Notes under the pieces: model-generated
What the model was told of the DNA's origin: nothing
The model's input: only the letters and a program-made list of their open reading frames with translations
Database searches by the model: none
Translations under genes and position numbers: made by a program
Shown here: positions 1 to 64,000 of the stretch, one piece after another
Position numbering within the stretch: the stretch's first letter is position 1
Layout: the number at the start of each line of letters is the position of its first letter
Source: an uncultured Mycoplasma sp.
GTDB lineage: Bacteria; Bacillota_I; Bacilli_A; RF39; UBA660
Direction of reading: 5' to 3'
Assembly: GCA_946554525.1 (NCBI GenBank)
Contig: CAMNSE010000006.1
Coordinates: 7,435-71,434, forward strand
Length of the DNA: 64,000 nt

Positions 1-1002
1 CCAACTGATACTAAAAAGGCTATTGAACTTGGAGCAGAAGGAATTGGACTTTGTCGTACAGAGCATATGTTCTTTGAAGAAGAAAGAATTCCTGCAATAA
101 GAAAAATGATTTTATCAGAAACTGAGGAAGATAGAGAAAAAGCTTTAGATGCTTTAATTCCATTCCAAAAAGGTGATTTTAAAGCAATGTACAAAGAATT
201 AAAAGGCCTTCCAATGACTGTTCGTTATTTAGATCCACCTTTACATGAATTCTTACCTAAAGAAGAAAGAGATATTGAAGCTTTAGCAAAAGAAATGGGA
301 GTAACAGTAGAGCATTTAAAACAAAAATGTGATGAACTACATGAATTTAACCCAATGATGGGGCATAGAGGTTGCCGTCTTGCTGTAACATATCCAGAAA
401 TTGCTAGAATGCAAACTAGAGCTTTAATGGAGGCAGCTATAGAGGTTAAAGAAGAAGATGGATATGATATTGTTCCTGAAATTATGATACCTCTAGTAGG
501 AGAAGTAAAAGAGCTTAAATATGTTAAAGATGTTGTAATTGAAACGGCTGAAAAAGTGAAGTCTGAAAAGAATTCTGATATGGAATATCATATTGGTACA
601 ATGATTGAAATTCCAAGAGCTGCTATAACTGCAGATGAAATTGCAAAAGAAGCTGAGTTCTTCTCATTTGGAACTAATGACTTAACACAAATGACTTTTG
701 GATTCTCAAGAGATGATGCTGGTAAATTCTTAAAATCATATTATGAAAGAAAAATTTACGAGCAAGATCCATTTGCAAGAATTGATCAAAATGGTGTTGG
801 AGCATTAGTTAAAATAGCTGTCGAAAAAGGGAAAAGTACAAGGCCAAATATTAAGCTTGGTATTTGTGGTGAACATGGTGGAGATCCATCAAGTGTAGAA
901 TTCTGCCATAATATAGGACTTACATATGTTTCATGTTCTCCTTTTAGAGTTCCAATTGCTAGACTTGCTGCTGCTCAAGCTGCAATTAAATCAAGAATGT
1001 AA
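1..1002 (+). CDS. ppdK: pyruvate, phosphate dikinase, C-terminal PEP-utilising/TIM-barrel part (5' partial; reading frame open from base 1)
   Basis: Translation PTDTKKAIELGAEGIGLCRTEHMFFEEERIP...GICGEHGGDPSSV matches the PPDK C-terminal domain; the frame continues to the window edge. Confidence 0.85.
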   Translation, partial: PTDTKKAIELGAEGIGLCRTEHMFFEEERIPAIRKMILSETEEDREKALDALIPFQKGDFKAMYKELKGLPMTVRYLDPPLHEFLPKEERDIEALAKEMGVTVEHLKQKCDELHEFNPMMGHRGCRLAVTYPEIARMQTRALMEAAIEVKEEDGYDIVPEIMIPLVGEVKELKYVKDVVIETAEKVKSEKNSDMEYHIGTMIEIPRAAITADEIAKEAEFFSFGTNDLTQMTFGFSRDDAGKFLKSYYERKIYEQDPFARIDQNGVGALVKIAVEKGKSTRPNIKLGICGEHGGDPSSVEFCHNIGLTYVSCSPFRVPIARLAAAQAAIKSRM

Positions 1003-1031
1003 AAGTTATGTAACACATAACTTTTTCTTTT
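1003..1031 (+). terminator. intrinsic terminator after ppdK
   Basis: Hairpin aagttatgt-aac-acataactt followed by a T-run. Confidence 0.6.
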
Positions 1032-1079
1032 GTTAATAAAATTATTATGATATAATATTATTTCAAGAGGAGAATAGTA

Positions 1080-1772
1080 ATGACACAAATAACACTAGAA
1101 CAATTAATTGCAGGTGCAATACTTAGATTTGGAAGCATTGATAAAATAGACATTAAGTTATTAGCAATCGAATTAAAAGCGCAAAAAATAGCTATTGCGC
1201 CTGATAATAAAAGCATATATTTAGGAGAGTATATAGTATGTAAAAATGGTGTTTATTCCTTAAAGGACGGATACAGCATGGATACCAATATTAGTGATAA
1301 TTATCCATTAGCAAAAGAGCTAGAAAATGTTGCTTGTACTGAATTATTAAATATACTATTTAATATGGATATAGATTTATTTACATTAAAGAAAATAAGT
1401 TATTTAAAAGCCAAAGTAGATGAGGAAGCAAACACATTTAATGTTGAAGAAAGAAAAAGTATTAAAAGTCTATTAGATGAGCATTTCATTATAAAATCTT
1501 GGGAAGGTCTAGCAATATATGATGAAGAACAAGTTTTTATCCTAACTAAAAAAGGGAAAGTAAAGCTATATATGGCAGAAAATCCTGAAATAATAGCATC
1601 GTTAGAAGAGCTTCTAAGATCTTTAAGATATAATGTGGCTTTAATACCAGAATTTTTAGAAACTCAAAATTTAGATACATTTACAATATATATAGAAACA
1701 ATTATGGATTTTGAAAGGTTTTGTTCAACCTATGATCGTGATCCAAGAAGTCCACAACAATTAGGAAGCTAG
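1080..1772 (+). CDS. hypothetical protein (230 aa)
   Basis: Clean ORF with RBS agaggag 8 nt upstream; no recognisable family. Confidence 0.5.
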   Translation: MTQITLEQLIAGAILRFGSIDKIDIKLLAIELKAQKIAIAPDNKSIYLGEYIVCKNGVYSLKDGYSMDTNISDNYPLAKELENVACTELLNILFNMDIDLFTLKKISYLKAKVDEEANTFNVEERKSIKSLLDEHFIIKSWEGLAIYDEEQVFILTKKGKVKLYMAENPEIIASLEELLRSLRYNVALIPEFLETQNLDTFTIYIETIMDFERFCSTYDRDPRSPQQLGS

Positions 1773-1827
1773 AAATAGCTTTTTTTCTTATTTAAATTAT
1801 GTTAAAATATATAAGAGGTAAAGATAA

Positions 1828-1941
1828 ATGAAAAAGAAAGAAAATAAAACGATAAAAATTTATGAGGCCTTATTATTTGGAACAGTAATACTAGTATTAG
1901 AATTTATTATTCTAACTCTATTTGTTACTCCATTAATTTAG
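1828..1941 (+). CDS. small hydrophobic peptide (37 aa, one TM helix)
   Basis: ATG after RBS aagaggtaaag; MKKKENKTIKIYEALLFGTVILVLEFIILTLFVTPLI; directly followed by RBS ggagg and the next small ORF. Confidence 0.3.
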   Translation: MKKKENKTIKIYEALLFGTVILVLEFIILTLFVTPLI

Positions 1942-1950
1942 GAGGTTTAT

Positions 1951-2169
1951 ATGAAAAAAGAAGTAAAATTAAATTATTTCATTATAGTAATAATACTGTT
2001 AATGACATTAGAAGGTATACTAACTGGTATTTTTTTAAAAAGGAATAAAGTTGATACTTCTATGTGTGCTAAAGCTGTTTGTAACGAAGATAATTCACTT
2101 TGTTATGTATATGATTTAGATGAAACAGGACATACCATTATTAAATGGAAAGGCAGTTGCCAAAAATAA
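1951..2169 (+). CDS. small membrane-anchored or secreted Cys-containing protein (72 aa)
   Basis: RBS ggaggt; N-terminal hydrophobic segment then a 4-Cys C-terminal half. Confidence 0.4.
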   Translation: MKKEVKLNYFIIVIILLMTLEGILTGIFLKRNKVDTSMCAKAVCNEDNSLCYVYDLDETGHTIIKWKGSCQK

Positions 2170-2246
2170 GTAAATGCCAAAGTATTGTCTTTTTCGCAAA
2201 AATTTGCTAAAATATTGTTTGAACTCTTATTAGGAGGAATTAATAC

Positions 2247-2675
2247 ATGCGTTATATGGGATTAGACTTAGGAACGAAAACACTAGGAGTTGCTTTATCA
2301 GATGAATCAGTAACTCTTGCAAGTTTATATAAAGTAATTCGTTTTAAAAGTGAAGATTATGAATTTGCTTTAAGTGAAGTTCTTAAAATTATTAAAGAAA
2401 AAAATGTTATAAAAATAGCTTTAGGTCTACCTAAAAATATGGATAATACGCAAGGTTTTGCAAGTAAGAGGAGTTTGAATTTTAAAAGAATGTTGGAAGA
2501 AAAAACTGATATTCCAGTTGTTCTAATTGATGAGAGATTAACAACTATTGAAGCTGAAGGATATCTTTTAACAAACGACGCAAGTAGAAAAAAACGCAAA
2601 AAAGTGATTGATGGGGTTGCGGCAGAAATTATATTAGAAACGTTTATGCGTAGGGAGGAAAATAAAAATGAATGA
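2247..2675 (+). CDS. ruvX: Holliday junction resolvase-like protein RuvX/YqgF
   Basis: MRYMGLDLGTKTLGVALSD... is the RuvX N-terminal signature; RBS ggagga; synteny with the DUF1292 gene and mltG. Confidence 0.85.
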   Translation: MRYMGLDLGTKTLGVALSDESVTLASLYKVIRFKSEDYEFALSEVLKIIKEKNVIKIALGLPKNMDNTQGFASKRSLNFKRMLEEKTDIPVVLIDERLTTIEAEGYLLTNDASRKKRKKVIDGVAAEIILETFMRREENKNE

Positions 2676-2943
2676 AGATAGAGAAAAATATTTTACCGTA
2701 ACGGATCATGATGGAAAAACTATAGAATACGAAATACTTTTTACTTTTGACTCTGAAGAAACAAAGAAAAGTTATATTGTATTTACAGATAATAATATAG
2801 ATGAGGATGGTAGTATCATTACTTATGCTGCAACATATGACAAAAGTGGTAAAGAATTGACACTTGGAGATATTAAAACAGAAAGTGAATGGAGAATAAT
2901 TGAAACTTTACTTTCTCAAATTGAAGAAAAGATGGGCGAATAA
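2668..2943 (+). CDS. DUF1292 family protein (YrzB-like)
   Basis: TVTDHDGKTIEYEILFTFDSEE motif; conserved position after ruvX. Confidence 0.7.
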   Translation: MNEDREKYFTVTDHDGKTIEYEILFTFDSEETKKSYIVFTDNNIDEDGSIITYAATYDKSGKELTLGDIKTESEWRIIETLLSQIEEKMGE

Positions 2944-2948
2944 GCGCA

Positions 2949-4022
2949 ATGAAAAAGAAAAAAGTAGTAATTGTTTTAATCTCTATTTTTGTAGTAATAT
3001 CTATATTAATAGGATTATATTTTTATGGATTAACGCCAGTATCCAAAGCATCTTCAGATGTTGAATTTGTTGTTACTAGTGGTAAAGGTAAAATAGAAAT
3101 TATTGATGATTTAAAGAGTGCTGGACTTTTAAAAAGCAAATTTGCATCATATATATATGTAGGTCTTCATGGTACAAATTTACAAGCAGGAAAGTATAGT
3201 TTAAACGCTAGTATGAGTACCAAGCAAATCATTAATAAAATAGGAAATGGCGAGATTATTGAAGAAAAAAATACTTTTATGTTAACATTTATTGAAGGGA
3301 AAAGAATCCCTAATTATGCTGGTGTAATAGCCGAAGCCACTGGGACTACAAAAGAAGAAGTTTTAAGTATTTTAAACGATAAAGAATATTTGCAATCTTT
3401 AATTGATGAATATTGGTTCTTAACAGAAGATATTTTAAATGAGAAAATATATTATCCGTTAGAAGGCTATTTATTTCCTAACACATATGAATTTTACAAA
3501 GGTAGTAGTATAAAAGATATTGTAAGAAGATTGCTAAACGAAATGAATAATCAACTAACATCTATAAAAGGTAAAATAGAATCGTCTAACTTTAATATAC
3601 ATGAGATTTTAACCCTTGCAAGTATTGTAGAATTAGAAGGTGCTAATAGTGACGATAGGGCAGGTGTTGCCGGTGTTTTTTACAATCGTTTGAAACTTGG
3701 AGATTCTTTAGGTAGCGATGTTACAACATATTATGGTGCAAAGGTTGAATTAAGTGAAAGAGACCTTTATCAAGCAGAAATTGATAATTGTAATAATGGA
3801 TACAATACAAGAGGCATTTGTAACCGTGGAAAGCTTCCAGTAGGCCCCATAGCAAGTGTTAGCGCAGCATCTATTAAAGCAACGATAAATCCTGAAGTAC
3901 ATGATTACTTATTCTTTGTTGCAGATAAATATAAACATACTTATTTTACTAAAACTAACTGGGAGCATGAACAAAAAGTTATAGAGTTAAAAAACAGTGG
4001 TTTATGGTATGAATATAAATAA
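2949..4022 (+). CDS. mltG: endolytic murein transglycosylase MltG (YceG family)
   Basis: N-terminal TM helix followed by a YceG-like domain; conserved ruvX-mltG neighbourhood. Confidence 0.8.
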   Translation: MKKKKVVIVLISIFVVISILIGLYFYGLTPVSKASSDVEFVVTSGKGKIEIIDDLKSAGLLKSKFASYIYVGLHGTNLQAGKYSLNASMSTKQIINKIGNGEIIEEKNTFMLTFIEGKRIPNYAGVIAEATGTTKEEVLSILNDKEYLQSLIDEYWFLTEDILNEKIYYPLEGYLFPNTYEFYKGSSIKDIVRRLLNEMNNQLTSIKGKIESSNFNIHEILTLASIVELEGANSDDRAGVAGVFYNRLKLGDSLGSDVTTYYGAKVELSERDLYQAEIDNCNNGYNTRGICNRGKLPVGPIASVSAASIKATINPEVHDYLFFVADKYKHTYFTKTNWEHEQKVIELKNSGLWYEYK

Positions 4023-4041
4023 ATTTTGAGGTGAATAAAAA

Positions 4042-4638
4042 ATGAAACAAGCTTTATTAGAAATGGAAAGTTATGCCGCGGAGCATAACGTTCCAATTAT
4101 TGAAAAAGAATCCATTGCTTTTATGATGAAATATATTAAGAAGAATAACATTAAAAGCATATTAGAGATTGGAAGTGCAATCGGATACTCTGCTATTTTA
4201 ATGGCAAGTGTTGCAGAAGATGTAACAGTAACGACCATTGAAAGAGATGAAGTAAGATACATGGAATGCTTAAAAAATGTCAAAAAATATGGTTTTGAAT
4301 CAAAAATTAATGTTGTATTTCAAGATGCTCTTGAAGTGAATTTAACAAGTGGCTTATATGATATGATATTTATTGACGCTGCTAAAGGGCAATATACAAA
4401 GTTCTTTGAAAAATTTCAATATTTTTTAAAGCCTGGAGGAACTATTATTACTGATAATTTAAAATTCCATGGTTATGTTGGCAAATCAAGTGAAATTGAA
4501 TCTAAAAATTTAAGAGGCCTTGCTGAGAAAATTGAAGGTTATATTGAATTTTTAAAGGAAAATAAAGACTTTGAAACAAACTTTTATGATGTTGGCGATG
4601 GCATAAGCATTAGTGTGAAGAAAGATGAAAAAAAATAA
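4042..4638 (+). CDS. class I SAM-dependent O-methyltransferase (YrrM/TrmR-like)
   Basis: LEIGSAIGYSAILMA and IFIDAAKGQY motifs of the caffeoyl-CoA OMT-like family; YrrM position after mltG. Confidence 0.75.
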   Translation: MKQALLEMESYAAEHNVPIIEKESIAFMMKYIKKNNIKSILEIGSAIGYSAILMASVAEDVTVTTIERDEVRYMECLKNVKKYGFESKINVVFQDALEVNLTSGLYDMIFIDAAKGQYTKFFEKFQYFLKPGGTIITDNLKFHGYVGKSSEIESKNLRGLAEKIEGYIEFLKENKDFETNFYDVGDGISISVKKDEKK

Positions 4639-5425
4639 TTATTTAATTTTAGTAGAAAATGATAGTTTAGTAGAAAAATTAAAAGAAGAAAGTAATATTA
4701 CTTTCCTTTTTCCATTACAAGACTTTTCTATTGGATTTAATAATACTTTTAATATAGATGATATAAAATGCGACCATGCTTATGTCTTTATTAATCGCTT
4801 GCTTGATAATGACAGTATTCTTTCTTTAAAAGAAATTTTAAATAGTCTTCCTTCTAATATAGAGGGTATCGTATTTGATGATATAGGTGTATTAAACATC
4901 TTATTAGAAAGTAATAGTAAACTAAAGAAAATATTATTTCTAAATCACTTAAATTGTAATTATGAAAGCATTAATACATGGCTTAATTATGTAGATAGTG
5001 TTGTTCCTTCACCAGATATTACAATAGATGAAATAGATGAAATTTTAAATAAATCCAAGAAAATGCTTACACTATTTACTTTTGGACATGTTAATATCAT
5101 GTATTCTAGACGTACATTAATTACAAATTATAACAAGAATTTTAATGCTAATGAAGAAAAAAATAGTCTTTTAGAAGAAAAAGTAAGTAAGCAGAAGTTT
5201 AAAATTATGGAAAACAAATATGGAACGGTTATTTATACTGAATATCCATTTAATGGTCTTAAATTAAGAAATGGAGAAAATGTTTTATATTATTTAATAA
5301 ATACAGTTTTTTTAAGTGATGATGAAGTAATAGATATAATTAAAAGCACCAATAACTTAGAAGATAAATATCCTTATAAATATTTAAGTGAGAAAAAAAC
5401 AATCTTTAAATTAAAGGAAGAATGA
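4625..5425 (+). CDS. hypothetical protein (266 aa), possibly a degenerate YrrN/U32-like paralogue
   Basis: Occupies the position of Bacillus yrrN upstream of the U32 peptidase gene; no clear motifs. Confidence 0.4.
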   Translation: MKKNNYLILVENDSLVEKLKEESNITFLFPLQDFSIGFNNTFNIDDIKCDHAYVFINRLLDNDSILSLKEILNSLPSNIEGIVFDDIGVLNILLESNSKLKKILFLNHLNCNYESINTWLNYVDSVVPSPDITIDEIDEILNKSKKMLTLFTFGHVNIMYSRRTLITNYNKNFNANEEKNSLLEEKVSKQKFKIMENKYGTVIYTEYPFNGLKLRNGENVLYYLINTVFLSDDEVIDIIKSTNNLEDKYPYKYLSEKKTIFKLKEE

Positions 5426-5438
5426 AAGGATTGAAAAA

Positions 5439-5843
5439 ATGAAAAAAGTAGTAATTTCTGGGAGTGCTAAACTACAAGATGAAATAAAAAATTGGATAAA
5501 TATTTTTAGCCAAAAAAAATATGAAATATTAGATTATCCCAAAAAAATTGAAGAAAATGAGTTTATGACTTTGTATCCAAGTATTCATAAGGCTTTTTAT
5601 GAAAATATTACAAATGCTGATATATTATTTATTATGAATGAAGATAAAGATAATATTAAGGGATATATTGGCGCTGCTGCATTTGCGGAGTTAGCATTTG
5701 GATTATCGCAAAATTTAATTTACCATAAAAATTTAGATTTAGTAATTATGAAAATGCCTGATGAAAAAGTAAAATGCTATGAAGAAATTAAACTATGGAT
5801 TAAATTAGGGTGGATTAAGCTATTTAAGGAGGAAGAAAAATGA
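5439..5843 (+). CDS. hypothetical protein (134 aa)
   Basis: ORF with RBS aaggattga; 4-bp overlap with the downstream U32 gene. Confidence 0.45.
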   Translation: MKKVVISGSAKLQDEIKNWINIFSQKKYEILDYPKKIEENEFMTLYPSIHKAFYENITNADILFIMNEDKDNIKGYIGAAAFAELAFGLSQNLIYHKNLDLVIMKMPDEKVKCYEEIKLWIKLGWIKLFKEEEK

Positions 5844-7027
5844 TCGAATTACTTGCTCCAGCAGGATCTTTAGAACGTTTAAAAATAGCTTTTTTATATG
5901 GTGCTGATGCTGTATACGTGGGAGGTTATCATTATTCGCTAAGAGCTAATGCTATTAATTTTAGTGAAAGTGAGTTAAAAGAAGCTTGCAATTTTGCTCA
6001 TAATTTAGGAAAAAAAGTTTATGTAACGGTAAATATTGCTATGCATAATAGTGAATTAGAAGGACTAGAAGAGTATTTAAAAGAATTAGCTTCTATTAAA
6101 GTAGATGCAGTCATCGTAAGTGATATTGCAGTAATAAATGCTATTAAAAATAATAATATTGATTTAGAAATACATCTATCAACTCAAGCAAGCACGCTTA
6201 ATTATGAAGCAGCTCTATTTTATAAAAAACTAGGTGTAAAAAGAATTGTTTTAGCAAGAGAAGCATCTAAAGAAGATATTATCCAAATAAAGAAGCATAC
6301 TGGTCTTGATTTAGAATGCTTTATTCAAGGAGCTATGTGTACTAGCTTTAGTGGTAAATGTGTATTATCAAATGTTACTACAAATAGGGATTCTAACCGA
6401 GGTGGATGCGCTCAAATATGTAGATGGATCTTTAATATTAATGATAACGAGCACCCATTTAGCATGACTCCTAAAGATTTAAATATGAGTATATATTTAG
6501 AAGATATGATAAAAATTGGTGTAAATTCTTTTAAAGTAGAGGGGCGCATGCGTTCTATATATTACATTGCAACAGTTATTTATGAATATAGGCGATTATT
6601 TGATAAAATAAAGACGAATACTTTAAAAGAATCTGACATATACTATGCTAATGATATTATTAATCGCTGTGCTAACCGTGAAAGCGCTCCTCAGTTTTTT
6701 GATAAACTACCTACTAATAAAGAACAATATTATTTAGGAAGAGAAGAAGTGTCAAATCAAGATTTTTTAGGAATTGTATTAGAAGAGAAAGACAACTTAG
6801 TTTTATTAGAAGAAAGAAATTTCTTTAAAGTGGGAGATATAGTAGAATTTTTTGGACCAGATCTAGAACCATTTACATACGAGATTCATAATATATTTGA
6901 TGAAAACAAGAATAAAATAGATGTTGCAAGACATCCGCAAATGAAAGTTTATTTAGAAATTGATAAGAGACTTCCTAAAAGTTCAATGATGCGGTTAAAA
7001 GTATTTGACAAAAATGATTATTTGTAG
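5840..7027 (+). CDS. peptidase U32 family protein (YrrO/YhbU-like)
   Basis: MIELLAPAGSLERLKIAFLYGADAVYVGG N-terminal U32 signature; C-terminal beta-barrel extension. Confidence 0.85.
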   Translation: MIELLAPAGSLERLKIAFLYGADAVYVGGYHYSLRANAINFSESELKEACNFAHNLGKKVYVTVNIAMHNSELEGLEEYLKELASIKVDAVIVSDIAVINAIKNNNIDLEIHLSTQASTLNYEAALFYKKLGVKRIVLAREASKEDIIQIKKHTGLDLECFIQGAMCTSFSGKCVLSNVTTNRDSNRGGCAQICRWIFNINDNEHPFSMTPKDLNMSIYLEDMIKIGVNSFKVEGRMRSIYYIATVIYEYRRLFDKIKTNTLKESDIYYANDIINRCANRESAPQFFDKLPTNKEQYYLGREEVSNQDFLGIVLEEKDNLVLLEERNFFKVGDIVEFFGPDLEPFTYEIHNIFDENKNKIDVARHPQMKVYLEIDKRLPKSSMMRLKVFDKNDYL

Positions 7028-7069
7028 TATTCTTTTGTAGACATAAAAAAATTTGAGGTGGAGAGATAA

Positions 7070-7537
7070 ATGAAAAAAGAAAATAAAGTAGTTTTAACGC
7101 CAGAGGGTTACTTAGAACTTGAGGCAGAACTAAATGATTTAAAATCAAATAAAAGAAATGAAGTTATTGAAACGCTAAAATATGCTAGAAGTTTAGGCGA
7201 TCTATCTGAAAATGCCGATTATGATGCAGCTCGTAATGAGCAAGCTCAAGTAGAAGCGAGAATTAAAGAATTAGAATATAAACTAGAACATTGTGAAATA
7301 ATAGAAAATAAAGACAAAAATGTTGCTAATGTTGGCTCTACTATTGTTATAGAATATGAAGAAGATGACGCAGAAGAGTATAAAATTGTAGGATCATTAG
7401 AAGCTGATCCATTTAGTAATAAGATTTCAAATGAATCTCCAATTGGAAAAGCTGTAATTGGGCATAAAGCCGGAGAGAAGATTTCAGTAGAAAGTCCTAA
7501 TGGAGCATATACAGTTTTATTAAAAAGTGTAAATTAA
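7070..7537 (+). CDS. greA: transcription elongation factor GreA
   Basis: LTPEGYLELEAELNDLK...ARSLGDLSENADYDAA; 155 aa. Confidence 0.9.
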   Translation: MKKENKVVLTPEGYLELEAELNDLKSNKRNEVIETLKYARSLGDLSENADYDAARNEQAQVEARIKELEYKLEHCEIIENKDKNVANVGSTIVIEYEEDDAEEYKIVGSLEADPFSNKISNESPIGKAVIGHKAGEKISVESPNGAYTVLLKSVN

Positions 7538-7566
7538 TAAATTGACTCAAGTAGCCAATTTTTTAG

Positions 7567-7595
7567 TTGTATTTTGTAAATACTTATGATATAAT
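7567..7595 (+). promoter_or_regulatory. sigma-A-type promoter for rplS (-35 TTGTAT, 17-nt spacer, extended -10 TGaTATAAT)
   Basis: Read directly from the sequence; a ~70-nt leader lies upstream of the rplS RBS. Confidence 0.5.
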
Positions 7596-7674
7596 TTACT
7601 GGACCCAAGAAAATATAATCCGCTTACTTTAGTTAATGATTATAGGTTAATATATAATAGAGAGGATGTATAAA

Positions 7675-8037
7675 ATGGCAAATTTAGTTGACAAAATTAA
7701 TGAACGTCATATGAGAAAAGACATACCTGAATTTCGTGTAGGAGACACAGTTCGTGTTGATGTATGGGTTAAAGAAGGAAAGAAAGAAAGAATCCAAGCT
7801 TTTGAAGGATTAGTAATCGCTAAAAAAGGTAGTGGAGTATCTGAGACTTTCTCAGTTCGTAAAAAATCTGGCGGAATCGGTGTAACTCGTATTTTCCCTG
7901 TGAATGCTCCAACAATTGATAAAATTGTTGTAGTTAAAAAAGGTATGGTTAGACGTGCAAAACTTAACTTTATCAAAGGTATGCGTAAAGAATACCGTGT
8001 TAAAGAAAGAAACGATTCAGTTAAAACTGAAAATTAA
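7675..8037 (+). CDS. rplS: 50S ribosomal protein L19
   Basis: MANLVDKINERHMRKDIPEFRVGDTVRV...; start moved to the second ATG, which has RBS agagagg at 9-nt spacing. Confidence 0.9.
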   Translation: MANLVDKINERHMRKDIPEFRVGDTVRVDVWVKEGKKERIQAFEGLVIAKKGSGVSETFSVRKKSGGIGVTRIFPVNAPTIDKIVVVKKGMVRRAKLNFIKGMRKEYRVKERNDSVKTEN

Positions 8038-8045
8038 TTTAAAAG

Positions 8046-8076
8046 AATTAAGAGTAATCTTAATTTTTTTGTTTTT
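8046..8076 (+). terminator. intrinsic terminator after rplS
   Basis: aattaaga-gtaa-tcttaatt hairpin followed by TTTTTTgTTTTT. Confidence 0.7.
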
Positions 8077-8143
8077 AGCTCTTGATATCTTGAAGAAAGG
8101 ATAAAAAAGTGTTACTATTAAAGAAATATAAAAGGAGATTATT

Positions 8144-8626
8144 ATGAAATTATTAAAAAGTTTAATTCCATATTTAGTAGTAATTATTGTAGTAGTATTA
8201 ATTCGCTCATTTATTATTACTCCGGTAAGAGTAAATGGTAGTAGCATGGCGCCAACTCTAAATGGCAATGAAATCATGCTTCTAAATAAATTAGGAAGTA
8301 TTGATAGATATGATATCGTGGTACTTAAAGTTGAAAGTGAAAAAGAAGAATTAATAAAAAGAGTAATTGGCCTTCCAGGCGAGGAAGTTGAAATTAAAGA
8401 TAGTAAAATCTATATTAATGATGAAGTAATAGAAGATATTCATGGATACGGAAATACATATAGTATAGATAAAGTAAAACTCGGTAGTGATGAATATTTT
8501 GTTTTAGGTGATAACCGCGCTATATCCCTAGATAGTAGAGTATTTGGAAAAATCAAAAAGAATGAAATAAAAGGAACTACTAACTTTATTATGTATCCTT
8601 TTAATAAAATAGGAAAAGTAAAATAA
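8144..8626 (+). CDS. lepB: signal peptidase I (bacterial P-type, LepB/SipS-like)
   Basis: N-terminal TM helix; GSSMAPTL (catalytic Ser box), KRVIGLPGE and GDNR boxes. Confidence 0.85.
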   Translation: MKLLKSLIPYLVVIIVVVLIRSFIITPVRVNGSSMAPTLNGNEIMLLNKLGSIDRYDIVVLKVESEKEELIKRVIGLPGEEVEIKDSKIYINDEVIEDIHGYGNTYSIDKVKLGSDEYFVLGDNRAISLDSRVFGKIKKNEIKGTTNFIMYPFNKIGKVK

Positions 8627-8627
8627 T

Positions 8628-9590
8628 ATGATAGATATCATTATTCCCATTTATAATACTCCAATTAATGATTTAAAAAGATGTTTTAAAAGTATTATAA
8701 ATAGTACATATAAAAAGTATCAAGTAATTTTAATTGACGATGGAAGTACTAATGAAATTAAAAAATTTCTAGATAACTATACCAAAGATAAAGAAAACTT
8801 TAAAGTGTATCATATTCCAAATGGAGGAGTGAGCAATGCTAGAAATTTAGGAATTGAATTATCAGATGGCGAATATATAGCATTTGTCGATAGTGATGAT
8901 ACTATAGCTAGCTGTTTTTTAGAAGAAGCATATAATCTTATAACTAAAAACAATTTAGACATTGTAATTGGCGGATATAATGAGATAAAAAATGATGAGA
9001 TTATAAAGACAAGAAAATGTGAAGATGGATTTCATTTATATAATGAAGAAAATCTACATTTATTCAAAGATAAATTAATATCTAGCAAATTAAAACATAA
9101 TAATAAAGAAATAAATGACGCTCCTATTGGGAGAATATATTCTCGACTTTATAAAAGAAGTATTTTAAAATTAATAAAGTTTAATTCGAGTGTTAATTTA
9201 AGTGAAGATACTTTATATATGATTGATTTAATGCAAGTTGTAAAACAAATAGGAATAGTTCCAAATATCTGGTATAACTATTATCAAAATGATTATTCTG
9301 TTCTTCATCAAAAGAACGATGTTAAAACGATTCGAGATATTAGTGTATTTATAGAAGAAATAATAAAAAGAATGAATAATGAGCGAAGTGAAGAAATAAA
9401 AAATGCATATTGTTTTCGGATTATAAAAGCAATATTTAATATAAGAGATTTATTAGAAGACAATTTAGAATATTATTATCAAATATATAATGAGTCAAAT
9501 AGAGTAATTTTTAAAAAGTTTAACCATCAGGATTATATCAATATTTCTTCAGAAGAAATAGAATTTATAAATAGTATTAAAGAACAGTAA
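8628..9590 (+). CDS. glycosyltransferase family 2
   Basis: IIIPIYNTP...ILIDDGS...DSDD GT-A fold motifs. Confidence 0.75.
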   Translation: MIDIIIPIYNTPINDLKRCFKSIINSTYKKYQVILIDDGSTNEIKKFLDNYTKDKENFKVYHIPNGGVSNARNLGIELSDGEYIAFVDSDDTIASCFLEEAYNLITKNNLDIVIGGYNEIKNDEIIKTRKCEDGFHLYNEENLHLFKDKLISSKLKHNNKEINDAPIGRIYSRLYKRSILKLIKFNSSVNLSEDTLYMIDLMQVVKQIGIVPNIWYNYYQNDYSVLHQKNDVKTIRDISVFIEEIIKRMNNERSEEIKNAYCFRIIKAIFNIRDLLEDNLEYYYQIYNESNRVIFKKFNHQDYINISSEEIEFINSIKEQ

Positions 9591-9716
9591 TTAACTATTT
9601 TTATATTATTATCTTTACATAAGAATTAAATAAAACAAAAGAAAATAAAAGCATATTTTTAGCTCACTCAAGATAGGCTTAAAATAATTAATATAAATAG
9701 TAAGCAGGTGAATATC

Positions 9717-10820
9717 ATGGAAATAAACTTTTTGATAGATATTTTATTACAACAGAAACCTAGTGAAGCAATTAAAGAGAATGAAGAAACTATTTTTAGA
9801 ATTATTCCAGAATTAAAATTGTGTAAAGGGTTTAGCCAAAATAATAATTGGCATATTTATGATGTGTATGAGCATATTCTTCATGTTATAGATGGAGTAC
9901 CTAATAATATATTTTTAAGAATGGCATCTTTGTTTCATGATATTGGTAAGCCCTTAGTTTATGAAGAAGATGAAAACGGTATAGGCCATTTTTATGGTCA
10001 TTGGGAAAAATCAAAAGAAATATTTGATAAATTTGCAACTAAGCATAGAATAGATGATAGTACCAAAAGCATAATTTCTAATTTAATTTTATATCATGAT
10101 TTAAATATTGATAAAATAAGTGATGATGAATTAAAAAAATTGCTTAATATTTTTGGTAGAAATGGTATAATAATGTTGTTTCAATTAAAACGAAGTGATT
10201 TATTAGCTCAAAATGAACAATATCATTATATGTTAGAAGATTATGATAAACAAGAAGAAAGATTACTATCAAGACACAAAGTGGCTGAAGCAAATAAAGA
10301 AGGTAAAAAATCTAAAGTAATATTAGGAACAGGTAGTTACTATAGTGTAAAAAGTGGAAATACAGTTTCAATAACGGGAGATGGCGGCAATGCTTGGGGT
10401 TATTATGGCCCGGCATATAAAAAGCTTGCTCCAAGATTAATTACCTATACTCCTTATGCTGAAGCATATGAAAGACTTTTAAAAATAAAAGAAGATACTT
10501 TAAGGTTAAAAGAATATATTCGGTTAAGAAGGAAAATAGAAGATGAATATATTGCAAGTTATTATGAAACAAGATTAAAAAATTTAGATGTAGAAGAGTT
10601 ACTTTGCGCTTTAGAAAGTAAATTCGGTGATAATATAATTTTACTATGTCATGAACCGATTGATGAATTTTGCCATAGAAGATTAGTAGCTGATTTTATT
10701 GAACTTAAAACAGGAATGTATATTCCGGAAATAGCAGTAAGTAGCGACGGAATAGTAAGAAAGCTAAGCCCAATTAGATATAAAAATAGATTAAAACAAG
10801 TGATAAATAAAAGAAAGTGA
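9717..10820 (+). CDS. HD-domain phosphohydrolase fused to a C-terminal DUF488-like domain
   Basis: N-terminal H..YEHILHV...LFHDIGKP (HD motif); C-terminal LLCHEPIDEFCHRRLVADFI resembles the DUF488/YeaO signature; start at the ATG 6 nt after RBS aggtga. Confidence 0.55.
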   Translation: MEINFLIDILLQQKPSEAIKENEETIFRIIPELKLCKGFSQNNNWHIYDVYEHILHVIDGVPNNIFLRMASLFHDIGKPLVYEEDENGIGHFYGHWEKSKEIFDKFATKHRIDDSTKSIISNLILYHDLNIDKISDDELKKLLNIFGRNGIIMLFQLKRSDLLAQNEQYHYMLEDYDKQEERLLSRHKVAEANKEGKKSKVILGTGSYYSVKSGNTVSITGDGGNAWGYYGPAYKKLAPRLITYTPYAEAYERLLKIKEDTLRLKEYIRLRRKIEDEYIASYYETRLKNLDVEELLCALESKFGDNIILLCHEPIDEFCHRRLVADFIELKTGMYIPEIAVSSDGIVRKLSPIRYKNRLKQVINKRK

Positions 10821-10824
10821 TAAA

Positions 10825-11274
10825 ATGGGGACTCTATATAATGAATACCTAAATTTATTAATCGAAGGTGAAATGCCATCATTTTTAGAAAAATATCTAA
10901 CAGTTCCAAGTTTAGTTAGGCTAAAAAATGTAGGGTATTTCTGCGGAATGGACTATGCATCAAAAAACATATATAATTTTAAAGAAAAAATTTCCCGCTA
11001 CGATCATTCCTTAACAGTAGCCTTACTAATATGGAAGTTTACAAAAGATAAAAAAACAACACTAGCAGGTTTATTTCATGATATTGCTACCCCATGTTTT
11101 GCACATGTAATTGATTATATGAATAAAGACTATGAAACGCAGGAAAGTACAGAAAAATATACTGAAAAAATCATTAAAAGTGATGTAATTTTAGCAAAAT
11201 ATTTGAAAGAAGACAATATATATTCAGAAGACATAATTAACTTTAAAAAATATAGAAAAGAGGCGAAAAAATGA
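10825..11274 (+). CDS. small HD-domain protein (149 aa)
   Basis: GLFHDIATPCFAHVIDY metal-binding HD motif; stop overlaps the start of the next gene. Confidence 0.5.
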   Translation: MGTLYNEYLNLLIEGEMPSFLEKYLTVPSLVRLKNVGYFCGMDYASKNIYNFKEKISRYDHSLTVALLIWKFTKDKKTTLAGLFHDIATPCFAHVIDYMNKDYETQESTEKYTEKIIKSDVILAKYLKEDNIYSEDIINFKKYRKEAKK

Positions 11275-12293
11275 GCAATTTAGAAAACGAAAATAATTTA
11301 TTAATTTATAAAAATCAAGAAGGTAATATTATTGTTGATGCAATATATAAAGATGAAACATTATGGCTTTCACAAAAAGGAATGTCAAAAGTTTTTGACT
11401 GCAGTACTGATAATATTTCTCTACATTTAAAAAATATCTTTAGGAGTAGTGAACTCAATGAGAATTTAGTTACCGAGGAATCCTCGATAACTGCTTCAGA
11501 TGGTAAGAAATATAAAACAAAAATATACAATTTAGATGCTATAATTGCGGTCGGCTATAGAATAAATTCCAAGAAAGCAACAGAATTTAGAATATGGGCA
11601 ACAAAAATACTTAAGGAATATATGACTAAAGGATTTGCTTTAAATGATGAAAGATTTATCAAAGGGAATAAATATGACATGAAATATTTTGATGAATTAC
11701 TTGAAAGAATTAAAACAATCAGGGTAAGTGAAAGAATGTCTTATCAAAAAATTACTGACTTATTTATTGTAACATCAACTGATTATGATCCTAAGTCAGA
11801 GAGCGCTTATACTTTCTTCAAGATTGTTCAAAATAAACTCCATTATGCCATATCTGGACATACAGCAGCAGAATTAATATATAATCGTGCAAATTCAGAA
11901 AAAGAACATATGGGGCTTACAAATTGGAAGAATAGTCCTGATGGTTTAATATATAAATATGATGTATCTATTGCTAAAAATTATTTAACTGAAGAAGAAT
12001 TAAACAAATTAAATGATTTAACAAATATGTTTTTAGTATTTGCGGAAGATGAAGCCAAAGAAAGGCATATTATGACAATGCAAGATTGGATTGATGCAAC
12101 GGATGATTTATTAAAATTTAGAAGAAAAAGTGTTTTAAAACATTCAGGAAATATAAGTCATAAAGAAGCGGTAGAAAAAGCCGAAAATGAATATGAAAAG
12201 TATAGAATTATTCAAGATCAGAAATATATTTCATCTATGGATGAATTTTATAATAGGTATTTAACTGAAAATAGAAATAAGGAAGATTTATAA
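11271..12293 (+). CDS. RhuM family (DinD-like) protein
   Basis: N-terminal YKNQEGNIIVDAIYKDETLWLSQKGMSKVF is typical of the RhuM/DinD family; ~340 aa; translationally coupled on both sides. Confidence 0.7.
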   Translation: MSNLENENNLLIYKNQEGNIIVDAIYKDETLWLSQKGMSKVFDCSTDNISLHLKNIFRSSELNENLVTEESSITASDGKKYKTKIYNLDAIIAVGYRINSKKATEFRIWATKILKEYMTKGFALNDERFIKGNKYDMKYFDELLERIKTIRVSERMSYQKITDLFIVTSTDYDPKSESAYTFFKIVQNKLHYAISGHTAAELIYNRANSEKEHMGLTNWKNSPDGLIYKYDVSIAKNYLTEEELNKLNDLTNMFLVFAEDEAKERHIMTMQDWIDATDDLLKFRRKSVLKHSGNISHKEAVEKAENEYEKYRIIQDQKYISSMDEFYNRYLTENRNKEDL

Positions 12294-13015
12294 TGAAAAT
12301 TCAAAAATTTAATAGTTTGATAAAAGAATTATCTATTTGTGGCAAATGTACTAATATGAAATGTAAAAATAAATCACTCATAAATATATATAAAGATTAT
12401 GATTTTTGTATCAATATTCCTTCAATTTGGACTGATTGGTTTAATAGATTAGAATCAGATATTATGATTATAGGTCAAGATTGGGGACCTTATAGAGATA
12501 TGAAAAACTTTCACGAGCTATTAAATAAAGATAAATCTAATTGGAAAGAATTGATAGAGTCAGAAAAAAGTGCCACTAAAAAAATGCTAGAAAATTTTAT
12601 TATTGAATCTTCTAATAATAAATACACTTTAGATGATATTTATATCACAAATGCGATAATGTGTGCAAGACAAGGAACCCATTATAGAGGAGATAATATT
12701 GACTTAAAGAAGTCTACACTAAATTGTAGTGAGTATCTCTTAAAACAAATTCAAATTGTTAAACCCAAAGTGATTTTAACTTTAGGATATTATCCTTTAT
12801 TCTCTTTATCAAAAATATTTGAATTCAATATTGAAAAAACATTAAAAGAGACAGTTTTAAATTCTCCTGAAATAGAAATAGGTAACTTGATAATAATACC
12901 ATTATATCATCCAGTTGCCCAGGTGAAAAAAGATGAACAATTAAAACAATATAAAAGAATATGGAAATATATAAATTTAAAAAAAAGTAAAAAAGAAGGT
13001 GTGAAAAATGAGTAA
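12293..13015 (+). CDS. uracil-DNA glycosylase superfamily protein (family-4-like) with an N-terminal Cys cluster
   Basis: IIGQDWGPY (motif-A-like) and IIPLYHPVAQ (HPS-like motif B); weak, motif-level assignment only. Confidence 0.45.
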   Translation: MKIQKFNSLIKELSICGKCTNMKCKNKSLINIYKDYDFCINIPSIWTDWFNRLESDIMIIGQDWGPYRDMKNFHELLNKDKSNWKELIESEKSATKKMLENFIIESSNNKYTLDDIYITNAIMCARQGTHYRGDNIDLKKSTLNCSEYLLKQIQIVKPKVILTLGYYPLFSLSKIFEFNIEKTLKETVLNSPEIEIGNLIIIPLYHPVAQVKKDEQLKQYKRIWKYINLKKSKKEGVKNE

Positions 13016-13886
13016 AAATAACGATAAAGGGGGCCAAAATACAACAATCAACTGGTATCCAGGACATATGGAAAAAGCCAAAAGATTAATGAAGAAGGAA
13101 TATAACAATATTGATTTAGTTTATGAACTAATAGATGCTCGTATTCCAAAATCTTCAAAGATAAAAAATATATATGATGTAATAGGTAACAAACCTAAAA
13201 TTTTAATTATGACTAAAAAAGATTTAACTGACTCTAAAAAAATTGAAGGATGGATTAAATATTATGAAAATTTAAACACCAAAGTAGTAGTTGCTGATTT
13301 AAATAATTCAAATGATATTACAAAAATAGTTAATTTATCACATGAAATGATGGAGTCTCTTCAAAGCAAAAGAATGGAAAAAGGCTTAAACAAAAAAGAA
13401 ATTAAAGTTTTAGTTGTGGGTATTCCAAATGTAGGTAAATCAACGCTAATTAATAAACTTGCTGGAAGAAAGGTAGCTAGTGTTGGTAATAAGCCGGGAG
13501 TAACAAAAGGGCTTACATGGCTTAAAACTGATCATGGAATTATGCTACTTGATACTCCAGGAATTCTTTGGCCAAAATTAGAAGATCCAGAAATAGCACT
13601 TAATTTAGCTTCATTTTTCTCTATTCGTACAGAAATTCTAGATGTCGATGAAGTTGCATGTCATATTTTAAATAAATTAAATAAACTATATCCCGAAAAA
13701 TTAAAAGAGCGCTATGGAATTGAAAAAAATTTAAGTGGGCTTGATTTTGAAGCGGTATATGATGCTATTGGAAGAAAAATAGGGGCGATTAAAAATGGTG
13801 AAGTAGACTACGAAAGGGTCAGTAATCGCATTATTAATGATATTAAAGATGAATATATAAAGGGGATTTTATTTGATGAAGTCTAA
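13008..13886 (+). CDS. rbgA: ribosome biogenesis GTPase A (YlqF/RbgA)
   Basis: INWYPGHMEKAKR...; circularly permuted GTPase with GIPNVGKST; conserved rbgA-rnhB pairing. Confidence 0.85.
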   Translation: MSKNNDKGGQNTTINWYPGHMEKAKRLMKKEYNNIDLVYELIDARIPKSSKIKNIYDVIGNKPKILIMTKKDLTDSKKIEGWIKYYENLNTKVVVADLNNSNDITKIVNLSHEMMESLQSKRMEKGLNKKEIKVLVVGIPNVGKSTLINKLAGRKVASVGNKPGVTKGLTWLKTDHGIMLLDTPGILWPKLEDPEIALNLASFFSIRTEILDVDEVACHILNKLNKLYPEKLKERYGIEKNLSGLDFEAVYDAIGRKIGAIKNGEVDYERVSNRIINDIKDEYIKGILFDEV

Positions 13887-14505
13887 AGTAGATTTACTTA
13901 AATATGAACGCGAATTATATGACAAGAATATTACATTAATTGCAGGAGTAGATGAGGCAGGGCGTGGACCTTTATGTGGACCAGTTGTAGCTGCAGCGGT
14001 TATTCTTCCTAAAAATTATCATTTAGAAGGTTTAAACGATTCCAAACAATTAAGCGAAAAAAAAAGAGAAGCATTTTATGAAATTTTGAAAAAAGAAGCA
14101 CTTAGCATTGGAGTAGGAATTGTAAGTGCTAAAGAAATAGATGAAATAAATATTTTAGAAGCATCCCGTAAAGCAATGTATATTGCACTAGGTAATTTAG
14201 ATATTACACCAAAGTATATTTTAAGTGACGCTATGAAACTTGATGATATTAATATTCCCTATACATCTATTATTCATGGTGATGCACTTTCTTTATCTAT
14301 TGCTGCTGCAAGTGTGGTTGCCAAAGTAACAAGAGATCATATTATGATGGAGCTTGATCGCAAGCATCCTGAATATAATATCAAAAAACATAAAGGATAT
14401 CCTACAAAAGAACATTTAGAATTAATAGAAAAGTATGGCATCTTTGAAGAGTATCGCATGTCTTATAAACCAGTAAAAAAAATATTTGAGGAGTCAAAAA
14501 AATAA
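13873..14505 (+). CDS. rnhB: ribonuclease HII
   Basis: LIAGVDEAGRGPLCGPVVAAAV active-site motif. Confidence 0.9.
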   Translation: MMKSKVDLLKYERELYDKNITLIAGVDEAGRGPLCGPVVAAAVILPKNYHLEGLNDSKQLSEKKREAFYEILKKEALSIGVGIVSAKEIDEINILEASRKAMYIALGNLDITPKYILSDAMKLDDINIPYTSIIHGDALSLSIAAASVVAKVTRDHIMMELDRKHPEYNIKKHKGYPTKEHLELIEKYGIFEEYRMSYKPVKKIFEESKK

Positions 14506-14600
14506 AAAGTCTTGCAATTTATATATAAGTTAGTTTAAAATGGTACTTGAGTAGTTTTCTGCTCGTATGCTAAGCTAGAATAAGTGGAAAGGAAATAATA

Positions 14601-16625
14601 ATGAGTAAATTAGTAATTGTAGAATCACCTGCAAAAAGTAAAACAATTGAAAAATATTTAGGTAGTGATTATAAAGTTGTATCAAGCAAAGGACACATTA
14701 GAGACCTTGCAACAACTGGAAAATATGGTCTTGGAATTGATATAGAAAATGATTTTACACCGAGCTATATTCCAATAAAAGGAAAAAATAAAGACATTGC
14801 ATCCCTAAAGAAAATGGCTAAAGAAGCCGATAAAGTAATACTTGCAACAGATCCAGACCGTGAAGGGGAAGCAATTTCATGGCATTTATATGATGTTTTA
14901 AAACCTAGTGAAGATTATGAACGGGTAGTATTTAATGAAATAACAAAAGATGTTGTAAAAGAAGCAATGAATCATCCAAGAAAAATAGATATGGATTTAG
15001 TAAAAAGCCAAGAGACTAGAAGAATGTTAGACCGTATTATTGGTTTTCGTTTAAGCAAATTAATGCAAAGAAAAACCGGTGGCAAAAGTGCCGGTAGAGT
15101 ACAAAGTGTTGCCCTAAAATTAATTGTTGATCGCGAACGAGAAATAGAGGCATTTGTGCCAGAAGAATATTGGACTATTGAAGCTGATTTTAAAGACTTC
15201 AAAGCAAGCCTAGAGAAATATCATAATAAAAAAATAGAACTTCATAGTGAATCTGAAGCTGATGAAGTATTAAATAATTTATCAAAATCATTTAAAATTG
15301 CTGGTGTTGAAGAAAAAGAAAAAATAAAGAAACCAAAAGATCCCTTTAGAACTTCAACTCTTCAACAAATGGCCGCAAATCGTCTTAATTTTTCTTCAAG
15401 TAAAACTATGCAAATTGCTCAAAAGCTATATGAAGGTATGAATATTGGTAGAGAAACTGTCGGTTTAATTACATATATGCGTACTGATTCAACACGATTA
15501 AGTGAAGTTTTTGTAAATGATACAAAAGGTTATATTAAAGGAAAATTTGGAGAAGAATATGTAGGAAGCATCAAAGCATCTAAAGAGCCAAAAGGAGCTC
15601 AAGATGCTCATGAAGCAATTAGGCCTACGAGTATTATGAGAACGCCAGAGTCAATAAAAGAATATCTAAGTACAGATGAATATAAACTATATCGCTTAAT
15701 TTATATTCGGTCTTTAGCTTACTTAATGAGTAGTGCCAAAACACTTGCGACTACAGTTGATTTAGAAAATAATGGTTATTTATTTAAAGCAACAGGTAGT
15801 GTTTTGAAATTTGACGGTTATTTAAAAGTTTATAGTGAATATGAAGATAGTGAAGATATAGTATTACCTGACTTTAAAAATTATAAGAGCGATGTTATAG
15901 TAGCTGATAAAATTGAAAAATTTCAACATTTTACAAAACCCGCAGCAAGATATACTGAAGCATCTTTAATTAAAGAAATGGAAAGCTTAGGAATAGGAAG
16001 GCCTAGTACATATGCAACGATTATGAAAACAATTAAAGATCGTGGATATGTAACAATTGAAGATAAAAAGTTTTATCCAACAGATATTGGATTTGAGACA
16101 ACTGATAAATTACAAGAATTCTTTAGTGGGATTGTAAATGTTGAATATACAGCTAATATGGAAAGTGATTTAGATAAAATTGCTGAGCAAGAAGTAGATA
16201 ATATTAAAGTATTAAAAAAATTCTATGATGAATTTGCTCCTCTTGTAGAAAAAGCGTTCCATGAAATGGAAAAGAAAGAACCTGAAAAAGTTGGTGAGTC
16301 TTGTCCAGAATGTGGAAGTGAATTAGTTATACGTAAGGGTAAGTATGGAGAATTTGTAGCTTGTAGTAATTATCCAACATGTAAATATATTAAAAAAGAA
16401 GAAAAGAAATCCGAAGAAGTAGTTGCAAAATGCCCTAAATGTAATGGGAATATTGTTTCAAGACATACTAAAAAAGGAAAAGTATTCTATGGATGCGGAA
16501 ACTATCCAAAATGTAATTATGCAACGTGGTATGAACCGATTGGAGAAACATGCCCAAATTGTGGCAATTTACTTGTTAATAAAAATAAAACAATTACATG
16601 TGAAGAGTGTGGTTATACCAAATAA
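14601..16625 (+). CDS. topA: DNA topoisomerase I with three C-terminal zinc-ribbon fingers
   Basis: Toprim domain (MSKLVIVESPAKSKTIEKYLG) and active-site Tyr region; CPECG/CPKCNG/CPNCG fingers. Confidence 0.95.
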   Translation: MSKLVIVESPAKSKTIEKYLGSDYKVVSSKGHIRDLATTGKYGLGIDIENDFTPSYIPIKGKNKDIASLKKMAKEADKVILATDPDREGEAISWHLYDVLKPSEDYERVVFNEITKDVVKEAMNHPRKIDMDLVKSQETRRMLDRIIGFRLSKLMQRKTGGKSAGRVQSVALKLIVDREREIEAFVPEEYWTIEADFKDFKASLEKYHNKKIELHSESEADEVLNNLSKSFKIAGVEEKEKIKKPKDPFRTSTLQQMAANRLNFSSSKTMQIAQKLYEGMNIGRETVGLITYMRTDSTRLSEVFVNDTKGYIKGKFGEEYVGSIKASKEPKGAQDAHEAIRPTSIMRTPESIKEYLSTDEYKLYRLIYIRSLAYLMSSAKTLATTVDLENNGYLFKATGSVLKFDGYLKVYSEYEDSEDIVLPDFKNYKSDVIVADKIEKFQHFTKPAARYTEASLIKEMESLGIGRPSTYATIMKTIKDRGYVTIEDKKFYPTDIGFETTDKLQEFFSGIVNVEYTANMESDLDKIAEQEVDNIKVLKKFYDEFAPLVEKAFHEMEKKEPEKVGESCPECGSELVIRKGKYGEFVACSNYPTCKYIKKEEKKSEEVVAKCPKCNGNIVSRHTKKGKVFYGCGNYPKCNYATWYEPIGETCPNCGNLLVNKNKTITCEECGYTK

Positions 16626-16708
16626 CTACACTTTTTTAATCTAGTAATAAACTTATTTTAGTGCTATAATAAAAGCACCACAGCCAAGTATTAATGAAAG
16701 GAAAAAAT

Positions 16709-17608
16709 ATGAGTATATTAAAGGTAGAAAACTTAAATAAAAAATTTGGTAAAAAACAGATTTTAAAAGATGTATCGTTTGAAATTAACGAAGGAGATAT
16801 ATTAGCTTTTATTGGCCCTAATGGTTCTGGTAAAACTACAACTATTAAATGTATTTTAGGCTTACAAAAAGCAAACAGTGGAGTAGTAACGATTAATGGA
16901 TTTGACATAAAAAAAGATTTTGTAAAAGCAATTTCAAGAGTTGGATGTATTGTAGAGTCACCAGATGTTTATATGTATTTATCTGGAATGGATAATTTAA
17001 AAATGCAAGCAAATCTTTATAAAGATGTAAGTGAAGAGAGACTTAAACAAGTAATTAAACTTGTAGGATTAGAGCAAAGAATTAATGATAAAGTAAGTAA
17101 ATATTCGCTAGGAATGAGACAAAGACTTGGAATAGCAATATCCTTAATAAATTATCCAAATTTATTAATTTTAGATGAACCAACAAATGGACTAGATCCA
17201 GAAGGAATAAAAGAGTTAAGAGATTTATTAAAAAGTCTTGCGCGAGAAAAAGTTGGTATTTTAATATCTAGTCATAACTTAAGTGAATTAGAAAGTTTTT
17301 GTAATAAAGTATTAATTATATCTGATGGGAGAATAATTGAAGAAAATACGATTGAAGAAATTAAAGGAGTAGATAATAATAAATACACTATTAAAGTAAA
17401 TGATACTAAAAAAGCAAAGAAATTATTAGATAAACAAGATGAGATAATAGATGATCAATATTTAGTTGTAATAAAAGATGAAAATGGTATTGCTGATTTT
17501 ATTAAACAACTTGTTGAAAATAAAATCAGCATATATGAAGTAAAAAAAGAACAAGTTACCTTAGAAGAAGCATTTATTACAAAGGCTAGAGGTGAAAAAC
17601 ATGATTAA
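16709..17608 (+). CDS. ABC transporter ATP-binding protein
   Basis: Walker A GPNGSGKTT, signature LSLGMRQRL, Walker B LLILDEPTNGLD; start at MSILK after RBS aaaggaaaa. Confidence 0.85.
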   Translation: MSILKVENLNKKFGKKQILKDVSFEINEGDILAFIGPNGSGKTTTIKCILGLQKANSGVVTINGFDIKKDFVKAISRVGCIVESPDVYMYLSGMDNLKMQANLYKDVSEERLKQVIKLVGLEQRINDKVSKYSLGMRQRLGIAISLINYPNLLILDEPTNGLDPEGIKELRDLLKSLAREKVGILISSHNLSELESFCNKVLIISDGRIIEENTIEEIKGVDNNKYTIKVNDTKKAKKLLDKQDEIIDDQYLVVIKDENGIADFIKQLVENKISIYEVKKEQVTLEEAFITKARGEKHD

Positions 17609-18989
17609 ACTAATTAAAAACGAATTAAAAAAAATATTTTCTAAGAAAAGCTTTTATATTATAACTCTAATATTTATTTTATTTACGATTCTTACTAATG
17701 TTATTTATAAAGACATGGGTGATTTTAGTTATTCAAGCGAGGTATCTATAGATGAGATAAAAGAAGAAAATAAACTTCTTGATCCAAAAAATCCAGATGA
17801 AGTGTATATTTATATAAATAATTTAAGTGAAATACAAGCATATGAATTAAAAGAAAAATATTCTAGTTCTAATCAAGAGTATTTAATAGATACTTACTAT
17901 CATGATGAGTTATATGACTATAATCAAGCTAAATATATTGATAAAAAGAATATAAAAGAGAAAGAGGCTAAATTAAATAATTTATTGGAAAAAATTGAAA
18001 AAGAAGATTGGAAATATTTTGTTAATCTTGATTTAGAAACAATAGAGAAAAGTCCTGTCTATGATCAAAATGCTAAAATAAGGAATGAATATTATATTTC
18101 TTTAAAAAAATATCGTTTAGATAATAATATTAATTTTGATAAAGACAATTTTCTAAATATAGCATTATTAGATGTTGAAGCAAATTTGTATGAATATCTA
18201 AACTTAAAAAATAAAGACAAATTAACTTCTTTAGAAGAAAGTTCATTTAAAAATCTTCAAGAAGATATGATAACCAATAAATACATTTTAGAAGAAAAGT
18301 TAGATTTAAATGCAAGGGACACATTAAGAGGGGTTCTAATCAATTTTAGCGCGGAATTTGGATTATTTATTTTAATCTATGTAATTTTAATTAGCTCATC
18401 AATGTTAAGTGAAGAATTTAATAAAGGCACTATTAAGTATTTGCTTACTAAACCCTATAAAAGAAGTTCTATTTTAACATCAAAGCTTCTTGCAATGCTT
18501 ATATTATTGCCAATTATTTTAATTATGATGCTATTAATTGAATTTATTGTTGGAGGGTTAGTATTTGGCTTTAATTCTCTTAGTATTCCAATGACTATTT
18601 ATGAGTCAGCAAGTGCTTCTTTAAAAGTAATGCCACTACTTAATTATGTGATTAAATCACTAATACTAATTTTACCGATGTACTTAGTTATTTTAATATT
18701 TAGCTTTATGATCAGTACTATTACAGCTTCTACATCAGCTGCGTGTACTTTATCATTTATGCTATATTTAGTTGGAGGAGTTATTTCAAATATAGCTATT
18801 ACGCATTCTTATAAAATTTTTAAATTATTTGTATCACTATATTGGGATTTTAGTTACTTAGTAAAAGGAGCGGCTAATCCATATAATGTAAGTACAGTTT
18901 TATCTTTACTAGTAGTGTTTTTGTATATTGGAATTATGTTGTGTATAACATACGTATATTTTAGTAGAAAAGACGTAAAAAATATTTAG
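17592..18989 (+). CDS. ABC-2 type transporter permease with a large extracytoplasmic N-terminal domain
   Basis: N-terminal TM helix, ~230-aa hydrophilic domain, then 5 TM segments; 17-bp overlap with the ATPase gene. Confidence 0.6.
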   Translation: MKNMIKLIKNELKKIFSKKSFYIITLIFILFTILTNVIYKDMGDFSYSSEVSIDEIKEENKLLDPKNPDEVYIYINNLSEIQAYELKEKYSSSNQEYLIDTYYHDELYDYNQAKYIDKKNIKEKEAKLNNLLEKIEKEDWKYFVNLDLETIEKSPVYDQNAKIRNEYYISLKKYRLDNNINFDKDNFLNIALLDVEANLYEYLNLKNKDKLTSLEESSFKNLQEDMITNKYILEEKLDLNARDTLRGVLINFSAEFGLFILIYVILISSSMLSEEFNKGTIKYLLTKPYKRSSILTSKLLAMLILLPIILIMMLLIEFIVGGLVFGFNSLSIPMTIYESASASLKVMPLLNYVIKSLILILPMYLVILIFSFMISTITASTSAACTLSFMLYLVGGVISNIAITHSYKIFKLFVSLYWDFSYLVKGAANPYNVSTVLSLLVVFLYIGIMLCITYVYFSRKDVKNI

Positions 18990-19008
18990 AAGAAAGCATA
19001 TTATTTAA

Positions 19009-19383
19009 TTAAATTATGTCTACATTTTCATTTGAAGTACTGCGATTTATTTCTAACCATAATGCAAAAACTGTGCCTACTAAAAATAATAAAAATGCAA
19101 TTAAAGAAGCCTGAAGAGTAATGACTTCTTTTTTTGTTGCGTTTTTTCTTAATTGATGAATATCCTCATAATTAATTATGACAAAATATAAATAAATAAA
19201 AAAAACAACTATTAATACAGTAATATTAATTAATCTAAAATTTTTTTGATCTTGAGGGTTTCGTTTCAATATATAGTTGCGTTCAAAATTATTTGATATC
19301 AGAGCGGCTATAACTATAAAAAAATAAATCACCCAAATAAAATCTTCTTGATTAATCCTTTGTAATTTTACTCCAATATTCAT
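19009..19383 (-). CDS. small integral membrane protein (124 aa, 3-4 TM)
   Basis: Only plausible minus-strand ORF in this stretch; hydrophobic segments; convergent with the ABC operon. Confidence 0.45.
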   Translation of the reverse strand: MNIGVKLQRINQEDFIWVIYFFIVIAALISNNFERNYILKRNPQDQKNFRLINITVLIVVFFIYLYFVIINYEDIHQLRKNATKKEVITLQASLIAFLLFLVGTVFALWLEINRSTSNENVDII

Positions 19384-19483
19384 AATAAATTATATGTAAA
19401 TAAAGAAAAAAGAATTATTCTCTTATTTAATATTGAATTTTTTTAATTTATATTTAAAAATTTGTAAAATTAGCAGTTATATA

Positions 19484-19512
19484 TTGACAAGTGCTAAACA
19501 TAATATTATAAT
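19484..19512 (+). promoter_or_regulatory. sigma-A promoter of the hrcA operon (-35 TTGACA, 17-nt spacer, -10 TATAAT)
   Basis: Perfect consensus hexamers read from the sequence. Confidence 0.7.
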
Positions 19513-19516
19513 GATA

Positions 19517-19543
19517 TTAGCACTGAAGAATATGTAGTGCTAA
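19517..19543 (+). promoter_or_regulatory. CIRCE operator (HrcA binding site)
   Basis: TTAGCACTG-N9-TAGTGCTAA against consensus TTAGCACTC-N9-GAGTGCTAA, immediately upstream of hrcA. Confidence 0.9.
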
Positions 19544-19555
19544 TTGGGTGATATC

Positions 19556-20557
19556 ATGGGAGAAAGACAAAAAGAACTATTAAAAGAGATAGTAGAGAGC
19601 TACATTGAAGAAGCAAAGCCAATTGGATCAAAACACTTATGTGATAAATTTAATTGTTCTAGCGCAACTATTAGAAATGAAATGGCAGTCCTAGAAGAGC
19701 TAGGATATATTGAAAAGAATCATATATCAAGTGGAAGAGTCCCAAGTGAAAAAGGCTATAAATATTATGTTGAAAATTTAATGAAGCCAAAAGAATTAAG
19801 AAAAGGTGAATTAACAAAATTAGAAAAAGTATTTTCTAATACTTCGCTAACTATAAGCGATGCAATAGAAGCTTGCTTAGAGATTATCAGTGATATAACA
19901 AATTATACAAGTATATCGCTTGGAGAATATTGTAATGAAAACACTTTAAAACAAATTTCTATTATTCCCTTAGACGAAAATAAAATTGTTGCTTTAGTTT
20001 GTACAGATAAAGGAATTGTACGTAACAAACAATTTACGCTTGTTAGTGGTATAAATATTTTAGAAGTTGTTAAAGTAAGCGAAATGATTAATAAAATGTT
20101 AATAGGCACTCCTATTTCTTTAATATCACATCGTCTTGAAGCAGATATAAAACCAATTATTTCAAGGCAAATTGAACAATATGAAACCATTTATGGCATA
20201 TTCTATGAAGCATTTAATGATTTTGTATCAAATAAAGAAAATATTCATGTTGTGGGCAAATCAAAAATGTTAGAACAACCAGAATATAGTGATACAAACG
20301 AAATTAAAAGATTAATTGCCAAACTTGAAGATGACGAACAAGTAAGAAAAATTGTTAAAAACGATAATGACAACATAAGTATTTATATTGGAAGTGAATC
20401 CGAATTTGACGATAATGTAACAGTAATCAAAACGAATTATAGTGCAGATGGTGTTGAAGGAACAATTGCAATTATAGGGCCTAAGAGAATGGAATATGAT
20501 CGTGTTGTAGGAGTATTAAACATATTAAATAAATGGTTGGAAGAAAAAGGTGAATGA
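19556..20557 (+). CDS. hrcA: heat-inducible transcription repressor HrcA
   Basis: MGERQKELLKEIVESYIEEAKPIGSK...; wHTH followed by an HrcA C-terminal domain. Confidence 0.9.
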   Translation: MGERQKELLKEIVESYIEEAKPIGSKHLCDKFNCSSATIRNEMAVLEELGYIEKNHISSGRVPSEKGYKYYVENLMKPKELRKGELTKLEKVFSNTSLTISDAIEACLEIISDITNYTSISLGEYCNENTLKQISIIPLDENKIVALVCTDKGIVRNKQFTLVSGINILEVVKVSEMINKMLIGTPISLISHRLEADIKPIISRQIEQYETIYGIFYEAFNDFVSNKENIHVVGKSKMLEQPEYSDTNEIKRLIAKLEDDEQVRKIVKNDNDNISIYIGSESEFDDNVTVIKTNYSADGVEGTIAIIGPKRMEYDRVVGVLNILNKWLEEKGE

Positions 20558-22949
<2,392 letters not shown>

Positions 22950-22951
22950 AA

Positions 22952-22980
22952 AAGTTCTAGAATGTCTAGAACTTTCTCTT
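22952..22980 (+). terminator. hairpin with a weak T-tract after dnaK (partial terminator or attenuator)
   Basis: aagttctag-aatg-tctagaactt followed by tctctt. Confidence 0.5.
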
Positions 22981-22997
22981 GATTGAAAGGGAAAATT

Positions 22998-24800
22998 ATG
23001 GATTACAATTACAAAAATAGAGATGAAGTGCCAGTAAAGTATCGCTGGGACTTAACTAAACGCTTTAAAACAGATGAAGATTGGTATAAAGAGCTAGAAG
23101 AAGTAAAAAAACATTTAGATGATTTAACAAAATATAAAGGAGTAGTTTTAGAAGGCGATAACTTGTATCATCTTTTAAATGCCTATTACCCTTATGTAAA
23201 TAAAATGGAATCTCTTTATGCTTATGCTCACTTAAAAAATGATGAAGACTTAAGTGTAAGTAAATATAGCAAAATGGTTCAGGAAATATTAAGTATTTTT
23301 GCCGAATTTAATAATAAAATGTCATTTTTAATGCCTGAGATTTTACAAAGTAAAACTTTTGATATTAATGATATGATTAAAAAAACACCAAAGTTGGAAA
23401 GATATAGACATATTTTAGAAGAAATGGCTTTAGAAAAACAATATGTTAAGAGCGAAAAAGAAGAAAAATTAATCAGTATTCTTACTAAAGACATGAATAA
23501 TTATGAAGATTTAGCAAGTACTCTTTTAAGCTCAAGCATTAATTATGGAACTATAAAAGATGAGAATGGTAATGAAGTAGAACTAAATACTAGCAACTAT
23601 GGTAAATATGCTATGAGTGGCAATCGAGAAGTTAGAAAAAATGCATATGAAACTATGAATAAGAGTAGAGCACAATTTTCAAATATTTTAGGTAAAAATC
23701 TAATTTCTTATATGGAAAGACATGCTAGTATAGCTAAAATTAGAGGTTACAAATCAACTAAAGAAATGGATTTTAAAAAAGATTTTGTTCCAATGGAAGT
23801 TCATGACGCTTTATTAAAAAATATAAAAAGAGGTCTTCCATTATTTCAAGAGTTTTATAAAATATTTAAACATCTTTTAAACGTCTCTGAATTAAATATT
23901 TATGATTTAAATGCACCCATAGAAAAAGATGACAAAAAATATACTGTAGAAGAGGCTCAAGACTACGTTTATAATGCAACAAAAATTTTAGGTGAAGATT
24001 ACTCTAAAATAGTAAAACAAGGCTTTGAGGAACGTTGGATTGATTATATGCCATATAAAGGAAAACAAATAGGTGGATATTGTTCTAGTACATATGGTAA
24101 TACCTCAAATATATTAATAAGTTTTAATGGTATATTTGACAATATTTCTACAATTGCCCATGAAATGGGACATGCTGTATGCTCTGAATATTGTTTTAAA
24201 AATAATGATATAGAGTATAGTGGTTACACTCTATATACTGCGGAAATTGCTTCTTTATCAAACGAAATCTATTTAACAGACTATGTTTTAAAAAATGATT
24301 TTTCTAAAGAAGAAAAAATTTCAGTCTTAATTGAGATGCTAAGAACTATTAATGGAAATTTCTTTGCTGCAGTAATGGAAAATGAGTTAGAAAATATTGT
24401 TTATGAAAAAATTGATAATGATGAATCCTTAACTCCAGAAGATTTAAACAAAATTATGGATGAATTACATAATAAATATTATGGAGATATAGTAGTACAT
24501 AATGATTATACAAAATACATGTGGACTAAACGTTCTCACTATTTTATTCCGTGGTATTTATATAAATATGCAACTAGCATTTGTGGTGCGGCTTATTTTT
24601 CTTCCAAAATATTAAAGGGAGATAAAGAAGCATTAACTAAATATAAAGATTTCTTAAAATGTGGTTTAGACAAATTTCCAAACGATATTTTATTAGAAAA
24701 TGGAATAGATTTGACTAAACCAGAGATATATGATGAGTTATTTGCTTATTATAGATCTTTATTAGATAAATTAAAAGAATTAACAGAATTAGGTGAATAA
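22998..24800 (+). CDS. pepF: oligoendopeptidase F (M3B family)
   Basis: HEMGH zinc motif (IAHEMGHAV) and M3B architecture; ~600 aa. Confidence 0.8.
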   Translation: MDYNYKNRDEVPVKYRWDLTKRFKTDEDWYKELEEVKKHLDDLTKYKGVVLEGDNLYHLLNAYYPYVNKMESLYAYAHLKNDEDLSVSKYSKMVQEILSIFAEFNNKMSFLMPEILQSKTFDINDMIKKTPKLERYRHILEEMALEKQYVKSEKEEKLISILTKDMNNYEDLASTLLSSSINYGTIKDENGNEVELNTSNYGKYAMSGNREVRKNAYETMNKSRAQFSNILGKNLISYMERHASIAKIRGYKSTKEMDFKKDFVPMEVHDALLKNIKRGLPLFQEFYKIFKHLLNVSELNIYDLNAPIEKDDKKYTVEEAQDYVYNATKILGEDYSKIVKQGFEERWIDYMPYKGKQIGGYCSSTYGNTSNILISFNGIFDNISTIAHEMGHAVCSEYCFKNNDIEYSGYTLYTAEIASLSNEIYLTDYVLKNDFSKEEKISVLIEMLRTINGNFFAAVMENELENIVYEKIDNDESLTPEDLNKIMDELHNKYYGDIVVHNDYTKYMWTKRSHYFIPWYLYKYATSICGAAYFSSKILKGDKEALTKYKDFLKCGLDKFPNDILLENGIDLTKPEIYDELFAYYRSLLDKLKELTELGE

Positions 24801-24801
24801 T

Positions 24802-25929
24802 ATGGATAAAAAAGATTATTACGATATTTTAGGAGTATCTAAAACAGCGACTGATGAAGAAATAAAAAGAGCATTTCGTCGCCTAGCTAAAACTTATCAT
24901 CCTGATAACAAGCAAACTGGTGATGAAGCAAAGTTTAAAGAAGTAGGCGAAGCGTATGCTATTTTATCTGATACCCAAAAAAGAAGACAATATGATCAAT
25001 TTGGACATGCAGCATTTACCAATAATGGAGGGGCAAATTATAGCGGCTTTAGTGCTGAAGATATCGATTTAAATGATATCATTAATGAGTTCTTTGGGGG
25101 AGGCTTTTCAGGCTTTAGTAGTGGATTTTCTAACTTTGGAGGAAGAGCATCTACTAATTCTAAAAGATCCCGAAAAGGTACGGATAGCTTAATAAATATT
25201 AATTTAACTTTTGAAGAGGCAGTATTTGGTTGTAAGAAGACTATAACTCTTGATCTAAATGAAAAATGTGATAAATGTGATGGTGCTGGCGGCTTTCATG
25301 AGACTACGTGTACTACATGTAATGGAACTGGAAGAATAGTTAGTGAACAACGATCTTTATTCGGAGTATTCCAAACTCAAACAGCTTGCCATGAATGTGA
25401 TGGTACAGGCAAAACATTTAAAGAAATCTGTTCAAAATGTAATGGAACAGGTCATGTGAAAGAGAAAAAAGATATTGAAGTGACAATACCAGAAGGTGTT
25501 GACACAGGTTACCAATTACGCATTAGTGGTAGAGGAAATGCTGGTGTTAACGGTGGACCTAATGGAGATATTTATTTAGAATTTAAAGTTCGTCCTCATG
25601 AATTATTTGAACGCGAGGAAGAAGATATTTTCTTAAATGTTCCCCTAACTATTACCGAGGCTATTTTGGGTTGCAAAAAAGAAGTTCCTACTCTAACTGG
25701 TAATGTAATTTTAGAAGTTAAAGCCGGAACACAATCTGGCGATCGTGTAAAACTAAAAGGAAAGGGTATAAAAAAAGTAAATGCCCTAGGAAAAGGAAAT
25801 ATGTATGTAACTTATGAAGTAATTGTACCAACAAAACTAAACAAGGAGCAAAAGAAATTAATAAAGGAATTATCTGAAACATCACTAGATGATGAAGGAG
25901 CATTTAAAAATTTTAAAAAATTTTTATAG
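24802..25929 (+). CDS. dnaJ: molecular chaperone DnaJ
   Basis: J-domain DYYDILGV...HPD, Gly/Phe-rich region, four CxxCxGxG zinc repeats. Confidence 0.9.
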   Translation: MDKKDYYDILGVSKTATDEEIKRAFRRLAKTYHPDNKQTGDEAKFKEVGEAYAILSDTQKRRQYDQFGHAAFTNNGGANYSGFSAEDIDLNDIINEFFGGGFSGFSSGFSNFGGRASTNSKRSRKGTDSLININLTFEEAVFGCKKTITLDLNEKCDKCDGAGGFHETTCTTCNGTGRIVSEQRSLFGVFQTQTACHECDGTGKTFKEICSKCNGTGHVKEKKDIEVTIPEGVDTGYQLRISGRGNAGVNGGPNGDIYLEFKVRPHELFEREEEDIFLNVPLTITEAILGCKKEVPTLTGNVILEVKAGTQSGDRVKLKGKGIKKVNALGKGNMYVTYEVIVPTKLNKEQKKLIKELSETSLDDEGAFKNFKKFL

Positions 25930-25952
25930 ACATCAAATTGATGTCTTTTTTT
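25929..25952 (+). terminator. intrinsic terminator after dnaJ
   Basis: agacatc-aaatt-gatgtct hairpin followed by TTTTTTT. Confidence 0.75.
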
Positions 25953-25972
25953 AAAGTATAATAAATATTAAA

Positions 25973-26001
25973 TTGACAACTAAAAAAATGATGTGTATAC
26001 T
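25973..26001 (+). promoter_or_regulatory. sigma-A-type promoter (-35 TTGACA, 17-nt spacer, -10 TATACT)
   Basis: Read from the sequence; ~20 nt upstream of the RBS of the 26022 ORF. Confidence 0.55.
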
Positions 26002-26021
26002 AAAAATAGGAGAGTGCTAAA

Positions 26022-27257
26022 ATGAGGGTTCGATATAAAAGAAGTTTAACATTCATAGCATTTTTAATTGCTATATGTGGAATAATAGGTATAGCTTATC
26101 TTTTTTATGATAAAGTATTATCAAATGATACAATTGTAATGGTAGATAATGAGCTATCCACTAATTATATGAATGGATATAAAATAAGTGCAAATGGTGA
26201 ATATAAATTTTCTGTAACAAATAATGGAGATAAAGATATATATTATAATGTCTTAATAAATAATATAAAAGGTTTAGATAATAATTTAAAATATAGTATT
26301 ACATCAAGTGATTCAAATATGTCTATTCAAAATAAAAGTTTGGATACTGCTACTGATAATTTATTAAATAGTATTTTTATAAAATCAAAAGAAACTCAAA
26401 ACTTTACTATTATAATAGAAAACAATACAGCGACTACATTTGAATTAAATGTAAAGAAGACTAATGACAATGAAGAATATTTTTATGCAACAATCTTAAA
26501 AAATAATAAAGTATTAGATAATAGTATTACTAAAGCTGGAGATAATATTGCAGTAGAAAATGAAGGACTAATAGAAGATGTAGATGACGCAGGAGTAACT
26601 TATTATTTTAGAGGAAATGTATTAAATAATTATGTACTAATTGGAAGTGATTTATGGAGAATAATAAGAATAAATGGCGATGGAACTGTTAAATTAATAT
26701 TAAACGGAGTAGCAAGCGATTTAACAAATTATCATAGTGCACTAAAAGATGTAAATAGTTTTGAAGAATCAAATATATCAAAAGCCTTAACTACTTATTA
26801 TGAAACCAATTTAATGGATTATGATAATATCATTGCAAATAGTAAATTTTGTATTGAAAATGAAAAAAATGAAGCTAATGTATATAACTCATATACAAGG
26901 CTTGTAACTAATAAAATACCTACATTTAATTGTTTAGGAAAAAGCTATTCAAATAAAATTGGACTCATAACTCCCGATGAAGTAATATATGCTGGAGGAA
27001 GCCTAAATCTTGATAATACAAATTATTATTTATATAATAGCAAAATAGATAATTATTGGTGGACAATTGATATAGCAAGAATAACAAATAATGATTTTTA
27101 TCCCTTTGCGGTAAGCAAAGAAGGAAAGCTAGTACATAGCATTACGGGAATAGCAACAAGAGGATTAAGACCAGTTATTAATATAAATAAAAAAGTAATG
27201 GTAACAGGAGATGGAACTGAAACTAATCCATATGTTATTATAACTAATAGCAATTAA
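26022..27257 (+). CDS. membrane-anchored Asn/Tyr-rich extracellular protein (411 aa)
   Basis: N-terminal TM helix (LTFIAFLIAICGIIGIAYLFY), then a low-complexity N-rich domain; no family recognised. Confidence 0.5.
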   Translation: MRVRYKRSLTFIAFLIAICGIIGIAYLFYDKVLSNDTIVMVDNELSTNYMNGYKISANGEYKFSVTNNGDKDIYYNVLINNIKGLDNNLKYSITSSDSNMSIQNKSLDTATDNLLNSIFIKSKETQNFTIIIENNTATTFELNVKKTNDNEEYFYATILKNNKVLDNSITKAGDNIAVENEGLIEDVDDAGVTYYFRGNVLNNYVLIGSDLWRIIRINGDGTVKLILNGVASDLTNYHSALKDVNSFEESNISKALTTYYETNLMDYDNIIANSKFCIENEKNEANVYNSYTRLVTNKIPTFNCLGKSYSNKIGLITPDEVIYAGGSLNLDNTNYYLYNSKIDNYWWTIDIARITNNDFYPFAVSKEGKLVHSITGIATRGLRPVININKKVMVTGDGTETNPYVIITNSN

Positions 27258-27282
27258 GAACTTTATAAGTTCTTTTTTGTTG
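27258..27282 (+). terminator. intrinsic terminator
   Basis: agaactt-tat-aagttct hairpin followed by TTTTTgTT. Confidence 0.7.
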
Positions 27283-27307
27283 AAGAATATAAATAACTCT
27301 TGTTAAA

Positions 27308-27336
27308 TTGAATCTGACCAAAAACTGTAGTATAAT
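27308..27336 (+). promoter_or_regulatory. sigma-A-type promoter (-35 TTGAAT, 17-nt spacer, -10 TATAAT)
   Basis: Read from the sequence, upstream of the 27363 ORF. Confidence 0.5.
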
Positions 27337-27362
27337 AACTACTTAAAAAGAGGTGATTTATA

Positions 27363-28343
27363 TTGACAATAAATCAAATATTAGAAAAAGAAGGAGAATA
27401 TTATAAAGCGTTAAGGAAATATAAAAAAAATATTATAGGAAATAAAAATAATTACAATTTATTAGCAAGCACAATGGACGAAGTGTATAAGCTTATGCGA
27501 TCTATTGCTCCTATATTTTTTATTACTGAGGATTATTTAGATGCACGTGAATTTTATCATTCTCTAGTAGAAGAAGTAAAAAGTATAGAAAGCTACATTC
27601 CAGATAGCCACTTCATAATTGCTAGTGAACCAAATTTTATTTATCAAAAAGATAAACCAAAAAAGCCTAATTTAAGCGATTCTGAAGCATTATTAGATTG
27701 GATAGTTTATATGGCAAGAACAGAATATGCTTATACTAATTTTTGGACTAAAAAGACGTCCATTGATAATTTATCATTTGAAAATGAATGTGTAGATATG
27801 TCTAAAATAATTTTTTCAATTTGTTCTGCAAATGATATAAAATGCGTTATAAAAAGAATAAATCCAGGTTTTCTTGAAACAGCAATATTACATAATGGAA
27901 CAAATTTTCATGATATATGTGTTGTAACAATTAATGGTATGGAATATTTAGTAGATTGTACATATAGGCAGTTTTTTATGCTTAGAAATAATTCTTTAGA
28001 ACGTATAGGTATACCTTATTTATTTAGTACAAAGCCAGGCATATTTATGACTATATATGATAAACGATTATCTTTAGCGGCTAATTTGCTAAAAAGAGGC
28101 TGGGTTCCCTTTTCCAAAGATAATATAAAAAATTATTTTGATGGTTTTGCTCTATCTTTTAGAAATGGATTATATTATGATGAAACAGGAGATTACAGCT
28201 TTACTACTAATTATAGTAGCGAAGACTACGTCAATTTTTTAAATGGTACTGACAATCAGGTGAAACATGAAGGAGAAGAAGTTCTTCAAAAGCAGCTTGT
28301 ACTTTCTAAATATAGTGCAGAAAACCAAATAGGATACAGATAA
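27363..28343 (+). CDS. transglutaminase-like (papain-fold) domain protein; TTG start
   Basis: Candidate Cys...His...Asp triad: CVDMSKIIFSICSANDIKC ... FHDICVV ... YLVDCT; RBS agaggtga 7 nt upstream. Confidence 0.45.
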   Translation: MTINQILEKEGEYYKALRKYKKNIIGNKNNYNLLASTMDEVYKLMRSIAPIFFITEDYLDAREFYHSLVEEVKSIESYIPDSHFIIASEPNFIYQKDKPKKPNLSDSEALLDWIVYMARTEYAYTNFWTKKTSIDNLSFENECVDMSKIIFSICSANDIKCVIKRINPGFLETAILHNGTNFHDICVVTINGMEYLVDCTYRQFFMLRNNSLERIGIPYLFSTKPGIFMTIYDKRLSLAANLLKRGWVPFSKDNIKNYFDGFALSFRNGLYYDETGDYSFTTNYSSEDYVNFLNGTDNQVKHEGEEVLQKQLVLSKYSAENQIGYR

Positions 28344-28467
28344 CTCTAAATGATTATAGATCTATTGATCATCCATATGATTTATCTATGTAAAGAAAAC
28401 GAAAATATAATGTAAAGACTTGAATAGTACTTTATTATTTTCTTTTTTTTTGGTAAAATAGATATGT

Positions 28468-29001
28468 GTGGTGATAAATATGCAAATATTTATAGATGTA
28501 ATTGAATTTATAAAAACATTATCATTAGTTGATATAGCATTCTTTTTTGCTGTAGTTGTTCTTATGCTTCTTATTATTACATTAATATATTTTATTAAAG
28601 AGAATAATGAAGAAGATATTGAGATTAAAGATATTGTAGCAAATCCAAATATAAGTCCAGTGACTGAAGAAAATGATGCGATAATTGATTTAAAAGAAAT
28701 TACAAAAGCATTAGAAAATGCAGAATCACCAGCTATAAATTTAAACAGTTATGAAGAAGAACAAGAAGAAAAAGCAATTATAAGTTATGAAGAATTATTA
28801 AAAAGAAAAAATGATTTTGCTATAAATTATAGTGAAGAAGAATCTATTGATGAAGATTTAAGCATTAAAAAAGTAGATTTAGGAAATTTAGTTAACAAAG
28901 ATGTAAGTCAAAAATCAGATATTAAAGTAATGGTTATTTCTTATGAAAAAGAAGAAGCTTTTTTAGAGGCTCTAAAAACTTTACAACAAAAGCTAAATTA
29001 A
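28468..29001 (+). CDS. membrane-anchored acidic protein (177 aa)
   Basis: N-terminal TM helix, Glu/Asp-rich tail; no recognised family. Confidence 0.45.
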   Translation: MVINMQIFIDVIEFIKTLSLVDIAFFFAVVVLMLLIITLIYFIKENNEEDIEIKDIVANPNISPVTEENDAIIDLKEITKALENAESPAINLNSYEEEQEEKAIISYEELLKRKNDFAINYSEEESIDEDLSIKKVDLGNLVNKDVSQKSDIKVMVISYEKEEAFLEALKTLQQKLN

Positions 29002-29023
29002 TTAAATAAAGGGGGATTTATTT

Positions 29024-30319
29024 ATGAAATTTAATATCATTACACTTGGATGTAAAGTAAATAGTTATGAATCAGAAGTTATGCATGAATTATTATTAAA
29101 AAATGGATATATCTATACTCCAGAAGATGCCAATATTTATATAATTAATACTTGTAGTGTTACGAATCAGGCTGATAGTAAATCTTTAAAAATTCTTAGA
29201 CGAATTAAAAGAGAGCACCCTGATTCTATTTTAGTTGTTTGTGGATGTAGCACACAAAATAATCAAAAAAAATACATGGAGTTAGGAGTTAATATTCTAT
29301 TAGGTAACTCTGGAAAATCTAACATAGTAAATTTAATTGAAACCTATAAAAAAACAAATAAGAACTACACATATTTTACAAATGAAAGAAAGCTTTCATT
29401 TGAAGATATGAGGATAAATAAATTTACTAGTCATACTAGAGCATTCTTAAAAATAGAAGATGGATGCGATAATTTTTGTTCTTATTGCATTATTCCTTAT
29501 ACAAGAGGTTCTCAAAGAAGTAAAGATTTTAATAAAACTATAGAAGAAGCACAAAAACTTGTACAAAGTGGCCATCAAGAGATTGTATTAACAGGAATTC
29601 ATACCGGCTCATATAATTCAGATAATCATGATTTAAGTGATTTAATCATGGAATTAAGTGAAATTAAAAATTTAAAAAGAATCAGAGTATCTAGTATTGA
29701 GATTACTGAATTAAATGATAAATTTATGAATGTTTTAAAAAACTGTAATAAATTATGTGACCACCTTCATATACCTATCCAAAGCGGAAGTGAAGAAGTG
29801 TTAAAAAGAATGAATAGAAAGTATGATAAAGAATACTTTAAAAATAAAATAAAAGAAATTAGGGATATTAGACCTAATATTTCGATTACAACAGACTGCA
29901 TAGTTGGGCATCCTTATGAAACAGAAGAATGCTTTACAGAATGTATGAATTTTTGCAAAGAATTAAATTTTAGTAAAATACATGTATTTCCTTATTCAAT
30001 TAGAAGCGGCACAGCTGCAAGTCGTATGCCCCAAATTGAGGGTGGAATAAAGAAGAGAAGAGCAAGAGAATTAATTGAATTATCAAATACGTTAGAGAAA
30101 AGCTATAGTGAAAGCTTTTTAAATAAAGAAGTAGAAGTATTAACCGAAGAGACATATAATGGAAATACTGTTGGGCATACATCAAATTATTTAAAAGTAA
30201 TTTTAAAAGGAGATTATAAATTAAATACGAGTTATTTATGTAAAATTGCTAAGATAGATGGCTTAAATATATATGGAGAAGTAATTACTTGTTTAAATGA
30301 AGAAAAAATAGTTATTTAA
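29024..30319 (+). CDS. mtaB: tRNA methylthiotransferase, MiaB-like radical SAM enzyme (MtaB-type)
   Basis: MKFNIITLGCKVNSYESE (MTTase N-terminus), CDNFCSYC radical-SAM cluster motif, TRAM domain; size fits MtaB. Confidence 0.8.
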   Translation: MKFNIITLGCKVNSYESEVMHELLLKNGYIYTPEDANIYIINTCSVTNQADSKSLKILRRIKREHPDSILVVCGCSTQNNQKKYMELGVNILLGNSGKSNIVNLIETYKKTNKNYTYFTNERKLSFEDMRINKFTSHTRAFLKIEDGCDNFCSYCIIPYTRGSQRSKDFNKTIEEAQKLVQSGHQEIVLTGIHTGSYNSDNHDLSDLIMELSEIKNLKRIRVSSIEITELNDKFMNVLKNCNKLCDHLHIPIQSGSEEVLKRMNRKYDKEYFKNKIKEIRDIRPNISITTDCIVGHPYETEECFTECMNFCKELNFSKIHVFPYSIRSGTAASRMPQIEGGIKKRRARELIELSNTLEKSYSESFLNKEVEVLTEETYNGNTVGHTSNYLKVILKGDYKLNTSYLCKIAKIDGLNIYGEVITCLNEEKIVI

Positions 30320-30332
30320 AAATGGAGGGCTC

Positions 30333-32555
30333 ATGAATTACATCAAAGGAAAGATTCGAAATACAATATATCATAATGAAGAAAATGGCTATGTAGTAGC
30401 TATTTTTCGCGTTAAAGAAACCAATGATGTGGATCTAGAAGATTATGTCGGGAAAACTATTACGATAACCGGTAATTTTATGGATGTTAATACGGAAGAA
30501 AACTTTATTTTATATGGTAGTCTTCTAAAACACGAACGTTTTGGGTTACAATATAAAGTAGATAGTTATAAAAAAGAAGAATTGACAAGTGAAGATGCAG
30601 TTATTGAATTTTTATCTAGTTCTCTTGTAAAAGGATGTGGAGAGAAAACCGCAAAGAAAATAGTAGAAATCCTTGGTATAGACGCTATAGCAAAGATTAA
30701 AGAAGACATCCGTGTGTTAGATACTATTCCTAATCTATCAGAATCAAAAAGAAAAACTATTTATGACTCTTTAATAGCTACCACTCTTGCGGATGATTGC
30801 CTTTTAAAATTAACTGAGCTTGGTTTTTCTATTCATGACGCAACAAATATATATAATAAATATAAAGAAACTACTAAATATATTATTGATGGAAATTTAT
30901 ATCTTTTAAGTGAAATTTTAGATTTTAATAAAATAGATGTTATTTATAAAAAGAGTCATGATGAATATGATAATATAAGATTAAAAGCTTGTATGGTAGA
31001 GGCTATGAGGCGCATAAGTAATTCTTCTGGAGATACATATTATTATGCGGATGAAATTAAAGATGCTTTAAAAAGAGAATTTAACTTAATATTAGAAGAA
31101 ATGGCTTTTGATAGTATTATATATGAGTTAGAAGAAGAAAATTTAGTAATAGTTGAAAAAGAAATATATTATTTAACAGAGTACTATGAAGCTGAGGAAG
31201 ATATAGTAGATTGCTTATATAGTTTAAATAATAATAATGAATTAATTGGCTTTGATTTTGATCATGAAATAGATATATTAGAGAGTGAAATAGGAGTATC
31301 CTATAACGAAGACCAAAGATTTGCTATAAAAAAAGCTTTAGAAAATAAAATAACAATTATTTCTGGAGGCCCTGGGACAGGTAAAACAACAATAATTAAT
31401 GCAATAGTTAAATTATATAGCAAAATGCACAAATTAAATTATATGGAAGTATTATCGGAAATAGCACTACTTGCACCTACTGGAAGAGCAAGTAAAAAAA
31501 TGAGCATGTCAACAGGACTCCCAGCTAAGACTATTCATAGATTTTTAAAATGGAATAAAGATACAGATAGTTTTTCAATAAATGAATTTCATAAAACAAA
31601 TGAAAATTTAGTCATAGTAGATGAAATGAGTATGATAGATATTAATTTATTTGATGCTTTATTAAAAGGTATTAGAAATAAAGTACAGTTAATCTTAGTT
31701 GGCGATACCTTTCAACTTCCATCTGTAGGGCCAGGTCTAATCTTAAATGATTTGATTGAGAGTGATTTATTTACGTTCTGTCCTTTAGAAAAAATTTATC
31801 GTCAAAGCGAGAATTCTTATATCCCATATCTAGCGCTTGAAATAAAGAAAAAAGATTTATCTGATGATTTTCGAGTTAAAAAAGATGACTATAATTTTTT
31901 AGAAACTGATAGTGTTAATATTAAAGAAATGATTAGAAAAATATGTTTAATGAGCAAAGAAAAGGGATTAAATGAAAATGATATTCAAATACTTGCGCCA
32001 ATGTATAAAGGAGAAAATGGTATTGATAACTTAAACTTATTATTACAAGATTTATTTAATCCTTATTATGAAGATAAAAAAGAAATTCGAATAGGTGAGG
32101 TAATATACCGCGAAAATGATAAAGTATTACAGCTTCAAAATAATCCTGATTGTAATGTATTTAACGGTGATATTGGCTACATAAGAAAAATAACAAAAAA
32201 GCTAGGTAAAAATAAGGATACAATTATTATTGATTTTGATGGTAATAAAGTTGAATATTCTAAAGAAGACATGTATCAAGTAAAGCATGCCTATGCTATT
32301 ACTGTACATAAAAGTCAAGGTAGTGAATTTTCTCATGTTATTTTGCCGATATCTAGAGGGTATTATAAAATGCTTTATAATAAGCTAATTTATACAGCAG
32401 TATCTAGAGCAAAAAAAAGTTTGGTAATTATTGGCGAGTCTAAAAGCTTTATGATGGGAATTTATAATGATTACGCTAGTACTAGAAAAACCATGCTAAA
32501 AGAAAAGTTAATGAATAGATTTTTAAATGAGAGCCATAATAATACTGAGGTGTAA
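30333..32555 (+). CDS. recD2: ATP-dependent RecD-like DNA helicase (RecD2/YrrC)
   Basis: N-terminal HhH/OB region; Walker A GGPGTGKTT; DEMSMID; helicase C-terminal motifs. Confidence 0.9.
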   Translation: MNYIKGKIRNTIYHNEENGYVVAIFRVKETNDVDLEDYVGKTITITGNFMDVNTEENFILYGSLLKHERFGLQYKVDSYKKEELTSEDAVIEFLSSSLVKGCGEKTAKKIVEILGIDAIAKIKEDIRVLDTIPNLSESKRKTIYDSLIATTLADDCLLKLTELGFSIHDATNIYNKYKETTKYIIDGNLYLLSEILDFNKIDVIYKKSHDEYDNIRLKACMVEAMRRISNSSGDTYYYADEIKDALKREFNLILEEMAFDSIIYELEEENLVIVEKEIYYLTEYYEAEEDIVDCLYSLNNNNELIGFDFDHEIDILESEIGVSYNEDQRFAIKKALENKITIISGGPGTGKTTIINAIVKLYSKMHKLNYMEVLSEIALLAPTGRASKKMSMSTGLPAKTIHRFLKWNKDTDSFSINEFHKTNENLVIVDEMSMIDINLFDALLKGIRNKVQLILVGDTFQLPSVGPGLILNDLIESDLFTFCPLEKIYRQSENSYIPYLALEIKKKDLSDDFRVKKDDYNFLETDSVNIKEMIRKICLMSKEKGLNENDIQILAPMYKGENGIDNLNLLLQDLFNPYYEDKKEIRIGEVIYRENDKVLQLQNNPDCNVFNGDIGYIRKITKKLGKNKDTIIIDFDGNKVEYSKEDMYQVKHAYAITVHKSQGSEFSHVILPISRGYYKMLYNKLIYTAVSRAKKSLVIIGESKSFMMGIYNDYASTRKTMLKEKLMNRFLNESHNNTEV

Positions 32556-32560
32556 ATATA

Positions 32561-32716
32561 ATGAAAAAAATGATGGTTGGAAGTGTATTAGCTATGGCTG
32601 CTGGAGTTGGAATGTTGGCTTATGCATTAAATAATAAAAAAACCAAGCAAAAAGCTACAAAACTTATTAATAATGCAATGGATGTAGCAAATAAAAAGAT
32701 TGAAGATATGAAATAG
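32561..32716 (+). CDS. small membrane protein (51 aa)
   Basis: MKKMMVGSVLAMAAGVGMLAYALNNKK...; below the ORF-track length cutoff; strong terminator directly downstream. Confidence 0.4.
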   Translation: MKKMMVGSVLAMAAGVGMLAYALNNKKTKQKATKLINNAMDVANKKIEDMK

Positions 32717-32746
32717 GGCATAAGCTGCTCTATTTTTTTAATACCT

Positions 32747-32781
32747 AAAAACCCATAATTACTGGGTTTTTTCTGTTTTTT
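32747..32781 (+). terminator. intrinsic terminator
   Basis: aaaaccca-taattac-tgggtttt followed by a T-run. Confidence 0.75.
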
Positions 32782-32804
32782 ATACAACTAACTTAACTAA
32801 AAAC

Positions 32805-32832
32805 TTGACAAAATAGAAAAAATGTGTATAAT
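32805..32832 (+). promoter_or_regulatory. sigma-A-type promoter heading the SipW locus (-35 TTGACA, 16-nt spacer, -10 TATAAT)
   Basis: Consensus hexamers ~55 nt upstream of the 32889 start. Confidence 0.6.
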
Positions 32833-32888
32833 AGCATGGCAAAAGCAGACATTTTATAACAAATTTCTGCAAAGGAAGGGTTGATTAT

Positions 32889-34640
32889 ATGCGTAAGTAT
32901 ACTGGAAAACGTGAGCATAAAAAGAGTCACAAATTAAGAAACAGTATTATTTTGACAGCGCTTGCAGGGCTTTTCATTTTTGGAATGACTAAATGTTATT
33001 TTGATAAGCGTGCAAAAGAAGATAGAGAAAAAAGAATTGAAATTATGAGAGAGGAAGCTCTTAAAAAGTTTAGAGATAAGTTTAAAGATTTTGATGATTT
33101 AAATCCATCATTTACACCAGAGCCAAGTATGGGTCCAATCATGACTCCAAGTGCAGAACCTAGTGTAACTGGTATTCCAAGCCCAAGTCCAGCACCTAGT
33201 GCGACTTCGCATCCAAGTGCTACACCAGTTACAAGACCAACATCAAGCCCAACACTTATTGTCTCACCGAGTGCAGTGCCTAGTGCTTCACCAAGTGTAA
33301 CTGGTATTCCAAGCCCAAGTGCAGCACCTATTGCGACTCCGCATCCAAGTGCTACACCAAGCCCAGCACCAAGTGCCTCACCGAGTCCAGCGCCTAGTGC
33401 AAGCACATCACCAAGTCCAGCACCTAGTGCTTCACCGAGTCCAGCTCCACCAGTTGATATATCATTAATTAGTCCAAGCCCATCACCAAGTCCAGCACCT
33501 AGTGCAAAGCCAACTCCAGCGCCAACACCAAGACCACACTACCATAGTTTTGGAGAATGGTATTCAATTAATGATGAAGAAGAACAAAGAAAATGTTCTT
33601 GTGGAAAAGTTGAAAAAAGAGCGCATAAATATGAAGTTATTTCAACAAGTAAAGGAACCTCCAATAAAAATGGTACTCATAGAATTGTAATTACAAAAGA
33701 GTGTGTTAATTGTAAACACAAGATTAACGAGGCAAAAACAATAGATTGTACTTATGGTTCATTACAACATGATGAAGACCATGAATATAAATTATGTACC
33801 GAATGTGGATATGAATTAAATTTAGGAGCACATAAATTTAAAGTTATTTCAACATCAAATGCTAAATCAAATAAAAATGGTACTCACAGTGTTACAGTTA
33901 CTAAAGAATGTACTAGCTGTAAATATAAATTTAGTGAAACCAAAACAATAGATTGTACTTATGGATCTTTATTATTTGATAAAGACCATGAATACAAGTT
34001 ATGTACTGAATGTGGATATGAATTAGATTTAGGTGGACATACTTTAAAAACTGAAGTTTCTTACGAAGCTGCTGATGGGAAGCACCATACTGTAATTACA
34101 GATATTCATTGTACTACTTGTGATTACAAGGATAGCAATAGAGAAAGAGAGTCGTGTACTACAAATGGTGGTCTAATTTGGCACAATAATGATGAGAACG
34201 AATACAAAGAATGCGAACATTGTCATCAAGAAGTAATAGTAGGAACACACTCTTATGGAAAACCAGAAAATAATGAAGCCGGATTCAAAGTAGAGTCATG
34301 TACTCATACTGGTTGTGGTTATGAAAAAGCTCATCATCATCAAGCTGAACTAACTCCTGGTGACTATACCTCAATTGATGATAGTTATCATTATGAAATA
34401 ACTAGTTGTGAAACTTGTGGAGATGTACTTTTAAGAGAAAAAACTGAACATAGTTATTATACAGATTTTGATGACCCTACTATGGGAAAAATTGAAATAT
34501 GTAGTGATTGTGGTCACAGAAAAGAAACTTACTATCCACAGCCTGACCCAGATCCAGAAGAAGATATTATTGATTTAAGTTTAGGTACTTTTGCAAGTAC
34601 AAACAATGAAGTTTACACTCTTGTTCGTAAATTATATTAA
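32889..34640 (+). CDS. membrane-anchored protein with a Pro/Ser/Ala-rich linker and tandem Cys-rich modules
   Basis: TM helix (ILTALAGLFIFGM); PSPAPSASPS low-complexity repeats; ~69-aa modules with CTECGYEL and KEC..CK Cys pairs repeated at least 4 times. Confidence 0.6.
   Translation: MRKYTGKREHKKSHKLRNSIILTALAGLFIFGMTKCYFDKRAKEDREKRIEIMREEALKKFRDKFKDFDDLNPSFTPEPSMGPIMTPSAEPSVTGIPSPSPAPSATSHPSATPVTRPTSSPTLIVSPSAVPSASPSVTGIPSPSAAPIATPHPSATPSPAPSASPSPAPSASTSPSPAPSASPSPAPPVDISLISPSPSPSPAPSAKPTPAPTPRPHYHSFGEWYSINDEEEQRKCSCGKVEKRAHKYEVISTSKGTSNKNGTHRIVITKECVNCKHKINEAKTIDCTYGSLQHDEDHEYKLCTECGYELNLGAHKFKVISTSNAKSNKNGTHSVTVTKECTSCKYKFSETKTIDCTYGSLLFDKDHEYKLCTECGYELDLGGHTLKTEVSYEAADGKHHTVITDIHCTTCDYKDSNRERESCTTNGGLIWHNNDENEYKECEHCHQEVIVGTHSYGKPENNEAGFKVESCTHTGCGYEKAHHHQAELTPGDYTSIDDSYHYEITSCETCGDVLLREKTEHSYYTDFDDPTMGKIEICSDCGHRKETYYPQPDPDPEEDIIDLSLGTFASTNNEVYTLVRKLY
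33162..33425 (+). repeat. in-frame tandem repeat, 2 x 132 bp (SVTGIPSPS.AP.ATSHPSATP units)
   Basis: Near-identical DNA units begin at 33162 and 33294. Confidence 0.7.
33621..34034 (+). repeat. in-frame tandem repeat, 2 x 207 bp encoding the Cys-rich module
   Basis: The unit starting gcgcataaatatgaagttatttcaaca recurs 207 bp downstream. Confidence 0.7.
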
Positions 34641-34648
34641 AAAAGAAA

Positions 34649-35392
34649 GTGGTGAAAGAAATGAAAAAGGGAAATGTTTGGTATAAAAGCATTAGCAATT
34701 GGATAATCATTATCGCTTGTGTCCTTTTAATACCTATATTAGTAATAAATCTATATATCATGATTCAGTCTAAAACGAATCCTAATGATATTCCTGGAGT
34801 TTTTGGCTATAAACCTTTTATCGTATTATCTGGTTCTATGGAATCTAAAATCCATAAGGGCGATTTAATATTTGTAAAAGAAATAGATCCAAGTACTCTT
34901 AAAGTTAATGATGTTATCGCTTATCGTGATGGCGAAGACACTGTTACAACCCACAGAATTATTGATATTATTGAAAATAATGATGTAACGTATTTTATCA
35001 CTAAAGGAGATAATAATGCGACACAAGATTTAAACTTAGTTGCTTATGAAGATGTTGAAGGAATCTATACAGGTAGATTTCCCGGAATAGGTTCAATGAT
35101 GAATTCTTTATCTAAGCCAACAACGATCATAGTTTTAGTATTAGTTATTACAGTTGCTTTTGGTATTGGATTTACAATATCTAATAAGAAAATCAAAGAT
35201 CAAGAAAGATTAGAATTCTTAGAATATAAAAGAATGAAAGAACAACAAGAAAAAGAACAAGCTGCAAAGAAGACCAAGAATGTGAAGTCTATAAAAGCTA
35301 GTGAAAAAAAGGGAGAAGATAAAAAAACTTCAACCAAAAAAACTACTACTAAAAAAAATAGTAGTGAAGCTAAGTCTAAAAAAAAGGCTTAA
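34649..35392 (+). CDS. sipW: SipW-type (ER/archaeal-type, Ser-His) signal peptidase I with a Lys-rich C-terminal tail
   Basis: N-terminal TM helix; LSGSMESKI (Ser box); TTHRIID (His box); KGDNNATQD; second TM helix then a ~70-aa K/S/T-rich tail. Confidence 0.8.
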   Translation: MVKEMKKGNVWYKSISNWIIIIACVLLIPILVINLYIMIQSKTNPNDIPGVFGYKPFIVLSGSMESKIHKGDLIFVKEIDPSTLKVNDVIAYRDGEDTVTTHRIIDIIENNDVTYFITKGDNNATQDLNLVAYEDVEGIYTGRFPGIGSMMNSLSKPTTIIVLVLVITVAFGIGFTISNKKIKDQERLEFLEYKRMKEQQEKEQAAKKTKNVKSIKASEKKGEDKKTSTKKTTTKKNSSEAKSKKKA

Positions 35393-35438
35393 ATTAATTT
35401 CGATAAACTCTTTCTATTTCAGGGAGTTTATATAGATT

Positions 35439-35472
35439 AGGAAGTTATCTTCCTATGCATAGTACTATGCAT
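35439..35472 (+). promoter_or_regulatory. dyad-symmetry elements upstream of the TasA-like gene (possible operator)
   Basis: aggaag-ttat-cttcct is immediately followed by the perfect 18-bp palindrome atgcatagtactatgcat, ~30 nt before the RBS. Confidence 0.4.
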
Positions 35473-35501
35473 TTGAAATTATTTTAGGGGGAGGTGAAAT
35501 A

Positions 35502-36293
35502 ATGAATAATAAGAAAGGAATCCTATTAGTAGTATTATTATTAGCTGTTGTTGGAACTGCATTCTCTGTAAGTGGAACATATGCTAAATATACAACTACT
35601 GATGAAACAGGAGCTGATTCTGCAAGAGTTGCTCAATGGTCATTTGGACTTACTGAAACTCCATTTACTATTGATAGTCTATTTGAAGATTCTTATACTA
35701 ATGTACCTATGCCAAACGGACATCAAATCATTAAATCAATGGATGGTGAAGACGTTGTAGCGCCAGGAGCTAATGGTAAATATACATTTAGTTTAACAGG
35801 AACTGTTGAAACAAATTATACATTAAACTTTAGTGTTGAATTAGAAAATAGTGTGGTATTAACTAAAAATGGCCCATTTAATATTGTTGATGGTTATACT
35901 GCTAATGAATATAGCCCATTAGAATTTACAGTTTATAGTGGAACTGTTGCTCCAACTATGCCAGTATGGGCAAAATTAGATAGTACTAATCTTACAGCTG
36001 CTTTAAATAAATTAGTTGAAAAAGATGGTGAAGATATCGTATATGGACCTACAACAGCTGCAAATTCTAATTTAGGAACTTATACAATCGAATGGAGATG
36101 GGATTTTGAGCAAAATCCTAATGGAGCTCCAGGTATCAGCAATGATATTTATGATCAATTAGATACATTATTAGGTAATAAGATTTACGAGGCTATTAAA
36201 GCTGGAAAAACTGAAGGTGACGAAGGTTATCCATATGTAAGTCTAAATGTTGCTATTACTGCTACTCAATCTAATAAAAAAGTAACTAATTAA
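35502..36293 (+). CDS. TasA/camelysin-like secreted protein with a SipW-cognate-class signal peptide
   Basis: Signal peptide then GTYAKYTTTDETGADS, matching the GTxAxFxDxE signature of SipW substrates; 263 aa, close to TasA size; followed by a strong terminator. Confidence 0.6.
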   Translation: MNNKKGILLVVLLLAVVGTAFSVSGTYAKYTTTDETGADSARVAQWSFGLTETPFTIDSLFEDSYTNVPMPNGHQIIKSMDGEDVVAPGANGKYTFSLTGTVETNYTLNFSVELENSVVLTKNGPFNIVDGYTANEYSPLEFTVYSGTVAPTMPVWAKLDSTNLTAALNKLVEKDGEDIVYGPTTAANSNLGTYTIEWRWDFEQNPNGAPGISNDIYDQLDTLLGNKIYEAIKAGKTEGDEGYPYVSLNVAITATQSNKKVTN

Positions 36294-36322
36294 TAAAATG
36301 GAAGCTTTAGCTTCCAAATAAG

Positions 36323-36347
36323 CCTATGAATCTCATAGGTTTATTTG
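36323..36347 (+). terminator. intrinsic terminator after the TasA-like gene
   Basis: cctatga-atc-tcatagg followed by TTTATTTG; a second hairpin ggaagc-ttta-gcttcc lies just upstream. Confidence 0.7.
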
Positions 36348-36377
36348 AAAGTTAAATATTAGAAAGGAGTTAAAGAC

Positions 36378-39248
36378 ATGAAAAAGAATGAAGTAATAAT
36401 TAAAGAAAACGAAGAAAAAGATTCAAGAACAAGAAAAATACTTCTTTATATTATCATTATAATTATTATCATTCTTTCTATAATTACTAGTTGTAGTTGC
36501 ACATCTAGATTTTTTGGTCGCATTGGTAACAGATTTATTAATGATGGCGACCATGCAATTGACGGATCTAATAATAAAGAAGTAATAACTAATCAAAATT
36601 TAAAATTTGATTATGACCGATTTGAAATTTCATTAAGTGATGAATTTTCTAAAATCAGATTTAACTATAGTAAAATTACTCCTGAAAAATTTACATGTTC
36701 AACTAGTGATGCTAGTATAGCAACATGCTTTGTAAAAGATAATCATGTCATAATTATTCCTAAAAAGCCTGGTACTGTAACTGTAACAGTTAGAACTGAA
36801 GTAAATGATAAAATATATGAAGCAACTACAAGTATAACCATTACTGATTCAAAAAAAGGAATAACCTTATCAAGCACTAAAGGAACTATTAATTTGGCTT
36901 ATAGTAATAAAAAAGAAACATATTATCATTTAGTAGGAATTATTGGAAATATAAATATTACATCCAGTGATCCTTCAATAGCAAAAGCAGAAGTCATTGG
37001 AAATAAAATAGTTATTACTGGATTAAAGCCAGGAAACGCTAAAATCACTATATCCGTAAATGATAATGGAAAAGTTTATGAAGCTATATATACAGTAAAT
37101 ATTGTTAATAATCCTAAAGCTCCCGTTCCTACACCTGTTAAAAAAGATCATAATAGTAATCTTGCAAGTTTATCAGTAAGTAAAGGAGAGTTAAAGCCTA
37201 ATTTTAATAAATATAATAAGAATTATGAAGTGTTTGTAGGAGAAGATATTTCTAGAATTTCGTTAAAAGCAACAGCAGAAAGCAATAAGTCAAAAATCAC
37301 TTATATTTATAATTTTAAAGAATATAAGGATTTTGTGGATATGCCAATTACAAATGGCAAAAATATTGTAACAATTAAAGTGGTTGCAGAAGATAGTACA
37401 ACATCTGTTTATGTAGTTACAATCATCAAAAAAACTCCTATTACACCGGAAAAAAGTAGTGATGCATCTCTAAAGGACATAACTATTACTGTAGGAGAGT
37501 TAAAGCCATCATTTAATCCCGAAACAGAGAATTATAAAGTAACAGTACCATCAGACACTAATACAGTTACTATTGAAGGAGTGCCAAGTAGTAATAAAGC
37601 AATAGTTAAATATATTTATAATGACAAAGAATATACAGAATTTAAAGATATACCTATTAAAACAGGTGAAAATGTCGTTTCTATTATAGTTACTGCTGAA
37701 GATAATACAGAAAAAATATACACTGTAACTATTGATAAAGAAAAGAACGCTAATAATAATTTAGCAAATTTAACTGTTAGTGCAGGTGCTCTAGATCCAA
37801 TATTTAATAAAGATACTTTAAAATATGATGTCGTATTACCATATGATGTAAAGAAAATCACAGTTACAGGTACACAAGAAGATTATAGATCAACTATAGA
37901 ATATTATTATAACAATGAAAAATACAAACAATTTAGTGAAATTAATTTAACTAAAGATGATAATATTGTCTTTGTTGTGGTAACGGCTGAAGATGGCAGT
38001 ACTAAAACTTATGTTGTAGATATTCATCGCTATTATCTAGATGGCAAAAAAGAATACATGATGAACTTTGATAGTTCAACTAAAGAAACTGATATAATAT
38101 TAAATACTAATATATTTAAAGATAGCATTAATGTTGAACAAACTGATGATAAAAATCTAAAAATATGCAGCAAGAACAACCTTAATAGTTGTATTAACAT
38201 TTCAACGACTAGCGATTCTTTAAAGAGTTTAGAGTATACTGGAGAACTCAATTCTCCAACATCACTATCAATAAAAGCTACAGCGGATAGTCCAGGAAGT
38301 GCTTACATTCATGTTGTAGGATCTGTAAATGGTGTTAAAATAAATGATTTTTATATTAAACTGGATGTATTACAAAGCTATATAATATCTCTCAATGCTC
38401 AAGGTGGATTATTTAACGAGTTTTCTAAAGATATATATACATTTAAATTAGGTGCTGGAGAAACATTTGACTTAAATACAGCAGGTATTCCATATTTAAT
38501 TGATGAATCAAATCCATGCTTATATTATGAATTTATGGGATATAGTAAATCTAAAGAAAATAAAGAGTTATTTAAAGATTTAAATAATATGATTATATCT
38601 TATGATGAATTAGATAGTGATTTAACACTTTATGCTGTATATAATATGGATAAAAAAATAGAGCTTACAAATGAACACAAAACCATTTGGGTCTCAGACG
38701 TTCCAATATTTATTGATAAAGCATATTTTGAAGAATTTAAAGGCGAAAAAATAATAGCTCCTGGTTCATATGGTGACTATACAATGCATTTAATAAATGA
38801 GACAAAAAATAATATAACACTTACAGGAATGACCTTAAAAGAAGAAACTATATGTGTTAATGAAAATGGCATTAATGGTTGTTTAAATATGGGTTATGTT
38901 GTTAAAGATGGTTCAGTAAATCAAAACTATCATTTCCATAATAATCATGATTATAAAATATTAAATGAATATGCTACTACAAAGAATTGGGCTGGTAATT
39001 ATAATGAAAATAAATTTGATTTTGATATCTCTACAAAAAATGATACTACAATTAAAGCAGGAGAAACACTAGATTTAGTATTAATTTGGAAATGGGTTGA
39101 AATAAACGATTACAGTGACAAAGTAGATACGCTAATAGGAAATGTTGCTGCAAGTAAAATAGAAGATGCAACAGTTAATGATTTGTATACGTTACATATT
39201 GGAATTCATTATGATACGATAATAGAGAATTGTCCAAGTAAAATTTAA
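36378..39248 (+). CDS. large membrane-anchored surface protein with 2 Big_2 Ig-like and 3 cadherin-like beta-sandwich domains
   Basis: N-terminal TM helix (ILLYIIIIIIIILSII); two ~80-aa Big_2-like units; three ~95-aa repeats of the pattern L..L.VS.G.L.P.F...YNV; ~400-aa C-terminal region without recognised domains. Confidence 0.6.
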   Translation: MKKNEVIIKENEEKDSRTRKILLYIIIIIIIILSIITSCSCTSRFFGRIGNRFINDGDHAIDGSNNKEVITNQNLKFDYDRFEISLSDEFSKIRFNYSKITPEKFTCSTSDASIATCFVKDNHVIIIPKKPGTVTVTVRTEVNDKIYEATTSITITDSKKGITLSSTKGTINLAYSNKKETYYHLVGIIGNINITSSDPSIAKAEVIGNKIVITGLKPGNAKITISVNDNGKVYEAIYTVNIVNNPKAPVPTPVKKDHNSNLASLSVSKGELKPNFNKYNKNYEVFVGEDISRISLKATAESNKSKITYIYNFKEYKDFVDMPITNGKNIVTIKVVAEDSTTSVYVVTIIKKTPITPEKSSDASLKDITITVGELKPSFNPETENYKVTVPSDTNTVTIEGVPSSNKAIVKYIYNDKEYTEFKDIPIKTGENVVSIIVTAEDNTEKIYTVTIDKEKNANNNLANLTVSAGALDPIFNKDTLKYDVVLPYDVKKITVTGTQEDYRSTIEYYYNNEKYKQFSEINLTKDDNIVFVVVTAEDGSTKTYVVDIHRYYLDGKKEYMMNFDSSTKETDIILNTNIFKDSINVEQTDDKNLKICSKNNLNSCINISTTSDSLKSLEYTGELNSPTSLSIKATADSPGSAYIHVVGSVNGVKINDFYIKLDVLQSYIISLNAQGGLFNEFSKDIYTFKLGAGETFDLNTAGIPYLIDESNPCLYYEFMGYSKSKENKELFKDLNNMIISYDELDSDLTLYAVYNMDKKIELTNEHKTIWVSDVPIFIDKAYFEEFKGEKIIAPGSYGDYTMHLINETKNNITLTGMTLKEETICVNENGINGCLNMGYVVKDGSVNQNYHFHNNHDYKILNEYATTKNWAGNYNENKFDFDISTKNDTTIKAGETLDLVLIWKWVEINDYSDKVDTLIGNVAASKIEDATVNDLYTLHIGIHYDTIIENCPSKI
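37140..38030 (+). repeat. three in-frame ~285-bp cadherin-like domain repeats (protein-level similarity)
   Basis: Repeats beginning SNLASLSVSKGELKPNF, DASLKDITITVGELKPSF and NNNLANLTVSAGALDPIF. Confidence 0.55.
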
Positions 39249-39259
39249 GGGGTTGTAAA

Positions 39260-40099
39260 ATGAAAGAATTAAAAAAAGGATTGCAAATATTACTTATACT
39301 CATATTAGCGTTAATTATTTTCATTAATGTTTATAATTTTATTTCTATTAAAGTATTAAAAAATAGATATACATCTATTATGGGCTATACTATGCTAGAA
39401 GTAATATCTGGTTCTATGGAACCAACCATTCATATTAATGATTTTATTATTGTTAATACAAATTCTAAAGAATTTAGCGAAAACGATATTATTACATATT
39501 ATGATGAAGAAAATAATTTTGTTACGCATCGTATTATTAAGATCGAAGATGATAGTTTTATTACTAAGGGAGATCATAATGATTCTATAGATAAGCCAAT
39601 TAGTAAAGAACAAGTATTAGGTAAATACGTTTTAAAATTTACCGGAGCTGGTAAAATTTTGGGAGCTTTTAAGAATCCTATCACAATGATTTTAATCTTT
39701 ATAGTAGGACTCCTAATGTGTGTATTTATTAGTACAGATAAAAATGGCAATCCAATAATAGATGAAGATGAAAAAGAATTTGCAGAATTCTTAAAAGACA
39801 AAGATAAAAAGGGAAAAGAAAGCAATGCTCCTAAGAAAGAAAAAATTAAAAAGGTTGAGAATAAAAAGGAAATAAAGAAAGAGATAAGTAAGAAAAGTTC
39901 TAAACCTAGTCAAAATAGTTCGACTAGAAAAACAGAACCAAAACAAATCTCTAAAACAAGTTCGGCAAAAACTGTAGCTAGTAAAAAGAATAGTGCAAAT
40001 AAACAAACTAAAGTAGAACAAAATGTAAAAGCTGGTTCTAAAACTACTACTAGCAAAAACAATGTAAAGAAAAATACCAAAAATACAACTAAAAAGTAG
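39260..40099 (+). CDS. sipW: second SipW-type signal peptidase I with a long K/S/T-rich C-terminal tail
   Basis: ISGSMEPTI (Ser box), VTHRIIK (His box), KGDHNDS; TM helix then a ~120-aa Lys-rich tail. Confidence 0.8.
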   Translation: MKELKKGLQILLILILALIIFINVYNFISIKVLKNRYTSIMGYTMLEVISGSMEPTIHINDFIIVNTNSKEFSENDIITYYDEENNFVTHRIIKIEDDSFITKGDHNDSIDKPISKEQVLGKYVLKFTGAGKILGAFKNPITMILIFIVGLLMCVFISTDKNGNPIIDEDEKEFAEFLKDKDKKGKESNAPKKEKIKKVENKKEIKKEISKKSSKPSQNSSTRKTEPKQISKTSSAKTVASKKNSANKQTKVEQNVKAGSKTTTSKNNVKKNTKNTTKK

Positions 40100-40732
40100 G
40101 TGAATATAATGAAAGGGTTACTACATAGTAAAAAATTTAGAACGAATTTATATAGATGGTTATTCATGTATGTAGGAGCAATTGGGCTTTTTACAGCAGT
40201 AGTAACCTATTCAAAGTACGTATCTAGTGTTCTAAGTGGTACTGATGATGCTAGACCTGCTAAATTTAATGTTACAATATTAAATGAAATAGCAGATTTA
40301 GAATGTGCTAAAAACGCAGAAAATACCGAGTTAAACGAATGTTATGTTGGAAAGTTTTCTCCTCTAACACCAATGATGTATGCATTTTCTGTAGATACGA
40401 AAGAATTAGAAGTAAATACAGATTTTGCTGTAACATTTACAGTTCATAAAGATTTTAAAGTTGAAAAGCTAGAAGATATTACAAATCCACAAGATATAAA
40501 AGAAATTAATTTAACTGATGAAGATTTGCATGGTAATCAAAGTATAAGTTTATTTACACCAAAAGAAGAGATAGCTGCTTCTTCTGGAACAAAAAGAATT
40601 TATCGTATAACAGTTAAATATAATGGTTCGTTAATTAATGAAGATACAAACGAAACTATCATTTTTACTGATCCATTTGATGTAGTAAAAGTTGGTTATT
40701 CAGCGTATCAGCAAACTGATTATAGGGGGTAA
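40100..40732 (+). CDS. secreted protein with a SipW-cognate-like signal peptide (210 aa)
   Basis: Hydrophobic region then TYSKYVSSVLSGTDDA, which parallels the TYAKYTTTDE of the 35502 protein; start abuts the sipW2 stop. Confidence 0.5.
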   Translation: MNIMKGLLHSKKFRTNLYRWLFMYVGAIGLFTAVVTYSKYVSSVLSGTDDARPAKFNVTILNEIADLECAKNAENTELNECYVGKFSPLTPMMYAFSVDTKELEVNTDFAVTFTVHKDFKVEKLEDITNPQDIKEINLTDEDLHGNQSISLFTPKEEIAASSGTKRIYRITVKYNGSLINEDTNETIIFTDPFDVVKVGYSAYQQTDYRG

Positions 40733-40737
40733 TAATT

Positions 40738-50689: not shown

Positions 50690-51523
50690 ATGAAGTTAAT
50701 AGATGGAAAAATGATTTCTAGTGAAATTAAAGAAAATTTAAAAAAAGAAATTGAAGAACTAGGTTTAACACCTAAGCTAGCAATTATATTAGTTGGAGAT
50801 AATCCAGCTAGTGAGGTTTATGTTAAAAACAAATTATTAGCAAGTGAAAAAATAGGTGTAGATGCTAAGTTATATCGTTTTGATACAAGTCAAAAGGAAA
50901 GTGAAGTAATCGAATGTGTAAAAGAATTAAATGCAGATGATAGTGTTCATGGCATTATTGTTCAAAGCCCTGTCTCTGTTGGCTTTAATGAAGCATATAT
51001 TAATAGTTTTATTAGCCCTGAAAAAGATGTAGATGGTTTTGGAATTACAAATATGGGATATTTAGCAAGTGATGAAGAAAAATATATTTCTGCGACTCCT
51101 TATGGTATTATCAAATTATTAGAACATGAGAATATTCCTATTGCAGGATCCAATATTGTTGTTGTAGGAAGAAGTAAAATTGTTGGAAGACCGCTTGCGC
51201 TTGCATTACTAAACCGTAATGCTACAGTAACCATTACGCATTCTAAAACAAAAGACTTAAAGAATATTACAAATAAAGCAGATATTTTGATTGCAGCTAT
51301 TGGCAAAGCTCATTTTATTACAAAGGAATACGTAAAAGATGGTGCCGTAGTAATAGATGTTGGAACCAATAGAATAGATGGAAAACTTCTAGGTGATATT
51401 GATTTTGAAAATGTAAAAGATATCGCTTCTTATATTACGCCTGTGCCTGGAGGAGTTGGGCCTATGACAATTGCCATGCTTCTAAATAATGTTGTGGAAA
51501 GTGCAAAAATGCATCAGAAGTAA
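50690..51523 (+). CDS. folD: bifunctional methylenetetrahydrofolate dehydrogenase/cyclohydrolase
   Basis: MKLIDGK...; VGRSKIVGRPLA; PVPGGVGPMTIAML. Confidence 0.9.
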   Translation: MKLIDGKMISSEIKENLKKEIEELGLTPKLAIILVGDNPASEVYVKNKLLASEKIGVDAKLYRFDTSQKESEVIECVKELNADDSVHGIIVQSPVSVGFNEAYINSFISPEKDVDGFGITNMGYLASDEEKYISATPYGIIKLLEHENIPIAGSNIVVVGRSKIVGRPLALALLNRNATVTITHSKTKDLKNITNKADILIAAIGKAHFITKEYVKDGAVVIDVGTNRIDGKLLGDIDFENVKDIASYITPVPGGVGPMTIAMLLNNVVESAKMHQK

Positions 51524-51537
51524 AGGAAATAACTATC

Positions 51538-52206
51538 ATGAGTAAAGGCAAGTTAATTGTAATTGAAGGAACAGATTGTTCTGGAAAGCAGACACAAACA
51601 GATTATCTAGTAAAACAACTTCAAACTTTAGGATATAAAACAGCTTCTTTTAGTTTTCCTGATTATGAAGCACCAACTGGAAGAATTATTGGAGAAGCTT
51701 ACTTAGGAAAAACTGGTGATCCTTATTTTAAAGAAGGAATTGAAAATATAGATCCTAAGCTTTCAAGTCTTTATTATGCCGCAGATAGAAGATACCATAA
51801 GGATGAAATAAATAGCTATTTAAAACAAGGTTATATTGTTATTGTAAATCGTTATGTAGAATCTAATATGGCATTCCAAGGTGGCAAAATTAGAGATATT
51901 AAAAAAAGAAATATGATGTATGAATGGCTAGATAATTTAGAGTTTGTTTTACTGGATTTACCCCGTCCTGATTTAGTGTTATTTTTATACTTACCTTATG
52001 AAGAAGTATGTCTTTTAAAAAAAGATAGAGGAGACTCTGTAAGTGTTGATATGTTAAGAATGGCAGAGACAGCCTACTTAGAACTTTCTTCTATTTATGA
52101 ATATCAAAAAATAAATTGCATGATTGATAATAAATTAAGAACCATCGATGATATTGGCTCTGAAATTACGCAAAAAGTAAGAACTTTTTTAGAAAGTGAG
52201 AAGTAA
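51538..52206 (+). CDS. thymidylate kinase-family (dNMP kinase-like) protein
   Basis: P-loop [12 protein letters not shown] resembles Tmk FEGIDGSGKTTQ; DRY-like region and lid; lies between folD and queA rather than near holB. Confidence 0.55.
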
Positions 52207-52208
52207 AA

Positions 52209-53231
52209 ATGAATTTAAATGATTTTAATTATGACTTGCCAGAAGAATTAATTGCTCAAACACCAATTAAGGAAAGGGATACATCAAAACTAATGGTACT
52301 TAATAAAGAAACTGGTGAGACCATTCATAAACACTTTAAAGATATAGTTGATGAATTAAACGCTGGAGATGTTTTAGTATTAAATGATACAAAAGTAATA
52401 CCAGCTAGACTTATAGGAGCAAAAGAAGATACAGGAGCTATAATAGAACTTCTTCTTCTAAAAGATTTAGGTGATAATAAATGGGAGTGTTTATCTAGGC
52501 CAGCTAAAAGATTAAAAATAGGAACTATAGTAACATTTAGTGATAAATTAAGTGCAAAAATTATAGAGAAAAAAGAAGAAGGAATAGTAATAGCAGAGCT
52601 TCTTTATGAAGGAATTCTAATGGAAATATTAGATGAACTTGGAGAAATGCCTTTGCCACCATATATTCATGAAAAATTAAATGAAAAAGACCGATATCAA
52701 ACTGTTTATGCTAAAAATATTGGCAGTGCCGCTGCTCCTACAGCAGGTCTTCATTTTACTAATGATTTAATGGAAAACTTAAGAAATAAAGGAGTAAAAA
52801 TCTTATTTGTCACTCTTCATGTAGGACTTGGGACTTTTAGACCAGTCGAAGTTGAAAATATTTTAGATCATCATATGCATAGTGAATTTTATAGAATGAG
52901 CGAAGAGACTGCAAAAGAATTAAATAAAGCAAAAGAAGAAGGAAGAAAAATATATGCAGTAGGTACGACATCAACAAGAGTATTAGAAACAATTGCACAT
53001 AAATATAATAAGTTTGTATCTTGTTCTGGCAATACCGATATATTTATTTATCCAGGATTTGAATTTAAAGCAATTAATGGACTGATAACTAATTTTCATT
53101 TACCAAAATCAACATTAATTATGTTAGTTAGTGCATTATCAAGTAAAGATATTATTCTAAATGCATATAAAATTGCTGTAGAAAATAAGTATCGTTTTTT
53201 CTCTTTTGGAGATGCAATGTTTATTAAATAG
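52209..53231 (+). CDS. queA: S-adenosylmethionine:tRNA ribosyltransferase-isomerase
   Basis: [31 protein letters not shown]ueA N-terminus; GTTSTR motif. Confidence 0.9.
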
Positions 53232-53340
53232 GCTTAAGCTTATTTTTTCTTTAAAAAACATCATGTTTAAGAATGTGCAAACAAGGAAAGTGATGCGATT
53301 ACTGATTATCCATATGAATTAGAATTAAATTAAAATAAAA

Positions 53341-53372
53341 AATAGTGTCAAATGTACTATTTTTTATTTATT
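53341..53372 (+). terminator. probable intrinsic terminator downstream of queA
   Basis: aatagt-gtcaaatgt-actatt followed by TTTTTaTTTaTT. Confidence 0.5.
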
Positions 53373-53424
53373 GTATCTTGTTTAGTAATATTATTTTAGA
53401 TATACTAATAATGGTGAAGATAAT

Positions 53425-53580
53425 ATGAAATTTTATGAAAAATTATTAATATCTCTTATTGGCTTTATTCTTGTAATAGTAGCAACCATAGGAATAGTAG
53501 CATATTATGCGCATATTAAAAATAATAGTGAAGAGCACAAGAAAAATAGCGTTGTATTAGATTATATTAATCTATTTTGA
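53425..53580 (+). CDS. possible small membrane protein (51 aa)
   Basis: MKFYEKLLISLIGFILVIVATIGIVAYYAHIKNNSEEHKKNSVVLDYINLF; RBS ggtgaag; its 3' end overlaps the convergent yigZ-like gene by 14 bp. Confidence 0.3.
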   Translation: MKFYEKLLISLIGFILVIVATIGIVAYYAHIKNNSEEHKKNSVVLDYINLF

Positions 53581-53920
53581 TAACTTCTTTTGCAGCGTTA
53601 CTATAAGCTCTAATAAGACCACCAGCTCCTAACTTAATTCTCCCAAAATAACGAATAATCACAAGTAACTTATGATCTAAGTTATTTTTTTCTATTATAT
53701 TAAATATTGGGCTACCAGCAGTGCCATTAGGCTCTTTATCATCACTTTTTTTAACACAGGTATCTATTTTATAAGCGAAGGGAAAATGTCTAGCTTTTTT
53801 ATGTTCTTTTTTTAAATCATTTAATATAAAGTCTACTTCTTCTAAAGAATTAATTTCAAAATAAAAAGCTATAAATTTTGACTTTTTTACTTCTAAAGTG
53901 TAAGTGTTTAATAATTTCAT
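53567..53920 (-). CDS. IMPACT/YigZ family protein, N-terminal UPF0029 domain only (117 aa)
   Basis: EPNGTAGSPIFNII corresponds to the conserved GTAG.P motif of the YigZ/IMPACT N-domain; no C-terminal DUF1949 part. Confidence 0.7.
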   Translation of the reverse strand: MKLLNTYTLEVKKSKFIAFYFEINSLEEVDFILNDLKKEHKKARHFPFAYKIDTCVKKSDDKEPNGTAGSPIFNIIEKNNLDHKLLVIIRYFGRIKLGAGGLIRAYSNAAKEVIKID

Positions 53921-53991
53921 AAAATCACCATATTAATTATAACTTAAAAAATTAAAAATTTGTAGTATAATATAGATGTAGGTGAAAAATT

Positions 53992-55776
53992 ATGTTTAAG
54001 GATAAATTAAAATTAATTCCCCATTTACCCGGATCATATCAAATGAAAAATAGTGATGGAGTAATTATTTATGTAGGGAAAGCAAAAGATTTAAATAAAA
54101 GAGTTAATTCTTATTTCAATAGGCCTCATACTGGGAAAACAGAGAAAATGGTTAGTGAAATAGCAGACTTCGAATATATTGTTGCATCTAGCGAGTTAGA
54201 AGCATTCTTACTTGAATTTAATTTAATTAAAGAATATGATCCTAAATATAATATTTTACTAAAAGATGATAAAAGCTATCCATATATCGAGTATATTAGT
54301 AAGCCATATCCAAGACTTCAAGTGGCTAGATATTTAAATATTAAGAAAAAAGATAAAAAAATGCTTTTTGGCCCATATCCTAATGCTTATGCGGCTCGAA
54401 AAATTGTATCATTAATTAATCGCCTATATCCTCTAAAAAAATGTGATATAATGCCTAAAAAAGTTTGCCTATACTATCATATAGGCGAATGCCTAGGATA
54501 TTGTGAAAAAAATGTCGATGCTTCTAAGTTGCAAGTTATGGAAAATGAAATACTGGCATTTTTAAAGGGCAATGGGGATATATTAAAAAATAAAATTTTA
54601 GAAAAAATAGAAATGTATAGTAAAAATTTAAATTTTGAAATGGCTTTAGAATTAAAAAAAGAATTGAATTATATTAATGTAATATTAGATAAACAAAAGA
54701 TGGAATTACATGATTATGTAAATAGAGATGTTGTAGGATATTTTTTTGATAAAGGATATTTAAGTATTCAAATCCTTTTTTTAAGAAATGGTCGTATGGT
54801 AGGTGGTCATTCTGATTTATTCCCAATTATTGGTGAATGGAGGGATGAATTGGATACATATTTAATGAATTTTTATAATAGACACGAAATTCCTAAAGAA
54901 GTTTTATGCGATAAAATGATTAACAAAGATATTCTAAGCGAGTTATTATCTACAAGTTTTGTTGTGCCTATGAAAGGAAAAAAGAAAAATTTAGTAGAAA
55001 TGGCAATATTAAATGCCAAAATAAACTTAGAAAACGAGTTAGAAGTAGTACAAAAAAATGAAGAGAAAACTGAACAAGCAAATGAAGAGTTAAAAAGCAT
55101 TTTAGACTTGAAAAAATTAGACCGTATTGATTTATTCGATAACTCTAATCTGTTTGGCTCTTTTACTGTAAGTTGCATGGTAGTGTTTAAAAATGGTAAA
55201 CCTTGTAAAAGCGAATATCGTAAATATAAAATTAGTCTAGAGCAAAATGATGATTATCATACTATGGAAGAAGTAATTTATAGAAGATATTACCGAGCTT
55301 TAGTAGATAAAACTGAATTACCTGATTTAATAATAGTTGATGGAGGAATTAATCAAATTAATGCTTGTAAGAATATTTTAGAAGAATTAAATTTAAATAT
55401 TCGCGTATGTGGTTTACAAAAAAACAATAAACATAGAACGAATGACTTACTAGATGGCGTAAGCTACAAAATCATTGAAATGGATAAAACAAGTAATGTA
55501 TTTCACTATCTAACCAGAATGCAAGATGAAGTCCATAGGTATACAATAAGTTACCATAGAGCAATTAGAAGTAAGGGAGCAATTTCCAGTGTCTTAGATA
55601 ATATTGAAGGAATTGGCGCAAAAAGAAAAAAAGCTTTAATTAAGCGTTTTGGAAGTGTAAGCAAAATTAAAGATGCAAATATAGAAGAAATTGCAGAAAT
55701 TATACCTGAGTCTGTAGCAATTAAGTTGAAAGAATATTTAAAGAGTTTTAAAGAAGAACAAAAAAATGAAAAATAA
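53992..55776 (+). CDS. uvrC: excinuclease ABC subunit C
   Basis: GIY-YIG N-terminus (PGSYQMKNSDGVIIYVGKAKDL), UvrBC-interaction region, RNase H-like and C-terminal HhH domains. Confidence 0.95.
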   Translation: MFKDKLKLIPHLPGSYQMKNSDGVIIYVGKAKDLNKRVNSYFNRPHTGKTEKMVSEIADFEYIVASSELEAFLLEFNLIKEYDPKYNILLKDDKSYPYIEYISKPYPRLQVARYLNIKKKDKKMLFGPYPNAYAARKIVSLINRLYPLKKCDIMPKKVCLYYHIGECLGYCEKNVDASKLQVMENEILAFLKGNGDILKNKILEKIEMYSKNLNFEMALELKKELNYINVILDKQKMELHDYVNRDVVGYFFDKGYLSIQILFLRNGRMVGGHSDLFPIIGEWRDELDTYLMNFYNRHEIPKEVLCDKMINKDILSELLSTSFVVPMKGKKKNLVEMAILNAKINLENELEVVQKNEEKTEQANEELKSILDLKKLDRIDLFDNSNLFGSFTVSCMVVFKNGKPCKSEYRKYKISLEQNDDYHTMEEVIYRRYYRALVDKTELPDLIIVDGGINQINACKNILEELNLNIRVCGLQKNNKHRTNDLLDGVSYKIIEMDKTSNVFHYLTRMQDEVHRYTISYHRAIRSKGAISSVLDNIEGIGAKRKKALIKRFGSVSKIKDANIEEIAEIIPESVAIKLKEYLKSFKEEQKNEK

Positions 55777-55856
55777 ATTATATTTTGTTCTTTTTTATTT
55801 TACTTTTTGTAGATTTTAAATATGATTTTTGTTAAAATATTTTTAAGGTGGTCAAT

Positions 55857-57005
55857 ATGTCTTGTTTAATCGAACTAGAAAAAGAAAATATTTTAGTATC
55901 AAGTAAAATTTTAAAATATGAGAAGCCAGATTTTATTTATATTCCTATAGATCAAAATTCTTTGTTTAAAATTAAGAAAGATGAAAATATAGCTATTGGT
56001 AAAGAAATAGTTGAAAATAGTAGAGAAAAAGAATTTTCTTCAATATCGGGAGTTGTTACTAAAATAGTGAAGCTAAATAGTATTAAAGGAAAACAAGATT
56101 TTATTGAAATTGCCAATGATTTTAAAGAAACATTTGTCAACAAGCGAGCATTAAGAAAAACACTAGGTGTAATGAAAAAAGAAGATATTGAAGAAAGACT
56201 AACAAGTAATATCGCGTGGGAATTAAATCATAAAAAGAATTTTATTTTAAACTGTATTGATGATGAACCCTATGTTTTAAATGAAAATTTTTATTTATTA
56301 AATCATTGGGAAGAATTTCTAGAATTATTGGACGAGTTAACTAAAATTTATGGTTTTAATCAAGTAACAATTTGTGTAAAATCAAATAGCAGCGAAAATA
56401 TTAATCGTATAATTAGTATGATTGGTGCTACTCCCCATATAAAAATAGAGGTATGTCCTAATTTATATTTATTAGGAAATAATTCATTTTTATTAAATCA
56501 TTTAAATAAAAATGAAGAAGATACAATTATATTAAAGGCTAAAGAATTTTATGAATTATTTAATAGAATAAAAAGAAACTGTTATACAGGTGAGAAATTA
56601 ATTACAATTAGTGGGAATGGCATTATAAATCCTTCAGTAATTAGTGTTAAAGTTGGTTCCAAGCTAAGTGATGTAGTGAAAGAGTATATCAAGCTAAAAA
56701 AAGAGCCATTAGTTTATTTTGCAAATGGTTTAATGCAAGGTAAAAAAATAGATATAAATAACTTTATAATTACAAATGATTTCGATAGCTTAATTATTAT
56801 GAAAGAAGAAAAAGATAAAAAGGAATTAAAATGTATAAATTGTGGCGCTTGCCTAAAATTATGCCCAGTAGGGCTTAATCCTATATTATTTAAGAACAAA
56901 GATTATTTAGAACTAGCCAAAGAAAAATGTATACATTGTGGTCTTTGTTCTTATATTTGCCCTGTAAACATAAACTTTAAAGAATTATTAGAAGGGGATC
57001 GATAG
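55857..57005 (+). CDS. RnfC-like protein with a C-terminal 2x[4Fe-4S] ferredoxin domain
   Basis: N-terminal barrel-sandwich-like segment (SSISGVVTKI); CINCGACLKLCP and CIHCGLCSYICP clusters; start at MSCLIE after RBS aaggtgg. Confidence 0.45.
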   Translation: MSCLIELEKENILVSSKILKYEKPDFIYIPIDQNSLFKIKKDENIAIGKEIVENSREKEFSSISGVVTKIVKLNSIKGKQDFIEIANDFKETFVNKRALRKTLGVMKKEDIEERLTSNIAWELNHKKNFILNCIDDEPYVLNENFYLLNHWEEFLELLDELTKIYGFNQVTICVKSNSSENINRIISMIGATPHIKIEVCPNLYLLGNNSFLLNHLNKNEEDTIILKAKEFYELFNRIKRNCYTGEKLITISGNGIINPSVISVKVGSKLSDVVKEYIKLKKEPLVYFANGLMQGKKIDINNFIITNDFDSLIIMKEEKDKKELKCINCGACLKLCPVGLNPILFKNKDYLELAKEKCIHCGLCSYICPVNINFKELLEGDR

Positions 57006-57006
57006 T

Positions 57007-57894
57007 ATGAATTATTTACATTATAAAAAAAGTAAAGAAGATGTTATTAAAAGCTATTATATTGCGCTTATCCCACTAATAATATTTAGTATTTATAAAA
57101 ATGGGATGTTATTGTATCAAAATAGTTTAATTCATTTTTATAAGATACTAATGCCATTATATTTTTTAGGAATTAGTGCTTTAGTAGCTTTAGTTATTTC
57201 AAAAATATTAAAAATTAGCAGCAAAGAATTAATATTGGAAAGCCTTATAGTTGGATGTTCTATTTCAATTAATACCAATATGATTATTTATCCTATTCTT
57301 TTATTTGTGAGTTTATTTATATTAGAATATTTAAAAAAAGATAAAAAAGTGAATATAAATGATAAAGCGTTACTTCATTTAATACTTTTATTAGCGCTTT
57401 TTATAAATTCTTATTCATATTTAAATATTGGAGAAAAGTTAGGTGCATTCAGTTATAATTTATTTGATATATTTTTAGGGCATACCAGTGGAGGAATAGC
57501 ATCATTTAGTTTATTTTTTATAATTATAAGTTTTATTATTTTAGCATGTAATCCCTTTTATAAGAAAAAAGTTGCTATCTTTAGTAGTATTTCATATTTA
57601 GTAGTGTTATTAATCCTTTTTTTAATATTTCAAAAGATAAATTATTTAAACTTAATGTTAAGTGGTAATGCATATTTTTCATTTGTATTTATAGCAAGTG
57701 ATTTATATATAAGTCCATATAGTGAAAATGGTATGATTGTATATGGAATAATAATTGGGGCTATAACCGGTTTAATAGTAACATTTTTACCATATGAAAG
57801 CGCATATATAGCGACACTTATGGGAAGCATTATAATTCCTTTTATTAATCATTATCAAAATAAAAAATTCACGGTTTTAAAGGCTAAGGTTTGA
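57007..57894 (+). CDS. polytopic membrane protein, possibly RnfD/NqrB-like
   Basis: 8-9 predicted TM segments; translationally coupled to the RnfC-like gene; no FMN-attachment motif confirmed. Confidence 0.4.
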   Translation: MNYLHYKKSKEDVIKSYYIALIPLIIFSIYKNGMLLYQNSLIHFYKILMPLYFLGISALVALVISKILKISSKELILESLIVGCSISINTNMIIYPILLFVSLFILEYLKKDKKVNINDKALLHLILLLALFINSYSYLNIGEKLGAFSYNLFDIFLGHTSGGIASFSLFFIIISFIILACNPFYKKKVAIFSSISYLVVLLILFLIFQKINYLNLMLSGNAYFSFVFIASDLYISPYSENGMIVYGIIIGAITGLIVTFLPYESAYIATLMGSIIIPFINHYQNKKFTVLKAKV

Positions 57895-57951
57895 CAAGAG
57901 ATATTTTTCTGGATATAATAAAAATCGCTTTTATTAGGCGGTGAAAAACAT

Positions 57952-58308
57952 ATGCAAAAAAGGGATTATAATTTATGGATAGATTATCATTATGGAAGAA
58001 TAAGTAGAAAATTAAGTGAAGATGAATACAGTGAAATAGCAGCATGTGACTTTGCTATGCACCTACTTATACCCACAGATACACTATTAAAAATGTGTGG
58101 CGGTTGGAATAATTTAGAAAATATGGATATTATTCATAATCCTAATATGATTAAAAGGCTATCGGATATATTTTTAGTTCCTGAAGAAGTAATGTTACTT
58201 AAATTGGATTACTTAATTAAGCAGAAAAAGAAAGATGAAAATAGAAGTAGTGTCAAAAAAAGAATTTTAAAAAGAGAAGGCAATGTAATATTTGCTGACT
58301 TTAATTAA
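57952..58308 (+). CDS. hypothetical protein (118 aa)
   Basis: ORF with RBS ggcggtgaaaa; no recognised motifs. Confidence 0.4.
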   Translation: MQKRDYNLWIDYHYGRISRKLSEDEYSEIAACDFAMHLLIPTDTLLKMCGGWNNLENMDIIHNPNMIKRLSDIFLVPEEVMLLKLDYLIKQKKKDENRSSVKKRILKREGNVIFADFN

Positions 58309-58335
58309 TATCACAATATTTATAGTGAAAAACAA

Positions 58336-58364
58336 TTTACAAAAAAATTAAAATATGTTATAGT
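58336..58364 (+). promoter_or_regulatory. sigma-A-type promoter (-35 TTTACA, 17-nt spacer, -10 TATAGT) for the adhesin-sortase operon
   Basis: Read from the sequence. Confidence 0.55.
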
Positions 58365-58376
58365 AAATCTCGCTTA

Positions 58377-58428
58377 CTCATGAAAACTCTATATTCCAGT
58401 GGATAGAGAGACTTTTCATGAGTTTTTC
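58377..58428 (+). promoter_or_regulatory. terminator-like stem-loop in the 5' leader (possible attenuator)
   Basis: ctcatgaaaa+ctctat / atagag+ttttcatgag bipartite stem (10+6 bp, 4-nt bulge, 10-nt loop) followed by TTTTTC, placed between the promoter and the RBS of the 58449 gene. Confidence 0.45.
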
Positions 58429-58448
58429 TATCTAGAAAAGGAAAATAG

Positions 58449-61334
58449 ATGAAAAAAATAATAATTTTATTTATTGCATTAATTTCATTTTTTAGTGCAA
58501 CAATTAATAGTAATGCAGCAACAAATTACATATATATAGGGGAGACAATTGAGGGTGTTAGAGTACAGCTTCATACCGATACAATGAATTTTAGCATGGG
58601 AATGGAGAAGCTTATTAATCGGACTACTGATGAGCTAGTTTATTGTATTGAACCAGGAATTCACTTATATGATGGAGATTATACTAAAACCACTTATATT
58701 AGCAAAATATCAGAAATGTTAAGTGAAGAAGAATGGGATTATTTAAAATTACTTACTTATTATGGATATGGTTACGAAAATAGAACCGATTTAAAATGGT
58801 ATGTTGTAACTCAGTTTATGGTATGGGATTATATGTTACGTGATAAAGGTGAGATATATTTTATAAATAGTTCAGGAGCTAAAATTAATTCATATGATAA
58901 AGAAATAAAAGAAATATTAAAAGATATAGAAAATCATAATATAATTCCCTCATTTACGAACGAAAATTCTAGTAATTCATATTTAAAAATAAGAACTGGA
59001 AAAGAAACAACACTGACTGATGAAAATAATGTATTATCTAAATTTGATGTTGAGTGTAATGATGTTAACGCAATTTTAAAAAAAGAAGGCAACAAGCTAA
59101 CTTTCAAGTCAAACTCAACTGCAATAGTAAGTATATACTTTTATCATCACGATGATTCTAAGAGGGATGGAGCACTATTTTACAAATCTAGCTCTCAAAC
59201 TGTTATTAGCAGGAATACATTTTTTAATCCAGTCTACTTAAATGTCGAAATGACTTATCCAACTGTTAAAATTAAAAAAAGTCCAACAGAAGATGTAGGT
59301 TTGTCTGTTGGTGGAGCTAAATATAATATTTATCGTAAAAACAATACATTATATAAAAGTATTACTCTAGGAAGTGATGGGACATATACGCTTTCAAATT
59401 TTCCATCCGGAGAATATTACTTAACCGAAGAAATTGCTCCATATGGTTATCAATTAAATACTGAAAAAACTTATTTTACTGTCACAACAGAAGATTTAGA
59501 AATAGATTTACAAGAAAAACCGATAAAAAAAGAAATCATTATTGAAAAATATTTAGAAAATGTTGATGGAAGTTTAGAGTTAGAAGATGATGCTACATTT
59601 GAACTATATGAAAAAGCAACCAGTAGATTTATTAGTACTATTAAAACAGATAAGTATGGAAAAATTAAGCTAAATTTACCTTATAGTACTTATATTTTAA
59701 AACAAACAAGTGGGAGAGATGGATATGCTTTTATTTCAGATTATGAATTTACAATAAACGAAAAAAGTACTCCAACGACTAGAACAATATTAAAGAATAA
59801 AGCTATTTTTGGGTCTTTAGAGATTAATAAATTGGACTCAGAAAGCAAATTAATACTAGATAGTGCAAGTTTTAAAATTAAAAATGTAAAAACTGATAGA
59901 TATCTTTTATTTAAAGGAAAAGAGACTATTAAAACAAAAGATGGAAAGATTATTTTAGATAAAATTCCTTACGGAGAATACATGTTAGAAGAAATTGATC
60001 CTCCAGTAGGTTACTTAAAAGGGAATGATATTAATTTTGAGGTAAAAGCACAAGATGAAGCTATTATCTTAAATGTTATTAATAATAAAATAACGGGATC
60101 TGTAGAAATTAGCAAGCTAGATAAAGAAACAAGCGATTTAATTTTAGAAAAAGCAATTTTTAAAATTAAAAACGTAAAAACGAAAGAATATTTGAAATGG
60201 GAAAATAATGAGCTTTTAGAAACAACTGATGGCAAAATAAAAATAGATAACCTAGATTATGGTGATTATGAGTTAGAAGAAGTAATTTCCCCAATAGGAT
60301 ATTTAAAAGGTAAATCTATTAAATTTAAAATTAGAAATGATCGCGAAGTAATATTTTTAGATTTCTTAAATGAAAAAATTACAGGTAATATAGAAATTAT
60401 TAAGAAAAACAAAAATACAAATGATTTAATAATGCATGAAACCGTATTTAAAATTAAAGCTTTAAATAAAGGGGAATATTTGTATTTTAATGGAAGTACC
60501 GAAATAAAAACGTTAGAAGGCAAGATAAGTATTAAAGAGGTTTCTTTTGGGAATTATTTATTAGAAGAAGTACATGCTCCAACCGGTTATTTAACTGGTG
60601 AGCCAATTTTCTTCTCAATCAAAGACGATAGAGAAACAGTATTTTTAGAAGTTTTTAATAAAAAAATTGAAGGAGGAGTGGAAATTCATAAAATAGATAA
60701 GGATACTAAAGAGCTTATACTTGATGAAGTAACTTTTAAAATTAAGGATAAAGAAACTAATAAATACTTAATTTTTGGAGAAAATGAAGAAATAACCACT
60801 GTAGATGGTATTATAAAATTAGAAGGAATACCTTATGGAAAATATGAATTAGAAGAAATATCACCTCCGTTTAATTATAAAAAAGGAAGTAGTACTTTCT
60901 TTGAAATTACTGAAAATGAAAAAATAATTTTAATAGAAGTAGATAATGAAAAAAAGACTGGATCTCTCACTATCAAAAAATTAGATACTGATACGTTAAA
61001 ACCTTTAGGAAATGTTTTATTTGCCATTTTTAAAAATGATGGAACATTACTAGATGAATATAAAACAAATGAGGAGGGAATAATAGAATTAAATAATTTA
61101 GAAATAGGCAAATATCTAATTAAAGAAATTGCTACTTTAGAAGATTATGAACTATATGATGAAGTAATAGAAGTAGAAATAAAAGAAGGAATTAAAAGTA
61201 TTGTAAGTATTACCAATCGTTTTATTGTTGAAGTTCCACCTACCGGCGTTAATGAATTTTTGATATCCCTCTTAGTTAGCACAGCAATGATTCTTATAGG
61301 AAGCATTATATGTCATGAAAAAAAGAATCATTAA
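58449..61334 (+). CDS. sortase-anchored surface protein with five tandem Cna-B/SpaA-type repeats and a VPPTG sorting signal
   Basis: Signal peptide; ~96-aa repeats (G..EI.K.D..T...L..A.F.I......Y...G.Y.L.E...P.GY); C-terminal EVPPTGVNE + hydrophobic helix + HEKKNH tail. Confidence 0.75.
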   Translation: MKKIIILFIALISFFSATINSNAATNYIYIGETIEGVRVQLHTDTMNFSMGMEKLINRTTDELVYCIEPGIHLYDGDYTKTTYISKISEMLSEEEWDYLKLLTYYGYGYENRTDLKWYVVTQFMVWDYMLRDKGEIYFINSSGAKINSYDKEIKEILKDIENHNIIPSFTNENSSNSYLKIRTGKETTLTDENNVLSKFDVECNDVNAILKKEGNKLTFKSNSTAIVSIYFYHHDDSKRDGALFYKSSSQTVISRNTFFNPVYLNVEMTYPTVKIKKSPTEDVGLSVGGAKYNIYRKNNTLYKSITLGSDGTYTLSNFPSGEYYLTEEIAPYGYQLNTEKTYFTVTTEDLEIDLQEKPIKKEIIIEKYLENVDGSLELEDDATFELYEKATSRFISTIKTDKYGKIKLNLPYSTYILKQTSGRDGYAFISDYEFTINEKSTPTTRTILKNKAIFGSLEINKLDSESKLILDSASFKIKNVKTDRYLLFKGKETIKTKDGKIILDKIPYGEYMLEEIDPPVGYLKGNDINFEVKAQDEAIILNVINNKITGSVEISKLDKETSDLILEKAIFKIKNVKTKEYLKWENNELLETTDGKIKIDNLDYGDYELEEVISPIGYLKGKSIKFKIRNDREVIFLDFLNEKITGNIEIIKKNKNTNDLIMHETVFKIKALNKGEYLYFNGSTEIKTLEGKISIKEVSFGNYLLEEVHAPTGYLTGEPIFFSIKDDRETVFLEVFNKKIEGGVEIHKIDKDTKELILDEVTFKIKDKETNKYLIFGENEEITTVDGIIKLEGIPYGKYELEEISPPFNYKKGSSTFFEITENEKIILIEVDNEKKTGSLTIKKLDTDTLKPLGNVLFAIFKNDGTLLDEYKTNEEGIIELNNLEIGKYLIKEIATLEDYELYDEVIEVEIKEGIKSIVSITNRFIVEVPPTGVNEFLISLLVSTAMILIGSIICHEKKNH
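59811..61250 (+). repeat. five in-frame tandem ~288-bp repeats encoding the Cna-B-like domains
   Basis: Repeat starts at ~59811, 60096, 60384, 60672 and 60960, spaced 285-288 bp. Confidence 0.65.
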
Positions 61335-61854
61335 ATTAATAGGTATAAGTTTTATTATTTCAGGAATAATATTTCCTACTATAAAAATAGGTGAAAAAGA
61401 GATAACAGAATTACAGAATAAAAAAGAATTAGCAGAAAAATTAGAAGATAAATCATTCTTTGCACTACTAGAAATTCCTAAAATAAATTTAAAAAAAGAA
61501 TTATTTCCAATATTAGCTAAGGAAAATAATGTAGATAAAAATATTTATCTTCATCCAAAATCTGTTTTGCCAGATAATAATTGGAGCAACGTTATCTTAC
61601 TTGGACATTCGGGGTATGGTTCTTCAGCTTATTTTCAAAATTTGCATAAGCTCCATACAAGCGATATTATTAAACTAGAATATCAAGGCACAATTTATGA
61701 ATATGAAATAAAAGAAATAGAAAGACAAAAAAAGACAGGAATTCTTAATTTAAAAAGAGAAAACAAGCACATGATTACATTGATTACATGCACTAAAAAT
61801 GATAATTATAGTCAAACAATTTACTATGGAGTGCTAAAAAATGTCCAAAAATGA
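61315..61854 (+). CDS. sortase (small class, B-like) dedicated to the upstream substrate
   Basis: N-terminal TM helix, catalytic His (LLGHSG), TLITC active-site Cys motif; 20-bp overlap with the substrate gene. Confidence 0.8.
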   Translation: MKKRIIKLIGISFIISGIIFPTIKIGEKEITELQNKKELAEKLEDKSFFALLEIPKINLKKELFPILAKENNVDKNIYLHPKSVLPDNNWSNVILLGHSGYGSSAYFQNLHKLHTSDIIKLEYQGTIYEYEIKEIERQKKTGILNLKRENKHMITLITCTKNDNYSQTIYYGVLKNVQK

Positions 61855-61957
61855 TAAAAAAGTGAAGTTTTTTGCAAAAATTTCACTTTTTTAAAAGGAA
61901 ATCGACCCCCTTCGGGTAATAAATATATATAGAGGGACTTTTTTGGAGGTGATAACT

Positions 61958-63706
61958 ATGATTCATGACAATGAGATTGAAAATATTAGGTCAAGCGCTA
62001 ATATTGTTGATGTAATATCTAGTTATATTCCATTAACCCAAAAAGGAAAAAACTATTTTGGTGTATGTCCATTTCATGAAGATCATTCTCCAAGTATGAG
62101 TGTGTCTGAATCTAAACAAATATATAAATGTTTTTCATGTGGTGCCGCAGGTAATGTTTTTACATTCGTAAGCGATTATGAAAATGTAAGTTTTATTGAA
62201 GCTGTTAAGATTGTTGCTGAAAAATGCGGTTTAACGTTTAAAGGAATAAAGACTAAAAATATAAAAGCAGAAGCTAATAAACTTGAATATGAAATCATGG
62301 ATTTAGCACTTAAATTTTACCAAAACAATTTAAATACTAAAGAAGGACTGCTTGCAAAAAATTATTTAAATGAAAGATCTCTGAAAGAAGATGCTATTAA
62401 ATCTTTTGATTTAGGCTTGGCACTAGAAACTAATAATACCTTAGCAAATTTGCTTATTAGTAAAGGCTATGATATCAATACTTTAATTAATCTAGGATTA
62501 GTAAATAAAAAAGATGAGTTTATAAATGATATTTTTAAATCGCGGATTATGTTTCCAATACATAATTTAGATGGCAAATGTGTTGGCTTTACTGGTCGTA
62601 TTTATACTACATCAGATCAAGCAAAATACATGAATTCTAAAGAAAGTGTTATTTTCAAAAAAGGCAGTATCTTATTTAATTACCATCGAGCGAAAAATGA
62701 AATTAAAAGAAAAAAAGAAGTTATTATTGTTGAAGGTAATATGGATGCTATAAGAATGTATACAAATGGAATTAAAAATGTAATAGCACTGATGGGAACA
62801 AGTCTTACAAATGAACAAGTAAGTATTATTAAAAATCTTCGTGCAAAAGTAATATTAATGTTTGATAATGATAATGCTGGAGAGACTGCTACTTATAACA
62901 ATGGGAATATCTTAGAAAGTAGTGGAATTACTCCTTATGTAGTTAGACTTAGTGGAGAAAAAGATCCTGATGAATATATCATAAAAAATGGCGTAGAAGC
63001 TATACTAGATAATATAAAATCTCCAGTTAGCTTCTTAGATTTTAAATTAAAATATTTAAAAAGAAATAAAGACTTAACTAAAACAGATGATTTAGTAAGT
63101 TATATCAAAGAACTAATAGGAAGCATTAAAGATATTGAAGACGATTTAACAAAAGAAATCGTTCTTAAAAAGACAAGCGAAGAATATGAAGTTCCTTATG
63201 AATTACTAAAACGCGAGTTAGAAAAGGTAACAGCTCCCAAAAAAGCAATTTCTAAAAAAGAGGTAATTACTTCAAAGGTTATACTATCAAAGTATGATAA
63301 AGCCGCAATGAATATCTTATATTATATGATGAATGATAGTAAATATATTCTAAGATTTGAACGCGAATTAGGTTTTTTTAGTAAAAAAAAATACCGAGAT
63401 ATAGCAAACGAAATTATATATTATTATGAATTTAATAAAACAATTGATTTAGCAGCATTTATAAGTTTTGCTAGCACAAGAGAGATAAGTGATGATGTAA
63501 AAGAAATTATTAAAGATGCTAAAGAAATAGATTTAGAAATGAATGCATTCATGGAATCAATTTATTCATTAGAAAAGGAAGAGAATAATCTCAAAATAAA
63601 AGAATTAAAAGAAAAAATTAAAACAGAATTTGATGAGAATAAAAAAATAAAATTTGCTCAAGAATTAATTAAATTAAAAAAAGGATGTGTAGGAAATGAA
63701 AAATAA
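61958..63706 (+). CDS. dnaG: DNA primase
   Basis: Zinc finger CPFHEDHSPSMSV...CFSCG, Toprim domain (EGNMDA, MFDNDNAG); start at the ATG after RBS ggaggtga. Confidence 0.9.
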   Translation: MIHDNEIENIRSSANIVDVISSYIPLTQKGKNYFGVCPFHEDHSPSMSVSESKQIYKCFSCGAAGNVFTFVSDYENVSFIEAVKIVAEKCGLTFKGIKTKNIKAEANKLEYEIMDLALKFYQNNLNTKEGLLAKNYLNERSLKEDAIKSFDLGLALETNNTLANLLISKGYDINTLINLGLVNKKDEFINDIFKSRIMFPIHNLDGKCVGFTGRIYTTSDQAKYMNSKESVIFKKGSILFNYHRAKNEIKRKKEVIIVEGNMDAIRMYTNGIKNVIALMGTSLTNEQVSIIKNLRAKVILMFDNDNAGETATYNNGNILESSGITPYVVRLSGEKDPDEYIIKNGVEAILDNIKSPVSFLDFKLKYLKRNKDLTKTDDLVSYIKELIGSIKDIEDDLTKEIVLKKTSEEYEVPYELLKRELEKVTAPKKAISKKEVITSKVILSKYDKAAMNILYYMMNDSKYILRFERELGFFSKKKYRDIANEIIYYYEFNKTIDLAAFISFASTREISDDVKEIIKDAKEIDLEMNAFMESIYSLEKEENNLKIKELKEKIKTEFDENKKIKFAQELIKLKKGCVGNEK

Positions 63707-64000
63707 TGAAAAAGAAAGTGCAAAAACAATCGTAGAAATTAAATCTTTAGAAAGTAGAATTGAAGAATTAGTAAATATTGGTAAAAAGAAAGGTTTTATA
63801 ACCTTTGAAGAACTAGCTGAAGCATTAAAAGGACTAGAAGTGGATAATGACTCATTGGATGAAATGTATAATACTTTAATGGAAAATGAAATTCAAGTTG
63901 TAGCTGAAGAAGATAGTGGAGCTGATGCTGATGGAGTTCCAAAAGTGTTAGAAGAAGAACCAATCATATTAGATGATACTGAACTCGCAAAAGATGTAAA
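63696..64000 (+). CDS. sigA: RNA polymerase sigma factor SigA/RpoD, N-terminal region 1.1-1.2 (3' partial)
   Basis: GKKKGFITFEELAEAL is conserved sigma-70 region 1.2; dnaG-sigA adjacency; runs off the window end. Confidence 0.85.
   Translation, partial: MKNNEKESAKTIVEIKSLESRIEELVNIGKKKGFITFEELAEALKGLEVDNDSLDEMYNTLMENEIQVVAEEDSGADADGVPKVLEEEPIILDDTELAKDV

Follow-up and report, generated by a model that had tools for sequence, protein, structure and literature searches.

In Firmicute biofilms the protein scaffold consists mainly of SipW-dependent fibres, TasA and BsaA among them, and to our knowledge the way in which such fibres are started and attached to the cell has been worked out largely in Bacillus subtilis. 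The locus described here, from an uncultured Mycoplasma sp., bears on this question, as it is an uncharacterized SipW operon in which the gene directly preceding sipW codes for a protein here called X583. What is X583, and does it serve its operon as TapA serves the fibre operon of B. subtilis?

The X583 gene and its operon

Features of the locus are collected in Table 1, with positions given in the window, the whole 64,000-nucleotide stretch that was analyzed. The open reading frame claimed for X583 by an earlier note, made from the DNA letters alone, is a real gene that codes for 583 residues from an ATG start, with a Shine-Dalgarno-like AGGAAGGG located 9 nt 5' of this start. The promoter candidate is the sole perfect (12/12) sigma-70 match in a 10.8 kb scan covering 32400-43200, and the hairpin with T-run further upstream indicates that the operon is isolated from recD2. 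The note's placement of X583 as the first gene of a SipW locus also holds, as the SipW gene begins 8-20 nt past the X583 stop (SipW1 has an alternative GTG start at 34649) with no terminator found between the two genes. The X583 gene is co-transcribed, and probably coupled in translation, with sipW and the genes for SipW-type secreted proteins. A possible partial terminator is present at 36299-36346 after the p263 gene, as has been described after a major subunit gene (PMC7395162). A search of the locus against Rfam returned no match.

Table 1. Positions in the window of X583, its parts and the surrounding operon
Feature	Position	Strand	Basis
Terminator-like hairpin (32747-32771) plus T-run	32747..32781	+	ends upstream 51-aa ORF
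Sigma-70-type promoter candidate: TTGACA, 16-nt spacer, TATAAT	32805..32832	+	promoter scan
X583 CDS, 583 aa, ATG start	32889..34640	+	ORF list; identical protein called on 9 public contigs
Basic N-terminus (aa 1-18) and hydrophobic anchor (aa 19-37) ending MTKC	32889..32999	+	sequence composition
Highly charged juxtamembrane segment, aa 38-72	33000..33104	+	sequence composition
Pro/Ser/Ala-rich spacer, aa 73-216, 144 aa	33105..33536	+	composition, repeat search
Supermodule 1, aa 217-314, mini-modules N, A, B; recurring unit in homologues	33537..33830	+	alignment, AF2 model
Two in-frame 207-bp copies, each one A+B mini-module pair	33619..34032	+	TRF and repeat search
Third A+B pair, diverged, aa 384-453	34038..34247	+	sequence comparison
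Terminal cassette, distinct mini-modules D, E, F, aa 454-550	34248..34538	+	sequence comparison
Acidic spacer and C-terminal tail, aa 551-583	34539..34637	+	sequence comparison
C-terminal motif YTLVRK; family consensus [YK][TV]L[VT][RL]K	34614..34631	+	motif test
SipW1, archaeal-type signal peptidase I	34661..35392	+	TIGR02228 97.2 bits, cut-off 51.85
p263, secreted, GTYAKY signal motif, candidate fibre subunit	35502..36293	+	sequence motif
p956, large secreted, three Cadherin-like domains, p263-like C-terminal segment	36378..39248	+	domain search, comparison
SipW2, second signal-peptidase paralogue	39260..40099	+	TIGR02228 79.6 bits
p210, distant p263 paralogue, TYSKY signal motif	40100..40732	+	sequence comparison
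p587, last gene of conserved seven-gene operon	40738..42501	+	ORF, synteny

Among the downstream products, the signal peptidase score against the Bacillus SipW equivalog model was 110.5, below the cut-off of 190. The p263 signal ends in GTYAKY, which is invariant in the p263 family and resembles the GTWAAF of TasA. Searches of p263 against Pfam, NCBIfam and PDB gave no match, and in an hhalign comparison of a 40-sequence p263 profile with TasA the alignment was limited to the last two strands, with 'ATQ' among the aligned residues (E 0.0077, probability 5%). p263 is a candidate fibre subunit.

The order of these genes is well conserved. Specifically, in 13/13 GTDB loci with the 3' end present, the X gene is followed at -14 to +46 nt by a SipW1 orthologue (55-70% identical) and then by p263, p956, SipW2 and p210. 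Three further homologue loci keep this order to their contig limits, with L032 carrying all seven genes, L034 running off in p587 and L036 ending within p956. The X gene lies directly 5' of a SipW orthologue in all 16 evaluable loci that were found through the X protein family, while the flanking genes differ. Loci found through SipW gave a different picture, with X present in 3/4 close loci and in 0/8 evaluable loci of a distant clade (SipW 38-48% identity). The X gene is thus clade-specific, and absence from otherwise syntenic loci, which the note had named as speaking against its reading, does occur in part. Since X is missing from the close locus L039 and from all eight distant loci, the secreted system can work without it. 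The genes that flank the operon are housekeeping genes, and this together with the lack of PHROGs matches for 4/5 operon proteins led us to reject a phage or defence element; p587 has one marginal match (E 6.6e-4) to a phrog of unknown function.

The gene had also been said to contain exact in-frame repeats of 132 and 207 bp. Both repeats are present and in frame (44 and 69 codons, respectively) but neither is exact. The two 207-nt copies (33619-33825 versus 33826-34032) are 79% identical as DNA and 71% identical as 69-residue protein segments, with TRF reporting a period of 207, 2.1 copies, 78% matches and a score of 524. At the 132-nt spacing it is a 94-nt stretch alone that reaches 85% identity (33147-33240 versus 33279-33372), the whole period being 68% identical. 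Exact identity extends over at most 23 nt for the 207-nt period and 27 nt for the 132-nt period. Copy-number variation among strains, for which these repeats were proposed as a candidate, was not seen, as the 90% cluster comprises three variants, spread over 11 contigs, that are all 583 aa long and differ by substitutions that are mainly in the linker. Between species, the module number varies widely; X583 orthologues are 25-45% identical and 406-1055 aa long, and the adjoining SipW proteins are 55-75% identical.

A probably tethered protein with Cys/His modules

The view that X583 is a membrane-anchored protein is supported in the form of an N-terminally tethered, extracellular protein. Its first 18 residues contain 8 K/R and are followed by a single hydrophobic segment and the spacer, an arrangement that fits the positive-inside rule with the bulk of the protein predicted to be outside of the cell. 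An extracellular location is also indicated by distant relatives of the modules, which are found in proteins that carry cohesin, dockerin, SLH, BspA-LRR and Flg_new domains. Note that we rejected an anti-sigma factor or sensor given a cytoplasmic part of just 18 residues, and a sortase substrate or PEP-CTERM-like sorting given a tail with neither LPXTG nor a C-terminal hydrophobic helix. The Cys that ends the anchor occupies the lipobox position in an atypical box, M-T-K-C with K at -1, that does not match the bacterial lipobox [LVI][ASTVI][GAS]C. A hydrophobic segment is present at the N-terminus of 87 family representatives, of which 24 have a lipobox-like Cys (11 strict, 13 relaxed) and 47 have no Cys. 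Many orthologues probably carry a lipid-modified Cys at the anchor, while an uncleaved signal anchor is more likely for X583 itself.

The linker had been correctly described as Pro/Ser/Ala-rich, with residues 73-216 comprising 45 P, 36 S and 20 A of 144. The underlying DNA contains degenerate repeats of 24, 36, 66 and 132 nt and has a GC content of 52% versus 27.7% for the window. If fully extended, this spacer would be ~45 nm long.

Beyond the spacer, the Cys/His modules, of which at least four had been noted, extend to ten mini-modules of ~30-37 aa each in residues 217-550. This region contains 23 Cys and 25 His; three of the Cys stand alone and the others form ten C-x(1-4)-C knuckles. The sequence CTECGYEL occurs twice in X583. 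We modeled a fragment covering residues 217-322 with AF2 using a 50-sequence alignment and obtained a confident all-beta model of eight strands (pLDDT 94.2, pTM 0.71). According to the secondary-structure string of this model, each C-x(1-2)-C falls between two strands, as would fit a hairpin turn. AF2 on the single sequence of the whole Cys/His region gave a pLDDT of 39.5. A Foldseek search of PDB with the three-module unit gave no match (best E 0.06, TM 0.29), including none to an Ig fold, and PDB also gave no match by sequence. The module has no Pfam or NCBIfam match above cut-off, and whole X583 matched no Pfam family. The module is therefore not a named domain, as had been suspected, and matches no well-characterized domain family.

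The modules had been likened to zinc-ribbon or disulfide-rich repeats, and the former is the better reading. DZR (PF12773) gave the best zinc-ribbon match, with 24.9 bits on the two-copy fragment versus a cut-off of 27.3; Zn_ribbon_8 (PF09723), likewise below cut-off, matched 5/50 homologous modules at E<=0.01, and scattered sub-threshold zinc-ribbon and C2H2 matches occur. In an alignment of the ~103-aa supermodule there are twelve ligand-type columns (H3, C20, C22, H30, H48, C56, C59, H61, C71, C87, C90 and H99), all of which are 72-100% conserved. Swaps within these columns are Cys to Asp (seven), Cys to His (two in column and one shifted by one) and His to Cys (one). This interchange of Cys, His and Asp at conserved columns favors metal sites over disulfides, and the same swaps, together with the odd number of Cys (23) in the external part, led us to reject a disulfide-rich module. 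In most mini-modules a single C-x-x-C is accompanied by lone His/Cys ligands (C2H2 or C3H). The interchange suggests that the modules bind zinc, probably with one ion per mini-module. X583 resembles the zinc-ribbon superfamily in having, by the AF2 secondary structure, a C-x-x-C between strands and in conserving four residues of ligand type in each unit of ~30 aa. However, it reaches no family cut-off, mostly has one C-x-x-C per unit rather than two knuckles and, unlike zinc ribbons, is predicted to carry its modules extracellularly in a tandem array as a rod.

The distal end of X583 is more constant than its middle, with the D-E-F cassette kept in about 15/19 orthologues and the number of central modules variable. 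The tail motif scores 186 bits versus 154.8 +/- 5.1 in shuffled tails, with 0/60 shuffles reaching 186, which indicates conservation beyond composition. Together, the conserved cassette and C-terminal motif suggest one specific partner that is common to these species.

A new domain family among surface proteins

A word-index protein search with the C-terminal region, and also with the 50-sequence module alignment, retrieved X583 itself only, and a GTDB locus search with the X583 protein returned no related loci; the GTDB homologue loci were found by a hand-made degenerate DNA pattern of the module alone. By the word-index search X583 would appear to be an orphan gene. This was disproved by exhaustive HMMER, which found 99 related cluster representatives at E<=1e-3, of which 34 are at E<=1e-10. 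In these relatives, as in X583, an anchor is followed by a low-complexity spacer, then by repeats of the module and finally by a basic tail at the C-terminus. Thus, while the kind of locus is already known as a SipW secreted-protein operon, the Cys/His module is a new, previously undescribed domain family.

The N and A mini-modules (HxFGxW...CxCG...H) are distantly related, by HMMER, to Cys/His repeats of clostridial surface and cellulosomal proteins, in which cohesin, dockerin, SLH, LRR_5 and Flg_new domains occur. In contrast to X583, these have a signal peptide plus a dockerin, SLH or C-terminal anchor, are not linked to SipW and have neither the D-E-F cassette nor the tail motif. DUF7836 does not match X583 or its orthologues and partially matches three distant relatives (two just over cut-off, one under). 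Many Firmicute surface proteins, among them some that bear cohesin and dockerin, make use of distant relatives of the module. If this module, which is represented in neither Pfam nor PDB, were defined as a domain, many 'hypothetical' surface proteins could be better annotated, and metal-stabilized knuckle repeats would be established as possible extracellular stalk builders in anaerobes.

TapA and the role of X583

The earlier note had placed X583 in the position that TapA occupies in Bacillus. This stands as synteny, as X precedes sipW and the gene for a secreted subunit, but it does not extend to homology, since there is no likeness to TapA in sequence, fold or signal beyond gene position. 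NCBIfam searches with X583 returned no TapA/YqxM match at E<=0.1, and PDB searches with the C-terminal region and with the module profile returned no TapA chain at E<=10, the solved TapA structures being 6HQC and 6QAY. The SipW-type signal (GT[WY]A.[FY], or G-T-x-A-x-F/Y) is absent from the N-termini of the family, X583 having a loose resemblance only (MTKCYF). A TapA homologue is thus ruled out by the lack of a TapA match, by hairpin modules that are not an Ig fold and by the absence of a SipW-type signal.

By analogy, X583 may nevertheless be a functional counterpart of TapA. In B. subtilis TapA (YqxM) is likewise extracellular and encoded by the first gene, followed by sipW and a SipW-processed secreted protein. 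TapA starts TasA filaments by terminal-strand donation, its functional element being a short terminal peptide of residues 44-57 (PMC10151520), and the fibres of TasA are assembled through donor-strand exchange (PMC9674648). In B. cereus, sipW-tasA occurs without tapA (PMC4292775), and TapA and X583 are alike in being lineage-specific accessories of SipW loci. They are built differently. TapA is processed by SipW and combines a V-set Ig fold with a donor strand at its N-terminus, whereas in X583 a predicted anchor, uncleaved or lipid-modified, is followed by the Pro-rich spacer and the Cys/His hairpin modules.

We tentatively favor, at somewhat less than even confidence, the reading that X583 is a cell-surface stalk protein that holds or starts the secreted polymer of the operon. 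The hydrophobic N-terminal segment would keep X583 in the membrane with the remainder outside, and the 144-aa spacer would be long enough to cross the cell wall. The ten mini-modules beyond it would form a stiff all-beta rod, each probably with one zinc, and the far end of this rod would present the three-module cassette, the acidic spacer and the short conserved YTLVRK peptide. X583 would then most likely tether to the cell the secreted polymer, p263 together with the large adhesin p956, or else start polymer assembly, with the distal cassette or tail docking on the subunit, possibly as an added beta-strand. This reading is weakened by the active element of TapA being N-terminal and by TapA being a SipW substrate, neither of which applies to X583; a short terminal peptide is active in TapA, and in X583 a short peptide is conserved at the C-terminus. 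It is weakened also by the SipW loci that lack X, by the absence of database matches for p263 and by the atypical MTKC box. A more specific version, which we regard as doubtful, has the Cys/His units as a novel extracellular poly-zinc rod fold that serves as a length-adjustable, membrane-rooted pedestal, with the C-terminal peptide forming a beta-strand in the first subunit of a new SipW-dependent fibre that is unrelated or distant to TasA; this way of anchoring and nucleation would have evolved independently of TapA. The X583 family is a concrete candidate for fibre start or anchoring in a clade of uncultured gut Bacilli.

X583 could instead be an autonomous surface adhesin or spacer that is co-expressed with the SipW-dependent proteins without binding them, its rod projecting a binding surface or setting a distance from the wall. 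Related modules do serve as spacers in many unrelated extracellular cohesin, dockerin, SLH and LRR_5 proteins, module number is free to vary between species, and the SipW/p263 system occurs without X in other clades. We nonetheless consider this unlikely, given the unbroken placement of X directly 5' of sipW despite differing flanks and the specific partner that the distal cassette and C-terminal motif suggest. Release of X583 as a soluble matrix or fibre-decorating component, after SipW cuts its signal peptide near TKC/YF, is improbable. The adjoining sipW gene, small residues (T, C) at -3/-1 that permit cleavage, and the loose likeness of GMTKCYFDK to the G-T-x-A-x-[FY] ends of its neighbors (GTYAKY, VTYSKY, STNSRY) argue for such processing, but orthologues have lipobox-like Cys or plain anchors and in no case the GTYAKY that is invariant in the p263 family, and a wall-spanning Pro-rich spacer right after the segment better suits a tethered protein. 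Equally hard to credit is a Pht-like surface zinc (metal) buffer or scavenger that captures metal for the cell or secreted proteins, for although there are some ten putative sites, 6.8% His in the module region and, in several orthologues, stretches rich in His/Asp immediately behind the anchor (such as DGKDHDHDHD and DDEHNHNHDHEHDHDD), X583 itself has no such stretch, its conserved ligands sit within a confidently predicted rigid hairpin scaffold, which is typical of structural rather than exchangeable sites, and the conserved operon has no metal transporter gene. Pneumococcal histidine-triad (Pht) proteins are surface-tethered proteins with repeated zinc-binding motifs (HxxHxH), no Cys knuckles and linkage to zinc uptake genes; X583 resembles them in its surface-tethered repeats, whereas the motifs are unrelated and X583 is tied to SipW rather than to zinc uptake.

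A literature search for such a system brought up no relevant report from Erysipelotrichia or Turicibacter. The sipW-bsaABCRSD operon of C. perfringens and the sipW-tasA-calY (+CapP) operon of B. cereus are, as this one probably is, SipW operons for secreted matrix polymers and accessory secreted proteins. However, in those operons sipW is first and there is no membrane-tethered Cys/His protein, whereas the operon described here has a pair of SipW paralogues and codes for a cadherin-like protein of 956 aa.

Protein family and repeated modules of X583

X583, the product of the first gene of the operon X583, SipW1, p263 (a candidate fibre subunit), p956, SipW2, p210 and p587, represents a real, well-delimited and undescribed protein family and domain whose operon position is conserved and meaningful. 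Searches of Pfam and NCBIfam returned no match to X583 above threshold (the whole protein shows only DUF7035 at E 0.084) and PDB sequence searches returned nothing meaningful, in agreement with the earlier note, which did not recognise the module as a named domain. A two-copy fragment scored 24.9 bits against the Pfam 'double zinc ribbon' (cut-off 27.3), with weaker zinc-ribbon families scattered besides. Our 50-sequence module alignment A1 gave weak, scattered zinc-ribbon matches only in Pfam (Zn_ribbon_8 in 5 of 50), and a PDB profile search with the module found a marginal match to a C2H2 finger of CTCF (E 0.0078). Judged from sequence, X583 is outside every Pfam zinc-ribbon family.

A word-index search of 5.8 billion clusters found X583 alone, and a second, queried with 50 aligned real fragments, found no match. 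That X583 is an orphan is ruled out by an exhaustive HMMER search of 1.84 billion representatives, which recovered 99 proteins at E<=1e-3 (34 at <=1e-10, 5 at <=1e-30), most with multiple matched stretches; for fast-evolving repeat proteins, a word-index search that returns only the query is no proof of orphan status. The closer relatives are built alike: a hydrophobic segment after a basic N-terminus, then a spacer of low complexity, repeated modules and a short basic C-terminal tail. Distant relatives of the module occur in clostridial proteins with cohesin, dockerin, SLH or LRR domains; DUF7836 touches three of these (two just above the cut-off, one below) and does not match X583.

Features of X583 and its surroundings (window positions, or residues of X583 where marked aa)
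Feature	Position	Strand	Details
51-aa ORF	32561-32716		begins MKKMMVGSVLAMAAGVGMLAYALNNKK; single hydrophobic segment
Terminator-like hairpin	32747-32771		closes 51-aa ORF
TTGACA-16-TATAAT	32805-32832		perfect match; only one in 32400-43200
X583 ORF	32889-34640	+	583 aa
Basic N-terminus	aa 1-18		8 K/R
Hydrophobic segment	aa 19-37		terminates in MTKC
Highly charged segment	aa 38-72
Pro/Ser/Ala spacer	aa 73-216		45 P, 36 S, 20 A; ~45 nm if extended
Cys/His region	aa 217-550		23 Cys, 25 His; ten C-x(1-4)-C knuckles, three single Cys
Acidic stretch	aa 551-583		C-terminal end YTLVRKLY
Spacer DNA	33105-33536		51.6% GC (window 27.7%)
Short-period arrays	within 33146-33449		24, 36 and 66 nt (Tandem Repeats Finder)
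Period-207 array	33619-34048		2.1 copies, 78% matches, score 524 (Tandem Repeats Finder)
Two hairpins	36299-36346		in 84-nt gap 3' of p263 gene; second CCTATGA-ATC-TCATAGG, then TTTATTT
p956	36378-39248		three Cadherin-like domains, one Big_2-like stretch
Second cassette	39260-42501		SipW paralogue (SipW2, 279 aa), p210, p587 (STNSRY)
CotE homologue	43012-43542		E 1.3e-46
450-aa protein	44170-45522		weak transglutaminase-core match, E 3.3e-4

The recurring unit of the family is a supermodule of ~103 aa containing three Cys/His mini-modules, with the A1 consensus HxHxFGxWxxxxDxxExRxCxCGxxETRxH..Y..NxxGTHxxxxTxxCxxCGH(x9)C(x6)YDxxxExxxCxxCG(x6)H. X583 carries these as N-A-B, A-B, A-B followed by three differing units, D, E and F. 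The earlier count of at least four Cys/His modules was borne out and extended by the ten knuckles; the '69-aa module' is one A+B pair.

The gene's tandem repeats, previously described as exact and in frame, are real and in frame since both periods (207 and 132 nt) are divisible by three, but they are not exact. By our own count the 207-nt pair shares 78.7% DNA and 71% protein identity with a longest exact run of 23 nt (79% identity in the repeat search), and the full 132-nt period shares 68% and 64% with a longest run of 27 nt; at this spacing the repeat search yields only a 94-nt stretch at 85% identity. These repeats are old diverged duplications. The suggested copy-number variation is not seen at strain level, where all three variants of the 90% cluster are 583 aa long; in one variant, 7 of 8 substitutions are located in the linker. 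The GC island of the spacer arises purely from codon demand and risks being misread as foreign DNA.

Predicted module structure and the two ends of the protein

Single-sequence AF2 of the whole Cys/His region reached a pLDDT of only 39.5. The AlphaFold run proposed in the earlier note, made on the first supermodule (aa 217-322) with A1, gave a pLDDT of 94.2 and a pTM of 0.71, with eight beta-strands and no helix. In the secondary-structure string a strand stands on either side of every C-x(1-2)-C, which is consistent with a hairpin turn.

Ligand-type residues were tallied over twelve A1 columns in 50 sequences, specifically H3 (49 H, 1 C), C20 (50 C), C22 (39 C, 7 D), H30 (50 H), H48 (46 H), C56 (50 C), C59 (50 C), H61 (36 H, 8 Y), C71 (45 C, 2 H and 1 further His offset by one), C87 (50 C), C90 (47 C) and H99 (H in 42 of 43 non-gap). 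His is as conserved as Cys, and the Cys count of the external part of X583 is odd. Exchange of Cys, His and Asp at fixed columns is typical of metal ligands and not of disulfide partners. We infer that the twelve ligands would form three four-ligand sites per supermodule, giving ~ten putative sites in X583.

N-termini across the family are mixed, with 11 strict and 13 relaxed lipobox-like sequences among 87, besides plain hydrophobic anchors without Cys. A basic stretch precedes every hydrophobic segment, and predicted tethering at the membrane outer face is the trait common to all. X583 has no canonical lipobox and carries M-T-K-C instead. His/Asp-rich runs such as DGKDHDHDHD and DDEHNHNHDHEHDHDD directly follow the anchor in the N-terminal spacers of orthologues P0003, P0008, P0010, L015 and L027, where they are possibly additional metal-binding segments; X583 has none. 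At the opposite end, the D-E-F cassette is kept in ~15 of 19 distinct orthologues, and a short motif, [YK][TV]L[VT][RL]K, closes nearly all of them (YTLVRK, HVLTRK, KVLVLK, KTLVLS, YVLVRK, YILERK). The Gibbs-sampled tail motif scored 186 bits against 154.8 +/- 5.1 in residue-shuffled tails, a level reached by 0 of 60 shuffles. This pairing of a conserved distal end with a variable-length stalk is what one would expect if a pedestal presents one specific binding element.

Operon position and neighbouring genes

A degenerate 84-nt pattern encoding H-x4-W-x4-D-x2-E-x3-C-x-C-G-x6-H matched 25 stretches in one-genome-per-species GTDB, nearly all in uncultured 'Bacilli' or 'Tenericutes' MAGs from guts of mouse, rabbit and others. 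One match, L014 (52.5% GC), lacked a homologue and was rejected as chance. In all 13 evaluable loci, which have the homologue 3' end and downstream DNA, X is followed at -14 to +46 nt by a SipW1 orthologue (55-70% identical) and then by p263, p956, SipW2 and p210 orthologues, to each contig's limit. Three more homologues traced by exact sequence (P0004, P0006 and P0014; E 3e-44 to 1e-19) head the same seven-gene order, complete through p587 in L032 and cut by the contig end in p587 (L034) or within p956 (L036); the genes flanking the operon vary among them. The identical window protein occurs on 9 contigs with gene order unchanged. X orthologues share only 25-45% identity and span 406 to 1055 aa, indicating fast stalk evolution with module number varying between species; the adjacent SipW, in contrast, is well conserved. 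Bacilli-type X-SipW operons also occur on contigs labelled 'uncultured Bacteroides sp.' (L015, CAYUGU010000130.1; 35% GC) and 'uncultured Muribaculaceae' (L023, CAZSXH010000011.1; 29.5% GC), which given operon and GC are probably mis-binned.

We also searched metagenomes with the SipW1 alignment, independently of X, and used three HMMs (X module, SipW, p263) to label ORFs. Where SipW was at least 58% identical to the query, X lay upstream in 3 of 4 evaluable loci (L037, L038, L040) and was replaced in L039 by sortase-like and other genes; at 38-48%, with a p263-like gene downstream and at least 1.5 kb of DNA upstream, it was found in 0 of 8. Thus, the SipW/p263 system extends more widely than X, which is an addition specific to a clade. 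Absence from otherwise syntenic loci, named in the earlier note as a refutation, holds for L039 and the eight distant loci but not for three of the four close ones. TapA, first gene of B. subtilis tapA-sipW-tasA, is likewise lineage-specific within Bacillus (PMC4292775).

A Shine-Dalgarno-like AGGAAGGG lies 9 nt 5' of the X583 start. The 51-aa ORF between recD2 and X583, which has its own terminator, is called on every public contig of the species.

SipW1 and SipW2 score 97.2 and 79.6 bits on the archaeal-type signal peptidase I model (cut-off 51.85), and each may process its own substrates. The p263 family signal sequence ends in invariant G-T-Y-A-K-Y, then (T)D-x-A-R-V-A-K-W, similar to the G-T-W-A-A-F cleavage region of TasA (sequence compared with PDB 8AUR); related ends occur in p210 (TYSKY), p587 (TNSRY) and p956 (CTSRF). 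Pfam, NCBIfam, PHROG and PDB gave no match to p263, and none of its 51 relatives is named. Its profile aligns with only the last two strands of TasA (E 0.0077, probability 5%; W.W.F...D..DTLLGN...I.ITATQ versus MEIQF...QNKYQGN SIKLQFSFEATQ), and p263 is a plausible TasA-like fibre former. By its N-terminus, VTYSKY...DDAR.A.F, p210 is a predicted distant paralogue of p263. The C-terminal aa 773-831 of p956 are p263-like (29% over 59 aa, E 1e-5, spanning the VAPG..G.Y motif), a stretch through which p956, as a large and adhesive subunit, could join the same polymer.

The hairpins 3' of p263 may act as a partial terminator that gives the operon's three leading genes more transcript, an arrangement reported for sipW-bsaA of C. 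perfringens (PMC7395162). The CotE homologue and adjoining transglutaminase-like protein were not seen beside the operon in the homologue loci examined; presence of the former indicates that the organism is a spore former.

Possible role of X583 and comparison with TapA

We regard X583 as a putative accessory protein or anchor, a kind already known, for a polymer secreted in a SipW-dependent manner. Our leading, though tentative, account is that membrane-rooted X583, with a zinc-stiffened rod, holds or nucleates this polymer. Its root would sit in the membrane, the Pro-rich spacer would cross the wall, the rod would project outward, and the distal cassette or tail would hold or nucleate the SipW-processed polymer. 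It is unlikely that X583 is instead an independent adhesin or spacer. Less likely still are two further readings, in which X583 is set free into the matrix as a SipW substrate or serves as a surface zinc buffer.

X583 was rejected as a TapA family member, lacking three of the four testable defining features. TapA holds or nucleates TasA through strand donation (PMC10151520, PMC9674648); as an anchor of the polymer, X583 would do the same job, but its parts are unrelated and it would act through the other terminus.
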